Assembly (NCBI GenBank): GCA_001821395.1
Contig: MHLM01000006.1
Coordinates: forward strand, 9,733 to 73,732
Direction: 5' to 3'
DNA length: 64,000 nt
Source: Candidatus Lloydbacteria bacterium RIFCSPHIGHO2_02_FULL_50_18
GTDB lineage: Bacteria > Patescibacteriota > Minisyncoccia > Phycocordibacterales > UBA6899
The notes beneath the pieces were generated by a model, which saw only the letters and a program-made list of their open reading frames with translations, had not been told where the DNA came from and did not search any database. This document shows positions 1 to 64,000 of the stretch, in pieces. Position 1 is the first letter of the stretch. Every line of letters begins with the position of its first letter. Both the position numbers and the translations under genes were made by a program.

Positions 1-2264
1 TCCCATATTTTACTTAAAACCGAGTAGTCCGCAGCATAGGCATCTCGTTTCTCGTCGGTATTTAAACAATCCTGAGCTAGCAAAAGGCCTTCATAGCCCA
101 CCACAGATCGGTCGATGCCATGAAAATGACCGAGGCAAGTATTAACTGCTCCCTGAAGCTCATTTTTTAACTCGTTGAGATTTGTGATTACATACCGAAC
201 ACTGGCATCGTCAAACTCGAGAGCTTTTGCAACATCATCGAATACGCCAAAATAATCCACGACTAATCCGTATGCCTTATCTTTATATACACGATTAGTG
301 CGGCAAATGGCCTGTAGAAGGTTGTGATCTTTTAGCGCCTTGTCGAGATACATACACTGGAGAATCGGCGCATCAAACCCTGTAAGTAATTTAGCAGTAA
401 CGATCAAAAACTTAAGAGGATGCTCAGGATCCCGGAAGTTGTCGAGAAGTTTTTCCTGGTCTTCCTTGCTCATCTCATACTTCTGCTTAAGCATGGTGTC
501 TGTTTCGCCCTTGCCGCCCGTTGAGATGACCACCGCACTTGCTTCCGGAGGTAAAATCTTATCAAGTTCTTGCTTATAGAGGTCACAGGCGTATCTGTCA
601 GGAGTTACGATTTGGGCCTTAAAGCCCTGCGAATCAATTTTTTCTTGAAAATGTTTTACAACATCTTTAACGATTGTCTCAATGCGAGCAGGAGATTTAA
701 GAAAAGCAGACATCTTTGCCGCTTCCTTTACCAAGCTCGTTCGATCGTCTTCTGAAAGATGTTCTGTCATCTGGTCGAATTCAGCATCAATCAAGTCTCT
801 GTCAACGTGAACATTCAATAGGCGCGGTTCGAAGTGCAGAGGGAGTGTTGCCTTGTCGCGAATTGAATCCTGAAAAGTATATCGGGTCATGTAACCCTGA
901 TCATCTTCTTCGGCACCAAATGCCCAGAACGTGTTTCTTTCTGTTTTGTTGATAGGGGTACCAGTCAGACCAAATAGGAATGCGTTCGGCAGGGCATCGC
1001 GCATTTTACGACCAAGATCACCCTCTTGTGTGCGATGAGCCTCATCTACCAAGACAATGATGTTTTCTCGTTCATTAAGCACGCCTCCAGCCTCAGCAAA
1101 TTTAAAAATGGTAGTTATAATAATCTTTCTCGTATCCTTGTTTAAGAGATCGTGGAGTTCTGATCGTTTATCTGTTGACACAACATTTGGTATCTCTGTT
1201 GCGTTGAAAGTTCCTGTAATTTGAGTATCCAAATCGACTCGATCAACCACAACGAGAACGGTGGGGCTTTTTAATTCTTGAGATCGACGGAGCTTCTGCG
1301 CTGCAAATACCATCAATAGTGACTTACCAGATCCTTGAAAATGCCAAATGAGTCCCTTCTTCGGCCTACCCGCCTTTACGCGCTCAATGATCAGGTTTGC
1401 GCCCTCCATCTGTTGGTAGCGGGCTATTATTTTTATCCGCTGCTTTCGCTTGTCTGTCGCAAAGAGCGTGAAGTTTTGAAGCAAGTCCAAAACAACTCCT
1501 GGATCAAGTGCTCCGGAAATCGCTTGTTTAATTTCAGAAAGACCCGCAATGGCACCTTTTGAGTCACGCCAAGGCCCCCACAACTCGAGCGGCATACGAA
1601 TTGAGCCGTAACGGAATGTTTTACCCTCGGTTGCAAACGAAAACACATTTGGAACAAATAGTTGCGGGATTGTATTTTCGTAATCGTCGTGAATATCGAT
1701 CGCGCCGTCGAGCCAAGAAATAGAGGGGCGCACGGGTGTCTTAAATTCTCCCACGACGAGCGGAATTCCATTAACCAACATCACCAAATCGGGACGTTTC
1801 TCAGCCTTGCCTTGAACGGTGTACTGATTTGTGACAATGTATGTATTTTTCCCCAAGCTATCGAAATCAATAAAACTGATCGAAACGTGCTCATTATTTT
1901 CGCCAAACGGCATTGTCTTGTCACCACGGAGCCACGCAGAAAATTCTTCGTTCGCTCTAACGAGACCGGATGTTCCGACCGAGAGAAAGATCGCTCGTAT
2001 TTTATATAAAACTTCGTCGGCTTTATTGGGGTCAGCTGCAATATCCGGATTAAGACGAATCAGAGCGTCTTTTAATAGCGACTCAACGATTGCATCTTTG
2101 GCTTCGCGCTTGAGTTGAGAGGAGGGAACGTATTGCCACTTCAAACCAGGGTGAAAAGCACTATCTGGGGCAAGATAGTTTGAATCCTGCATAAGCTCCG
2201 GGCTTATGCCGGTAAGTTCGTTCAAGATAAAGTGTTCGGTTGTATTTATTTCGTTAAATTTCAT
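1..2264 (-). CDS. hsdR: Type I restriction endonuclease R subunit HsdR (partial; C-terminus lies beyond window start)
   Basis: Manual minus-strand translation from ATG at 2264 (ATGA overlap with hsdS stop) stays open to nt 1. N-terminus MKFNEINTTEHFILNELTG. Helicase motifs WHFQGSGKS (Walker A), IVLVDEAHRTQ (DEAH), GLTGTP, QAICRTNR (motif VI). Frame checked at several points. Missing from the supplied ORF track only because no stop codon falls inside the window. Confidence 0.8.
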   Translation of the reverse strand, partial: MKFNEINTTEHFILNELTGISPELMQDSNYLAPDSAFHPGLKWQYVPSSQLKREAKDAIVESLLKDALIRLNPDIAADPNKADEVLYKIRAIFLSVGTSGLVRANEEFSAWLRGDKTMPFGENNEHVSISFIDFDSLGKNTYIVTNQYTVQGKAEKRPDLVMLVNGIPLVVGEFKTPVRPSISWLDGAIDIHDDYENTIPQLFVPNVFSFATEGKTFRYGSIRMPLELWGPWRDSKGAIAGLSEIKQAISGALDPGVVLDLLQNFTLFATDKRKQRIKIIARYQQMEGANLIIERVKAGRPKKGLIWHFQGSGKSLLMVFAAQKLRRSQELKSPTVLVVVDRVDLDTQITGTFNATEIPNVVSTDKRSELHDLLNKDTRKIIITTIFKFAEAGGVLNERENIIVLVDEAHRTQEGDLGRKMRDALPNAFLFGLTGTPINKTERNTFWAFGAEEDDQGYMTRYTFQDSIRDKATLPLHFEPRLLNVHVDRDLIDAEFDQMTEHLSEDDRTSLVKEAAKMSAFLKSPARIETIVKDVVKHFQEKIDSQGFKAQIVTPDRYACDLYKQELDKILPPEASAVVISTGGKGETDTMLKQKYEMSKEDQEKLLDNFRDPEHPLKFLIVTAKLLTGFDAPILQCMYLDKALKDHNLLQAICRTNRVYKDKAYGLVVDYFGVFDDVAKALEFDDASVRYVITNLNELKNELQGAVNTCLGHFHGIDRSVVGYEGLLLAQDCLNTDEKRDAYAADYSVLSKIW

Positions 2265-3406
2265 GTAATTACTTGAGTGAGGATTGCGTTTCGCATCGCC
2301 CTCGTTAGTTCGATAGAATTTTGCAACTGCTTCTTGATCTCCGTAAGTTGAGCAAGGTTCCTGAGAATATCTTTTTGCTTCTCGAGAGTAGGAACATAGA
2401 TTTTATACTCGGAAACAATCTTATGAGATATGCGAGGCATCTTTGTCCCAAACCCCAGGGAAACAGCATAGTGAATGAAACCATCAGAGTGTAGGTGGTG
2501 GAGAACGTATTCAATGTCTATATCAGGCGTTGCATCATACACAAGCAATTCCGTTGTACAGACTCCATCAAATGATGGAATAACAGCCTTATCCAAATTG
2601 GGGCGTAGCTTGCTATAGAGCAATTGCCCGCTTTTGAAGACGTTGCAAGAGGACTGTGATTGTTGAGCGTCGCCATAAGCATCTACATTAAACGACCCTG
2701 GTTCAATATGCTCCAAACCTAAGTATTTCTCAAGTTTGTGTGGCGGAGCACTCTTCATCTTTGAAAGTTTTAAACATTCGCCTAGTTTTTTCCTGTCTAG
2801 TTTATTCTTAGTGAGTTCAGCAAAAATTGTCTTGAGTGTCAAATTTATTTTGTCCGCCGCGATTCTGTATTTCTCTTCCAATTGATCTGACGCTATCAAA
2901 AGACCCAGTATTTTCTTCTGTACCTGACGGGGTGGCAGAAGAAATTTCTGTTGCGCAAGAATTTTCCATTTAATGGTCGGTGAAAGTGAGCCTTCAGAGA
3001 TATCTATCGCCCGATTCATAAATGCGTCAGAATGCATAAAGAATGGAAGAAAATCTGGTTCAATATGGGATGAATCTGCGCGGACGACCATCGCATGTGC
3101 GGAGCAAATTCCATCAAACTCTGCTATGGAGGCTTTTCTCTGGTATGCACGCCGTTTCCCAAAGATTATGTCCCCTTTATATACACGAAGCTTGACGCCT
3201 TTTACATCAGACGGCACGCCGAATCGACGGATGTGAATAGAGTCGGAATCTAGATGTTCAAGACCAACATAAATATCGGCATCGGAACTGTTCGGGTCAA
3301 CCCTTTCAGAGATATTCTTCGCTATATCACCAAACTTAGCCAACTCCCAATCGGAGCGGTTATGTTTAACGAAAATATTTTCAGCTTGTTTATTAAGAGT
3401 TTTCAT
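2261..3406 (-). CDS. hsdS: Type I R-M specificity subunit HsdS (two TRD halves)
   Basis: 381-aa ORF between hsdM and hsdR. 14-nt overlap with hsdM and 4-nt ATGA overlap with hsdR. Two variable halves, each followed by a helical conserved spacer (..SDQLEEKYRIAADKINLTLKTIFAEL.. and ..LEKQKDILRNLAQLTEIKKQLQNSIELTRAM..). Confidence 0.75.
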   Translation of the reverse strand: MKTLNKQAENIFVKHNRSDWELAKFGDIAKNISERVDPNSSDADIYVGLEHLDSDSIHIRRFGVPSDVKGVKLRVYKGDIIFGKRRAYQRKASIAEFDGICSAHAMVVRADSSHIEPDFLPFFMHSDAFMNRAIDISEGSLSPTIKWKILAQQKFLLPPRQVQKKILGLLIASDQLEEKYRIAADKINLTLKTIFAELTKNKLDRKKLGECLKLSKMKSAPPHKLEKYLGLEHIEPGSFNVDAYGDAQQSQSSCNVFKSGQLLYSKLRPNLDKAVIPSFDGVCTTELLVYDATPDIDIEYVLHHLHSDGFIHYAVSLGFGTKMPRISHKIVSEYKIYVPTLEKQKDILRNLAQLTEIKKQLQNSIELTRAMRNAILTQVIT

Positions 3407-4880
3407 ATGTTTTTTTGTCTAACATCTCTAAGAGAGATCGGGATCCCCTTTTTAGGTCAGAACTATTCTGAGACCATTCCTCTACTACCACTCGGAGTCC
3501 TTTTTCTTTAATACCATTCCCTTGAGTAGATATGTAGAGCGGAATATTAAGATTTGCGTTATTGTTGAGGATATTTTGATTGTCGATCACTTTCGTAAAA
3601 TTTGGTATATCAATAAATTCCTTAAATGCTGCATGAATTCTTTCAACATGTGGATCTTCAAGAAAAGAAAAAGCATTCTGCCGCGTTACTTCTTTAACAG
3701 CATTTATAAAAAGTACTCTACCTTTTCGTTCTTTAGGTTTGTCCCAACGGCAAACCAACAAGCAGGCCTCCATGGGTGAGTTGTAAAATAGATTTGGGCC
3801 CAAACCGATGACTGCTTCGATTACGTCATCCTTTAGCATTTTTTCTCTGAACTCCCGCTCAGAATCACGAAAGAGAACCCCGTGAGGCCAAAGGACAATG
3901 CTCCGGCCGTTTTTCTTGTCTAGGCTTTTGAGAATATGCTGCTCAAAAGCATAGTCTGCACATCCTTGTGGAGGGGTGCCGTAAATGTTTCTCCCGTAAG
4001 GATCATTCGTCCACGCATCTCGATTCCACCTCTTAACTGAATACGGCGGGTTCGCAAGGATGACGTCGAAGGTTTTAAGTTTGTCGTCCTCCAAAAACTT
4101 TGGGCTAGACAATGTGTCTCCACGCTCAATATGAAAGTCCTCGATTCCATGAAGAAACATGTTCATTCGCGCGATGGAGGATGTCATCAGATTCAACTCT
4201 TGCCCATAGAGCTTAAGCGTTCGGTATTCTTTACTCTGGTCCTTAAGTTGGTTTACGCAGTTCAGTAATAACCCACCAGAACCACAAGTTGGATCGTATA
4301 CGCTCTCACCTGGCTGGGGGTTCATTATCAAGCTCATTAAACGAACGACCGTACGATTGGTGTAGAACTCAGCAGCTGTATGCCCACTATCATCTGCAAA
4401 CTTCTTGATAAGGAATTCATATGCATTACCAAGTTCGTCATTGGGAACATTGGCAATGCTTAGGTCTTGTTCAGAAAAATGTTCGAGTAGGTCTATTAGA
4501 ATCTCGTCAGATAGACGACTCTTGTTTGTCCAAGAGGCGTCGCCAAAAATACCGAATAAACGATCCTCGTTCGTCTTTTCAATTTTGCGGAGCGCCTTCT
4601 GTAGGGCATCCCCCACATTAACCGTCACCTGTCGAACATCATTCCAGTGTGCCCCTTTGGGAATTTGGAATCTATGATTTTCATCAAATTTTGCATATTC
4701 TTTGTCGCCCCCCGATTCATTGAGTGCCCGCTCGTATTCTTCTTTGTAGACATCACAGATGCGCTTATAAAATAATAAGGGGAAAATATATTGCTTGTAG
4801 TCTCCAGCATCAATGACACCACGAAGAAGTGTCGCCGCTCCCCAAAGATATCTTTCCAGTTCTTGTTTTTTAATAGCCAT
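3393..4880 (-). CDS. hsdM: Type I R-M N6-adenine DNA methyltransferase HsdM (copy 1, NPPY type)
   Basis: 495 aa. HsdM N-domain FPLLFYKRICD. AdoMet motif VYDPTCGSGGLLL. Catalytic motif ANPPYS. Confidence 0.9.
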   Translation of the reverse strand: MAIKKQELERYLWGAATLLRGVIDAGDYKQYIFPLLFYKRICDVYKEEYERALNESGGDKEYAKFDENHRFQIPKGAHWNDVRQVTVNVGDALQKALRKIEKTNEDRLFGIFGDASWTNKSRLSDEILIDLLEHFSEQDLSIANVPNDELGNAYEFLIKKFADDSGHTAAEFYTNRTVVRLMSLIMNPQPGESVYDPTCGSGGLLLNCVNQLKDQSKEYRTLKLYGQELNLMTSSIARMNMFLHGIEDFHIERGDTLSSPKFLEDDKLKTFDVILANPPYSVKRWNRDAWTNDPYGRNIYGTPPQGCADYAFEQHILKSLDKKNGRSIVLWPHGVLFRDSEREFREKMLKDDVIEAVIGLGPNLFYNSPMEACLLVCRWDKPKERKGRVLFINAVKEVTRQNAFSFLEDPHVERIHAAFKEFIDIPNFTKVIDNQNILNNNANLNIPLYISTQGNGIKEKGLRVVVEEWSQNSSDLKRGSRSLLEMLDKKTYENS

Positions 4881-4881
4881 A

Positions 4882-6369
4882 CTATTTTGATATCAGAGAA
4901 AACCCATCTAAGAGTCTTTTGAGTTCTGTCTCAGCCTCCCATACCTCCTCGAGAGAATTCTTCAACTCTTTCGTGGCCTCTTCTACTGACGGGAGTGTCT
5001 TACCTGAAATCTTTTCAATATAAAGAGAAATATTTAGGCTCCAATCATTTGCCGCAATGTCTTTGAGGGTTGCCACCACGGCGTGGTCTTTAACACCCTT
5101 GAACGCAGAGTACCAGTCGAAAATCTGATCAACATGCCTCTGCTCAAGATAATTTTGAGCACGATCCACGCGCACCTGGTCTGATGCGTCTATAAACAAA
5201 ACCTTACCTTCTTTGTTGTCAGGCTTATTAGCACGAAATACTAAAATGCATGCGGCAACTGTTGCTCCATAGAAGATATTAGGCCCAAGTCCTATCACTG
5301 CTTCAAGCGCATCTGTCTCTATTATTTTCTTTCTTATTTGTCCTTCTCGACCCTTGCGAAATAGTGCGCCATGAGGAAGAACCACGGCTATGCGTCCGCG
5401 AGGATAAGACATGGATTTGATCATGTGTTGCACCCACGCGTAATCTCCATAACCAGCTGGTGGTACCCCTGCAAAATTTCTACCGTATGGGTCCTGAATC
5501 CAAAGGTCATCACCCCACTTCTTTAGGGAGAAGGGTGGATTAGCAATAACGCAATCAAAGGTCGAAAGTTGATCGCCTTCATAGTATGCGGGACTTCGTA
5601 ATGTATCTCCACGCTGAATTTGGAAGTCCTGAACATCGTGGAGGAACATGTTCATGCGAGCAATGGATGAAGTGGTGAGGTTTTTTTCCTGTCCAAATAT
5701 TTTTAGAGTGCGGGCGTCCTTACCATGAGAGCGTAGGTGCTCAACACAATTGAGTAGCATGCCTCCCGTACCACAGGCTGGGTCATATACAGTCTCACCT
5801 TCTTTTGGATCAATTATACGGCCCATGAGCTGAACAACTGTTCTCGGTGTATAAAACTCCCCCGCTTTCTTGTTTGTTAAATCAGCAAACTTTTTTATGA
5901 GGTATTCGTATGCCTGACCGAGCATGTCGAGGTCGACCGTTCCGTTTGCCAGCTTGTATTCAGAAAAATGTTCAATAAGTTCCACCAATAAGCTGTCGGG
6001 CAACTTCTCCTTGTTGGTCCATTGTGCATCTCCAAAGATCCCATACAGAAAATCAGGATTGGCTTTTTCAATTTCACGAAATGCATACTGAAGCTTTGCT
6101 CCAACATTCTTTGTGGTGGCGCGCACATCTGCCCAATGACATCCATCAGGAATTATAAATCTATGGAATTCTGGCAAAACTGCGTAACCCTCATCGCCCT
6201 TAGATTCTTCTAATAGCTTTTTATATTCATCATCATAAACATCTGAAAGTCGTTTAAAAAACAGGAGTGGAAAAACATATACCTTAAAATCAGCAGCATC
6301 AACTGGCCCCTTGAGTATCCATGCGGCTTGAGCGAGATGTTGTTCGAGTTGTGGGAGTGTCAATTTCAT
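4882..6369 (-). CDS. hsdM: Second divergent HsdM paralogue (copy 2, NPPF type)
   Basis: 495 aa, colinear with copy 1. Shared blocks GIFGDAxWTNK, EYLIKKFAD, VYDPACGTGGMLL, SSIARMNMFLH, ANPPFS, LPHGALFR, EAVIGLGPNIFY. Roughly half the residues are identical by eye. 1-nt gap to copy 1. Confidence 0.9.
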   Translation of the reverse strand: MKLTLPQLEQHLAQAAWILKGPVDAADFKVYVFPLLFFKRLSDVYDDEYKKLLEESKGDEGYAVLPEFHRFIIPDGCHWADVRATTKNVGAKLQYAFREIEKANPDFLYGIFGDAQWTNKEKLPDSLLVELIEHFSEYKLANGTVDLDMLGQAYEYLIKKFADLTNKKAGEFYTPRTVVQLMGRIIDPKEGETVYDPACGTGGMLLNCVEHLRSHGKDARTLKIFGQEKNLTTSSIARMNMFLHDVQDFQIQRGDTLRSPAYYEGDQLSTFDCVIANPPFSLKKWGDDLWIQDPYGRNFAGVPPAGYGDYAWVQHMIKSMSYPRGRIAVVLPHGALFRKGREGQIRKKIIETDALEAVIGLGPNIFYGATVAACILVFRANKPDNKEGKVLFIDASDQVRVDRAQNYLEQRHVDQIFDWYSAFKGVKDHAVVATLKDIAANDWSLNISLYIEKISGKTLPSVEEATKELKNSLEEVWEAETELKRLLDGFSLISK

Positions 6370-6599
6370 TTTGGTGACGATGTCAGCTTTTCAACGGTAG
6401 TCCCCAGAGCTGTGGCAATTTTTACCATCGTTGCCACTCGGGGATCAGGAGTGAGTCCGCTCTCAATCTTCGCAATGGTGTGATAATCAAGGCCGGTTTT
6501 CGTAACCAGCTTGCTCTTAGACAATCGCTTTTCATTTCTAATTTTTCTCAAGTTTCCTGCGATATTTGAGAATTTTTTTGGGTGAGATTTCTTTTTCAT
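6366..6599 (-). CDS. XRE-family helix-turn-helix transcriptional regulator (first gene of the R-M operon; C-protein-like position)
   Basis: 77 aa. HTH_3 signature ..LSKSKLVTKTGLDYHTIAKIESG... 4-nt overlap with downstream hsdM copy 2. Divergent from the recombinase gene. Confidence 0.7.
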   Translation of the reverse strand: MKKKSHPKKFSNIAGNLRKIRNEKRLSKSKLVTKTGLDYHTIAKIESGLTPDPRVATMVKIATALGTTVEKLTSSPK

Positions 6600-6756
6600 A
6601 CGACAACCTTGCTTAGCATAATTATACCAAATTTATTGAGTTTTTGCTGCAATAAAAAGTGGATAAAAATAGGGCTATTTGAGGGATGGTTACCAACAGC
6701 TTACCAACTGACCCTCCCTGGACTCCCTGGGAGGGTTGCGTCATCAATTGGTGTGT

Positions 6757-8112
6757 ATGAAAAATACAAACCCGCTAGAGGGCTCTGACGAGCCGAAAAT
6801 TAAGTACTGTTTATACGCTAGAAAATCGAGCGAATCGGACGAGCAGCAAGCCCTTTCGATCGACTCCCAAGCCAAGGAGATGCTCCAGCTGGCGCAACGA
6901 GAGGGGCTTGATGTGGTCGACATCAAGCGCGAGTCGCACTCCGCAAAAAGCACCGGGCAACGCCCGGTCTTCAATGAGCTGATCAGCGACCTCAAGGAGG
7001 GCAAGTTTAATGCCATTCTCGCATGGCATCCGGATCGCTTAAGCAGAAATGCAGGCGACCTCGGTGCTATCGTCGACCTGATGGACGAGCACCGACTTAT
7101 CGAAGTGAGAACCTTTGGTCAAAAGTTTACAAATAGTCCAAGCGAGAAGTTTCTACTCATGATTCTATGCTCGCAAGCAAAGCTTGAGAACGACAACAAG
7201 GGCGTGAACGTGAAGCGGGGGCTACGAGCAAAAGTTGAGATGGGACTATGGCCATGCGTTGCACCGACCGGATACATCAACGACCGCATGCCTGGGCGTG
7301 CAGGATATGTGCTCGTCGACCCGGTGCGTGCTCCGATTATCAAGCAAATATTTGAAAAGGTCGGCAATGACCGATGGAGCGCTAGGACGGTTTATAAATG
7401 GATGGTCAAAGAAGGAAAGTTCAATAGCGTGAGAAAAGGAAATAAGGCACTCACCCTGAGCACAATCTATCGACTTCTGCATCAGCCTTTCTATTCGGGA
7501 ACATTCGAGTACCCCACCGGGAGCGGTAACTGGTACAAAGGTCAACATGAGCCACTCGTTTCCAAGGAACTCTTCGAGAAGGTGCAGCAAAAAATAGCGG
7601 AGGAGTTGAAGTCAAAGAAACAATATCAAGAATTCACCTTCACGAACCTTATGCTCTGCGGATACTGTGGGTCAGGTATTACCGCACAATCAAAAGACAA
7701 AAATCTCAAAGATGGGAGCGTCAAAAGTTACACCTACTACAACTGCACGCACAACAAGGATCACTTCTGCAAAAACCCGTTCATTCGCGAAGAAGAACTT
7801 CTCAAACAGATCGATGAGATCTTCGACAAGATCGATATCGACGAACTTGGAACACGGCATATCATTGAAAGAGAGGTTGCGCGATACAACAACATTCGGG
7901 CAAAACTCCTCGGCGCAAAAGAAAATGACAAAGCACTCGACGTCGACGTGCGAAACTATGCCAAGTACATGCTCAAAGAAGGCACGATGCTCGAAAAACG
8001 CGAACTCCTAGGGTGCCTAAAAAATAGAATTATTCTGAAGGATAAAACGATAACGCTTGAAAAAAGTTTGCAAATTAATGACTTAACGCCACAAACACAG
8101 ATAGCACGCTGA
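6757..8112 (+). CDS. Large serine recombinase (resolvase/invertase catalytic domain + recombinase domain + zinc-ribbon)
   Basis: Catalytic region KYCLYARKSSESDEQQALSIDSQ (Ser nucleophile context). Later AWHPDRLSRN. Cys cluster CGYCGS...YNCTHN. The track ORF starts at 6736; ATG 6757 (MKNTNP..) is more likely. Confidence 0.85.
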   Translation: MKNTNPLEGSDEPKIKYCLYARKSSESDEQQALSIDSQAKEMLQLAQREGLDVVDIKRESHSAKSTGQRPVFNELISDLKEGKFNAILAWHPDRLSRNAGDLGAIVDLMDEHRLIEVRTFGQKFTNSPSEKFLLMILCSQAKLENDNKGVNVKRGLRAKVEMGLWPCVAPTGYINDRMPGRAGYVLVDPVRAPIIKQIFEKVGNDRWSARTVYKWMVKEGKFNSVRKGNKALTLSTIYRLLHQPFYSGTFEYPTGSGNWYKGQHEPLVSKELFEKVQQKIAEELKSKKQYQEFTFTNLMLCGYCGSGITAQSKDKNLKDGSVKSYTYYNCTHNKDHFCKNPFIREEELLKQIDEIFDKIDIDELGTRHIIEREVARYNNIRAKLLGAKENDKALDVDVRNYAKYMLKEGTMLEKRELLGCLKNRIILKDKTITLEKSLQINDLTPQTQIAR

Positions 8113-8440
8113 GGATGACGAGTATCTTCACCCCACCTCCATACACAATCCAAGTAAATAATTTTTTTGCAGCAAGCATAACTATTCCGAGCACCAGAAT
8201 GGAAACTCCAACGCCCGTGAGTGGGTCGTGCAATCCTTTCATAGGAGCATGAGTCCAAACAAAAAATATACCTACGACAACCATAAGCCGCGCAATTATG
8301 TTAAACCAGCTTATGGAATCTTCGTGGCCAAAAGGAGCACCTCCTATGCCAACTTTCTTAGCAAAGAAGACACGAGTTACTGCTCCGGCAACACTTGCGA
8401 TAACACGAATTACTAACTGTTGGAAAAAACTCCCATCCAT
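8075..8440 (-). CDS. Small polytopic membrane protein (about 4 TM helices), last gene of the Ubl operon; candidate effector
   Basis: 121 aa. Hydrophobic segments LVIRVIASVAGAVTRVFFA, IIARLMVVVGIFFVW, GVGVSILVLGIVMLAA, VKILVILSVLSVFVALS. Start 1 nt after the JAB-E1 stop codon. Confidence 0.5.
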   Translation of the reverse strand: MDGSFFQQLVIRVIASVAGAVTRVFFAKKVGIGGAPFGHEDSISWFNIIARLMVVVGIFFVWTHAPMKGLHDPLTGVGVSILVLGIVMLAAKKLFTWIVYGGGVKILVILSVLSVFVALSH

Positions 8441-8441
8441 A

Positions 8442-9833
8442 CTATTTTAAGTTCTCATCAAAAACTTGATAACTATCATCATTTGAGTCTCCTTTTCCGG
8501 TAAATTCTGAGAATGGGCAATTTGGCAAGCAGTCTTCACCGAGTTTTCTTTCCAGCTCCCCGGTAACAAAATGGTATAGATTTTCACCGTGATGACTTAT
8601 GCCGTTGGGTTTTACTACAAGTGCCAACATCTGTAGCACCATCATTGAGGCGAGGTGCATGCTAAAAGCAAAAACGTTTTGATTGTTCAAGTGATGGCGC
8701 AAACCGTCAACGGTGTTTATGTACTCCGAATCATCCAGCAGACCTTTGCGTTCAAGAGACACTTCAGCAAAGGTGTACTGCCCAATGCACGAGAGACATT
8801 TATTACCCGGGGTTGCAGTGTGCGCACGCCAATCCGCTGAGCGCAACAAATCCTCCTTGGTGTGCACTCGAATACCACCATCAACGACTGGAATCAGGTG
8901 TGTATAAGCAATGTAATTAAGAACGTGGCGCGCCCACGGCCTATCAACGCAACTGAACAGGAGGTCACAATTTAGTGCACCTCGGTATCCCTCAGCTCCA
9001 GTTACATGAACTGGTAATCGTGTGACGAAAAAGTTGTCGGCAGTTGCGTGTTCAATAAGTCTTTTTGCAATTACATCCGTCTTCAATTCACCAACATCTT
9101 TTATCGTCGCATGCATAAGTCGATCGAGGTTGTGTTTCTTTACTACGTCAAAATCGATAAGCGAAATATGCTGAACTCCAGTTCTAGCAAGTGCCTCAGC
9201 AATAGCACTTCCGACACTTCCCGTGCCGACTATTCCTATGTGTAAACGAGATAATTCGTCTTGCTTATCTTGACCCCATGAAGAAATTGTACGTTTCAGT
9301 TCTTCTCTAAAACCCTGCGGCTTAAGCAGCGCGTCACAATAGGTGATAGAAAGGCCCATTTGACCTATAGTGCGAACACTCTCGCACCATGATGGAGCAT
9401 ATTCCCGAACCCCGGTTCTATTCCAAAAACGAGCACTCCACGCACCATCTGTGCCTATAGTTAGTCCAAGGAGGGGTCGTTCTGTTATTCCAAAGGTTGC
9501 CGCAGCGTGCGATAACTCCGCCCGAACATCGGTCCTGCTCATATTCTGCCATCCAGGAAACGGGTGGCTATGCATAAAAGCAAGGCCCATATCTCGGGCG
9601 GATGCTATTTGTAGTGCTCTCTGAAAATACTCGGGAGAAAAACTCGCGTTGCCATGCACTTCCCGCTCTCCGTCTTCAGGAAGAATCGGTTCAACCAAGA
9701 GTGCTGTCAGTCTTTCTCCTCCGCTGCTCGGCTGCCACAAAGCAAAACATAAGTCTTCCTGCCCATCCTTACGCACAAGATGAGAAAAGAGTTTCTGGTT
9801 TACCTCGGTTGTCATCGCTACGCTGTATCTCAT
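8442..9833 (-). CDS. JAB/MPN metallopeptidase fused to E1-like ThiF/MoeB adenylyltransferase
   Basis: N-terminal JAMM motif AFMHSHPFPGWQNMSRTD (HxH..S..D). C-terminal Rossmann/E1 motif GIVGTGSVGSAIAEALARTGVQHISLIDFDVVKKHNLDRL and Cys-containing CLSCIGQ. 4-nt overlap with the upstream gene. Confidence 0.8.
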   Translation of the reverse strand: MRYSVAMTTEVNQKLFSHLVRKDGQEDLCFALWQPSSGGERLTALLVEPILPEDGEREVHGNASFSPEYFQRALQIASARDMGLAFMHSHPFPGWQNMSRTDVRAELSHAAATFGITERPLLGLTIGTDGAWSARFWNRTGVREYAPSWCESVRTIGQMGLSITYCDALLKPQGFREELKRTISSWGQDKQDELSRLHIGIVGTGSVGSAIAEALARTGVQHISLIDFDVVKKHNLDRLMHATIKDVGELKTDVIAKRLIEHATADNFFVTRLPVHVTGAEGYRGALNCDLLFSCVDRPWARHVLNYIAYTHLIPVVDGGIRVHTKEDLLRSADWRAHTATPGNKCLSCIGQYTFAEVSLERKGLLDDSEYINTVDGLRHHLNNQNVFAFSMHLASMMVLQMLALVVKPNGISHHGENLYHFVTGELERKLGEDCLPNCPFSEFTGKGDSNDDSYQVFDENLK

Positions 9834-10192
9834 AGTGTGTTGAGGAGTTTTATAACGTGAGCAAGGTAAACATCGACGTTACGTTTACTACTTTCCCAGC
9901 TCGGGTGCGGCCTACTAAGATGCATCCACTCAGGGCCAAAATCACTGTCGTGAATTCGATCACGATGCTCCTGTGATGAGGTGTTGGTGGGCAACGTACG
10001 CGGATGAATATGTGGGCCGTGGGGAGCAGTCAGCTCAAAGTCTCCTGGGACATCTACCCCAACGCGAACTGTCTTGCCTGCAAGAGTTCCTTCGTTGACA
10101 GACAGCGCAAATGCCAGCCGATTGCCTTCAAGGTTTTCAACCTCAAAACCAAGATTCTTGAGACCTTGAATAAATTTTTCTTTGCCGCTCAT
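9830..10192 (-). CDS. UBC/UEV-like protein lacking any cysteine (putative non-catalytic E2 variant; identity uncertain)
   Basis: 120 aa. Segment VRVGVDVPGDFELTAPHGPHIHP resembles the UBC beta-meander plus HPN-motif region. No Cys anywhere in the protein. Starts 6 nt after the Ubl stop. Confidence 0.45.
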   Translation of the reverse strand: MSGKEKFIQGLKNLGFEVENLEGNRLAFALSVNEGTLAGKTVRVGVDVPGDFELTAPHGPHIHPRTLPTNTSSQEHRDRIHDSDFGPEWMHLSRPHPSWESSKRNVDVYLAHVIKLLNTL

Positions 10193-10197
10193 GTTGT

Positions 10198-10452
10198 TTA
10201 CCCCACAGGCGTTTGTCCAGTAAACACCGTGACGAACTTCATGTGATTATGCATCTTGATCACCTCGTCCAAATCTTTATGCGGTTCCTGCTGATGACCC
10301 TTAACCTCAACCAAATAGTACTGCTGCGAATCGACATTCGCCATTGATAATATCTCTCGAACAGACAACTCCTTCTTTTCAGTAGTGAGTGTTTCACCGT
10401 CGACCGTAAAATCGATACCGTGACCTTTTTCCTCCTTCTCGTGGTTTTCCAT
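10198..10452 (-). CDS. ThiS/MoaD-like ubiquitin-like beta-grasp protein ending in ...TPVG-COOH
   Basis: 84 aa. Beta-grasp pattern IDFTVDGETLTTEKKELSVREIL ... KFVTVFTGQTPVG followed by stop TAA. No C-terminal extension after the terminal Gly. Confidence 0.6.
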   Translation of the reverse strand: MENHEKEEKGHGIDFTVDGETLTTEKKELSVREILSMANVDSQQYYLVEVKGHQQEPHKDLDEVIKMHNHMKFVTVFTGQTPVG

Positions 10453-10501
10453 ACAGTTTTTTTATATAATTAATGAATTAACACATGAACCAATATTCCT
10501 C

Positions 10502-10530
10502 TTGACTCTGGACGAGAGTCGCGGTAACCT
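10502..10530 (+). promoter_or_regulatory. Putative promoter of the HTH gene (TTGACT-17-TAACCT) with embedded operator palindrome GACTCTGGACGAGAGTC
   Basis: Read directly. -35 at 10502-10507, -10 at 10525-10530. Palindrome 10504-10520. A second near-palindrome TGTTTCACTAGTCAAACA at 10562-10579. Confidence 0.35.
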
Positions 10531-10591
10531 GTTTCATATGTAAGACAGTGTACACCTGAGGTGTTTCACTAGTCAAACACTTTTTTCATTT

Positions 10592-10942
10592 ATGAAACAC
10601 AATAAAAACAGCGTCAATTTTGCTATTGAGCAATTGGGTCAGAAGGTCGCGCTTAAAAGATCGGGAAGCGGGATGAGAGATACCTCCGCAGAGATTGGCA
10701 TCAGCCCTGCTACCCTCTCGCGAATCGAGAGGGGGTACATGCCCGATATCGGCACATTCCAAAAAGTATGCACTTGGCTCAACATTGATCCGGGTGAAAT
10801 TCTTGGTGCAAAAACTCACGTCAGTGAGGTGCAGATGGCAACTGTGCATTTTCGTAAGAAGCAAACGGTTGCTCCGGAAACCGCGCAAGCTTTAGCACAA
10901 CTCATTATTGCAGTACAAAATAATGTTCTCGCATCAGAGTAA
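10592..10942 (+). CDS. XRE-family HTH regulator (CapH-like), divergent from the Ubl operon
   Basis: 116 aa. HTH ..DTSAEIGISPATLSRIERGYMPD.. Confidence 0.8.
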   Translation: MKHNKNSVNFAIEQLGQKVALKRSGSGMRDTSAEIGISPATLSRIERGYMPDIGTFQKVCTWLNIDPGEILGAKTHVSEVQMATVHFRKKQTVAPETAQALAQLIIAVQNNVLASE

Positions 10943-10960
10943 AAAACTGATTATGTTGTC

Positions 10961-11539
10961 ATGTTTAAAAAAGGATTTAAAACCTGGTGTGAAAGAGCTT
11001 CAATTAGTACTCGCAGACAACTGGGTCTGCAATCTTTCGATCCGATAGACTTATACAAGGTCGCGGCAATCGTCGAGGCTGATATTAAGTATCCAAAAGA
11101 TGTTCCTGGGCTTGATAAAAAGTTTTTAAAAATTTTAACGGAGGAGGACCCAGATAGCTGGTCTGCAATAACCATAAAAATAAAACAGAAAATCGTTATT
11201 ATTCTAAACTCTGCCCACACCAAAGCGCGTCAGATGAGTAGTCTTGGTCATGAGTTATCTCATTTGATTATCGGACACCCTGCGTCCAAAACTGGTATTT
11301 CAGCAGATGGGCTTTTGATAACTGGGTTCGATCGACTTCAAGAGGATGAGGCGGGATGGCTTTCGGGGTGTCTTCTTTTGCCCCATGATGCGTGTCAGTA
11401 TATTAAAAAGACAAAGATGGACCAAAGCAGTGCTCAACGACATTACGGAATAAGCGCTGATATGTATACATATCGCATGAACGCCTCTGGGGTAAATCGC
11501 TTGTGGACCCCTAAAGTAAGTAGCATTAAAGCGAAGTAA
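10961..11539 (+). CDS. ImmA/IrrE-family zinc metallopeptidase (CapP-like)
   Basis: 192 aa. VIILNSAHTKARQMSSLGHELSHLIIGH (HExxH in ImmA context). Follows the HTH gene with 18-nt spacing. Confidence 0.8.
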   Translation: MFKKGFKTWCERASISTRRQLGLQSFDPIDLYKVAAIVEADIKYPKDVPGLDKKFLKILTEEDPDSWSAITIKIKQKIVIILNSAHTKARQMSSLGHELSHLIIGHPASKTGISADGLLITGFDRLQEDEAGWLSGCLLLPHDACQYIKKTKMDQSSAQRHYGISADMYTYRMNASGVNRLWTPKVSSIKAK

Positions 11540-11613
11540 CGACCTATCAGGTCTAGAACCTTTAATGCCAAAAAGCGACCCTTCTGGGTCGCCTCTTGGG
11601 TCTCTGCGTCGGG

Positions 11614-11686
11614 GGTGCCTATAGGGAATCGAACCCTAGCTAAAGGCTCCACAAGCCTCTGTGCTAACCGCTACACCATAGGCACC
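11614..11686 (-). tRNA. tRNA-His (anticodon GUG) with encoded G-1 and C73
   Basis: Manual fold of the reverse complement GGTGCCTATGGTGTAGCGGTTAGCACAGAGGCTTGTGGAGCCTTTAGCTAGGGTTCGATTCCCTATAGGCACC. Acceptor GTGCCTA/TAGGCAC. G-1 pairs with C73. Anticodon loop TTGTGGA. T-loop TTCGATT. Confidence 0.85.
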
Positions 11687-11878
11687 ATGCATAAACCAAA
11701 CTCACACAACGACCACACTACTTTTTCACGTCATGATGTGGACCATGAACGAAAACGCACCTTGCGGTGCTGACTAGGATAATAACAGACTTTCAAAAAA
11801 AATCAACGTCACGCCAGTCTTCGGTTCTCCCCGTTAAAAACAGAAGAAAGGCCCCATGGCAGGAGGCCTTCTGATAAC

Positions 11879-12346
11879 TCACACGACGTGTTCGATGATG
11901 ACCCTTCGATGAAGCGTGACGCGGTCTCCCGCCGAGAGCGAAAGTCCGTAGTGATTGAGGGCAAAATAATCACTGCTCTCTTTTGCATCAGCACCATACA
12001 CCCGCACTGCGATCTTTTTTTGAGAGCACGCAACCAACACCACACCATGAAGCACTCGGCAGTCCCCTTCGTGCCCGTGATGATGACGCCAGAACAAGGT
12101 TATGGTCTCTTTTGTCCACGGAGATTTCCCTTGTTGACCGGCAAACGCAAAAAGACCGCGCGTCGCATCTGCAAAACATTCCATGAGCAGGGCCTGTTCG
12201 GGATCGCCATTCTCTTCGATGAGTTTTTGGAGTGTTGCGACATGCTCCTCCTTTATCAGCCCCCGAGAAAAACGGTCGTCCGTACAAACATATGCATAGC
12301 GCAGAAAAAGCTGCTCTCCCGTCAGTAAGGTCATAATGTTCTCCAA
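11879..12346 (-). CDS. Hypothetical protein (weak resemblance to the YfcE-type metallophosphoesterase C-terminal half)
   Basis: 155 aa. WRHHHGHEGDCRVLHGVVLVACS loosely resembles the GHTH..NPGS region. Low confidence. Confidence 0.3.
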   Translation of the reverse strand: MENIMTLLTGEQLFLRYAYVCTDDRFSRGLIKEEHVATLQKLIEENGDPEQALLMECFADATRGLFAFAGQQGKSPWTKETITLFWRHHHGHEGDCRVLHGVVLVACSQKKIAVRVYGADAKESSDYFALNHYGLSLSAGDRVTLHRRVIIEHVV

Positions 12347-12390
12347 AGTGCTACCTGTGCGGAGTATAGCAAAAGAATATTGGAACGCAA

Positions 12391-12909
12391 TTAAAACTTA
12401 CGGCTATCGTAAGCCCAATGCAAAAGTGCTTGACGCTGGCGGGGACGACAGAAAATATCTCCGGCACGACAGTTATTGCGTACCTGCGCGATGTGCCGCG
12501 TCATCGCCTTCCAGCGCTTGATCTGTCGGGTGTCTTCTATTGGAATACGCCGACCAATATAATACCGACAATACCACTGAAACCAACCGCGCGGATCGTC
12601 GTCGTAGATCCAGCCTTTTGCTTTCCATACGGCAAGTGATTGAGAGGCGTGCACACCAAAATAATTCAATGACTTATCCGCCTTTCCTTTTGCGAGTCTT
12701 GCGCCCTTCCACCACGATGCAGGAAATTCATCAGTGCAGTCACGCATATACTTTCCACCAAAGACACCGAGTGCGAGCATCTCGCGAGGTGTGAGGTCGG
12801 GCTTAAAGAGAGGATCAAAATCCTTTCCCACGAGCGCCGTACACGTGTAGTGATAGTTATGCTGCATAGTGTCATGGACAACTATCATTCTTGTTTCTCC
12901 ACTCTTCAT
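12391..12909 (-). CDS. Conserved hypothetical protein (Trp-rich; no family recognised)
   Basis: 172-aa ORF with protein-like composition (..WKAKGWIYDDDPRGWFQWYCRYYIGRR..). Confidence 0.45.
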   Translation of the reverse strand: MKSGETRMIVVHDTMQHNYHYTCTALVGKDFDPLFKPDLTPREMLALGVFGGKYMRDCTDEFPASWWKGARLAKGKADKSLNYFGVHASQSLAVWKAKGWIYDDDPRGWFQWYCRYYIGRRIPIEDTRQIKRWKAMTRHIAQVRNNCRAGDIFCRPRQRQALLHWAYDSRKF

Positions 12910-12919
12910 AATTGTATGA

Positions 12920-13483
12920 TCAATAGCGAGGTTGTTCTTCCTTCACATCCCCGCGATGATTTGCCAATCGCGCGAGTGCGTAGAGCAGAGATGAAAGTCG
13001 ATTCATGTATTGAAACATCGGAGGGTGAAGCGCGGGGTCGGCGATATTAAGTGCGCACACAACACGACGTTCAGCGCGCCGTGCGACCGTCCGTGCGAAA
13101 TCACATAATGCCGCAAGCTTCGTTCCTCCGGAAACAAAGAACGAAGTGATGGGTGACAGCTCGCCCTCGATCAGCCCGATCCATTCCTCCAGTTTTTTGA
13201 CACGTGTAATATCCATCTTTTTGTCTGCTCCGGCAAGTTCTGCTTGAATAACAAAGAGGTCTTGCTGAACGAGCGATAAGAGCTGCTGATAATTAAGACC
13301 GTCTGTCGCAATGGTATTTCCTCCCGCTAATTTTACAATACCCAACAGTGAGTTAATCTCATCAACCGTTCCGAGTGCTTCGGCAATATCCGAACTTTTT
13401 GCGATGCGTTGATCGCAACCAAACAGCTGCGTCGTACCGTTATCACCTTTTCCCGTGAATAGCATGTTCATAGTATAAGACAA
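12920..13483 (-). CDS. PduO-type ATP:cob(I)alamin adenosyltransferase family protein
   Basis: N-terminal signature LFTGKGDNGTTQLFG (compare YTKTGDKGTTSL of PduO/MMAB-type adenosyltransferases). 187 aa. Confidence 0.7.
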   Translation of the reverse strand: MSYTMNMLFTGKGDNGTTQLFGCDQRIAKSSDIAEALGTVDEINSLLGIVKLAGGNTIATDGLNYQQLLSLVQQDLFVIQAELAGADKKMDITRVKKLEEWIGLIEGELSPITSFFVSGGTKLAALCDFARTVARRAERRVVCALNIADPALHPPMFQYMNRLSSLLYALARLANHRGDVKEEQPRY

Positions 13484-13552
13484 CGTTAACCTTTTGACGA
13501 AAGCAGCCCCACGAGATAGAGTGGCGGAAGATCATCAGGAAAGGAGTTCGTC

Positions 13553-14179
13553 ATGGCGCTTCCTTCTCAAGCCAAAGCAGCTTGCTACCAAAAAACGCTT
13601 CCGATCGGTGCCTTTCTTTTTCTTTTTCAAATAGCGATCCTTATCTGGATCGTGTTCAGCCGTACTCTTGGTGCGGACACGTTTCATGCACTGCTTGACG
13701 TCCTTACGCTTGCAGGCACGACATATTTATTCCAACGAAACTGGAAGACGGAAGAAGAGTTCGAACGATACGAACATCGATGGCTCCTAATCGGTGTCAT
13801 CTCGCTCGGATTGGGGGGTATCATGGTTGGACTCGAATCTGCCTCCTGCCTGCTCAGAGGAACGGCCTCAACACCTCCTCCCGCGTGGCCGCTCCTTATT
13901 GCGGCACTCGTGGGTGCACTCGGAAATTGGCGCATGCACCACCTCCTCGAATCGGTCGAGGACGCCGAGCACGACCACCTGCACAAGAACAACCTCGATC
14001 ACGTATTCTGGGATATGATTCTATCATTCGCGGTCTTTTGCTCCGGCTGTTCGATGCTGCTCTTTGCAACGAGTGCGGTCGACGGTTGGATCGCCACGGT
14101 CGTTGGCTTCATCGTTCTCCCCTATCTTGCACTGAAGCGATGGAAAGAGGGGACTCATGAACACGCGCATCATCACTAG
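13553..14179 (+). CDS. Membrane protein, cation-diffusion-facilitator-like TM domain with His-rich C-terminus
   Basis: 208 aa, about 5-6 TM. HALLDVL (HxxxD) in a TM segment. C-terminus EGTHEHAHHH. Overlapping His/Arg-rich ORFs on other frames treated as spurious. Confidence 0.45.
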   Translation: MALPSQAKAACYQKTLPIGAFLFLFQIAILIWIVFSRTLGADTFHALLDVLTLAGTTYLFQRNWKTEEEFERYEHRWLLIGVISLGLGGIMVGLESASCLLRGTASTPPPAWPLLIAALVGALGNWRMHHLLESVEDAEHDHLHKNNLDHVFWDMILSFAVFCSGCSMLLFATSAVDGWIATVVGFIVLPYLALKRWKEGTHEHAHHH

Positions 14180-14267
14180 AACGATACTCCCGCAGTTATG
14201 CTGCGGGAGCTTTTTATACAAAAAACCCGCCCATATCATAGGCGGGTTGTAGAACCCAAACAAGAAA

Positions 14268-15827
14268 TTATTCGTCGTCATCCATTTTCGGTGCCAGACA
14301 CTTTCGTGTCTCAACAACCTTTCCATCTTCTGCGACGCTTTCGATCTGCACACCGAAGCCCCAAAGGCGAGCGACATGTCGCAACACCTCATCCGTATCG
14401 TCATTCAACGGACGATTATTGGAACGTGTGTGACGCAGCGTCAGCGACCGATCCCCTCGCACATCAACATTCCATACTTGAATGTTCGGCTCCCGGTTTC
14501 CCAGGTTGTATTGATTCGAGAGCACCTCACGAACACGTCGATAGCCGGCATCATCATGGATCGCCGTCACCACGTATTCTTCCTCATTCTCATCATCAAG
14601 GAGCGCGAAGAGATGAAAATCGCGGATGAGTTTCGGACTTAAGAACTGACCGATGAAACTCTCATCTTTGTAGTTGTGCATTGCATCGTGCAATACTGGC
14701 AACCAGTCCTTTCCCGCAATGTCCGGGAACCACTGCCGATCTTCATCGGTCGGCTCCTCACAGATACGCTTGATATCGGTATACATTGCGAAACCGAGCG
14801 CATAGGGATTGAACCCGTTGTAATACCTACTTGAGACCGGCGGCTGGTAGACCACATTGGTATGCGACTTCAGGAACTCGATCATGAGTCCGTCGGACAG
14901 ATACCCGTCATCGAACATCGTGTTCAATATCTTGTGATGCCAAAATGTTGCCCACCCCTCGTTCATCACCTGCGTTTGGCGCTGCGGGTAAAAGTATTGC
15001 GCGATCTTTCGCACGATGCGCACGATCTCTCTTTCCCACGTCTGCAGATGCGGAGCCCGCTTTTCAATGAAGTAGAGCAGGTTTTCCTCAGGCTCTTCCG
15101 GAAAACGTTTTTTCAAAGATTCCTTTGACGCGCTACCCGGTTTCGTTGGAACCGTGCTCCAGAGCTCATTGACCTGCTGCTGCGCATATTCCGCATGCTC
15201 CGCTCTGCGTACCAACTCCTGTGCCAAACTCAATTTTTCCGGATGACGATAGCGGTCTACCCCGTAGTTCATGAGTGCATGGCAGGAATCGAGCACTTCT
15301 TCAACGCGTTCATACCCGTGTCTTTCCTCGCATGCTGCGATGTAATTCTTCGCGTACACGAGGTAGTCAAGGATGCTTCCCGCGTCAGTCCACATGCGGA
15401 ACAAATAGTTGCCCTTAAAGAAACTGTTATGCCCATATGCTGCGTGTGCAATCACCAGCGCCTGCATCCCCATGGTATTTTCTTCCATGAGATAACTGAT
15501 GCATGGACTCGAGTTGATCACGATCTCATAGGCGAGCCCCATTTCCCCGCGATGATAGCGTTGCTCATTGGAGATGAACTCCTTCCCAAAGCTCCAATGC
15601 CGGTAATTGATCGGCATCCCGACAGACGCATATGCGTCCATCATCTGCTCGGCAGTGATGATCTCAAGCTGATTCGGATACGTATCAAGACCGAAGCGCT
15701 CTGCCGTGTCTCTGATCACCCGATGATATTGTTCGATCAGCGGAAATGACCATTCACCCGGCGACGGAAGTCGCTCGTGGGGTCGCTCTCCCGCAGGTAG
15801 CGGGATGCGTGGTATGACCTTGCTCAT
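14268..15827 (-). CDS. spoVR: SpoVR-family protein
   Basis: 519 aa. Third gene of the conserved prkA-yeaH-spoVR arrangement. 4-nt overlap with the upstream gene. Confidence 0.8.
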   Translation of the reverse strand: MSKVIPRIPLPAGERPHERLPSPGEWSFPLIEQYHRVIRDTAERFGLDTYPNQLEIITAEQMMDAYASVGMPINYRHWSFGKEFISNEQRYHRGEMGLAYEIVINSSPCISYLMEENTMGMQALVIAHAAYGHNSFFKGNYLFRMWTDAGSILDYLVYAKNYIAACEERHGYERVEEVLDSCHALMNYGVDRYRHPEKLSLAQELVRRAEHAEYAQQQVNELWSTVPTKPGSASKESLKKRFPEEPEENLLYFIEKRAPHLQTWEREIVRIVRKIAQYFYPQRQTQVMNEGWATFWHHKILNTMFDDGYLSDGLMIEFLKSHTNVVYQPPVSSRYYNGFNPYALGFAMYTDIKRICEEPTDEDRQWFPDIAGKDWLPVLHDAMHNYKDESFIGQFLSPKLIRDFHLFALLDDENEEEYVVTAIHDDAGYRRVREVLSNQYNLGNREPNIQVWNVDVRGDRSLTLRHTRSNNRPLNDDTDEVLRHVARLWGFGVQIESVAEDGKVVETRKCLAPKMDDDE

Positions 15828-17206
15828 GCTTTTCGCTCCTTTTGAAATAATCCACGGAATACGGGATAGATCTCACTCACTGCTTTCACCTTGCGGATAG
15901 CAAAGGACTTGTTTCTCTCGGCCAACTTTGCATATTCGCGCCAGAGGTTTTGCTCCTCTTCGACGACTTGAATATAGGCAAAGTAGCGGCACAAAGGCAA
16001 CAATCTTGCCTCAAGCAGGTCGGAACAGGTCCCACTATCGTTCCCCCAATTATCACCGTCGCTTGCCTGCGCGCCGTAGATATTCCATTCACCTGACGGA
16101 TAGCGTTCACGAATGATCTGCTCCATAAGCAAGAGCGCACTCGAAACGATGGTACCGCCGGTCTCCCTGGAGTGGAAGAATTCTTCTTCCGTCACTTCCT
16201 GTGCTTCAGTGTGATGCCGGATGAACACGATGTCGATCTTTTCATAATGCCGCGTCAAAAAGAGATACAGCAGAATAAAGAAGCGTTTAGACAAGTCTTT
16301 ACGCAGCTCATCCATCGAACCCGAAATATCCATGAGGCAGAACATGACCGCCTTTGAATACGGCATCGGCACACGCATACGAGCGCGATACTTCAGATCG
16401 ATCGGATCAAGATAGGGAATGACCCGCATCTTCGATACGATCGCTGCAATGCGATTTGCGATGCTCTCGTGAGATTCAACCTCTGGATCGTGTCCGATCT
16501 TTGTCTCAAGCACACCGATCTCTTCAGTGAGCTTTTGATGCGCTTCGTCGTAACCGGCCGGACACATATGACAGACCGACTCAAGCTGATCAAGCTCCTC
16601 AAGCAACTCCAGCAACTTTTTGCGGTCGTTCTTGTGGAATGCGATCCCGCGCCCGATCGAATTACGCATCGAATGCACAATGGACAGATTATTCGGTGTC
16701 CCATCGTTCGTAAATCCCGATCGCACGCTCTTATATTCGGGCGTATCAGCAAGTGTCGTTTTGATCAGATTCGGCAACGCGAGGTCGTCGAAAAAGATAT
16801 TCATGAACTCTTCCTTGGTCAGATGGAAAACAAAATCGTCTTCCCCCTCACCCGAATCGCTCGCACTGCCTCCACTTCCCTGTCCGCCCCGTGGCCGCTC
16901 GATACGGTCACCGGTAACGTATTCTTCGTTACCCGGATGAACACCTTCGCGCGAACCACCCGGCCCATGACCGAATACCGGCTCACGGAGGTCACGCTTC
17001 GGAATGCGCACGTCCTCGCCGCCATCTCCCACATCTCGGATCCCGCGACCTTCGATCGCGCGCTTTACCGCCTCACGCACCTGCTCGCTCTGGCGACGCA
17101 GAAAACGTTGGCGATTACCAATAGACTTACCTTTGCCCGCCAAACGACGGTCGATCGGCGGGGGTAGTGTCCCGGAATCAACTCGCGTTATTTCATGATC
17201 ACTCAT
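15824..17206 (-). CDS. YeaH/YhbH-family protein (DUF444, vWA-like)
   Basis: 460 aa. Gly/Ser-rich acidic N-region then a conserved C-domain. GGAG RBS 9 nt upstream. Sits between prkA and spoVR. Confidence 0.8.
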   Translation of the reverse strand: MSDHEITRVDSGTLPPPIDRRLAGKGKSIGNRQRFLRRQSEQVREAVKRAIEGRGIRDVGDGGEDVRIPKRDLREPVFGHGPGGSREGVHPGNEEYVTGDRIERPRGGQGSGGSASDSGEGEDDFVFHLTKEEFMNIFFDDLALPNLIKTTLADTPEYKSVRSGFTNDGTPNNLSIVHSMRNSIGRGIAFHKNDRKKLLELLEELDQLESVCHMCPAGYDEAHQKLTEEIGVLETKIGHDPEVESHESIANRIAAIVSKMRVIPYLDPIDLKYRARMRVPMPYSKAVMFCLMDISGSMDELRKDLSKRFFILLYLFLTRHYEKIDIVFIRHHTEAQEVTEEEFFHSRETGGTIVSSALLLMEQIIRERYPSGEWNIYGAQASDGDNWGNDSGTCSDLLEARLLPLCRYFAYIQVVEEEQNLWREYAKLAERNKSFAIRKVKAVSEIYPVFRGLFQKERKA

Positions 17207-17281
17207 TTGCGTCTCCTAAAGAAAACAGGGTGCGTCTGGCGCACCCTGTAAGGTTTAAATCACAATTGTCGCACGGTTCTC

Positions 17282-19219
17282 TTATGAGGATTTCCGCACG
17301 CGCATATACCACTCACAAAGCAAACGCACCTGTTTCGGTGTGTAGCCTTTTCCGACCATCCGCGTCACGAAATTCTCGTGCTTTTCCGCATCATTGGCAC
17401 TTGCCTTGGGATTGAACGAAATGACCGGAAGCAGCTCTTCAGTATTCGAGAACATCTTCTTCTCGATCACCGTCCGCAGCTTCTCGTAGCTCGTCCACAC
17501 GGGATTCTTCCCTCCATTACTGGCTCGCGCACGAAGCACGAAATTCACGATCTCATTCCGGAAATCCTTCGGATTGGAAATCCCCGCAGGTTTCTCGATC
17601 TTCTCGAGGTCGCTGTTGAGCGCGGCACGATTAAAGGTTTCCCCCGTATCGACGTCGCGATATTCCGTATCTTGGATCCAATAGTCGGCATAGTTCACGT
17701 AACGGTCAAAAATATTCTGACCATACTCGCTGTAACTCTCAAGATACGCCGTCTGAATTTCCTTCCCGATGAACTCCGCATACTTGGTCGCCAATTGCTC
17801 TTTGATGAACGCATGGTATTTGTCGGACTGCTCCTTCGGAAGCTGTTCACGATCGATCTGCTGTTCCAATACATACATGAGATGCACCGGATTTGCCGCG
17901 ATTTCAGACGAGTCGAAGTTGAACACTTTCGACAGGATCTTGAACGCAAAACGCGTCGAGATACCCGTCATGCCTTCGTCGACTCCGGCGTAGTCACGAT
18001 ACTCCCCGTAGCTCTTCGCCTTCGGGTCAGTGTCTTTCAGGCTTTCACCGTCATACACCAACATCTTGGAAAAGAGATTCGAGTTTTCCGGATCTTTGAG
18101 CCGCGTGAGCGTAGCGAACTGCGCCATCATCTTGAACGTCCCCGGAGCACATTTGGCTTCCGAGAGCGATGAGTTGCGAATCAATTTCTCGTAGATCTTG
18201 ATCTCTTCGCTGACGCGGAGACAGTAGGGAACCTTCACGATATAGATACGGTCAAGGAACGCTTCATTGTTCTTATTGCCGCGGAATGTCTTCCATTCGC
18301 TTTCGTTCGAGTGAGCGAGCACGATACCGTCGAACGGGATCGCACCGAAACCCTCAGTACCCTTGTAATTGCCTTCCTGCGTTGCCGTAAGAAGCGGATG
18401 GAGCACCTTAATGGGCGCCTTGAACATCTCGACGAATTCGAGCAGGCCCTGATTGGCCAAACACAGACCTCCCGAGAAGCTATATGCATCAGGGTCGTCC
18501 TGCGAAAGATGCTCGATTTTTCGAATATCGGTCTTCCCAACCAAGGACGAAATGTCCTGATTGTTTTCATCACCCGGCTCTGTCTTTGCGATAGCGATCT
18601 GCCGCAAAATGTTCGGGTAACGTTTCACGACCCTGAATTTGCTGATATCACCGTCGAATTCTTCGGAGGCGAGGCGTTTGACCGCCCATGGTGACAACAC
18701 ACGATTCAAATACCGTCGTGGAATGTTATATTCCTTTTCAAGCATCTCCGCGTCTTCGAGTGCATCGAACAATCCGAGCGGTGATTCGTTCACCGGTGAA
18801 CCTTCGATAGCGAAGAAGGGTACGTCCTGCATGAGCAGTTTCAGCCGTTCCGCGATAGACGATTTGCCGCCGCCAACGGGGCCAAGCAAATAGAGGATCT
18901 GTTTCTTTTCTTCCAGCCCCTGGGCAGAATGACGGAAGTAGGCGACCACTTGTTCAATGGCATCTTCCATACCGTAAAATTCTTCAAAGGCCGGATAGAC
19001 CTTGATGGTCTTATTCGCAAACAGCCGAGACAAGCGCGGATTAGTCCGCGTGTCGATCATCTGAGGTTCGCCGATCGCCTTCAGCATCCGCTCGGAAGCG
19101 GTTGCATAGGCCATTGGATTCCGTTTGCATTCTTCAAGGTACTCCTCAAGCGACATCGATTCTGAACGCAAGCGTTCATGACGTTTTGTTGCCTGAAGAG
19201 AAAAATGACTATTTCCCAT
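17282..19219 (-). CDS. prkA: PrkA serine protein kinase (AAA+ domain)
   Basis: P-loop LLGPVGGGKSSIAERLK. Likely start MGNSHFSL at 19219 with AAGGAG RBS. The track ORF extends to 19273. Confidence 0.9.
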   Translation of the reverse strand: MGNSHFSLQATKRHERLRSESMSLEEYLEECKRNPMAYATASERMLKAIGEPQMIDTRTNPRLSRLFANKTIKVYPAFEEFYGMEDAIEQVVAYFRHSAQGLEEKKQILYLLGPVGGGKSSIAERLKLLMQDVPFFAIEGSPVNESPLGLFDALEDAEMLEKEYNIPRRYLNRVLSPWAVKRLASEEFDGDISKFRVVKRYPNILRQIAIAKTEPGDENNQDISSLVGKTDIRKIEHLSQDDPDAYSFSGGLCLANQGLLEFVEMFKAPIKVLHPLLTATQEGNYKGTEGFGAIPFDGIVLAHSNESEWKTFRGNKNNEAFLDRIYIVKVPYCLRVSEEIKIYEKLIRNSSLSEAKCAPGTFKMMAQFATLTRLKDPENSNLFSKMLVYDGESLKDTDPKAKSYGEYRDYAGVDEGMTGISTRFAFKILSKVFNFDSSEIAANPVHLMYVLEQQIDREQLPKEQSDKYHAFIKEQLATKYAEFIGKEIQTAYLESYSEYGQNIFDRYVNYADYWIQDTEYRDVDTGETFNRAALNSDLEKIEKPAGISNPKDFRNEIVNFVLRARASNGGKNPVWTSYEKLRTVIEKKMFSNTEELLPVISFNPKASANDAEKHENFVTRMVGKGYTPKQVRLLCEWYMRVRKSS

Positions 19220-19589
19220 GACTATCTCCTTATTTACCGGTGAATGATAAGCGAAGTGTGGTTGCGCACCCACATGATTCCTCGCCGCAGAATGTCAAAG
19301 AACGATATTGTTCTTACCCTTTTTCAGACTAACATCGTACTCAACGTCGTAAAGATTGATATATTGTCAAATATGTTGCGCAACTGAAGCATGGGTGAAC
19401 AGCGAGGACAACAGCGACTCTTCCGTGGGTAAAGCTTGGATTTCTCTCGACCTGTCTGCTAGACTAGCCAGATCAAGCACTGAGCGGAAGTACCCCTTGA
19501 GATAACTTGGCATTCGTCCTTGTGAATGAGAAAATATCCAAAAGATGTGCGGCTCCATGGGAGTTTCGAGAGAGTTTTGTGCATTGTGT

Positions 19590-19671
19590 GGGCGTGTGGC
19601 GGAATTGGTATACGCGTACGTCTCAGAAGCGTATCCCGTAAGGGTTGGGAGTTCGAGTCTCCCCACGCCCA
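19590..19671 (+). tRNA. tRNA-Leu (anticodon CAG)
   Basis: GGGCGTG...CACGCCC acceptor stem. Anticodon stem TACGT/GCGTA with loop CTCAGAA. Long variable arm. T-loop TTCGAGT. 82 nt. Confidence 0.85.
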
Positions 19672-19934
19672 CAGAGTGCAAAAAGAGTCTCCCCAAGTTC
19701 ACAAATACTCAGTCAGCCAAAGCGGGCGATTTTTGTTTGTAGCGAAACGTCCACTCACGCAAGCCAAGCAATTAAATAGGGAGGATGCTTGGTCACAGAT
19801 AATTTTCTCGTCGTCATTCGAAAATTTCTGCGACCCCGACTCGCTGCGGTTTCTGCTGAAACCGCATTCGCTCCGTCTTTCAAATCCCCTTAAAAAAAGA
19901 AGATTTGAATCTTACAGATTCGGTACACCTTTCA

Positions 19935-20116
19935 CCACGAAGAGTACTTCATTTTTCTAAGGCGGAGTACCGCTAAGAAAAATTGGTCGGTGATTTATTC
20001 AGCATAAGAATGCTTCATAAATATCACAAAGCTTTTCAAATCCTCTCTCGCGACTGAAGCAGCGACCAATTTTTCTTCATGGTATTCCATGTTAGAAAAA
20101 TGAAGTACCCTTGTGG
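19935..20116. repeat. About 182-bp element with nested terminal inverted repeats (MITE-like or long-hairpin RNA)
   Basis: Outer IR CCACGAAGAGTACTTCATTTTTCTAA (19935-19960) versus TTAGAAAAATGAAGTACCCTTGTGG (20092-20116). Inner IR TAAGAAAAATTGGTCG (19973-19989) versus CGACCAATTTTTCTTC (20063-20079). Confidence 0.35.
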
Positions 20117-20130
20117 TGTTCAGTCGCTTC

Positions 20131-20181
20131 GGGCACAAATACAAAAAAGTCGCACTGTGCGACTTTTTTGTATTTGTGCCC
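20131..20181. repeat. 25-bp perfect palindrome (GGGCACAAATACAAAAAAGTCGCAC-TGT-GTGCGACTTTTTTGTATTTGTGCCC) overlapping the 3' end of tRNA-Leu(GAG)
   Basis: Read directly. The 3' arm shares its last 5 nt with the tRNA acceptor end. Possible transcription terminator or recombination site. Confidence 0.5.
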
Positions 20182-20260
20182 GAGAGAGGATTTGAACCTC
20201 CATGCCCTTACGAGCGCTACCACCTCAAGGTAGTGCGTCTACCAATTTCGCCACCCGGGC
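20177..20260 (-). tRNA. tRNA-Leu (anticodon GAG)
   Basis: Reverse complement GCCCGGGTGGCGAAATTGGTAGACGCACTACCTTGAGGTGGTAGCGCTCGTAAGGGCATGGAGGTTCAAATCCTCTCTCGGGCA. Anticodon loop TTGAGGT. Long variable arm. Confidence 0.85.
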
Positions 20261-20358
20261 TTGGGATTTAACTACTATACGCAAAACATCCGATATTTTC
20301 AAGCTCAAAGAAAAAAACGAGGTGCCCTCAGTAAAACTTGGTCACCCCGCTCTCGTTC

Positions 20359-20811
20359 TTATTCAGCAACGGCTTCGTTGGACTCTGCTTCCACGGGAAC
20401 CTGGGTTGCCTCAAAATCCTTCGTTGATCCGCCTCCCATGCGGGTCTGTTTTAATTTGCGGCGGACATCTCGGACAGCCTTGTCACGCACATAGTAGAGT
20501 TTCGAACGACGGACGACGGAACGTTTTACGAGTTCGATCTTATCGATCATCGGTGAGTAGAGCGGGAAGATACGCTCAACACCAACATTACTTGCGACCT
20601 TGCGCACGGTGAATGTCGCCCCAGTCTCCTTTCCATGCTTTCGTGCGAGCACCATTCCCTCGAATGCTTGCAAGCGATACTTTTTCTTTTCCGCATCCTC
20701 AAGCACCTTTACCCAAACGCGAACGGTGTCACCGGTGCGAAACTCAAGCTTGCGGCGTGACTCCACGTCAACAGGAGAGAGCGTAAACTTCGTGTGCAAT
20801 GTGGAATTCAT
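20359..20811 (-). CDS. rplS: 50S ribosomal protein L19
   Basis: 150 aa. ..YRLQAFEGMVLARKHGKETGATFTVRKVASNVGVERIFPLYSP.. typical L19 core. Acidic C-terminal tail. Confidence 0.85.
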   Translation of the reverse strand: MNSTLHTKFTLSPVDVESRRKLEFRTGDTVRVWVKVLEDAEKKKYRLQAFEGMVLARKHGKETGATFTVRKVASNVGVERIFPLYSPMIDKIELVKRSVVRRSKLYYVRDKAVRDVRRKLKQTRMGGGSTKDFEATQVPVEAESNEAVAE

Positions 20812-20969
20812 AAGTTGATATTAATGATAGTATTCGCGTGTCACTTATGCAGAGGGGGGCTTTTATGCCGACCAACCTGCTCCACGTATGCGAATGTAGT
20901 CGCCAATCTAGCACGACCACCCCCATCGTGCAACTGTCCTATATTTTGCTTCATATTTTCTCACTTTTT

Positions 20970-20990
20970 TGTCAAGGTTTAACCTTGACA
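20970..20990. repeat. REP palindrome TGTCAAGGTTTAACCTTGACA (copy 1, 5' flank of RAYT)
   Basis: Perfect 10-bp stem with 1-nt loop, flanked by T-runs. Same 21-mer at 40902-40922. Variant with an extra A at 21731-21751. Confidence 0.7.
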
Positions 20991-21005
20991 TTTTGCTAAG
21001 TTTCG

Positions 21006-21692
21006 ATGAGAATGTGCGCTATGGCAAGATCAATTACGTTCGCCCCCGGTGAGTATTACCATATCTATAATCGTGGCACCGACAAACGCCTCATCTTCCT
21101 TGACCAAGCAGACCATGAGCGCTTCATCTCTCTCCTCTACCTCTGCAACAGCGGCATCCCCATTCATCGGAGTGATCACCGCGTCACTTCTCTCGATGAT
21201 ATTTTTCTTATTCCGAAGGAGACATCACTGGTAAACATCGGTGCATACTGCCTCATGCCAAATCACTTTCATTTATTGTTGAACGAACAATCAGAAGGCG
21301 GCATCAGTCTCTTCATGCAAAAGCTCATGACCGCGTATACGATGTACTTCAACAAAAGGCATCTCCGCAAAGGAACGCTTTTTGAAGGCAGTTTTCAGGC
21401 GACACACGCGCAGAAAGATGAATACCTGAAGTATCTTTTCGCGTATATCCACTTGAATCCGATCGGCATCAACGCCGAAGGATGGAAAGAGCACCACATT
21501 AAGGACACCAAGGCGGCAGAACTCTTCATTCAAACATACCCGTATTCAAGCCACCTTGATTATGCAAAGTTAGGATCCCCGCGCAGACAAGGAGTAATCC
21601 TCAACAAGCTCGCATTTCCCGAATACTTCGAAAAGCAACGGGATTTCAATGAATACATTAAAGACTGGATGAGTGGGGACAAAGAGCCATAG
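21006..21692 (+). mobile_element. REP-associated tyrosine transposase (RAYT / IS200-like Y1 HUH transposase)
   Basis: HUH motif LMPNHFHLLL. YHIYNRG N-motif. Catalytic Tyr context KYLFAYIHLNP. The gene is bracketed by the two REP palindromes. Alternative start MARSITF at 21021. Confidence 0.75.
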
Positions 21693-21730
21693 TTTGAGAC
21701 TACCCCCAGTCGCCCTCCGCCGTCCACGCA

Positions 21731-21751
21731 TGTCAAGGTTAAACCTTGACA
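21731..21751. repeat. REP palindrome TGTCAAGGTTAAACCTTGACA (copy 2, 3' flank of RAYT)
   Basis: Read directly. 10-bp stem. Confidence 0.7.
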
Positions 21752-21819
21752 AAAAAGGTCAAAAAAATGGCTTAAAATATGAGATAGGCTGTCGCTGGAT
21801 TATGAAGATGGTGTGCGCC

Positions 21820-22560
21820 CTACCCTAATGAAACTCCAAAAAGTGGGGCTGCGCTTTCAAAATCGGTGGGGTACGGTGCCGTGACCTCCATCTTTTTTCC
21901 TGCATAAAGAAACGCAATCCTCCGTGCATGTAGCGCCAAGCGCTTGAACCCGCACGCAGACGCTTTTGTTCCTCCATACCGAGTATCCGCAGCGATCGAA
22001 TGTCCGAGTGCACTCAAATGCACGCGCAACTGGTGTGTGCGACCGGTTTTTGGACTTAACTCAAGAAAGGAATACTTATCATATTCTCCAAGCACAGCGT
22101 AGTCGGTAATGGCTGACCGAAGTGTCCCTCGTGCATGCGGCGCAATTGCCCACTGTCGAAAGTCCGCACGGTTACGCCCAATGGGCATATCGATCCTTCC
22201 GTGGTCATTTTCGAGAGATCCGCGCACGACCGCATGGTACGTCTTCTCGATCTTTCTTTCGAGAAATTGTCGCTGCAGGTCGAGGAATGTTTGCGCATCT
22301 TTTGCAATGAGTAGCACTCCCGATGTGTCACGATCAAGGCGATGCACGATACCCCACCGCTCGACATATCGCCCCGAGTCGAGCGTATGTAGCCCACCGA
22401 TATCTTTCAGTTCAGGATATTTTTCTTTCACCCAGTCGCTGAGCGTAGCCTCCGTAGTGCGCCCATCTGAATGCACAACGAGACCAGCCGGCTTGTTTAT
22501 CACGAGCAGGTGCTGATCTTCATAAAGGATCGTTGGGGTGATTTGACTCACAATACTCAA
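21820..22560 (-). CDS. RluA-family 23S rRNA/tRNA pseudouridine synthase
   Basis: Catalytic motif HRLDRDTSGVLLIAKD. 246 aa. Confidence 0.85.
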   Translation of the reverse strand: MSIVSQITPTILYEDQHLLVINKPAGLVVHSDGRTTEATLSDWVKEKYPELKDIGGLHTLDSGRYVERWGIVHRLDRDTSGVLLIAKDAQTFLDLQRQFLERKIEKTYHAVVRGSLENDHGRIDMPIGRNRADFRQWAIAPHARGTLRSAITDYAVLGEYDKYSFLELSPKTGRTHQLRVHLSALGHSIAADTRYGGTKASACGFKRLALHARRIAFLYAGKKMEVTAPYPTDFESAAPLFGVSLG

Positions 22561-22584
22561 TAGGTTAGCGTACTTACAGACAGT

Positions 22585-22959
22585 TTGAAAGGACGCGTCA
22601 TGAAGAAAAGTTCCCCATCTGACTCGGTCAACAAAAAATCAGCGCCGGTTGACGCAAAAACTCGACGGCAAGCAAGGAGGTGGCTCGAAAAGATCTGGCC
22701 ATCACTCATCAAGCCCAAGCGACTGCGCAATGTCGTGCGCCGTGCAGTACGTAAAACAAAATCGAAAGAGTTTGCCGACAAACTCGATGCGGTATTGCTG
22801 TTCATGGCCACTGTCCACGACCTCACACAGCAAGAGAATGCGATGAATCCAAGTCCGGCGTTGCTCAAATTGCAGCGCAGCGGAACGGTCACACGAGAGA
22901 TCAAGGAAGAATTCCAGAAACTCTTGGCAGCCTGGAAGGAATTAATTGCCATAGTTTAA
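22585..22959 (+). CDS. Hypothetical basic protein
   Basis: 124-aa ORF followed immediately by a + strand intrinsic terminator (hairpin ACACAGCATTGGCTGTGT + T-run, 22966-22994). Preferred over the antisense ORF 22557..22952. Confidence 0.4.
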   Translation: MKGRVMKKSSPSDSVNKKSAPVDAKTRRQARRWLEKIWPSLIKPKRLRNVVRRAVRKTKSKEFADKLDAVLLFMATVHDLTQQENAMNPSPALLKLQRSGTVTREIKEEFQKLLAAWKELIAIV

Positions 22960-22965
22960 CATTTA

Positions 22966-22994
22966 ACACAGCATTGGCTGTGTTTTTTATTTAT
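22966..22994 (+). terminator. Rho-independent terminator
   Basis: Hairpin ACACAGC-ATTG-GCTGTGT followed by TTTTTATTT. Confidence 0.55.
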
Positions 22995-23122
22995 ATTTTC
23001 ACCGAAAATTGGTGGCCACTATCAGGGAAAGAAAGTTCTTCGAACAAGAGAGAATATCCTCTCGTACGGCTCTAGGTGAAACGTTACACACGATACAGAA
23101 ACTGCCAAACTCACGTGCGTTC

Positions 23123-23863
23123 CTATTTTCCCAACCTACGTTCCCGCTCACTGTAATTTTTAAGAATCGAAAGAAACTCTTCTTTGGAAAAATCCGGCCA
23201 GAGGGTCTTGGTAAATACTAGCTCGCTATACACGCTCTGCCACGGAAGAAAATTCGACAACCGCTCCTCGCCGCTCGTGCGAATGATCAGGTCGGGGTCA
23301 CACATCTCTTTTGTCCAAAGCAATTGTGCAAATTCATCTTCGGAGATCGTTTCAAGTTTTTCTTTAGGAATACGGTGGATCGCATCAATGATCTCCGTGC
23401 GGCCCCCATACGAAAGCGCGATACCAAATGTGAGTGACACGTACATTCGCGTCTCTTGTTCTGCACGTTCGATCGCCTGCAGAATATCTTCGGCAAATCG
23501 TGTCCGCTCACCCAAAAAGATCAATCGTGTTTGTTTTTCTTTGGCTTCTTTTGTCATCGTCGCGATCATTTCACGAAATAGATTCATCAGATAACCGACT
23601 TCTTCTGTCGTCCTATTCCAATTTTCTGTCGAGAATGCATAAACGATGATCTCATTTATTCCCGCTTCCTTTGTCCAAGAAAGGACGTCACGCAATTTAT
23701 GATAACCCATGCGATGGCCTTCGAGGGTCGGTAGGCCTTTTGCTTTTGCATAGCGGCGATTGCCATCCATGATTATCGCAATAGATTGAGGAACGAGATT
23801 ATTTTTCTGCCGTAATAATTCCATATGATAATATTTTTTTTCTATATAAATACCCTTGAGCAA
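23123..23863 (-). CDS. uppS: Undecaprenyl-diphosphate synthase (isoprenyl transferase)
   Basis: IAIIMDGNRRYAKAKGLP..GH and later UppS blocks. Probable real start MELLRQ at 23824. Confidence 0.85.
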   Translation of the reverse strand: MLKGIYIEKKYYHMELLRQKNNLVPQSIAIIMDGNRRYAKAKGLPTLEGHRMGYHKLRDVLSWTKEAGINEIIVYAFSTENWNRTTEEVGYLMNLFREMIATMTKEAKEKQTRLIFLGERTRFAEDILQAIERAEQETRMYVSLTFGIALSYGGRTEIIDAIHRIPKEKLETISEDEFAQLLWTKEMCDPDLIIRTSGEERLSNFLPWQSVYSELVFTKTLWPDFSKEEFLSILKNYSERERRLGK

Positions 23864-24899
23864 TCATGGCAAGTGAATTTTTCCAAAATATGTCAGATAA
23901 TATATTTATCAGTCGCAAGGGGAAAAAAGCAATTAAATTCGACACTCCAGATAGAACACGCCCAAGTACGCAACCACTAATTGCATCGGAGTAATCATGA
24001 TACACGACATTACGAAATCCCGCCTTCTTAAAATACTGGATCGCTTCAACTTTTGTTGACACAGATGGCGCAAGAAAACCGTCACAAAAATTAGTATATG
24101 CAGATAATTCTGTTGGTGCAGAAGGTTGCTTGAGAAGAAAAAGATCGGCAACAATAATTCGACCATTAGGCTCCAACACGCGGTATGCTTCGTTCACAAA
24201 TCGAGCCTTTTCATGAACATGACAAATACTTTCGAGTGCCCACACAAGAGAAAAATACCCAGAAGTAAAATGCATATTCAACATATTTTCTTCGAAGACA
24301 TTAATGCGCTTTGTATATTTCTTCCGTTTGATAAGTTTTTTGACCACAGAGACCTCACGTGCACCGATTGTCACCGCATCAATGGTGCATAAATAGTGAC
24401 GAGCAAGCCAAAACAAACTCCCACCCTGCCCACAACCAGCATCAAGAATATGATCTGAATCAGCGACATGAGCAAGATGTGCAAGTTCTCTGTTTATATC
24501 AAGAGGCCATCGCATCTGATAATGAATATTGGGCGAATAAAGTCGAGAAAATCTCATAAATGCAGAGGCGGCAAAATTGTAAAAAGCAGGAACGGCATCT
24601 TCTCTTTCTTTTTCTTTATTTTTTTCATAGATGATCCGGAAATCACGATACAATCCGCTCGATTCCACATAATGGACATGCACATCTTCCACGGCAGAGA
24701 GTAGAGATCCTCGCTTTAATAGATCGATAAGCCTACAAAGTTGTGACTCATCACCTTCCGCAATGACGCGGACAGTACCATCCGTTTCGTTCCACACTTC
24801 CCCGACGACCCCGAGTTTTTTCGCATTCCGTGATACAAAATCACGAAACATCACCATCTGGACGCGCCCAAAAATCGTGCATTCAACGCGTTTTTTCAT
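23799..24899 (-). CDS. Fusion protein: N-terminal acylphosphatase-like domain + class I SAM-dependent methyltransferase
   Basis: Acylphosphatase signatures VECTIFGRVQMVMFRDFV and GEVWNETDGTVRVIAEG. MTase motif I ILDAGCGQGG. Confidence 0.65.
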   Translation of the reverse strand: MKKRVECTIFGRVQMVMFRDFVSRNAKKLGVVGEVWNETDGTVRVIAEGDESQLCRLIDLLKRGSLLSAVEDVHVHYVESSGLYRDFRIIYEKNKEKEREDAVPAFYNFAASAFMRFSRLYSPNIHYQMRWPLDINRELAHLAHVADSDHILDAGCGQGGSLFWLARHYLCTIDAVTIGAREVSVVKKLIKRKKYTKRINVFEENMLNMHFTSGYFSLVWALESICHVHEKARFVNEAYRVLEPNGRIIVADLFLLKQPSAPTELSAYTNFCDGFLAPSVSTKVEAIQYFKKAGFRNVVYHDYSDAISGCVLGRVLSGVSNLIAFFPLRLINILSDIFWKNSLAMIAQGYLYRKKILSYGIITAEK

Positions 24900-24935
24900 A
24901 CAGCAATAGTAACTCTCGATAAAATAAAACCATGC

Positions 24936-24964
24936 TTGACATAATCACAAAAAAGATATATACT
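24936..24964 (+). promoter_or_regulatory. Near-consensus sigma70-type promoter TTGACA-17-TATACT
   Basis: -35 at 24936-24941, 17-nt spacer, -10 at 24959-24964. Drives the downstream small RNA. Confidence 0.55.
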
Positions 24965-24970
24965 GTTATT

Positions 24971-25167
24971 AGTTCACTTCCGCAATCTGAAGATGCAATG
25001 ACTTGTTTCTTCTGACTGCGGCGGAGGAGCGATCCTTACAAGGAAGCCGGTCTATCGTTCGGGGAAGCTCGAATGGTGTCCACAGCTGTGAGAAGCTGGA
25101 CCTCGAAGACGGAGGAGCCGTCGCAGCCAACACTAGTCGCCGAGCAATCGGCGACTAATCTTTTTTT
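24971..25167 (+). ncRNA. Small structured RNA gene with its own promoter and terminator; possibly SRP RNA
   Basis: ORF-free. Closing stem CTGCGGCGG/CCGTCGCAG. Apical hairpin CAGCT-GUGA-GAAGCUGG resembles the SRP domain IV GNRA + GAAGCAGC motif. Ends with terminator GTCGCCGAGCAATCGGCGAC + T7 at 25136-25167. Confidence 0.4.
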
Positions 25168-25208
25168 CTTTTGAGATTTAGCGTAAGCTATGGACACGGA
25201 AGAGATAC

Positions 25209-25280
25209 GTCCTCGTAGTTCAATGGATAGAACGAAAGCCTTCTAAGCTTTAGATCTAGGTTCGATTCCTAGCGGGGGCA
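25209..25280 (+). tRNA. tRNA-Arg (anticodon UCU)
   Basis: GTCCTCG/CGGGGGC acceptor. Anticodon stem AAAGC/GCTTT with loop CTTCTAA. T-loop TTCGATT. Confidence 0.85.
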
Positions 25281-25349
25281 CAACCGGATTGCAGAGAGCA
25301 GTAAAATGTTCTATTGTTCAGAAATCTCAAGTGGGCGCGTATGTCATAT

Positions 25350-25422
25350 GCGCGATTAGCTCAGTTGGTAGAGCAGCGCTTTTACACAGCGAAGGTCGCA
25401 GGTTCGAATCCTGCATCGCGCA
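25350..25422 (+). tRNA. tRNA-Val (anticodon UAC)
   Basis: GCGCGAT/ATCGCGC acceptor. D-arm GCTCAGTTGGTAGAGC. Anticodon loop TTTACAC. T-loop TTCGAAT. Confidence 0.85.
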
Positions 25423-25599
25423 CAAGAAAACCACCCTTTGGTGGTTTTTGCGCGATAGGACACAACTGCTTGTGTCCGTAAGGATTCGAAAGGATATTCA
25501 TTATCGAGTCTTCGAGATTGAATATCACCTGCGGCGGTAGCCGAGAATCCTCTGCATCGCGCACAGTCAGCGAGAAACTCCTGCATCGGCCACTGTTCA

Positions 25600-26016
25600 C
25601 TAATTCGGTGTCGCCTCAAAAGGGACCGCATCGTTACCCACATTCAACACTTCAACCTGAGCGGAGTCGACGATCTTTAGATCGATTCCTCTATCCCCAC
25701 CGAGCGCCGGGGCGGTCGGTTGTGTCACAAGAAGTTCATCATATCGTTTTTGTTTTTCCGTATAAAAATCGATGATACGATGGATCTCTTCGCTCGAGAC
25801 AGTGCCCCTATCGACTTTTTGATCGACTACGGGCTCTTCAAGGGTTGACGCCCACTGGTAGGAATAAGAGGCGAATATCGCAAGACTGGTGAGCACGAGT
25901 AAGGTACTTGCAATAATAATCCTCCAGGAAAGATCGGGGTTCATATTACCGCTCGTCAATGAACGAAACGAGGTTAAAAGAGCGGTAAACGTCGGTTTGG
26001 GGTTAAATTTTTCCAT
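25600..26016 (-). CDS. Membrane-anchored hypothetical protein downstream of pilMNO (possible pilus assembly accessory)
   Basis: 138 aa. N-terminal TM LSWRIIIASTLLVLTSLAIFASY. Operon position after pilO. Confidence 0.4.
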   Translation of the reverse strand: MEKFNPKPTFTALLTSFRSLTSGNMNPDLSWRIIIASTLLVLTSLAIFASYSYQWASTLEEPVVDQKVDRGTVSSEEIHRIIDFYTEKQKRYDELLVTQPTAPALGGDRGIDLKIVDSAQVEVLNVGNDAVPFEATPN

Positions 26017-26021
26017 AATGT

Positions 26022-26546
26022 TTACTGCACGCTTTTTAAGCTATCTAAGACTATCGCTGCGGTACCTGACCAGACCCCGCCTGCTCCAGACCCTTTCACT
26101 TCAAATCGTGAGATGGTCAAATGGGAGGGAAATTCTTCCAGAAGTCGCAGAAAATGATACATTTGCCCCCAAGTTCCACTCATTGAAAATGAGCCACGCA
26201 GACTAGGCTGTGCATCAGTGCTCAAATCGAGTGATACTGTTTCTATCCTCGCACCGGTCGTACTCGAACCGAGTTGTTCCATCCGTGAAACAAAATCTAT
26301 TTGGCTTTCATCACTCGGATCATATAAGAATTTTAGCATTTCCTCATGGTCTTTTTCTACGGTAGCCAATGTGCGTTTCAGGGCGATCAGGTTTCTCCCT
26401 TTTTGATCCTGCAGGAGCAACTCCTTACGTAATTCACTACCCTCATCTTTTTTACTCTGTATCACTGTATACCCCCACCACAAACCCGCCGCCATGAATG
26501 CGTCGAGTGCGAGCAGTATCATCAGGATGTGTAAAATACGTTTCAT
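26022..26546 (-). CDS. pilO: Type IV pilus assembly protein PilO-like
   Basis: 174 aa. N-terminal TM + coiled-coil. Position after pilN, separated by 1 nt. Confidence 0.5.
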   Translation of the reverse strand: MKRILHILMILLALDAFMAAGLWWGYTVIQSKKDEGSELRKELLLQDQKGRNLIALKRTLATVEKDHEEMLKFLYDPSDESQIDFVSRMEQLGSSTTGARIETVSLDLSTDAQPSLRGSFSMSGTWGQMYHFLRLLEEFPSHLTISRFEVKGSGAGGVWSGTAAIVLDSLKSVQ

Positions 26547-26547
26547 A

Positions 26548-27093
26548 CTATTTGATCGTTTTTTTGAATGTTACCGTCACGGTAAAATCGATCGGTGACT
26601 TCTTCGTAATGAAACTGCTTCCGAATTTTATCGATTCCACCATTGATGTCTTGAACGCCTTCTGCAGTGCAAGTAATTCTTCACGAGTTATTGCAGTTCC
26701 CGAAAATTGGATGGCGATGATCCCGCCCATTTCAGCATACGCAACAGAAGAGAGCTCTATCCCGCGAGGTTTATTTTGCAGCAACTCCCCAATCAGACGT
26801 GAGGGCGGTATCCCGAGTATGTCATCGGACGATTGAAGCAACGCAAGCTCCTTTTTGATCGTCGTTAATTGCGAAGGAATTTGCTCATTCACTTCAGGAG
26901 AAAGCGTCTTCTTCTGTTCCAATTCATCTGCAAGAGTTTTTGTCATCGAATTCATAATAAAATATGACGGCAAAAAGAGGATGACCGAGGAGAGCTCAAG
27001 GACAAAGAGCGCGCACAGGACCACGATGACCAGACGAAGTCGGTATTCCTTATGGATCGTTTTTTTCGCGATAGGAGGGAGGAGGTTGATCAT
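26548..27093 (-). CDS. pilN: Type IV pilus assembly protein PilN
   Basis: N-terminal MINLLPP signature followed by a TM helix. 4-nt overlap with pilM. Confidence 0.65.
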   Translation of the reverse strand: MINLLPPIAKKTIHKEYRLRLVIVVLCALFVLELSSVILFLPSYFIMNSMTKTLADELEQKKTLSPEVNEQIPSQLTTIKKELALLQSSDDILGIPPSRLIGELLQNKPRGIELSSVAYAEMGGIIAIQFSGTAITREELLALQKAFKTSMVESIKFGSSFITKKSPIDFTVTVTFKKTIK

Positions 27094-28184
27094 AGGTGGG
27101 AAAAGGTATTACGGAGAGCCAGTCCGATCGCCGCTGAATACCCATGGGACTCACGCATCGTAAGCGGCGGCACATATGTCTCGAACGAACAAACGTTGAC
27201 CCAAGAATTTGCGATCGTGACCCTTACGGCTAATTCCATTCCAAGAAACTCGGTGATACCGCGCAAATTCGCCCCTCCTCCGGTGATAAATACGCATTCA
27301 ATGTTCCCTCCGACCTTTTCACCATGATGCGTCTGCCAATATGAATAGTGCCTCATCAATCGCGTGCGAAGGTCGGACACCACGGGTAGCATGGCATGAT
27401 AGACCGCATCCGATTTCTCTCCCCCGACCAGACCATGCAGGACCTTTAATGCTTCAGCCTCATCATGGGTGACATTAAGTGCGCGCTCAATAGCCTGCGT
27501 CAGATAATGACCACCAATATCGAGTGATGCGGAGAACTGCACGACCCCGTTCGCAGCAACAAAAACATTCGTTTCCATTTTTCCGATATCCAACACGAGA
27601 AAGGTCCCATTGTCCCCATGCGGAATAAGTGCGCGCGCCATTGCCTGCGATTCAAATTCAAACGCCTTCGGAGTGATCCCCGTCCCTGAAAAAATATCGA
27701 GATATTCTTCAACGACGACACGGGGCAGCACGGACACCACAACGTCCATATTTTCCTGACGCTTTGTCGCCGACTCCCCGACAACAACATAATCAAATAC
27801 GGCATCAACGCCTGAAATTGGTACGTGTTCTTCAAGTCGTAGCTCGATCGTATCATGAAGGTCTCCAGGTGAAACGCGGGGAATACGCATATTAGCCAGA
27901 TATGCCTGCTCCTCGGGAAGCGAAATATTCGCAAAAGAAAGATCGTGCTCCTTTGCAAGTGAGGCGATCGCATCCTGTAGTTTTTTCTTGTCACGAACAT
28001 GTCCCTCGGAAATGATCCCGAGAGGAAAATTCCTTGTGGCATGTCGCACGACCTCAAGGCAACCGTTCCGATTCTTGTCGAGTTCGATGAACCGAAGCGC
28101 ATCAGCGGAAATATCAAAGCCGACCGCAGGCATGGAGAGGAATTTGGGTGCAGTAAGAAAAGGCATCACCCATATTATACGCAA
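27090..28184 (-). CDS. pilM: Type IV pilus assembly ATPase-like protein PilM (actin/FtsA fold)
   Basis: 364 aa. N-terminal VGFDISADALRFIELD. FtsA/PilM-like glycine motifs. Confidence 0.75.
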   Translation of the reverse strand: MRIIWVMPFLTAPKFLSMPAVGFDISADALRFIELDKNRNGCLEVVRHATRNFPLGIISEGHVRDKKKLQDAIASLAKEHDLSFANISLPEEQAYLANMRIPRVSPGDLHDTIELRLEEHVPISGVDAVFDYVVVGESATKRQENMDVVVSVLPRVVVEEYLDIFSGTGITPKAFEFESQAMARALIPHGDNGTFLVLDIGKMETNVFVAANGVVQFSASLDIGGHYLTQAIERALNVTHDEAEALKVLHGLVGGEKSDAVYHAMLPVVSDLRTRLMRHYSYWQTHHGEKVGGNIECVFITGGGANLRGITEFLGMELAVRVTIANSWVNVCSFETYVPPLTMRESHGYSAAIGLALRNTFSHL

Positions 28185-28241
28185 TTGGCCCTACTCTGCC
28201 AAAGGAAAACTGCATGTGGTGGCGGGATTATTTGAAAGACG

Positions 28242-28589
28242 CTAGCGTAGTGCGCTTCCGGCGGGTACCTCCTTGTCCGGATGCAGCAACACCGCACCTC
28301 CATCGGCGACACCAACAGCAAGGATCATGCCGTAACTCGTAAGTCCGCGCATCGTTCGTGGCTCAAGGTTGGTCACAAAGGGGCACTGCTTTCCGATCAG
28401 CTCTTCAGGCTGATAATATTCACGGATCCCGGAAAGGATCTGCCGCGGTTCCGCCTCACCGAAATCAACAGTGAGTTTCAGTAGTTTATCCGCGCCCTCG
28501 ATGTACTCGGCGGTCATGATCGTTCCGATCTTCATTTCAATCGCGTGGAAATCCTCTACGGTGGCCATATGGCAGGTATAGTAACACAA
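28242..28589 (-). CDS. tRNA-binding domain protein (CsaA/Myf/EMAP-like)
   Basis: ..IEMKIGTIMTAEYIEGADKLLKLTVDFGEAEPRQILSGI..MILAV.. OB-fold tRNA-binding signature. Probable start MATVEDF at 28568. Confidence 0.65.
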   Translation of the reverse strand: MCYYTCHMATVEDFHAIEMKIGTIMTAEYIEGADKLLKLTVDFGEAEPRQILSGIREYYQPEELIGKQCPFVTNLEPRTMRGLTSYGMILAVGVADGGAVLLHPDKEVPAGSALR

Positions 28590-29060
28590 CTACTCGTCAT
28601 CAGAAAATTCTTCCTGCAGTTTTGGGAAATGTTTATCCAAATAACTCTGCAGGATGATGGCCGCAGCCGACGCATCATTTTGGGGATTATCCCCCTGCAA
28701 ATGCATTGCTTCCCGGGAAGAAAGCACTTCGTTCATAAGAAAAATGGGGAGCGACGTCGTCGTCTTCAACTGTCCCATGAACACGCCGATCTTTTTCATG
28801 ATCGGATTCGGTAGATTCTGAAAATTCAACGACTCACCAATAACGATGGCATCAATGTGTTCCTTTTGACAAATAGCAACAATATCCTCGATCAAGGAGT
28901 GAGTATTCAAGATGACGCACAAAGGAAAGGCCATCGTTCCCCCATCTGGGGCAACCGCAAGCCCAACGCGCTTTGTTCCAAAATCAATACCTAAATATTT
29001 CATCTCTACACAGTAGCGCACGTTCTCTGAGGGCACAACGTGATGAGTTTCGGTGAGCAA
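28590..29060 (-). CDS. ruvX: Holliday-junction resolvase-like RuvX/YqgF
   Basis: MKYLGIDFGTKRVGLAVA motif. Probable start at 29003. Confidence 0.8.
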   Translation of the reverse strand: MLTETHHVVPSENVRYCVEMKYLGIDFGTKRVGLAVAPDGGTMAFPLCVILNTHSLIEDIVAICQKEHIDAIVIGESLNFQNLPNPIMKKIGVFMGQLKTTTSLPIFLMNEVLSSREAMHLQGDNPQNDASAAAIILQSYLDKHFPKLQEEFSDDE

Positions 29061-29123
29061 TCAAGCAAAGCGCTCTCCTTTGACTAATCAAAATGGCGCC
29101 ACATGGCGCTCATTTTTAACGGG

Positions 29124-29210
29124 CGGAGGAGGTGAGATTCGAACTCACGGTCCACTTACATGGACGACGGTTTTCAAGACCGTTGCCTTAAACCACTCAG
29201 CCACTCCTCC
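29124..29210 (-). tRNA. tRNA-Ser (anticodon UGA)
   Basis: Reverse complement GGAGGAG...CTCCTCC acceptor. Anticodon stem-loop ACGGT-CTTGAAA-ACCGT. Long variable arm. T-loop TTCGAAT. 87 nt. Confidence 0.85.
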
Positions 29211-29342
29211 CTTATTGCACTCAGCCTCTCTTTCTAAATCGAACGAAACGCACAAATTCATTCGTGCTCATCACTATACTGAAAAATAGATAATTGGCAA
29301 AAGATCAATGTGGTATTGCTAATTCTTTTTTAATCGGAGCGC

Positions 29343-29371
29343 TTGACAAGCTGAACATATTGTGCTAAACT
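29343..29371 (+). promoter_or_regulatory. Promoter TTGACA-17-TAAACT followed by a structured leader (12-bp stem hairpin at 29400-29449)
   Basis: Read directly. Leader is about 130 nt before ATG 29504, with GGAG RBS. Confidence 0.45.
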
Positions 29372-29503
29372 TTCGCTAGTCTTCTTTGAAGAACCGTCTG
29401 TGGTCACCCCCGTGTCAATAAAAGCCTTATGGGCATCGGGGTGACCACAACAATACCGTTACCAGCCCACGGCGGGTGTCAGCCGAAACTTTAGGAGATC
29501 TCC

Positions 29504-30007
29504 ATGGAAACAAACACTATGTCCTTCAATGAGCGTGAGACATTGCGCATCAGCGCATTCCGCGTCTCCGAGGCAAAAAAGACAAAAGGGAGGCTGTTGG
29601 CCTGGGCAGAAGCCGAGAAGCCACCGCTCGTCACATTCGTGAAGGAGCTGTCCGCTGCAGGGTTCGACTACTCGCATGATGACCGCAATGCGGCGGTCTA
29701 TGTCTGCGAAGGCGTGGAGATCCGCGCATTCGGCGGGGCGATCAACCCACCGGAAGCAAACGGAAAGCGGTTTACCGCCAACTTGAATCGTGAGCAACTC
29801 ATGGCAAAATCGCGCCGCGAGGAGCTCGCGCGAAATCGTGCCCATGCACCTGAAACGGCCGCCGATCGGGCAAAGCGCGAGTCGGACCGTGTGGCTCGTC
29901 GACTTGAACGTCAGTCCGCTCAACCCAAGAAAGGCTTCGGCGGATCAACCGATCCTCACGGTAAGGGTAAGGATAAGGGCGACAAGAAAAACGGCAAGAA
30001 AAAATAG
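29504..30007 (+). CDS. Hypothetical protein with Lys/Gly-rich basic C-terminal tail
   Basis: 167-aa ORF with RBS. Strong terminator right after (30027-30053). Confidence 0.5.
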   Translation: METNTMSFNERETLRISAFRVSEAKKTKGRLLAWAEAEKPPLVTFVKELSAAGFDYSHDDRNAAVYVCEGVEIRAFGGAINPPEANGKRFTANLNREQLMAKSRREELARNRAHAPETAADRAKRESDRVARRLERQSAQPKKGFGGSTDPHGKGKDKGDKKNGKKK

Positions 30008-30026
30008 TCCTGCCACAAGCACATTT

Positions 30027-30053
30027 AAGACCCCGCATGCGGGGTCTTTTTTC
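30027..30053 (+). terminator. Rho-independent terminator
   Basis: AAGACCCCGCATGCGGGGTCTT + T-run. Confidence 0.7.
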
Positions 30054-30109
30054 TTTTCCCCTTTTTACATTGAGCAGCGACAAAGTGCATGCTACTATGA
30101 ACTGACATT

Positions 30110-30559
30110 ATGGAGTGGGACACCCTTGAACATTCATATCATGAAAAAACGAACGACTGGTATCTATCAGTTATTTTGATCGCGAGTGCATTGATCATTG
30201 TGGAATTTTTCATGAATAACTTCCTCTTGATCACACTCACCTTCATCGGGACCATCGCCTTTGTCCTACTCGCAGCACGAATACCGGAGATGATACATAT
30301 CGAGATCCGTGAGATGGGTATCCGCGAGGGAGACCTGCTCTATCCGTACCAGAGTCTCGATGCGTACACCGTCACCACATACGAGCACGAAACAAAACTG
30401 CTCCTTGAGTCGAACCGCCGCCTCATGCCACTTATTGTCATTCCCATTCCCGATGATATCGACCCCGATCAGGTGCGCGTGGAATTAGACAAACATCTCC
30501 CCGAAAAAGAACTCCATGAGTCATTTGCACACCTACTCCTCGAACGCCTCGGATTCTAA
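30110..30559 (+). CDS. Hypothetical membrane protein (2-3 TM)
   Basis: 149-aa ORF. Hydrophobic N-terminal half. Terminator 30602-30636 downstream. Confidence 0.45.
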   Translation: MEWDTLEHSYHEKTNDWYLSVILIASALIIVEFFMNNFLLITLTFIGTIAFVLLAARIPEMIHIEIREMGIREGDLLYPYQSLDAYTVTTYEHETKLLLESNRRLMPLIVIPIPDDIDPDQVRVELDKHLPEKELHESFAHLLLERLGF

Positions 30560-30601
30560 GCGTTTTTGACGAAATACCATTTCGTATGGTAATGTATCCC
30601 T

Positions 30602-30636
30602 AGCCACCCTCCTTGTTTGTTTGGTGGCTTTTATTT
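30602..30636 (+). terminator. Rho-independent terminator
   Basis: AGCCACC...GGTGGCT hairpin followed by TTTTATTT. Confidence 0.55.
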
Positions 30637-30708
30637 GTCTCCGTCGTTCAATGGATAGGACAAGAGTTTGCGGAACTCTAAATATAGGTTCGATTCCTAT
30701 CGGGGGCA
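30637..30708 (+). tRNA. tRNA-Arg (anticodon read as GCG)
   Basis: GTCTCCG/CGGGGGC acceptor. Anticodon stem AGAGT/ACTCT with loop TTGCGGA. Same numbering frame as tRNA-Arg(UCU) at 25209. A GCG anticodon is unusual for bacteria. Confidence 0.7.
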
Positions 30709-30947
30709 CAAAACGAGATTCAAAGAGCGCTCTGCAGCGCTCTTTGCGTTTTGTGCGGGCACAGCGATGTTTCGTCAGCAGACGAAACCGCGAGCCGGGG
30801 TCGCGAGCACTTACGTTTTTTAGTTAGGCTTTGCGCTAAAAAACTTAGTGACTTGTGACACAAGATAGATCTCGCCTCCGAAGGAGCCAGCATGACGCGG
30901 ACGTCGTCCTAGTAGCACGAAATTTTTTACGCTATACTGTCTACAAC

Positions 30948-31334
30948 ATGGAATCCAAAAAAGTACTTTCGATCGAAGATGACGCGTTCCTCTCCAGTCT
31001 TGTTTCAGGGAAACTGGTCGAAAGAGGATTTTCCGTCGTGACCGCGAGCACCGGCAAGGATGGGCTCGCAAAGGCGACACTCGAACATCCTGATCTTATC
31101 CTACTCGACATCATGCTTCCCGATATGGGAGGCTTTGAGATCCTTGAACATCTAAAAAACAACCCCGAAACAAAAAATATACCCGTGATCATTCTTTCAA
31201 ATCTTGGAGGAAGAGATGAGATCGAAAAGGGAGTGTCGCTTGGAGCCTCTTCATATCTAATCAAATCAAACATTCTCCCGCATGAAGTAGCGGAAATGGT
31301 CCAAAGCCAGATCGCATCGGCCTCGCATAATTAA
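30948..31334 (+). CDS. Stand-alone response-regulator receiver domain protein (CheY-like)
   Basis: MESKKVLSIEDD (acidic pocket). LLDIMLPDMGGFEIL (phospho-acceptor Asp). IPVIILSNLG, SYLIKS. TATACT -10 upstream. The track ORF starts at 30855. Confidence 0.8.
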   Translation: MESKKVLSIEDDAFLSSLVSGKLVERGFSVVTASTGKDGLAKATLEHPDLILLDIMLPDMGGFEILEHLKNNPETKNIPVIILSNLGGRDEIEKGVSLGASSYLIKSNILPHEVAEMVQSQIASASHN

Positions 31335-31505
31335 CGAGAAAAAATAGCATAGGACTCGTCCACCAATAACTTCATAGTTATTGGTGATGACGGTCCTTTG
31401 TGCATCATCCATTTTTTATAGCAACTTATTCATGGATGAGGCCATGGCTCACCATCGTAGAAAAAAACACACTCATGAATCATGAGTGTGTTTTTTGTTT
31501 CAAAA

Positions 31506-31817
31506 TTACTTTTTTGCTTTCGCGACCTTCGGTACCTTTACGACGGGAATTTTTACGCTTTCCTTTTTCATAAAGAGCACGAGACGTGACTTCTTTCTTG
31601 CGGCAGTGTTCTTTTTGATCACTCCGCGCTTTGCCGCCTTATCAATAGCCTTATATACACCGGGAAGTGCTTTTAACGCACCCTCATGATTCCCCGCCTC
31701 AGACAACTTGCGGAGCGCCTTCATCCCATCCTTCATCGTGTCTGAACGACGAAGATTCAATACGCGCTTACGCGCCGATACTCTGATTGCCCGCTTTGCG
31801 GAAGACGTGATTGCCAT
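31506..31817 (-). CDS. rpsT: 30S ribosomal protein S20
   Basis: MAITSSAKRAIRVSARKRVLNLRRSDTMKDGMKALRK...RGVIKKNTAARKKSRL matches S20. The track ORF (to 32087) is an upstream in-frame extension. Confidence 0.8.
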   Translation of the reverse strand: MAITSSAKRAIRVSARKRVLNLRRSDTMKDGMKALRKLSEAGNHEGALKALPGVYKAIDKAAKRGVIKKNTAARKKSRLVLFMKKESVKIPVVKVPKVAKAKK

Positions 31818-31940
31818 AATCGAGAATCCTACAGGAGTCGCAAACAAAAGGCAAGCGGACGGCCGTGGGGGGCAAACAGTCGCACGAACGATCTCGCCAC
31901 CCATCGCCACAATGCGTCTTCGCATAGTACAATATGATTC

Positions 31941-32516
31941 ATGATCGGATACATAGAAGGAACCGTAAAATGGAAGGATGAGCGCACGCTCATCGTGCTT
32001 GTTTCCGGCATAGGCTACATACTTTCCGGTACTCCGCACCTTCAAAATGCGGCCAAGGTCGGTGGATCGATAGCACTCTTTACCCACCTTGCCGTTCGGG
32101 AAGATGCACTCGATCTGTATGGTTTTCTAGAGCGGGACGAACTCATGCTTTTTCGATTGCTCATCGGTATTTCCGGTATTGGACCGCGGAGCGCAATGAA
32201 CGTCCTTGCGCTTGCCGATCGCAGTACACTCATTCATGCCATACAAAAGGGTGACGCAAGTTATCTCACCAAAGTCTCAGGTATCGGAAAAAAGCTCGCA
32301 GAGAAAATCATTCTTGAACTCAAAGATAAGGTCGCCACATGGAACGCGGGGGAACAAAGTGCGAGTGCTGAAAGCGAAGCGCTTGATGCGCTCGAAGCAC
32401 TCGGATATCTCCCCAGAGATACAAGAGAGATCGTACGACTACTCACGAAAGAGCACGAAAAACCCGAAGACATCATTCGTCGTGCACTACAGATCCTCGG
32501 GGGACGCCTAGAGTAG
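31941..32516 (+). CDS. ruvA: Holliday junction DNA helicase RuvA
   Basis: MIGYIEGTV...VSGIGY N-domain. HhH region ISGIGPRSAMNVL, VSGIGKKLAEKII. Confidence 0.85.
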   Translation: MIGYIEGTVKWKDERTLIVLVSGIGYILSGTPHLQNAAKVGGSIALFTHLAVREDALDLYGFLERDELMLFRLLIGISGIGPRSAMNVLALADRSTLIHAIQKGDASYLTKVSGIGKKLAEKIILELKDKVATWNAGEQSASAESEALDALEALGYLPRDTREIVRLLTKEHEKPEDIIRRALQILGGRLE

Positions 32517-32568
32517 CGGGATGGCCTACCGCTTTTTTTGAAGCATTTCGTCATGCTATGATAGCTTC

Positions 32569-33831
32569 ATGCTTTCGATCGTGAAACGTATCACTCCGCA
32601 ATTCGTTCTGCGCGCACTGCGTCCCGTCTACCACTACCTGCTTGCCCTCATCGGCGCGCTCTATTACCGCTTCCCGGGAAGAGAGCTCATCGTCGTCGGG
32701 GTGACCGGAACAAAAGGCAAATCAAGTACCGCGGAGATACTGGGAAATATTTTTGACCGTGCGGGATATACGACAGCTGTGCTTGGGACGATCAAATTCA
32801 AGATCGGCAACACCACGGAGCGCAATCTCAAAAAAATGACGATGCCTGGTAGATTTTTTGTGCAAAAATTTCTTCGCGATGCCGTCCGAGCCGGCTGTAC
32901 GCACGCGGTCATCGAAATGACTTCTGAGGGTGCCAAGCAATACCGAGAACGATTCATCGACATGGATGCGCTCATCTTCACCAACCTCTCTCCGGAACAT
33001 ATCGAATCGCACGGCTCGTATGAGCACTATCGTGCAGCGAAACTTGCTATTGCACGCACACTCGCACGCTCAAAAAAACAGAAGCGCTTCATGGTCGGGA
33101 ATGCAGACGACAAGGAATCCGCTTTATTCTTTGCCGTGCCTGACGTCATTCCCATACCCTTCTCCCTCGACCAAGCGAAAGGGCTCATTGCGGACGAGAA
33201 ACACATCGCATTTCTCTGGCATGACACCGCGGTAACGAGTGACCTCGGCGGTCGATTCAACGCCTTTAACATCCTCGCTGCGGCAACGGTGGCGCGCGAG
33301 CTTGGAGTGCCTCTCCCCGCGATCGTGGATGGCATAGCAACAACTGCGAAGATCGACGGGCGACTAGAGCGCATCGAAGTCGGACAGACCTATCCGGTCA
33401 TCGTAGACTACGCGCATACGCCCGACTCCCTTGAGGCGGTCTACAAGACCTTTACCGAATACGACACGATATGCGTACTAGGAAATACCGGTGGAGGAAG
33501 AGATAAGTGGAAGCGCCCCGTCATGGGAGCACTCGCAGAGCGCTACTGTGGAGAGGTGATCCTCACGAATGAAGATCCATATGATGAAGACCCAACACAA
33601 ATACTCACAGAGATCGCAAGTGGGATGAAACAAAAACATCCGGAGATCATCCTCGATAGACGTGAGGCGATCATGCGTGCACTATTGCTGGCAAAAGAGA
33701 AAAAACATCCCGCCGTACTCATCACAGGTAAAGGGACTGACCCGTTCATCATGGGCCCGAATGGAACAAAAGAACCGTGGGACGATCGCAGTGTGGCGGA
33801 GGAGGCACTGCACAAGGTCCTCGCCTCGTAA
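32569..33831 (+). CDS. Mur ligase family protein (MurE-like)
   Basis: P-loop IVVGVTGTKGKSSTAE. Mur ligase C-terminal motif VIVDYAHTPDSLEAV. Lacks a canonical MurE N-domain. Confidence 0.7.
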   Translation: MLSIVKRITPQFVLRALRPVYHYLLALIGALYYRFPGRELIVVGVTGTKGKSSTAEILGNIFDRAGYTTAVLGTIKFKIGNTTERNLKKMTMPGRFFVQKFLRDAVRAGCTHAVIEMTSEGAKQYRERFIDMDALIFTNLSPEHIESHGSYEHYRAAKLAIARTLARSKKQKRFMVGNADDKESALFFAVPDVIPIPFSLDQAKGLIADEKHIAFLWHDTAVTSDLGGRFNAFNILAAATVARELGVPLPAIVDGIATTAKIDGRLERIEVGQTYPVIVDYAHTPDSLEAVYKTFTEYDTICVLGNTGGGRDKWKRPVMGALAERYCGEVILTNEDPYDEDPTQILTEIASGMKQKHPEIILDRREAIMRALLLAKEKKHPAVLITGKGTDPFIMGPNGTKEPWDDRSVAEEALHKVLAS

Positions 33832-33843
33832 TACTCCCCGTCT

Positions 33844-34344
33844 TTAACGGATATTCCTATCTGTATCGAACATGCGATACATAGCTACACCGAACGCGAC
33901 CGCAACGTTCAATGATTCCTTCTTTCCACGCATCGGAATCTCAACGATCGTATCTGCATGACGCTTCATCGCGGGGGATAAACCAAGCACTTCATTGCCG
34001 ACGAGCACCAATACTTTTTCAGATGCACACTGATACTCCTTGTAATCGATCGCGGACTCATCTTGTTCTATCGCGACGATTGCAAACCCCTCTTTTTTGA
34101 GTTTGTTGATGAGTCGTACAGCACTCTTCACTCCTTCCCAGGCGATCGTCTGCTCTGCACCAAGCGCTGTCTTCGCGATCTCTTTCACGGGACGGCCAAA
34201 TCGGTCGAGGGGCAACGGAGCATATCCGGAAAGATAGATGTGTGAAACACCGATCGCATCAGCGGTGCGGAATATCGATCCCACGTTGTGGGCACTGCGA
34301 ATGTTGTGCAACAAGATGCGAATATCATGAGACATTGATCCCAT
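33844..34344 (-). CDS. SpoU/TrmH-family RNA 2'-O-methyltransferase
   Basis: LHNIRSAHNVGSIFRTADA and ..GNEVLGLS.. SPOUT motifs. 166 aa. Confidence 0.8.
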   Translation of the reverse strand: MGSMSHDIRILLHNIRSAHNVGSIFRTADAIGVSHIYLSGYAPLPLDRFGRPVKEIAKTALGAEQTIAWEGVKSAVRLINKLKKEGFAIVAIEQDESAIDYKEYQCASEKVLVLVGNEVLGLSPAMKRHADTIVEIPMRGKKESLNVAVAFGVAMYRMFDTDRNIR

Positions 34345-34420
34345 CGTACCTCGGCCTTTAAAAAATCAAAAACATGTGTTAGTATCGCTTTGTTTCACCA
34401 TTGTTATATACTTTCCAATA

Positions 34421-34525
34421 TCCCCCTATAACTGTTTTGGTAGATAACAGGAATTAGGGAAAATAAAGGAAAAAATCTACAGTAATGAACGAAGCACCCA
34501 CTATAGCTGTTTTGGTAGACAACAG
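34421..34525 (+). repeat. Two tandem degenerate copies of the tRNA-Lys 5' portion at about 74-bp period
   Basis: TCCCCCTATAACTGTTTTGGTAGATAACAG (34421-34450) and CACCCACTATAGCTGTTTTGGTAGACAACAG (34495-34525) versus the tRNA 5' end CCCCCTATAGCTCAGCTGGTAGAGCAG at 34570. Confidence 0.6.
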
Positions 34526-34569
34526 CGGATAAGTGTAGCCAGAAATAACTCCACCACACACAATGACAT

Positions 34570-34642
34570 CCCCCTATAGCTCAGCTGGTAGAGCAGTAGC
34601 CTTTTAAGCTAACGGTCGCAGGTTCGAGCCCTGCTGGGGGGA
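34570..34642 (+). tRNA. tRNA-Lys (anticodon UUU)
   Basis: CCCCCTA/TGGGGGG acceptor. D-arm GCTCAGCTGGTAGAGC. Anticodon loop CTTTTAA. T-arm GCAGGTTCGAGCCCTGC. Confidence 0.85.
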
Positions 34643-34650
34643 CAAGACAT

Positions 34651-34672
34651 AAAACCGCGCAAGCGGTTTTTT
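34651..34672 (+). terminator. Rho-independent terminator after tRNA-Lys
   Basis: AAAACCGCGCAAGCGGTTTT + TT. Confidence 0.6.
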
Positions 34673-34796
34673 GCTGGGACCCACAAGAAAGTGCCCTACG
34701 GCACTTTCGGCAGGGCTCGAAAAGGTTCTCCGTTATTTTCTGGAAATTCCTATTTCTAGAAAATCGGAAACCTGCACTGCGCCTGTAAGGCGAGAG

Positions 34797-34815
34797 ACCC
34801 CTGCTGGGGGGACAA
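34797..34815 (+). repeat. Direct repeat of the tRNA-Lys 3' end (CCCTGCTGGGGGGACAA), att-like scar
   Basis: 17-18 nt identical to tRNA positions 34626-34645, found 155 bp downstream. Confidence 0.6.
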
Positions 34816-34999
34816 TGTGCTCTATTCCCCCCAAGAAGGTGCTTTGCGGCGACTAATTTTTCTTATTCGCTAAATGAGTGAGCGACATGAGAAAGCTTGC
34901 GTTCTCATGTTCGAGCGAATGACGCGAAAAAGAGGTCGTCCGATTAGCGGTACTCCGCCTTAGAAATACGTCATAACTATTGTTCTGATCCTCGTAGCT

Positions 35000-35236
35000 G
35001 TGCAATTCCGCGGACTGTTCGTTTCCGACGACGTCGGCGCACAGGCGCTGAAGAATGAGGGATACACGAATGTCCGCGTAACAGACAACGCATTCTTCTT
35101 GGTCGGAATTCGCGGGTGCGACAACACTGATGCCACGCGGATAACCGCGCTTGTAACAAACTCACAGGGCAAAGAAGTCACTATGTACGCCTGCGTCGGT
35201 TGGCCGTTCAAGGGCGCAACAGTGCGAAACCCCTGA
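35000..35236 (+). CDS. Small hypothetical protein (GTG start)
   Basis: 78-aa ORF followed by a strong terminator (AAAAGCCGAGGATCTCTCCTCGGCTTTTTT at 35252-35282). No family recognised. Confidence 0.3.
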   Translation: MQFRGLFVSDDVGAQALKNEGYTNVRVTDNAFFLVGIRGCDNTDATRITALVTNSQGKEVTMYACVGWPFKGATVRNP

Positions 35237-35352
35237 TCAGAGTACTAATTCAAAAGCCGAGGATCTCTCCTCGGCTTTTTTCTGTCCAAATATGCACCTT
35301 GCACCAATGAAAATGCAACAAAAAAAACCCGCAATAAATTGCGGGTTGTGTT

Positions 35353-36513
35353 TCAAAAGAACGAGTCGGGCGAGCGATACTCTTTCGAGAGATCGTGATG
35401 TGCCGCTACGTGCTCGTTGGTAACGTATCCGTTATAGGTCTGGAGTCCTTTTCTGAGATCGGTATTATCTCGTAATGCGGTATATTCTCCGCCTTTGGAA
35501 CGCAGACTTTCGGAAACCAAAACAAGGACATACGGCAACGTTGTGTCGGTGAGCGCGAGGGTTGCCTCAGCGGGAACCGTTGAGCCGGGAATATTCGGAA
35601 CAGCAGAGAACACGAGCTTGCGCGCGCCGCGGGTGAACGTCTCACCGGGCTTGGTGGGATTTCCCTTTGTCCACGCAGTTGAACCGCCTTGATCGATCGA
35701 CACATCCGCGATGTAGCACCCTTGCTTCATGATGCGGAAATGTTTCTGCGTAAGGACGATCGGAGCCTCTTTCCCTCCGGGAAGCATCGGTCCGGAAATA
35801 ACGATATCCGCTTCCTTCAGATATTTCCTCACACTCTTGTCATCCAGCATCGTGAGGGGAAAGATCTTCACTTTTTCTATGCGACCATACTCTTTTTTCA
35901 GCTCAAGAATACGCTTCTCCCAAGCCTCAAAGATCACGATTGAACCAACGCCGCATACGGCACGGCAGAGAGCCGCCTCTCCGACATTTCCTCCGCCGAT
36001 GATGACGACGGAAAGATCTTGATGATGCTCCGGCTGGTGACGCGCGAGTGCACCGTGCATCGCTTGAGTTCCTGCGATCTGCGACATGGGCACAAGAAGT
36101 GGAAACACCGCTCTGTTGTCTTTCCCAGGCAGAGACACCGTTTCATAGGCAATTGCAGTGATCTTATTGTCCAACAACGTGCGCGTGAGGTCAATTGCGC
36201 CTCCTGCCAAGTGCAGATACGTGAAGAGCGTCCTTCCCGCAAATGAACGTAAGTGCGGATACTCAGACTTGATCGGCTCCTTGATCTTCACGACGATATC
36301 CGCGTTCTTCCAGATCTCGTCCGAAGTTTCGACGATGATTGCGCCGAGATCTTTGTATGCTTGATCAGAAAATCCCGACAACACTCCCGCATCATGCTCA
36401 ACGAGCACTCTCCCGCCCAACTGGGTGACCACCCAAACGCCGGCCGGAGTCATGCCGACCCGACCTTCTTGAGTTTTCTGTTCCCGAGGAACACCAACGA
36501 CACATTCAGCCAT
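35353..36513 (-). CDS. ald: Alanine dehydrogenase / PNT-family NAD(H)-binding dehydrogenase
   Basis: AlaDH/PNT N-domain. Rossmann VVIIGGGNVGEAA. Terminator (AACCCGCAATAAATTGCGGGTT) just downstream at 35319-35347. Probable start MAECVVG at 36513. Confidence 0.75.
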   Translation of the reverse strand: MAECVVGVPREQKTQEGRVGMTPAGVWVVTQLGGRVLVEHDAGVLSGFSDQAYKDLGAIIVETSDEIWKNADIVVKIKEPIKSEYPHLRSFAGRTLFTYLHLAGGAIDLTRTLLDNKITAIAYETVSLPGKDNRAVFPLLVPMSQIAGTQAMHGALARHQPEHHQDLSVVIIGGGNVGEAALCRAVCGVGSIVIFEAWEKRILELKKEYGRIEKVKIFPLTMLDDKSVRKYLKEADIVISGPMLPGGKEAPIVLTQKHFRIMKQGCYIADVSIDQGGSTAWTKGNPTKPGETFTRGARKLVFSAVPNIPGSTVPAEATLALTDTTLPYVLVLVSESLRSKGGEYTALRDNTDLRKGLQTYNGYVTNEHVAAHHDLSKEYRSPDSFF

Positions 36514-36568
36514 GACCAGCTCCTTTACAAAGTAATCCTCCATCAATCTAGACCTTCCGAAATAAAAG

Positions 36569-37144
36569 TCAAAGGATCACGCCCCTTTTTAGGAGAATCT
36601 GATATGCACCCTCTACTGTTTCCTCAAATTTACCATCAATGTTCAGAACCTCCTCGTCAAATGCGGTCCGTGAATGCATTTCCTCTTCAGCAACCGTAAG
36701 TCTCTTTTGTATTTCTTCATCACCAGTTCCCCGCAAATGCAGACGAACAGAGAGATCTTGCATATCTCCGGGAGAGAGAAATATCACCAACGCATCGGGC
36801 TCAAGTTTTTTTACAATATGACACCCCTCCACATCAAGTGCTCCAAAAACGATCGGATGCTGCTCAAGGAGGCTATGCACCTGTAACCGTGAACTACCGT
36901 AATACCCCGTCGGCCGCTCAACCGCTTCGTAGAATTCCCCTTTTGCCTTTCTTTCGATGAAGTCTTCCGCTGTCGTGAACTCATAATCGACACCGTGTTT
37001 TTCAGTGGGTCGGATCGCACGCGTCGTCGTCGATATGATAACGCCGGTATTTGGGATGCGTTTTCGCAATGCATCAATGAGTGTCGTCTTGCCGACACAG
37101 GTCGGTCCAACGATAAGAATGATCTGTCCTTTAGTGTTAGTCAT
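36569..37144 (-). CDS. gmk: Guanylate kinase
   Basis: P-loop IVGPTCVGKTTL. ..TTRAIRPTEKHGVDYEFT.. GMP-binding region. Confidence 0.9.
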   Translation of the reverse strand: MTNTKGQIILIVGPTCVGKTTLIDALRKRIPNTGVIISTTTRAIRPTEKHGVDYEFTTAEDFIERKAKGEFYEAVERPTGYYGSSRLQVHSLLEQHPIVFGALDVEGCHIVKKLEPDALVIFLSPGDMQDLSVRLHLRGTGDEEIQKRLTVAEEEMHSRTAFDEEVLNIDGKFEETVEGAYQILLKRGVIL

Positions 37145-37493
37145 GTATGTTTAATATAACACAATGAGTTATCCACAGTTTGTCCTTGACCTTGATAAAG
37201 GACACCGATATACTTGTCCCAGACGCGATTGCAGTAATATCCTCTTTTTTAAAGGACTACTGCACAAGCAGTAGTTCTTTACACAATCCAAAAAGTTTTC
37301 CTCCAACAAAGACCTCCGAGATCTCCAGCTCGGGGGTCAATTTTTATAAAAAAAGCTCATTTCATGGGCTTTTTTTATTCCTCGGTGAAGAAAACACAAG
37401 ATTCTTCACCATTTGAGATGCCTCTCGTTCTTGTCTCGCAAAATGCTTCCTCACCCTTCCGGACCTTGAATAAGCCAATCTAGACCTCAGATG

Positions 37494-38243
37494 CTAGGCA
37501 TTCAGGAAATACTGCTCAAGCAGCGTATCAAGATCACCTTCGCCGTGATGCGCCTTGTGATACATATCCTTAAGTTCGCGGAGGCGATCTTCAAGCTCGT
37601 GACCGAGATATTTCTTCGAGTTGGTCAGATAGCGCTGATAGTTATATGGACTCACCCCGGCCTTTATGGCCTCATCTTTGTCGCAATGCGCGCAGAGATA
37701 GAGCAGTTTCGTCGCCCAAAATATGGTCCCATGAATCTCTTCCGCCGCCGCCCCACGTGACTTTGCACGTACAAACTCCACCCAAGCAGTCTTCTTATCC
37801 CGCGCGGCGATGGCATCAGCGATCACAAAATTATTCTCAATTTTAGCCTTTTTAATCAGTGGAAAATCGTGAACTGTTCCGACCTTCTGAAAAAGTTTTA
37901 ACATATCCTTATTTGGAGCCGTTTCACGGATAAAGAGGTGATTGGGAGTCGCAGCTATCTCTTCAGAATAAAATGACTCAGCCTCTTTTGAGCCCGATAT
38001 CCCATCAAAAACGATCATATTTTTCTCTCCAAAGAGATTTTGCGCAAAAATAGCCTCACGTGCGGCCATTGGATCAAAACTCACATCGGAAAAGCGTGAT
38101 ACTCCGACGGATGGATCATCCGATATTGTAGCATCTACGGCCTTGCGTAAGGCTTTTCTGGCGGATTGAGTATCTTCTCCGATGAATATGTCGATCATAG
38201 GTAGGTACATTTTATCATGCCGGCACGAAGAGACCGAATGCAC
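37494..38243 (-). CDS. DNA polymerase III delta subunit (HolA)-like protein
   Basis: 249 aa. Weak HolA-like features (..IFIGED.., C-terminal helical domain). Gene context next to polA. Confidence 0.35.
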   Translation of the reverse strand: MHSVSSCRHDKMYLPMIDIFIGEDTQSARKALRKAVDATISDDPSVGVSRFSDVSFDPMAAREAIFAQNLFGEKNMIVFDGISGSKEAESFYSEEIAATPNHLFIRETAPNKDMLKLFQKVGTVHDFPLIKKAKIENNFVIADAIAARDKKTAWVEFVRAKSRGAAAEEIHGTIFWATKLLYLCAHCDKDEAIKAGVSPYNYQRYLTNSKKYLGHELEDRLRELKDMYHKAHHGEGDLDTLLEQYFLNA

Positions 38244-38276
38244 AGCTTCCGGTGATTCATATTGGAGTTCTTCCTA

Positions 38277-40790
38277 TTATTTTAGACTTCCCCAGCGTTT
38301 TCCATGCTTGCTGTCCACGACAAGCGGGACATTTGCACCGCGGGTACCTACATTGACCGATGTCATGGCCTTTTTGATCACTTCCGTTACCGTTGTAATG
38401 GTTTCCGGGTCATCGCGCACTTCAAGAATGAGTTCATCATGAACCTGAAGGATCAGTGCCGCATCATTATCCAGATGCTTATCTTTCAGCGCATTATCGG
38501 CCTTCTGCATTGCGATCTTAAAAAAGTCCGCCGCAGTCCCCTGAAGAGGTGCATTCATTGCCATACGTTCCGCCATCGCTTTCATAAACGGAATACGTGA
38601 GCGAAGGTTCGGAAAATACCGACGTCTTCCAAAGAGCGTTTCCGTATAGCCCTTTTTTGTTGCTTCAACTTTTACGTTATCAAAATATGCGGCGATCTTT
38701 GGAAATGCGATAAAATACTGATCATAGAACTGTTGTGCTTCCTCACGCGTTGCGCCGAGATTCTGTTTGAGTGCATTCACTCCCATCCCATAGATGATAC
38801 CGAAGTTGATGACCTTTGCGCGACGGCGCATTTCTTTTGTCACTTCTTCGGGCTTCATACGGAAAACACGTGACGCAACCGATGTATGGATATCCGCGCC
38901 CGATCGAAATATTTCTGCCAACCCCGGATCTTCGGAGAGCATCGCGAGCACGCGCATTTCGATCTGTGAATAATCAAACGACATGAGCACGGATCCCAGA
39001 GGGGCAATAAATGCGTCGCGCACGACCGCACCCAAGCCCTCACGAACGGGGATGTTTTGGACATTCGGATTGGATGAGGAAAATCTTCCGGTTGTCGTAC
39101 CATCTTGATGCAGCGTCGAATGAAGCCGGCTGTGCTCATCAACCATGAGTGGAATATTGTCGATATAGGTCGAAAGGAGTTTTTGGACTTCCCGATATGC
39201 AAGGATGGAAGCAATGATCGGATGTACGTCCCGAAGCTTCTCCAGCTCTGACTCGCGCGTTGAGCGCGCCCCACCCGCGGTCTTCTTCAGACCCTTCACC
39301 GCAAGCCCCATGTGGTCAAAAAGAACGACCCCGAGCTGTTTTGGCGAATTCATATTGAATTCTTCCCCCGCAAGACGATATATCTCTTTTTCCGACTTAT
39401 CGAGCTGTGCATGATAATCAAGCGAGAGCTTTTTCAGATACGCAACATCAATGAGCACGCCCTTTTTTTCTGCACGGAGAATGAGTGGAATGAGTGGAAG
39501 CTCAATATCCTCATACAGATGCAGGAGCCCCTGTGCCGCAAGCTCTCCTATGATCTTCTGATGCGCAAGAGATAGATCATGCTCTCCTGTGTGATCGACG
39601 ATCTCCTCTATGCCGGGCGTGGTTAGATCTGAATTGAGCAACCATAAGCCTATCGCGGTCTTTCTGAGTAACACTTGATCAACGTCTCCCCCATCCTTCT
39701 TCTCCTTACCCCCCGTAATTTTTTTTTGTTTTGTCTCATCGCTCTTCTCTACACTATCATTAAGCGATCTCACGCGAGCGCCGAGGTTTTTAAATTCAAG
39801 CTGATTAAAGAGCGTAATGGCCTTATCAACAGTGAATGTTTCTTTCCATGTTTTCTCCGGCAGTGTGTAGGTAATTGGCGCATCCCTCCGTATCGTCCCA
39901 AGCATTTTTGAAAAAAGCGCATCTTCCTCACCCGCAATGAGCAGCTCGACCATGCGTGGTGAAATTCCCGCTTCGGTGAGTTTCTCTTTCCCCTTTTTCA
40001 ACGCCGCATATATTCCTTCTATCGTGCCAAATTTTTGGATCAATGTGCTTCCGGTCTTTTCTCCGATGCCTGCGATACCAATGATATTGTCGGACGGATC
40101 ACCGCGCAGACCCTTATAGTCAGGCAGCTGTAACGGACCAAAGCCAAATCGCTCGTTCACCTTATCCTCATCGTAAACAATCGTATCATTAATGCCTTTC
40201 CGCAGGGTGTACACTCGTACGCGTTTTTTTGATACGAGCTGAAGCGTGTCCATATCTCCGGTCACGATAAGAATTTCAAGATCCTTCTCTTTCTTTAGCT
40301 GCTCCACGATCGTCCCGAGCATGTCATCAGCCTCAAACCCCGGCGTATCGTAAATCGGAATATGAAATGCGGAAAAGATGTCGCGACTTCGATTGAGCTG
40401 CTGTTTCAGCTCTTCATCCGCCTTTGCGCGTCCCGCCTTATAGTCTTTATATTCTTTATGACGGAACGTCGGACCGGGGAGATCGTAGCAGGCCGCCATA
40501 TAGTCAGGCTGAAATTCCTGGATCGAACGCAGGAGCATCGTCGAAAGACCATACAGGCCTCCTGTTGGCTCTCCTGCCTTTGTCGCGAACTCGGGAAGTG
40601 CATGATACGCACGATGCACGATCGCGTGTGCATCAAAGAGGACGAGTCGTTTTGCATGGGTTTTTGCAACCATGTGGATATCATACCAGTTCGTTGATGT
40701 TTTCCACTCTCGCCCATACCAATATTGTTCATATTTGGCAAAAAACTGAGAAAGAAGATTGTGATCTCCATTAAGCATAACGAAACACAC
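38277..40790 (-). CDS. polA: DNA polymerase I (5'-3' exonuclease + family A polymerase domains)
   Basis: 5' nuclease domain LVLFDAHAIVHRAYHAL. Polymerase motifs RRRAKVINFGIIYG (motif B) and LILQVHDELILE (motif C). Confidence 0.9.
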   Translation of the reverse strand: MCFVMLNGDHNLLSQFFAKYEQYWYGREWKTSTNWYDIHMVAKTHAKRLVLFDAHAIVHRAYHALPEFATKAGEPTGGLYGLSTMLLRSIQEFQPDYMAACYDLPGPTFRHKEYKDYKAGRAKADEELKQQLNRSRDIFSAFHIPIYDTPGFEADDMLGTIVEQLKKEKDLEILIVTGDMDTLQLVSKKRVRVYTLRKGINDTIVYDEDKVNERFGFGPLQLPDYKGLRGDPSDNIIGIAGIGEKTGSTLIQKFGTIEGIYAALKKGKEKLTEAGISPRMVELLIAGEEDALFSKMLGTIRRDAPITYTLPEKTWKETFTVDKAITLFNQLEFKNLGARVRSLNDSVEKSDETKQKKITGGKEKKDGGDVDQVLLRKTAIGLWLLNSDLTTPGIEEIVDHTGEHDLSLAHQKIIGELAAQGLLHLYEDIELPLIPLILRAEKKGVLIDVAYLKKLSLDYHAQLDKSEKEIYRLAGEEFNMNSPKQLGVVLFDHMGLAVKGLKKTAGGARSTRESELEKLRDVHPIIASILAYREVQKLLSTYIDNIPLMVDEHSRLHSTLHQDGTTTGRFSSSNPNVQNIPVREGLGAVVRDAFIAPLGSVLMSFDYSQIEMRVLAMLSEDPGLAEIFRSGADIHTSVASRVFRMKPEEVTKEMRRRAKVINFGIIYGMGVNALKQNLGATREEAQQFYDQYFIAFPKIAAYFDNVKVEATKKGYTETLFGRRRYFPNLRSRIPFMKAMAERMAMNAPLQGTAADFFKIAMQKADNALKDKHLDNDAALILQVHDELILEVRDDPETITTVTEVIKKAMTSVNVGTRGANVPLVVDSKHGKRWGSLK

Positions 40791-40901
40791 GCAAAAAGCG
40801 GGGGTCTTTCACTTCGTCTATTAACGGTTCATTCCAATGACTTCATCCTCGACTCTCCAACGAACTCATCCTATATTTTTCAACATATTTTCACCGTTTT
40901 T

Positions 40902-40922
40902 TGTCAAGGTTTAACCTTGACA
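40902..40922. repeat. REP palindrome copy 3 (TGTCAAGGTTTAACCTTGACA) flanked by T6/A6
   Basis: Identical to copy 1 at 20970-20990. Intergenic upstream of polA. Confidence 0.7.
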
Positions 40923-40951
40923 AAAAACGTCGATGGAGGAGCGGGGGGTGT

Positions 40952-41185
40952 TTAATCTTTATCCTCACCCCATCCTGATCCAAACTCATAATTAAGCAGC
41001 GTGCGCGCCTCATCCACGTCCTCTTCTCGAAGCGCAAAAAGGTCGAAACCAAAGGCCTCTCCACTCGTTTCAGATCTCGCTCCTTCACGATTGCGAATGA
41101 AGCTCTTGATCCCATGCGTGATCAAGAACTGGCGTGTATCTCGCGCCTGATCCGCCTCGCGAAAGAATTTGATCCGCGTACTCAT
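40952..41185 (-). CDS. Small hypothetical protein translationally coupled to tsaE
   Basis: 77-aa ORF. 4-nt overlap with the tsaE stop. Confidence 0.4.
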   Translation of the reverse strand: MSTRIKFFREADQARDTRQFLITHGIKSFIRNREGARSETSGEAFGFDLFALREEDVDEARTLLNYEFGSGWGEDKD

Positions 41186-41646
41186 ATATTTCCTTTTTTA
41201 TCATAAATGCGCCGCACTGTCTCACTGATTACCTGAAAAAAAAGAATTGCTCCATATGAAGGAAAGCTCTTCCCGATCATCTCCGGCCATTCAACAAGAA
41301 GAAGATTCGTCGGCTCTGCAAGCAACGCGCTCCATCCGATCGGACCAAGCTCATCCTCGGATCCGATACGATACGCATCCACATGCACGAGCCGACGAAA
41401 TTGCGCAGTATTTGGAATGTCATAAAATCGCGCAATCACAAATGTGGGTGAGGGAACGGATTCACGAATACCGAGCGCACGTGCAAACGATTGTGTAAAT
41501 GCTGTTTTCCCGGCTCCCAACTCACCGGAAAGACCGAGTACGGTCGCATGAGTAGCATGAGCATCTTTCGTCTCACGAAGCATTTGTTCAAGTATCGCTG
41601 CTGCAACACCGTCCATCTCGATCTTATTGTTGATGATCTTTTCCAT
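41182..41646 (-). CDS. tsaE: tRNA threonylcarbamoyladenosine biosynthesis protein TsaE (YjeE)
   Basis: LGLSGELGAGKTAFTQ P-loop. ..VPSPTFVIARFYD.. motif. Confidence 0.8.
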   Translation of the reverse strand: MEKIINNKIEMDGVAAAILEQMLRETKDAHATHATVLGLSGELGAGKTAFTQSFARALGIRESVPSPTFVIARFYDIPNTAQFRRLVHVDAYRIGSEDELGPIGWSALLAEPTNLLLVEWPEMIGKSFPSYGAILFFQVISETVRRIYDKKGNI

Positions 41647-41707
41647 CGTGATGTCATTCTCTCACAAAAAAGCACCACATGGTGCTTTTTTGTTTTGTTT
41701 TCTTCAT

Positions 41708-43381
41708 TTAACGGGGTGTCCCGCCCACCGAAGGAAGCATTCGCGCAAGCCGCGAACCGTCTTCCTCCTGCTCCATCGCCTCGATCGAGGCTTTCTTCTG
41801 TCGGTAATATGCTATTCCTTTTCGGACCCCAATGATCGCAAGCACAACAAATATGAGGTAGAGGATCCAGCCAACAAACGAACTGGGGAGCATACCGTTT
41901 CCCGCTCCCGCAGTGTTTGCTCTTGCTCCCGTACTTCCTTTTGCGCCGGCTAGGGCGGTGCCGCCCGACGATACGACACGCGTCGCACCCATCTGCTGAA
42001 ATTCCAATCGTGCACGCGCATCAGGAAAACCTTTTGCACTTCCCGTTGTCATACCAAGAATGCTCAACACTCTCGTTCCACCTTTTTCAAGACGCCCAAT
42101 CGGAAGAACGTACGTACGCTCTCCTCCTGATCCATCTTCAAGCAAGAGCTCATTGTTCGTATTATCACCGATATACACAACGTCAAACGGAATGATGATC
42201 TTCAATTTCGCACCGGTTGCAACGGATGATTCCCCGTATTGATAGGTGATACGATACTCCACCGGAGTATGGATCGAGACATTGGTGGGTCCGATCTTTT
42301 CTATCTGCACCGCGGTCTTCTTATCGCTCCCCATAAGTGCATTCCAAAATGCGCCGAGTGGTCCGCCTGCCGTGGCGACACTCGCGACTTGCGCGCTGGG
42401 ATCATTGACCATGCTGGTATTCACGGAGTCTGCGGTGTCAGATTGAGGAGTGGCCGTTGTTGTTTTTTTCCGAAAAAGTGAAGCGAGGAGATCGCCGGCA
42501 AAGTTCTGCGAAGTAATCCCGCCCGCGGCCACTGATGACCCCTGATTCGTTGCAAGATAGACCCCGCTTGACGACGTCGTGCGGGCAACACCGTCGCCAC
42601 CCACTGTCGCAGGCGGAATTGCTTGAGAAACTTGCGCTTCGGGTGGCGGAGGAGGAGTGCCTGCAGTATTCAATATGCGGATTGCACCATAGGTACGCCC
42701 TGCGGAATTTTCCGCAACGATCCGATAAAAATATGTCGTTCCGGGAGTCAGGCTCGAGAGAGCGCTCTCAAAGAAATTTGCGTTCGACGAGACGCCCACT
42801 TTAGACGTTTGGCCTTCAAGGCGCTGGGACGTACCCCAATCAAACCATGCCTTTGTCGTAGTGTCCCCATGCGGGCTCACGTACCCCCGAAGCGTCACCG
42901 TCGTTTCACCGACGGCGCTTGGAGAGTCCGTCTCTGCAATCACCAGCGGCGGGACACCAATGACGAGTACCTTTGTGGTGAAATACAATGTTTGACCGAC
43001 ATCCTTACCGCGTCCGTTCTCTACGATCTGACGGTAAAAATATTGTGTACTCGGCGCGAGCCCAACGATGTCCGCACTTGTGTCAGTAAGCGTGTTTCCA
43101 TACCAACTCGACACCGACTGATGCGTGGTCTCGTAGACGACCCCGGGTCGGCCGGAAATTCCCCACTCAAACCAGGCATAGGCATCGGGCATTTCACTAG
43201 GATTCGCCTGACCATTCAGCTTTGCGCTCTTTTCCGTGATGAATAATGCCTGCTTTGAGATCGCGATCGGTGCGGCCTGATATGCAAAGACCGTCACCGG
43301 GGAGATGATGAGCAGTAGCGGCATCACAAAAAGGGAGACCGATAAATAATTCGATGTCTTTTTCATTCGCCCATTATACAC
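41708..43381 (-). CDS. Secreted cell-surface protein with two internal ~110-aa repeats and a C-terminal TM anchor
   Basis: Signal peptide. Repeats (..AYAWFEWGIS...TQYFYRQIVENGRG.. / ..KAWFDWGTSQ...TTYFYRIVAENSAGRTYG..). Low-complexity linker. C-terminal FVGWILYLIFVVLAIIGV. Confidence 0.55.
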   Translation of the reverse strand: MYNGRMKKTSNYLSVSLFVMPLLLIISPVTVFAYQAAPIAISKQALFITEKSAKLNGQANPSEMPDAYAWFEWGISGRPGVVYETTHQSVSSWYGNTLTDTSADIVGLAPSTQYFYRQIVENGRGKDVGQTLYFTTKVLVIGVPPLVIAETDSPSAVGETTVTLRGYVSPHGDTTTKAWFDWGTSQRLEGQTSKVGVSSNANFFESALSSLTPGTTYFYRIVAENSAGRTYGAIRILNTAGTPPPPPEAQVSQAIPPATVGGDGVARTTSSSGVYLATNQGSSVAAGGITSQNFAGDLLASLFRKKTTTATPQSDTADSVNTSMVNDPSAQVASVATAGGPLGAFWNALMGSDKKTAVQIEKIGPTNVSIHTPVEYRITYQYGESSVATGAKLKIIIPFDVVYIGDNTNNELLLEDGSGGERTYVLPIGRLEKGGTRVLSILGMTTGSAKGFPDARARLEFQQMGATRVVSSGGTALAGAKGSTGARANTAGAGNGMLPSSFVGWILYLIFVVLAIIGVRKGIAYYRQKKASIEAMEQEEDGSRLARMLPSVGGTPR

Positions 43382-43452
43382 TATTTATATTTTTTGTCAA
43401 ACATTAATATAACTTCTTGTTGAGCCATCGCAGAGGGAGTACAATATGATTT

Positions 43453-45132
43453 ATGCCCCATTTTCAAGACGAAAAACAAACAAAGGTGTTCAGCGATATG
43501 CGCGAAAAGGAAGCAGAAGACCTTGCGCAGATCCTTGCAGCACGATATGAGCTTCCCTACGTTGACCTTTCACGGGTCATCATCAACAACAACGCCGCAC
43601 GTCTTATACCGGAAGAAACGGCACGCAAGGCAAAGCTCATCGTGTACTCGGTCGACATGAAAAATGTCAGTATTGCGATACAGACTCCGCACATAGAGGG
43701 CGTCAACCAGGTCGTCACAGAGCTCACTCGACAAGGTTATAATCCTACCATATTGATCGCATCGGAATACGGGATCGCTCGCGCATGGGAGGTCTACAAA
43801 GAGGTCTCGCACGCGATCGCCTCGACCGCAGGAGTGATGTCAGTATCGAACGAAACAATGCAGAAATATGTCTCAATGATCAAGACCATCGCGGACGTGA
43901 AGGCGGTCGTTGATGAAGCGATCGGCTCGGGTGATGTGCACTCACTTTCTACGGTCGTGGAGATCATCTTGGGCGGTGCAGTTGCGACAAGCGTCTCCGA
44001 TGTGCATATCGAACCGGAGAAGGAAACGGTCCGCGTGCGTTATCGTCTCGATGGAGTCCTCCAGGATGTCGTTGAGATCACACACGTCGGCTATAAAAAA
44101 GTACTCGCGCGCATTAAGCTGCTGGCGGGAATGAAGCTCAATGTCACCCACGAAGCCCAAGACGGACGGTTCACGATCAAGATCAACGACATCGATGTTG
44201 AGGTGCGTACCTCGGTACTCCCGGCCGCATATGCGGAATCGGTAGTGATGCGTATTTTGAATCCGAAATCCATTTCCGTTCCGCTTGAGGAACTCGGTAT
44301 GGATGAATACTTTTATAAGATCATGACGGAGCAGATTGGAAAACCGAACGGACTCATTCTTACGACCGGGCCGACCGGATCAGGAAAAACAACGACACTC
44401 TACGCCTGTCTAAAAAAATTACGTAGCCCGCAAATAAAGATCATCACCATTGAGGACCCTATCGAATACCACCTTGACGGCATCTCGCAAACACAGATCG
44501 ATCACGAAAAAGGTTACGACTTCTCTCATGGGCTCCGCGCAGCGGTGCGCCAAGACCCCGATGTCATCATGGTCGGTGAAATTCGAGACGAAGAAACAGC
44601 TTCCGTTGCGATCGACTCTGCGCTCACCGGTCACTTGGTCTTTTCAACACTCCATACCAATAATGCCGCCGGCGCTATTCCTCGACTCATCGATATCGGT
44701 GTGAATCCGAAGATCATCAGTTCCGCGCTCAACATCGCAATCGGTCAACGACTCGTGCGCAGACTCTGCACGCAGTGCAAAGAAGAATATGTTCCCGTAG
44801 GGAAAGAGATAGAGCTGCTCATGCGCGAATTACCGGAGATAAAAAAATATCGTCCGAACATAGAATTTCCCGAACACCTTTGGCGACCCGCCGGATGTGA
44901 AAAATGTTCGTTCACCGGTTATAAAGGCCGCATCTCTATTTACGAGGGTATCCTCATGGATAGAAACATTGAGGAGATCCTTCGAGAGAACCCGAGCGAG
45001 CGCGAGATCAAAGAAGCCTCAAAATCGCAAGGGCTCCTGGATATGCGCCAAGACGGGATCATCAAGTGCATCAAAGGAATAACTTCAATCGCCGAAATCG
45101 AGCGGTCTGTCGGACTCGAAGAATCACGCTAA
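43453..45132 (+). CDS. pilB: Type IV pilus assembly ATPase PilB (GspE family)
   Basis: Walker A GPTGSGKTTTLYA. Asp box. C-terminal tetra-Cys CTQC...CEKC. N-terminal T2SSE_N domain. Confidence 0.9.
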   Translation: MPHFQDEKQTKVFSDMREKEAEDLAQILAARYELPYVDLSRVIINNNAARLIPEETARKAKLIVYSVDMKNVSIAIQTPHIEGVNQVVTELTRQGYNPTILIASEYGIARAWEVYKEVSHAIASTAGVMSVSNETMQKYVSMIKTIADVKAVVDEAIGSGDVHSLSTVVEIILGGAVATSVSDVHIEPEKETVRVRYRLDGVLQDVVEITHVGYKKVLARIKLLAGMKLNVTHEAQDGRFTIKINDIDVEVRTSVLPAAYAESVVMRILNPKSISVPLEELGMDEYFYKIMTEQIGKPNGLILTTGPTGSGKTTTLYACLKKLRSPQIKIITIEDPIEYHLDGISQTQIDHEKGYDFSHGLRAAVRQDPDVIMVGEIRDEETASVAIDSALTGHLVFSTLHTNNAAGAIPRLIDIGVNPKIISSALNIAIGQRLVRRLCTQCKEEYVPVGKEIELLMRELPEIKKYRPNIEFPEHLWRPAGCEKCSFTGYKGRISIYEGILMDRNIEEILRENPSEREIKEASKSQGLLDMRQDGIIKCIKGITSIAEIERSVGLEESR

Positions 45133-45738
45133 GGTAATTTTGACGCACTACTTGTTATTTTTTTGCTCGGTCTTGGGGCAGTATCACTCATACAGCCCCT
45201 GCAACACTGCGCCAAAAATAACTTCGTATTGCATTCAAAATAATCTCAGCGAAACATATCGAAATACAAAACAACCGCGTTAAGCGGTTATTTCATCATC
45301 TCATTATCTTGCCGAAAGCGCAGTGAAGAAGTGCCGGAAACTATTGAGCACATTACCCTTCAAATAACTACTTTAATCAAAGTTGAAAAAAGTTAAAGGT
45401 ATTCCTAAGGAGATCGCCAGCACGTACGCACGGGGCGACAACCAGTGAATCCTCGGATATACATCATGGAAGCCTGTGGGGCCTTAATTATTTGAAGGGT
45501 GACATGTTCAAGAGCAGAACCTCTGCCACCGAAGCGAGTGAGAAGATCAGTACAGATGCATAATATCACAGATAATATCTTTTGTCAAGAGATTACCGTG
45601 TAGACATGAAAACTCAATCTTTTTGGGGAAGAGTCTTACTTATGGCATACTGAGAAGGAAATTGGCCGAAGGTATTCCGAAGCGTTTTTTCGAGCCACCA
45701 ATTTCTGTACTAAAGGCAGCATAGCACAACCATTTTTT

Positions 45739-46752
45739 ATGTCAAGCGATATTTCCCCTCAACACAAAGAAGCATTATTTTTGGACCAAAAACTCCGCCC
45801 CGAACGGTGGGAAGATTACATCGGGCAAAGCCATATCAAGCAGAATCTGGAAATCCTTCTCGCTGCAGCAAAAGAGCGCGCGCACCCTCCCGAGCACCTG
45901 CTCTTTTACGGGCCTCCGGGCTTGGGAAAAACGACGCTTGCGCACTTGATCGCAAAAGAAACTCAGTCACAGATGAAAAGCACTTCCGGCCCGGCGATCG
46001 AGAAGGTCGGTGACCTCGCGTCCATTCTTACAAACCTCAATCCGGGTGATATTTTATTCATCGATGAGATCCATCGTCTAAATAAAATGGTTGAAGAGGT
46101 ACTCTACCCCGCGATGGAATCAGGAATCCTCGACATCATCATCGGCAAGGGTCCTTCGGCACGGACAATCCAGCTTGAGCTTCCTCCTTTTACACTGATC
46201 GCCGCCACCACGCGTATTGCTCTTCTCTCGGCACCCTTGCGTTCACGTTTTTCCGGAGGGGTATTTCGTCTCGAATTCTACACGGAAGCGGAGATCGAGG
46301 AGATCGTCTCCCGCTCCGCTCTCATACTCGGGGTACCGCTCGCAAGCGGTGCGGGTCATGAGATCGCAATGCGCAGTCGATTCACTCCCCGTACGGCGAA
46401 TTATTTCTTAAAACGTGCACGTGATTTCGCCCAAGTGAGCAAAACCTCACTGAATGAACTAGCGGTCAAAGAAGCACTTCGACTTCTTGAGATCGATGAG
46501 ATAGGACTCGGGCAACCCGATCGACACATGCTCACCATTCTTATCGAAAAATTTGGCGGTCGTCCGGTCGGGCTTGGCACTATCGCCGCCGCGACAAGTG
46601 AAGAAGCCGCAACCATCGAAGAAGTCTACGAACCCTATCTCCTCAAGCTCGGACTGCTCGAACGCACTCCCCGCGGACGAATACCGACAAAGAGGGCATA
46701 TGAACATCTCGGGTTTGATTATCCGGAGGCCCTGCAGGAAAAATTATTATAA
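45739..46752 (+). CDS. ruvB: Holliday junction DNA helicase RuvB
   Basis: Walker [19 protein letters not shown]. Walker [11 protein letters not shown]. Winged-helix C-domain. Confidence 0.9.
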
Positions 46753-46776
46753 TTATTTATTTTAATCAACACATAT

Positions 46777-47307
46777 ATGTCCGGTCACAGCAAGTGGGCG
46801 CAAATTAAACGGCAAAAAGGTGCGGAGGACTCGAAGAAATCGAAGGTATTTGGAAAACTCGGTAGTCTCATAGCAACGGAATCCCGTAAGGCCGGAGGTG
46901 ATGTCAACGCGCCGGGCCTGCGTATGCTGATCGAGAAAGCAAAAAAAGAGAACATGCCAAAAGACACAATCGAACGCGCCGTTAAAAAAGGCGCCGGAGG
47001 TGAGGTCGAGACCATGGAGGCACTCACCTACGAGGGGTACGGGCCGGGCGGCTGCGCGCTCATCATCGAGGCATTCACCAGTAATCGGAACAAAGCATCC
47101 CAAGAGATCAAACACATCTTAACAAGAAGCGGGGGATCGCTTGCCGCACAAGGAGCTGCCGCGTGGGCTTTCACAAAAACAGAGGAAGGATGGGAGCCAA
47201 ACTCCACCATTCCACTCTCCGACGAAGATGGTGCGGTACTCTCGACTATCATCGAAGACCTTGAGAACAATGACGAAGTACAGGAGGTCTTCACCAACGC
47301 CGACTAG
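46777..47307 (+). CDS. YebC/PmpR-family protein (short)
   Basis: MSGHSKWAQIKRQKGAEDSKKSKVFGKL signature N-terminus. 176 aa, which is shorter than typical. Confidence 0.7.
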   Translation: MSGHSKWAQIKRQKGAEDSKKSKVFGKLGSLIATESRKAGGDVNAPGLRMLIEKAKKENMPKDTIERAVKKGAGGEVETMEALTYEGYGPGGCALIIEAFTSNRNKASQEIKHILTRSGGSLAAQGAAAWAFTKTEEGWEPNSTIPLSDEDGAVLSTIIEDLENNDEVQEVFTNAD

Positions 47308-47471
47308 TCAATCACGAGAGGTGCTGCGACTGAAGTACTTTTCACGATTTGTTTTTTCATCATACAATACGCATCCCAGTAACTCAGTAGCCCGAGATAA
47401 AAAGCGGGTGACAATGTGTCATATCAACCACCATACTATTCGACATTTAGAGCATTTGCTACTATAAGCAA

Positions 47472-47855
47472 ATGCTCTATCATTCGAAAGCAAAATTGGA
47501 AAAATTGAAAAAGAAACGGATCGCGGCACGATATGATATGTCCGGACGACCGACCCCCGAAGAACGAGCACGAAGACTTTTGCATGCAGAGCCGATCTGG
47601 GGACCAATACTCCGCGAATGTCTCGCCATCGCGGACGAGAAAGAACGCAGTAAAAAGAGCACGAGTGGCTTTGCTGGTGCATGGGTCATGCAAGCACTGC
47701 GAGCGAAAGGTATCACTCCTCCAAACAATCTGCGTACCCCAGCCTGCCTTGGTATTTTGAAGTTAGTCGCGACGACACGCTCCGGGAATCGCGCCTACTA
47801 CCACATCCCCGATCCAAAAGGTCTCGCCAGGGCATTAAAAAGTTCGACCCGCTGA
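47472..47855 (+). CDS. Hypothetical protein
   Basis: 127-aa ORF. No family recognised. Confidence 0.3.
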   Translation: MLYHSKAKLEKLKKKRIAARYDMSGRPTPEERARRLLHAEPIWGPILRECLAIADEKERSKKSTSGFAGAWVMQALRAKGITPPNNLRTPACLGILKLVATTRSGNRAYYHIPDPKGLARALKSSTR

Positions 47856-47906
47856 GTAGCGAGGCTTCCACTGCTCCGCTCACCCCAATATCCACATTTG
47901 TGAATC

Positions 47907-48486
47907 TGCACATGCTTATCGTAGCGACCTGAATTTCACGACCGCAGGGAGATGAAATTGGAAGTACTCTCTATGGTGCAAATGCAAGATGAACCAATTG
48001 GTGGAGAAGACTTCATCTTCCTTTATGAATTAGGCGCTTCAAAATGAAGCTCCACGCAGCAAGCTGTACCCTCGCTCGCTCCGCTCCGCATCGGCGTGGT
48101 ATCTCAGGAGCTCCGCTCTAGATTATCTTGAGAAACCAACGGTTTCTCAGGCTCTTCCTCAGCGGAGTCCCCGCCGCAAGCGGACGGGGTATGGAGAGAA
48201 ATGAAGCCCCCCGAGGCAGAGCATACCCTCACTCCGCTACCGCTCCGTATCGACAGAATATCGAGAGATTCGCCCTAGACCACCCTGAGAAACCAACGGT
48301 TTCTCAGGCTCTTCCTTGGTGGAGACCCTGTAGTAGAACCACGAGGAATTGAGAGACTGAAAACTGGTGTGTCGATATTATCGATACCACAGACGGTGTC
48401 CAAAAAGGGGAGGTGTCGGATGAAACAAATTATCGAATAACTACCGCCATTATGTTTTCTCTTTGCACATGCTTATAGTAGCAAAT
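47907..48486. repeat. About 580-bp noncoding segment bounded by 21-bp direct repeats; contains two ~100-bp direct repeat units, each with the perfect 19-bp palindrome GAGAAACCAACGGTTTCTC
   Basis: Flank repeats TGCACATGCTTATCGTAGCGA (47907-47927) and TGCACATGCTTATAGTAGCAA (48466-48486). Palindromes at 48130-48148 and 48287-48305. Unit 1 about 48066-48160, unit 2 about 48224-48325. Confidence 0.5.
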
Positions 48487-48769
48487 GCGAAGAGTAAAAT
48501 TACTGTTGCAACTAATTTCCGTTAGGTATCACCACAATTCAGGGGAACAAGATTTCAAGAAATTATTTCGCACGAAGTTTCAACGTATCAAAAATACAAA
48601 GGGCCAGTTCGATCACCATGGGCAGGAGCCCGGGGGTTAATCGTCGGCTAGAGTGTGGAAGTGAAATAGGGCATCAGCGAAGCGCTGGTGAGTTTTACGC
48701 ACCGCAGCGCCTATTACTCAAACTGCGCGTCCATTCCCGTGCAGAGCACGGGATTTTAATTCCGCACAA

Positions 48770-48808
48770 TAAAAAGCCCCGCGCCGTATTTGCATACATG
48801 CGTGGGGC
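48770..48808 (-). terminator. Rho-independent terminator for the 625-aa gene
   Basis: GCCCCGCG...CGTGGGGC hairpin with T-run on the minus strand. Confidence 0.5.
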
Positions 48809-48851
48809 GATATTGAAGGTCAAAATATCAGCATGACACAAGAAATCCAAG

Positions 48852-50729
48852 TTACCCAGCATCAGACTTGCGGATACGGAAGACAAACTGGTAGCTCGCA
48901 CTCCACCTACCCGAGGGCTCCGCATGGCTCGTGTTGAGCCACAGACCATCATCGTTCCGATAGAGGTTGAATATGTTCGGGTAGCCATCGCGGACAGAAA
49001 TTTGTTTAATTCCTATGCGCATCCATTCGGGATTGTCAGTGGCGAGGCGCAGTGCGGGACCCACTTCGGGAGGACAGAGTTCCAGTCCCCACTCGTTTGC
49101 TCGCTTGTATATTTCATCAGTCGTTGCACCTTGTGAAAGTCCGAGGTCGAAAACGGTGAGGCGTACGAGTGCGATATGCTCGCCGGATGGAAGTGTGACG
49201 AACTCAGGACTTTCCAAGAGTTGCTGTGCATAGGTACCAATTTTGATGTTTTTCTCTGTAAGTGCATTGAGGTATTCTTCTTTGGCTTTTCCTCCGATCT
49301 CGATGTTGTATGTTTGGAGTTTGCCTTCGGGAAAAGTGGTATAGATATGTTCGATGTTTGATTGAAAGATTTTGGAGGAAAGTGTTCCCACATAGGCGAT
49401 AGTATCCGTGGTAACCTCGCCTTCATTGTGCGCGATCTGTTCTTTTGTGCAACCGAAGATCATTGGCATGTCTTCTCCGGGGTTTCTTTTATCGCGGAGT
49501 TCTTTGATGCGCGGGTCTTTCTTGTAGCCAAAGCCTTCTATCGAAGTGTCAACTTCATAGAGGAAGGTGAGGTCTTCTTTGGAGAATGATTCGCCCTTCT
49601 TTGTCTTCTGTTCAAGCAGCGTGAGATACCTCATGTCTTCCGACTTTTTTTCATAGGAGGCTCCATCGGGAAATTCCTTCATTTTCAGGGCTATGACGGG
49701 AGCGATGAAGGGGTCGATGTTTTGATTGGGAGCGATGCCGCGGACCTCAGCGATGCTTCCCTCTTGCATGCGGATGGCGGCACGGGGAATGACTGCTTCA
49801 CCGTCCTGGTTTATTGAGTAGTATACGAAGAAGTCACCTCCTTCGAGCTGTGTCTGTGCAGTGCTCATGTTTGCGGTGCACCATTCGAGGGGATAGCCGT
49901 CGAGTGAGCGGACGAGCGGGGTGGGGTCTGAGTGTTGCGGATAGGTGACCCACTCGCCGCGCGTTTCTTCAAGCCCTTCTTTGCTATATGCAGGAAGCTC
50001 GATCAAGAATTGGGTATAGAGCTTGGGGAAGCTTTCCCCCGCAAGGAGGGTGGCAAACTCCTCATCGAAAAGCTTAGTACTCGTATTTGGTACGGGCATG
50101 CGCTCGCCTTTTGCTTTTTGTTGCTCGGTGATGCGTTTTTCCATTGCGGCGACGACCATACCCAGTGCGCGAGGGTTGAGCGGAGGAAATGGTGCAACGG
50201 TATTCTTTTCACGCTTCGCAAAGCGTGCGGATTCTTTTCCTTCTTCGTCTTCCGCCTTCTCAAACTTTCCCATATTGACCATCTGGGTGAATGCCCAATA
50301 CTTTGCCCATATGGGGTATTGTGCATCGGGTGAAGTGAGATAGTCGACCCACTTATCGAGGCTTTCTTCTTGGGCATGGATGATTTCCTCCTGCTTTTTT
50401 TCTTTGTATTCGTTGGTGATTTCAACCGTACCATGTCCGAGATTGCGGGCGATGCGTTGCTCGAGGAGGTATGCGGCCTCGGGTACTTCGTCCGGAGTGA
50501 TGACGTATTCCTTTTTATAATAGTCCTTGATGCGCTCGAGGACTTCCGGATTGTCGGGGTGTCCCATGTGGGTCTCTTCAAGAACACGCATCCAATCCGC
50601 GATCTTGTCTGCGGGTTTTTGGTGTACTTCCTCACCTGCACGTGCGCGCTGTGTCTGCTCGTACTCAACGGGGTCGGAAATGTGGAGTGCGGGGTCTTTT
50701 TGGTGGAGGAATTGTTCGGGGGATTCCAT
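48852..50729 (-). CDS. Large hypothetical cytoplasmic protein (625 aa), no recognisable domain
   Basis: Long uninterrupted ORF with protein-like composition. Terminator downstream. Confidence 0.6.
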   Translation of the reverse strand: MESPEQFLHQKDPALHISDPVEYEQTQRARAGEEVHQKPADKIADWMRVLEETHMGHPDNPEVLERIKDYYKKEYVITPDEVPEAAYLLEQRIARNLGHGTVEITNEYKEKKQEEIIHAQEESLDKWVDYLTSPDAQYPIWAKYWAFTQMVNMGKFEKAEDEEGKESARFAKREKNTVAPFPPLNPRALGMVVAAMEKRITEQQKAKGERMPVPNTSTKLFDEEFATLLAGESFPKLYTQFLIELPAYSKEGLEETRGEWVTYPQHSDPTPLVRSLDGYPLEWCTANMSTAQTQLEGGDFFVYYSINQDGEAVIPRAAIRMQEGSIAEVRGIAPNQNIDPFIAPVIALKMKEFPDGASYEKKSEDMRYLTLLEQKTKKGESFSKEDLTFLYEVDTSIEGFGYKKDPRIKELRDKRNPGEDMPMIFGCTKEQIAHNEGEVTTDTIAYVGTLSSKIFQSNIEHIYTTFPEGKLQTYNIEIGGKAKEEYLNALTEKNIKIGTYAQQLLESPEFVTLPSGEHIALVRLTVFDLGLSQGATTDEIYKRANEWGLELCPPEVGPALRLATDNPEWMRIGIKQISVRDGYPNIFNLYRNDDGLWLNTSHAEPSGRWSASYQFVFRIRKSDAG

Positions 50730-50810
50730 ACTCCAAATCTATCAGAGATGGGTTTCTCCGTCTAACAGCGAACACTTGCTTCCTGATGTCCGATACTTAA
50801 TACTGATGTC

Positions 50811-51302
50811 ATGACTGTCTTAGCCATCGATCCGGGATTTGGGCGGTGTGGGGTTGCCGTACTTGAGGGAGACGGAGCGAGGGCAACCCTCCTTTATTCT
50901 GCGTGCGTGGAAACAGGTCCGAAGAATACTTTTCCTGAACGCCTACTTACGGTCGCAACTGAAGTGACGCGTCTCATTGAAGTGTATACACCGGAAACAA
51001 TGTCCATCGAGGAGATCTATTTCACCAACAACGCAAAAACGGCGATCAATGTCGCGGAGATCCGCGGCATGCTTATTTACCTTGCCACTTCACGAAAAAT
51101 TCCCCTTGTTGAATTCAATCCCCTTGCGGTCAAGATCGCCATAACGGGGTACGGCCGCGCGACGAAAGAGCAGGTTACCAAAATGGTGAAAAAACTTGTC
51201 GCTATCCCAAACAAGAAGATGCTCGACGACGAATATGACGCCATCGCCCTTGGCCTCACCGCTCTCGCCCACGCGCGACACACACAATCTCGAAAGCTCT
51301 AA
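50811..51302 (+). CDS. ruvC: Crossover junction endodeoxyribonuclease RuvC
   Basis: VLAIDPGFGRCGVAVLE N-terminal catalytic Asp context. ..DEYDAIALGLTAL.. C-terminal catalytic region. Confidence 0.85.
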   Translation: MTVLAIDPGFGRCGVAVLEGDGARATLLYSACVETGPKNTFPERLLTVATEVTRLIEVYTPETMSIEEIYFTNNAKTAINVAEIRGMLIYLATSRKIPLVEFNPLAVKIAITGYGRATKEQVTKMVKKLVAIPNKKMLDDEYDAIALGLTALAHARHTQSRKL

Positions 51303-51659
51303 CTCTATTAAGCGAGGGTTTTCCTTTTTGAGAAGCCTTGCGGAGGCCCATGAGCCCGGCATGGTCAACGCCGAAGGCGTTGCGGGCTCGCCGAGCAGAA
51401 TCACAATTTTTCGCTGGAAAAATTGATGATGAGCTTTTCAAAAAGGAAAACCCGAGCGCCCCTTTATCCACAGTTTTCTTCCCAACCCTTGCAAAAAAAC
51501 ACTGAAATATGTTACATAATGGATTAGCCCTGTGAGTTGTATTCTCTCTAGTGTTCCGACTGAGCATTCTACTCGGACGCCAGAGGCATCTCACGAACGT
51601 GTTGCATTGTTGTCACATGGGGTGGTCGGATTATGAATTAATTAAGGTAAAATCTAATC

Positions 51660-51818
51660 ATGAGCGATGATTTTCTCGCAGGAGGGGTCCTCCCGGGTGA
51701 TGATGCATTAGTAGGCGCGGATGATCCAAATGCGGTGAGCAGTGATGCTTTCCTCGATGAACTCGATCTACCTCTCGGAATTTTCGAGGAGGATGACGAG
51801 ATGCCTGAAGACGAATAG
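51660..51818 (+). CDS. Very acidic 52-aa small protein (below ORF-track size cutoff)
   Basis: MSDDFLAGGVLPGDDALVGADDPNAVSSDAFLDELDLPLGIFEEDDEMPEDE. AAGGT 11 nt upstream. Bidirectional terminator immediately after. The antisense Ser-rich ORF 51638..51826 is considered spurious. Confidence 0.3.
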   Translation: MSDDFLAGGVLPGDDALVGADDPNAVSSDAFLDELDLPLGIFEEDDEMPEDE

Positions 51819-51828
51819 CCGGTCACAA

Positions 51829-51860
51829 TAAAAAACTCGCCCTAGTGGGCGAGTTTTTTA
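51829..51860. terminator. Bidirectional intrinsic terminator
   Basis: A5-AACTCGCCCTAGTGGGCGAGTT-T6. Serves tyrS (minus) and the small ORF (plus). Confidence 0.65.
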
Positions 51861-51861
51861 T

Positions 51862-53310
51862 TTACTTGATGTCGAATGAAACGAACCGATGTTTTCCTAT
51901 CTTGAGGATGATCGGCTCATTGATCACCACCTGAGGATCGGTCAATTTTTCCTCTCCGTTCTTCTTGATCGCCCCATCGGTCATCAGTCTACGGAAGTCA
52001 GTCTTTGACTCAACGATATGCTGTGTGAGCAGCGCGTCGACAAGCAATGTTCCTCTTGCGACCGAAACGACTGGGATATCATCGGGAATTTCTTTTTTCT
52101 GGAACGTATTCACAAAATTCTCACGTGCACCCCTCCCCGCCTCTGCACCATGGTAGATATTCACGATCTGTTCGGCAAGGTCCATTTTCACCTCCTTTGG
52201 ATGCAGCTTACCGGATGCCAGTTTTTTCTCTATTTCTCTTACCTCTGCGACGGGTGTATAAGTACAGAGTTCGAAATATTTCGGCAAAACACTGTCAGGG
52301 ATACTCATTAATTTGCCAAACATATCATTCGGCTCATCCGTGATTCCCACATAATTATCAAGTGATTTCGACATTTTTTCTTTCCCATCGAGCCCGACGA
52401 GGAGATCGAAGGCAAGTACCGCTTGAGCTTCTTTTTTGGTCATTTCCATTACCTTCCTCCCGATAAGCATATTGAACGTCTGGTCAGTCCCGCCAACCTC
52501 AAGGTCACATGAGCCATATACTTGAGCAAGTACATCGGAGTCGATCCCCTGCATCACCGGATAGAGCATCTCATGCATGAACAGTGGCTCACTGCTTTTT
52601 ATGCGATCCTGAAACATGTCGCGTTCGATCAACTGCGCAAGAGAGATCTTTCTCAATACGGCGAGCATGTTGACCAGCGAGACACTGTGCACTGCGGTGC
52701 GGGAAAGAAAAGATTTTTGCATGCGCGTATTCTCGTACACGACGGCTTTTGAAACAAAAGAATTGGACGCGATAGGAATATTGATTTTCTTTCCGTCGAA
52801 TTCTGCCGTGAGCGCGCTCTGACTCGCACCCTCGGGAGTGATATCGGTGACTCCATAGAACCAGTCAGAATTGCGCATCCAACTGAATGACCGGCCATCC
52901 TTCATCGCACCAGAATCATCTCTTTCAACAAGAAGGATCTTGTCTACCTGATCAAGATACGTACGCATGTTCTCATTGATCGCCGCCTGGTCGACCTCCG
53001 GCCGAACTTTGCTTTTGCCGGTAGGGTCACCGATCAACGCGGTAAAATCCCCGATCAAGAAGATGACCTTCACTCCCATGTCCTGCATTTGGCGGAGCTT
53101 ACGCAGTACTACGGCGTGACCCAAGTGAATGTCCGGTCGGGTCGGGTCGACACCGAACTTCACGATAATCTCGGCATTACTTGTTCCATTCGCCCTTGCG
53201 ATCAATTTTTTGCGAAATACTCCATTGGGATCAACGAATGTGCCGACCCCGCGCGTCAAAATGTCGTCGACGCGTGCTTCTATCTCCTTTGTATTGTCTA
53301 TCTTTTCCAT
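51862..53310 (-). CDS. tyrS: Tyrosyl-tRNA synthetase (class I, with C-terminal S4-like domain)
   Basis: HIGH-type motif PDIHLGHAV. GDFTALIGDPTGKS. KMSKS present (KMSKSLDN). C-terminal S4-like region. Confidence 0.75.
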   Translation of the reverse strand: MEKIDNTKEIEARVDDILTRGVGTFVDPNGVFRKKLIARANGTSNAEIIVKFGVDPTRPDIHLGHAVVLRKLRQMQDMGVKVIFLIGDFTALIGDPTGKSKVRPEVDQAAINENMRTYLDQVDKILLVERDDSGAMKDGRSFSWMRNSDWFYGVTDITPEGASQSALTAEFDGKKINIPIASNSFVSKAVVYENTRMQKSFLSRTAVHSVSLVNMLAVLRKISLAQLIERDMFQDRIKSSEPLFMHEMLYPVMQGIDSDVLAQVYGSCDLEVGGTDQTFNMLIGRKVMEMTKKEAQAVLAFDLLVGLDGKEKMSKSLDNYVGITDEPNDMFGKLMSIPDSVLPKYFELCTYTPVAEVREIEKKLASGKLHPKEVKMDLAEQIVNIYHGAEAGRGARENFVNTFQKKEIPDDIPVVSVARGTLLVDALLTQHIVESKTDFRRLMTDGAIKKNGEEKLTDPQVVINEPIILKIGKHRFVSFDIK

Positions 53311-53504
53311 AGAACAAATCCTAACATGGTGTCTTTAGTTTGTCTTATGAACCCATTTTTTGTGATAAACTGTGTAGGATTTGCATATTTTGCGAATTTC
53401 TTCTTTACTACACTTTCTTGCTTCCGAATTGTAGAGCGCGAGAGCGTAGCAGGAAGCAGTGCTTGCCCTCGGGGCAACATGAACACACGCAGACCTTACT
53501 GAAT

Positions 53505-62991: not shown

Positions 62992-63999
62992 TTAGAAGCC
63001 GGGATTGTTCGTACAATAAAGCGCGTGCGTTGCGTAATTGCGTGTTGAGATATATGATTTTGCTCCTCCATTACACACGGTGTGTGCACTATCTTCGTAT
63101 AAACATTCCCATCGCTGAACTGCAGCTCCGCTGCAGCTTGTGTCACTTGCACAGTCTGCGCTCGCTGCACAGGCTCCAAAACCCCCGTTGTAGCCCGCTG
63201 CGATATTGCGCACGCTTGTTCCGCATACTGATTTTGACACCGCATCAAGGTATGCCGCCCCAAGACAGATCGCTTTCGGCCAGTTTGCCTCTGCAGCGAG
63301 CCACCCACAGGTCATGGTCGTTGTAATGCCGCATTTTGCTCGATATTTATTTGCATTCGTCACTGAGACCTGCATCGGTCCGCACGATGCTCCGCCATCA
63401 CCAACGACATTGATTCCGCAGCTTGATTCGTTCATGATGATCGCTTTTATCAATGCGGCACTAGCCCCGCCACCGATCGTTGCAGCGGCACTGGCCGCCA
63501 TTCCCGCGAGTTTTGCACAGTTTGGATTGGTGCATGGTTGATAAAGAGGTTCGCAAAGGTTCATTCCCGTTTGTGTGCAGGTGATACCTGTCGTTGTTGG
63601 TGGTGCAGTCGAGGCTGGAGGAGGGGGTGGAGGCGAACCCGCTTTTATCTCATAGCAACCGCTCAATATGGTGTAATGCGCCGGATCAGCCTGGAATTGA
63701 GCGTGAAGCTTGTTACACATCTCTCCAGTCAGACTTTTGGAGAAACGCTTATCCCCGGTCAATACGGAGCCGTATTTAAAGTACCAACCGGGTGCCGTTG
63801 GATTCGCCTCTATGACAGGCGCTCCGACTACCGCCGCCGGTGTTGGTAGCGCACCAAGATTCATATCGCTCTTCAGCAGGTCCGCATTGATCGTATTCAA
63901 AATGATCCATGACCCCGCCGCAAGCAAGAGTCCCAGTATGGCATTCGTGATGCACTCTTTCGATGCACTCTTCTGTGACACTGACGGAGATCCTATCAT
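62992..63999 (-). CDS. Secreted Cys-rich protein with lysozyme-like (GH23 lytic transglycosylase-type) motif
   Basis: N-terminal TM/signal. Pro-rich linker SPPPPPPASTAPPTTTG. ..IMNESSCGINVVGDGGASCGPMQVS.. resembles the E-S...G-L/P-M-Q catalytic signature. Start at 63999 is 1 nt from the window end. Confidence 0.45.
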   Translation of the reverse strand: MIGSPSVSQKSASKECITNAILGLLLAAGSWIILNTINADLLKSDMNLGALPTPAAVVGAPVIEANPTAPGWYFKYGSVLTGDKRFSKSLTGEMCNKLHAQFQADPAHYTILSGCYEIKAGSPPPPPPASTAPPTTTGITCTQTGMNLCEPLYQPCTNPNCAKLAGMAASAAATIGGGASAALIKAIIMNESSCGINVVGDGGASCGPMQVSVTNANKYRAKCGITTTMTCGWLAAEANWPKAICLGAAYLDAVSKSVCGTSVRNIAAGYNGGFGACAASADCASDTSCSGAAVQRWECLYEDSAHTVCNGGAKSYISTRNYATHALYCTNNPGF

Positions 64000-64000
64000 T

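Follow-up and report, generated by a model that had tools for sequence, protein, structure and literature searches.

Comparison with described systems

The described systems closest to the locus studied here are autoregulated repressors of the PadR, MarR and ArsR type, REP/RAYT and ERIC/BIME palindromes, tandem paralogous small RNAs, MITEs and other insertions bracketed by target-site duplications, and the site-delimited segments represented by integron attC cassettes, Xer/dif modules and IMEX. Tandem paralogous sRNAs with a conserved C/U-rich seed include LhrC1-4 in Listeria, PrrF1/PrrF2 in Pseudomonas and OmrA/OmrB in E. coli. The window, that is, the whole stretch of DNA analyzed (64 kb), comes from Candidatus Lloydbacteria (Parcubacteria/CPR), and in it a pair of direct repeats encloses 536 bp between a gene encoding a 127-aa protein and a convergent gene encoding a 625-aa protein. 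The features of this region are listed by coordinates and strand.

47452-47475, unstranded: near-palindrome P1 (GCATTTGCTACTATAAGCAAATGC), the third copy of the repeat motif, lying across the start codon (ATG, 47472) of the 127-aa gene
47472-47855, plus strand: the 127-aa gene, with a predicted winged-helix DNA-binding fold
47907-47927, plus strand: P2', the left direct repeat, a degenerate palindrome that has lost its right arm (AGCGACCTG)
47928-48041, unstranded: left spacer, 43% GC, no significant fold on either strand
48042-48198, plus strand: unit 1, 157 bp, 59% GC, a long imperfect hairpin
48111-48167, plus strand: hairpin domain of unit 1, with an outer 7-bp stem, an asymmetric internal loop, an inner 11-bp stem and the loop AAC
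48199-48355, plus strand: unit 2, 157 bp, keeping just the central hairpin domain
48268-48324, plus strand: hairpin domain of unit 2, with the same core at 48286-48316
48356-48463, unstranded: right spacer, 41% GC, no significant fold
48464-48488, unstranded: P2, the right direct repeat, a good copy of the palindrome, 92% complementary to P1
48735-48761, plus strand: intrinsic terminator (TCCCGTGCAGAGCACGGGA, then TTTTAATT), the first convincing plus-strand terminator past the 127-aa gene
48085-48770, unstranded: strain-variable segment, differing between near-identical strains
48852-50729, minus strand: convergent 625-aa gene, context outside the element

Like the PadR/MarR/ArsR-type repressors, the locus combines a small predicted winged-helix protein with a near-perfect palindrome (arms of at least 8 nt, 6-nt centre) placed over the gene's own putative -10 element and start, with extra copies nearby. 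Unlike them, the 127-aa protein has no sequence membership in those families, copies of the palindrome are found also downstream of the gene, the arms reach 21-34 nt, and the gene with its putative sites appears in unrelated genomic contexts. As in REP/RAYT and ERIC/BIME, the gene is bracketed by its own palindromes and new copies are seen beside rearrangements, and unit 1, an imperfect palindrome of ~150 nt, is similar to ERIC elements in their generally known size. Still, the predicted protein is a winged helix and not an HUH/Y1 transposase (no match to Y1_Tnp or any other Pfam family), the palindromes are not dispersed, and the 157-bp unit was found at this locus alone.

The resemblance to tandem sRNAs lies in the head-to-tail duplicates with an invariant core and diverged flanks, and in the hairpin beside the unpaired pyrimidine-rich CUCUUCCU, while the candidate units have no promoter, U-tract terminator or Rfam family of their own and are restricted to one strain lineage. 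Like MITEs and insertions that duplicate their target, the segment is short, non-coding, bracketed by direct repeats and missing at the equivalent site in related loci. It differs from them in lacking terminal inverted repeats (the two ends of the insert, CCTGAATTTCAC... and ...ATGTTTTCTCTT, do not pair with each other, and no inverted pair is found there), in having as its repeat a pre-existing motif of 21 bp, and in being single-copy in the collections searched. Unrelated segments delimited by one palindromic site, as seen in the window and in the related locus L036, recall attC cassettes, Xer/dif modules and IMEX, but neither an integrase nor an Xer gene adjoins the locus, and the motif is unlike dif or attC. 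Moreover, the hairpin units conserve the apex, whereas attC conserves the base, and, unlike what is expected of Xer/dif and IMEX, the locus lies ~10 kb from dnaA/dnaN and a DnaA-box cluster and not at the terminus.

The 127-aa protein and its palindromes

The 127-aa protein could not be assigned to a family in Pfam, NCBIfam, PHROG or PADLOC, and each of its 19 homologues is a Parcubacteria-type metagenome protein. Its AF2 model (pLDDT 83) is composed of helices and a two-strand wing. The best fold matches in PDB are the Orc1/Cdc6 winged helix, PadR, MarR and ArsR, all of them weak (E at least 0.038), and nearly all top matches are winged-helix DNA-binding domains, again weak (E 0.04-0.6); the modelled fold points to a putative winged-helix DNA-binding protein. 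In viral contigs no member of the family was found, with a single chance 18-mer match in a phage. The gene splits typical gene pairs, ftsE/ftsX in the related locus L013 and yebC...ruvC in the window.

The two direct repeats, TGCACATGCTTATCGTAGCGA at 47907-47927 and TGCACATGCTTATAGTAGCAA at 48464-48484, match in 19 of 21 positions, in agreement with the original prediction. They represent a conserved near-palindrome of 22-24 bp, CAYWTGCT-N6-AGCAWRTG. Its 19-nt pattern, with at most three mismatches, occurs three times in the 64 kb (0.00 expected from shuffles), and all three copies are at the 127-aa gene. In particular, P1 shows an extended -10 element (TGcTACTAT) followed after 6 nt by the ATG, a layout suggesting a putative leaderless promoter combined with an operator. 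In the alignment of seven homologous loci P1 is invariant, including the central ACTATA, with the 80 nt upstream unconserved, and the CATTTGCTACTATAAGCAAATG centre is 8 nt before, or over, the ATG in 7/7 loci. P2' occupies the canonical downstream position, its centre being 64 nt past the stop codon of the gene. P2' and P2 have the non-consensus left arm TGCACATGC in common, and P2 read on the minus strand is TTTGCTACTATAAGCA, the same as the promoter core of P1.

Seven other loci (L012, L013, L016/18, L035, L036, L042, L044), with unrelated neighbours, carry the motif in two to four copies around homologues of the 127-aa gene. Its positions relative to the homologues are fixed (about -130, -8, and +51 to +81), and no further copies were found elsewhere in these loci (4-12 kb) or in the window. 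Judging by this distribution, the palindrome looks like the cognate cis-acting site of the winged-helix gene, resembling its promoter/operator.

The direct repeats had been interpreted as a target-site or att duplication. This interpretation is not supported, given the nature of the repeat, a pre-existing family-wide motif with a third copy on the ATG and further copies in seven loci, as well as the missing terminal inverted repeats, the failure to find another copy in the collections searched, the lack of an Rfam match, and the ends of the strain-variable segment, which lie elsewhere. The main value of the analysis is in this correction: what seemed to be a target-site duplication is an operator-like, gene-associated palindrome that does not bound the polymorphic segment. 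Beyond it, there is a conserved, unannotated cassette of a winged-helix gene and a palindrome, found at varied Parcubacteria locations and coinciding with rearrangements.

Duplicated units and the hairpin core

The segment does contain two repeat units, but each is 157 bp long and not ~100 bp as had been proposed. The units are in register, with no net indel despite internal indels, and are identical in 103/157 positions without gaps and in 120/161 with gaps (66-75%). The identical in-register core is 31 nt long (48129-48159 and 48286-48316; TGAGAAACCAACGGTTTCTCAGGCTCTTCCT) and consists of the hairpin plus AGGCTCTTCCT; the probability of a run of at least 31 is 1.5e-5 to 3e-3. Since the core is identical while its flanks have fallen to ~70% identity, it is probably functional, as far as can be judged from the sequences, although a short gene-conversion tract instead of selection could have produced the same identity. 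Conservation around the inverted repeat is asymmetric: on the 3' side 11 nt, with the tail, are kept, and on the 5' side the internal loop is not, the 6 nt beside the stem being variable.

The inverted repeat inside the core was expected to be a perfect 19-bp palindrome. It is indeed present in both units, but it is not perfect: 8-bp arms flank a non-palindromic 3-nt loop (GAGAAACC-AAC-GGTTTCTC), and the reverse strand of the 19 nt differs at 3 positions. It occurs exactly twice in the 64 kb, with 0.02 occurrences expected, and as RNA it forms an 11-bp stem. The stems of unit 2 differ from those of unit 1 by one compensatory pair (U-A to C-G) and by three changes between Watson-Crick and G-U wobble pairs (two in the outer stem, one at the foot of the inner stem), and these compensatory and wobble changes pair on the plus strand only. 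In the hairpin domain (20 pairs, two paralogues only), 97.5% of cells are paired, compared to 32-55% in slid controls; the shuffle control on the two-paralogue covariation gave 254/500 and is uninformative. Covariation is limited to two paralogues, as the searches of other genomes yielded no homologue of the unit, and for two sequences the maintenance of base pairs between the units is no more than suggestive of the hairpin.

The predicted high degree of structure applies to unit 1, with fold z-scores of -3.3 on the plus strand and -3.9 on the minus strand, and not to unit 2 (z about -1) or the spacers. Minus-strand RNAs fold at least as well as the plus-strand ones. Substitutions between the units are mixed and transition-dominated (G/A 10, C/T 13, others 10), with indels present.

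Coding potential and transcription signals

The segment is non-coding, as had been supposed. Neither the 157-bp period nor the inter-unit indels are multiples of 3, none of the 10 stop-to-stop fragments of the segment matches Pfam, and gene callers predict no gene in it. An open reading frame of 25 codons in each unit (ATG at 48044 and 48201, TAG at 48119 and 48276) was rejected as coding, the two peptides being identical in 6/25 residues and the indels being non-triplet. The right spacer contains a strong Shine-Dalgarno-like GGGGAGG (48407-48413) and a mini-ORF of 6 codons (48420-48440).

Consensus scans revealed no unit-specific promoter or terminator, promoter-like sites being weak only. 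A comparison with Rfam, proposed earlier as a check, gave no match over the segment: searched over all 64 kb at the gathering score, Rfam 15 yields only tRNAs, and with the threshold relaxed to E <= 10 for 47300-49000 no match overlaps 47900-48490. Identity with tmRNA, RNase P, SRP or 6S RNA was rejected as well, given the absence of diagnostic motifs and of an Rfam match. The lack of a convincing plus-strand terminator before 48735, the asymmetric conservation and the pair changes that work on the plus strand only hint at a strand-specific RNA, while the P1 promoter core on the minus strand of P2 would point the other way, to minus-strand transcripts crossing the units.

Relatives, strain variation and further copies

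The ground plan of related loci is a single palindrome 51-81 nt past the small gene, with no counterpart of the 536 bp. As these relatives have one downstream palindrome and no insert, the segment in the window represents additional DNA, specific to the lineage, at a palindrome prone to rearrangement. Thus, of the predicted insert of ~540 bp, the extra DNA bracketed by a duplicated site holds when set against the ground plan of the relatives, and the formation of the repeats by insertion is not supported. The empty site anticipated in relatives has a counterpart in their single downstream palindrome, which has no insert and occupies the position of the left repeat.

Among sister strains, contigs stop at 48084 (three runs) and at 48771 (two runs), and one contig of 99.6% identity departs at 48771/48770, continuing there into a DsbA-like gene; a search with the DsbA-like fragment of this variant allele found no homologue. 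The variable segment thus spans ~48085-48770 and ends at a repeat on neither side. In L028, which is a contig from the same strain, divergence sets in precisely where the unit-2 hairpin has its 5' foot (48285/6), and this junction may be an assembly chimera at the hairpin. Extra DNA at a palindrome is seen again in L036, which, compared to the 87%-identical L044, has gained ~1 kb, starting ~20 nt past the downstream palindrome, and also one more palindrome copy. In L036, moreover, a 50-nt direct repeat containing the palindrome brackets 1.9 kb, and on both sides of the small-gene cassette there is a 95-nt duplication, att-like in character, of the 3' end of the upstream gene. Contig ends are frequent at palindromes.

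A second copy of the unit or of the insert was found neither in the window nor, by exact 19- or 20-base matching in collections that did not include the source contig, in 185,579 GTDB species genomes, JGI metagenomes, IMG/VR, PLSDB and INPHARED. The exact hairpin pattern has 11 matches in the GTDB genomes, none of them in Lloydbacteria, two chance matches in JGI metagenomes and none in IMG/VR, and searching the window and 12 related loci with a covariance model of the hairpin domain gave no additional copies. Within the collections searched the repeats are unique and show no sign of mobility, an outcome that the original prediction had itself named as speaking against it. In three Parcubacteria loci (L004, L006, L008) the same hairpin stem is found inside a different conserved RNA-like element; alignment shows no homology outside the hairpin, which leaves the relationship unproven.

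Proposed explanation and alternatives

We assign a probability of roughly 45% to a joint explanation that combines gene-linked palindromes, a rearrangement-derived insert carrying the duplicated 157-bp unit, and a plus-strand RNA element of the 3' region. P1 would most likely drive a leaderless mRNA from an extended -10 promoter and would also serve as an operator, to which the 127-aa protein may bind to repress its own transcription; the remaining copies of the palindrome would be auxiliary operators or promoters. The long palindromes would be prone to rearrangement, and the downstream site may have been split or duplicated in this lineage, leaving 536 bp of non-coding DNA between the degenerate canonical copy and an intact one located 557 bp beyond it. 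The insert would be built around a local tandem duplication of the unit, yielding a strand-specific RNA element in two copies in the ~900-nt 3' region of the winged-helix transcript, which would run along the plus strand to the terminator at 48735-48761. The single-stranded pyrimidine-rich stretch beside the stable hairpin may then act in binding or as a seed, perhaps resembling an anti-Shine-Dalgarno sequence. Our best guess, if a weakly supported one, is a structured RNA element, present in duplicate in the 3' region of this transcript. Against this explanation speak the missing Rfam match, the folding of unit 2 and the spacers, no better than that of shuffles, the equal or better folding of minus-strand RNAs, the P1 promoter core on the minus strand of P2, and the weakness of the fold matches of the 127-aa protein. 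The segment as such is a curiosity of local interest, a non-coding, strain-specific duplication beside an uncharacterised gene for a predicted DNA-binding protein; if expressed, however, its hairpin units would join the small number of candidate regulatory RNAs known from CPR bacteria.

Among the alternatives, the segment may be neutral debris, i.e. 536 bp of functionless DNA produced by illegitimate or palindrome-stimulated recombination and tandem duplication, with the core owing its identity to gene conversion or chance. We consider this unlikely, though it agrees with several observations: the unit is found nowhere else in the searched collections, the segment varies among near-identical strains, the long hairpin of unit 1 is mostly lost in unit 2, the units have no promoter or terminator signals of their own, and the substitutions are of the ordinary, transition-dominated kind. 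What it explains poorly is the perfect 31-nt run, improbable under uniform decay at 66-75% identity and spanning exactly the stable hairpin and its non-palindromic tail, as well as the retention of the outer stem through one compensatory and two wobble changes. Moreover, CPR genomes are small and compact, and 1 kb of junk would be unusual in them.

Somewhat less likely again is a function at the DNA level, with the two GAGAAACC-N3-GGTTTCTC repeats being operators of a dimeric regulator, which need not be the neighbouring one, and building a looped regulatory or nucleoprotein region with the palindromes on either side. Two identical inverted repeats where 0.02 are expected would fit such a binding array, and so would their spacing of exactly 157 bp, maintained with zero net indel despite internal indels; as this spacing is ~15 helical turns, the repeats would be on the same face of the helix. 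The units are embedded between palindromes that are probable protein sites, and the gene of a predicted DNA-binding protein adjoins. On the other hand, the asymmetric conservation around the inverted repeat is not expected of a symmetric dimer site, the inverted repeat is unrelated in sequence to the palindrome linked to the winged-helix gene, and, since the region lies between convergent genes, there is no downstream gene to regulate on either strand.

It is improbable that the segment is a small non-autonomous mobile or integrative element (~536 bp) that was inserted in the downstream palindrome and duplicated 21 bp as a target-site duplication or attL/attR, with the hairpin units as cargo or recombination substrates. 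The single palindrome without an insert at the position of the left repeat in relatives is compatible with it, as are the direct-repeat bracket and the att-like duplication in L036 and the divergence of L028 at the foot of the unit-2 hairpin, and the common left arm TGCACATGC indicates that the repeats are related by duplication and are not independent sites. But the L028 junction may be a chimera, the insert has no terminal inverted repeats, a target-site duplication of 21 bp is atypical, no recombinase or transposase is found nearby, no second copy was found in the collections searched, and the strain-variable 48085-48770 is not bounded by the repeats.

Even less probable, in our estimate, is that the palindrome gene and its sites constitute an undescribed portable module of Parcubacteria, with the palindromes as recombination or insertion hot spots and the hairpin patch as a captured segment. 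The palindromes could then perhaps be genuine recombination sites through which strains gain, lose or exchange unrelated DNA, and the hairpin itself might be a strand-specific recombination or processing site. Pointing this way are the unrelated contexts of the gene and the gene pairs that it splits, the att-like duplication and the extra DNA of L036, the differing content of near-identical strains at this locus, and the frequent contig ends at the palindromes.

Finally, descent of the units from a diversity-generating retroelement (DGR), as decayed template-repeat (TR), spacer-RNA or avd sequence, is hardly credible and largely refuted: it is suggested by the TR, bAvd and RT that in the two closest relatives follow the homologue of the convergent gene for the 625-aa protein, and by the homology of window positions 48556-48602 to the post-stop spacer of L034 (z = 6.7), but neither RT nor Avd was detected by tblastn (no match of the relatives' proteins to the window better than E = 0.36), the 64 kb contain no TR for the variable region (VR) of the window, the units are dissimilar to the TR, VR and spacers of the relatives, the inter-unit differences are mixed and not adenine-specific, and the DGR-flank homology ends at or before the right palindrome.

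Genomic neighbourhood

The 625-aa protein belongs to a widely conserved CPR family and is a DGR target in the closest relatives, the retroelement having been lost in the window.

Origin signals of the window are situated at 56-59 kb: dnaN (56454-57554), a DnaA-box cluster (57592-57798) and dnaA (57806-59155), with the cumulative GC-skew minimum ~10 kb off the segment. The segment was therefore rejected as a replication origin or dif site, and the GC-skew shift near 48 kb mostly tracks gene strand. A lone DnaA box (8/9) is present at 47888.

Genomic context of the feature

The source organism is Candidatus Lloydbacteria (Parcubacteria, CPR), represented by a metagenome-assembled genome. The feature is situated in a 1-kb gap separating convergent genes, and the elements discussed here are arranged as follows:

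47472-47855, + strand: 127-aa ORF, the last of ruvB, yebC and this ORF on the left side of the gap
47907-47927: left direct repeat
48042-48198: unit 1, 157 bp, head-to-tail with unit 2
48199-48355: unit 2, 157 bp
48464-48484: right direct repeat
48852-50729, - strand: ORF of a 625-aa hypothetical protein, ending at 48852 on the right side of the gap, with ruvC beyond
56454-59155, - strand: dnaN and dnaA, with DnaA boxes clustered between them (57592-57798)

Contig MHLI01000010.1 (GCA_001818945.1) matches the window exactly, and the 127-aa product is 100% identical to a Candidatus Lloydbacteria protein. The minimum of the cumulative GC skew coincides with the DnaA-box cluster, and the dnaN-dnaA region is the probable oriC. 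The feature itself was rejected as the origin or the terminus dif site, since dnaA, dnaN and the DnaA boxes are about 10 kb away. ARAGORN also calls a permuted tmRNA at 28596-29216 (- strand), overlapping tRNA-Ser (29122-29210); this call is probably false, as Rfam shows no tmRNA anywhere in the window.

Flanking repeats and the palindrome of the 127-aa gene

The two 21-bp direct repeats are present as originally observed, matching in 19 of 21 positions, far beyond chance. The window contains a third copy of their 13-nt heart, TGCTTATNGTAGC, at 47458-47470 on the opposite strand, within a 24-nt near-palindrome over the ATG of the 127-aa ORF. The 19 homologues of this ORF (51-70% identical) all come from Parcubacteria-type metagenomes, and the same palindrome (core TGCT-N6-AGCA, arms CAYWTGCT and AGCAWRTG, sometimes extended to 15-34 nt) surrounds homologues in the related loci L012, L013, L016/L018, L035, L036, L042 and L044. 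There it is centered 8 nt before the ATG, recurs 51-81 nt past the stop and usually also about 130 nt upstream (about 80 nt in L036 and L044), and is found nowhere else within these loci. The neighboring genes vary by lineage (methyltransferase and P-type ATPase; ftsE and ftsX; PGK and HIT; a glycosyltransferase cluster; SMC with DUF2726).

The gene-start palindrome is invariant, including its asymmetric center CATTTGCTACTATAAGCAAATGCT, while conservation does not extend into the 80 nt upstream. This copy resembles an extended -10 element (TGcTACTAT) followed by the ATG 6 nt further on, which suggests a putative leaderless-mRNA promoter embedded in an operator. No sequence family was found for the 127-aa protein, but its confident structural model (pLDDT 83) comprises helices and a two-strand wing, and nearly all of its best structural matches, weak as they are, are winged-helix DNA-binding domains. 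Given the third copy at the ORF start, the palindromes of the homologue loci and the winged-helix model, we interpret the direct repeats as belonging to the putative cognate cis-site of this gene, each being one copy. At the canonical downstream site, centered 64 nt after the stop, the left repeat is a degenerate palindrome; the right repeat lies 557 bp further along and is intact.

In L013 (5267-7994) the small-gene cassette is located between ftsE and ftsX, and in the window (46777-51302) the cassette and the 625-aa gene are located between yebC and ruvC. Both are usually adjacent pairs, and this placement is consistent with cassette insertion.

Possible insertion and rearrangement

Set against the family ground plan, the 536 bp between the repeats do count as inserted DNA, as no other homologue locus has any such DNA between the gene and the downstream palindrome. 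Both downstream copies in the window share the non-consensus left arm TGCACATGC, and therefore one derives from the other. The proposed target-site or att duplication of a mobile element is unsupported: the insert has no terminal inverted repeats, no recombinase is encoded near the feature, and no second copy of the hairpin or unit was found within the window or, requiring an exact 19-20-base match, in 185,579 GTDB species genomes, JGI metagenomes, IMG/VR, PLSDB and INPHARED.

Population data favor rearrangement over a clean insertion. Same-strain contigs from three sequencing runs all end at 48084, those from two runs end at 48771, and the L040 contig, 99.6% identical in the 625-aa gene, departs from the window exactly at 48771/48770. 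These positions delimit a strain-variable segment of about 48085-48770. The right repeat and most of the unit sequence fall inside it, but the repeats do not mark its ends. Immediately past the terminator of the 625-aa gene, L040 (2407-2669) contains an insertion of 17 nt, a bidirectional terminator and the C-terminal end of a DsbA-like gene that is convergent and absent from the window. The otherwise 100% identical L028 contig (1195-1287) leaves the window exactly at 48285/48286, the 5' foot of the unit-2 hairpin, for unrelated, low-complexity sequence; this may reflect either structural variation or a chimeric assembly at the hairpin.

A parallel case is L036, where about 1 kb not present in its 87%-identical relative L044 begins about 20 nt past the downstream palindrome, and where a fourth palindrome copy, perfect over 68 nt, is likewise missing from L044. 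The cassette of L036 lies between the two copies of a 95-nt stretch duplicated from the 3' end of the upstream gene (1914-2008 and 2684-2777; 56 nt fully identical, 39 nt at 79%), and a 50-nt palindrome-containing direct repeat (2052-2101 and 3981-4030) brackets 1.9 kb. The pattern resembles that of an insertion or rearrangement at palindromes; thus, these long palindromes repeatedly coincide with structural change.

Hairpin units

The head-to-tail duplication is real, with two units as first reported, but the unit is 157 bp long rather than about 100 bp. The units are identical in 103 of 157 positions without gaps, or in 120 of 161 with compensating small indels. The supposed perfect 19-bp palindrome is actually an 8-bp inverted repeat with a 3-nt loop, extending to 11 bp as RNA. 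The region is non-coding, as had been claimed: the 157-bp period shifts the frame between units, no gene is called here in any assembly of the source organism, and open fragments match no Pfam domain. Of the high degree of structure proposed, only unit 1 and the central hairpin hold, folding better than shuffled controls, while unit 2 and both spacers do not.

The right spacer contains a strong Shine-Dalgarno-like GGGGAGG 6 nt ahead of a 6-codon mini-ORF, MKQIIE (48407-48440, + strand), and a 51-codon ORF (48485-48640, + strand) takes its ATG from the right arm of the right-repeat palindrome; neither ORF is supported as a gene.

An in-register 31-nt core, TGAGAAACCAACGGTTTCTCAGGCTCTTCCT, is identical in both units (P = 1.5e-5 to 3e-3 for such a run at the overall unit divergence). 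Conservation is asymmetric: the units agree fully in the hairpin and the 11 nt 3' of it but not in the 6 nt immediately 5' of the stem (UUAUCU vs CCACCC). Between these two paralogues, an outer 7-bp stem is preserved via one compensatory change and two G-U wobbles, and the inner stem has a third wobble at its base; these pairings all form on the + strand only. The first convincing + strand terminator after the 127-aa gene is at 48735-48761, so the units are probably within a long 3' region of its predicted transcript. Because of the asymmetric conservation, the + strand-only pairing and the late terminator, we tentatively prefer to read the units as a duplicated strand-specific RNA element, in which a stable hairpin would stand beside unpaired CUCUUCCU, possibly functioning at the RNA level. 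The comparison is that of two paralogues, as no homologues of the units were found elsewhere and no Rfam family matches them.

Neutral debris carrying a gene-conversion tract and a pair of DNA-level operators, 15 helical turns apart, are serious alternatives to this reading. The units fold equally well on the - strand, and the right palindrome, being identical on that strand to the putative promoter core of the gene, could instead drive leftward transcription. Overall, the feature is best classified as a patch of strain-specific non-coding DNA beside the operator-like palindrome system of an uncharacterized winged-helix gene.

The 625-aa neighbor

The 625-aa protein shows strong conservation across CPR phyla (981 hits, the best 120 being 42-67% identical). 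In its two closest relatives (L031-L033 and L034) the homologue is the target of a diversity-generating retroelement (DGR), with a variable region at the C-terminus and, about 300 nt downstream, a matching template repeat with adenine-specific (A-to-N) differences, followed by bAvd and then reverse transcriptase (RVT_1). The window copy retains a C-terminus resembling the variable region, but no template repeat, Avd or reverse transcriptase was found within the 64 kb. The units were rejected as a DGR remnant, given this absence and their lack of resemblance to any DGR part; only 48556-48602 is homologous to the post-stop spacer of a relative. The feature is real and of modest interest, while this orphaned DGR target and the portable winged-helix/palindrome cassette are more promising threads.

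Similar hairpins in other Parcubacteria

A conserved unannotated RNA-like element, GGGGTCGGGGA...TCCCCGTGTAGGAA...TGAGAAACCGAGGGTTTCTCAGGAG, is found after rpsI in L004 (4168-4300) and after tRNA-Gln in L006 (905-1040) and L008 (6120-6255); neither Rfam nor ARAGORN recognizes it. It shares an identical hairpin stem with the window units, and homology past the hairpin is not evident. In L006 (808-908) and L008 (6050-6135) the 3' half of tRNA-Gln(CUG) recurs after that tRNA as a long inverted repeat, and a direct copy of the tRNA 3' end lies beyond it, an arrangement that is integration-site-like or hairpin-forming.
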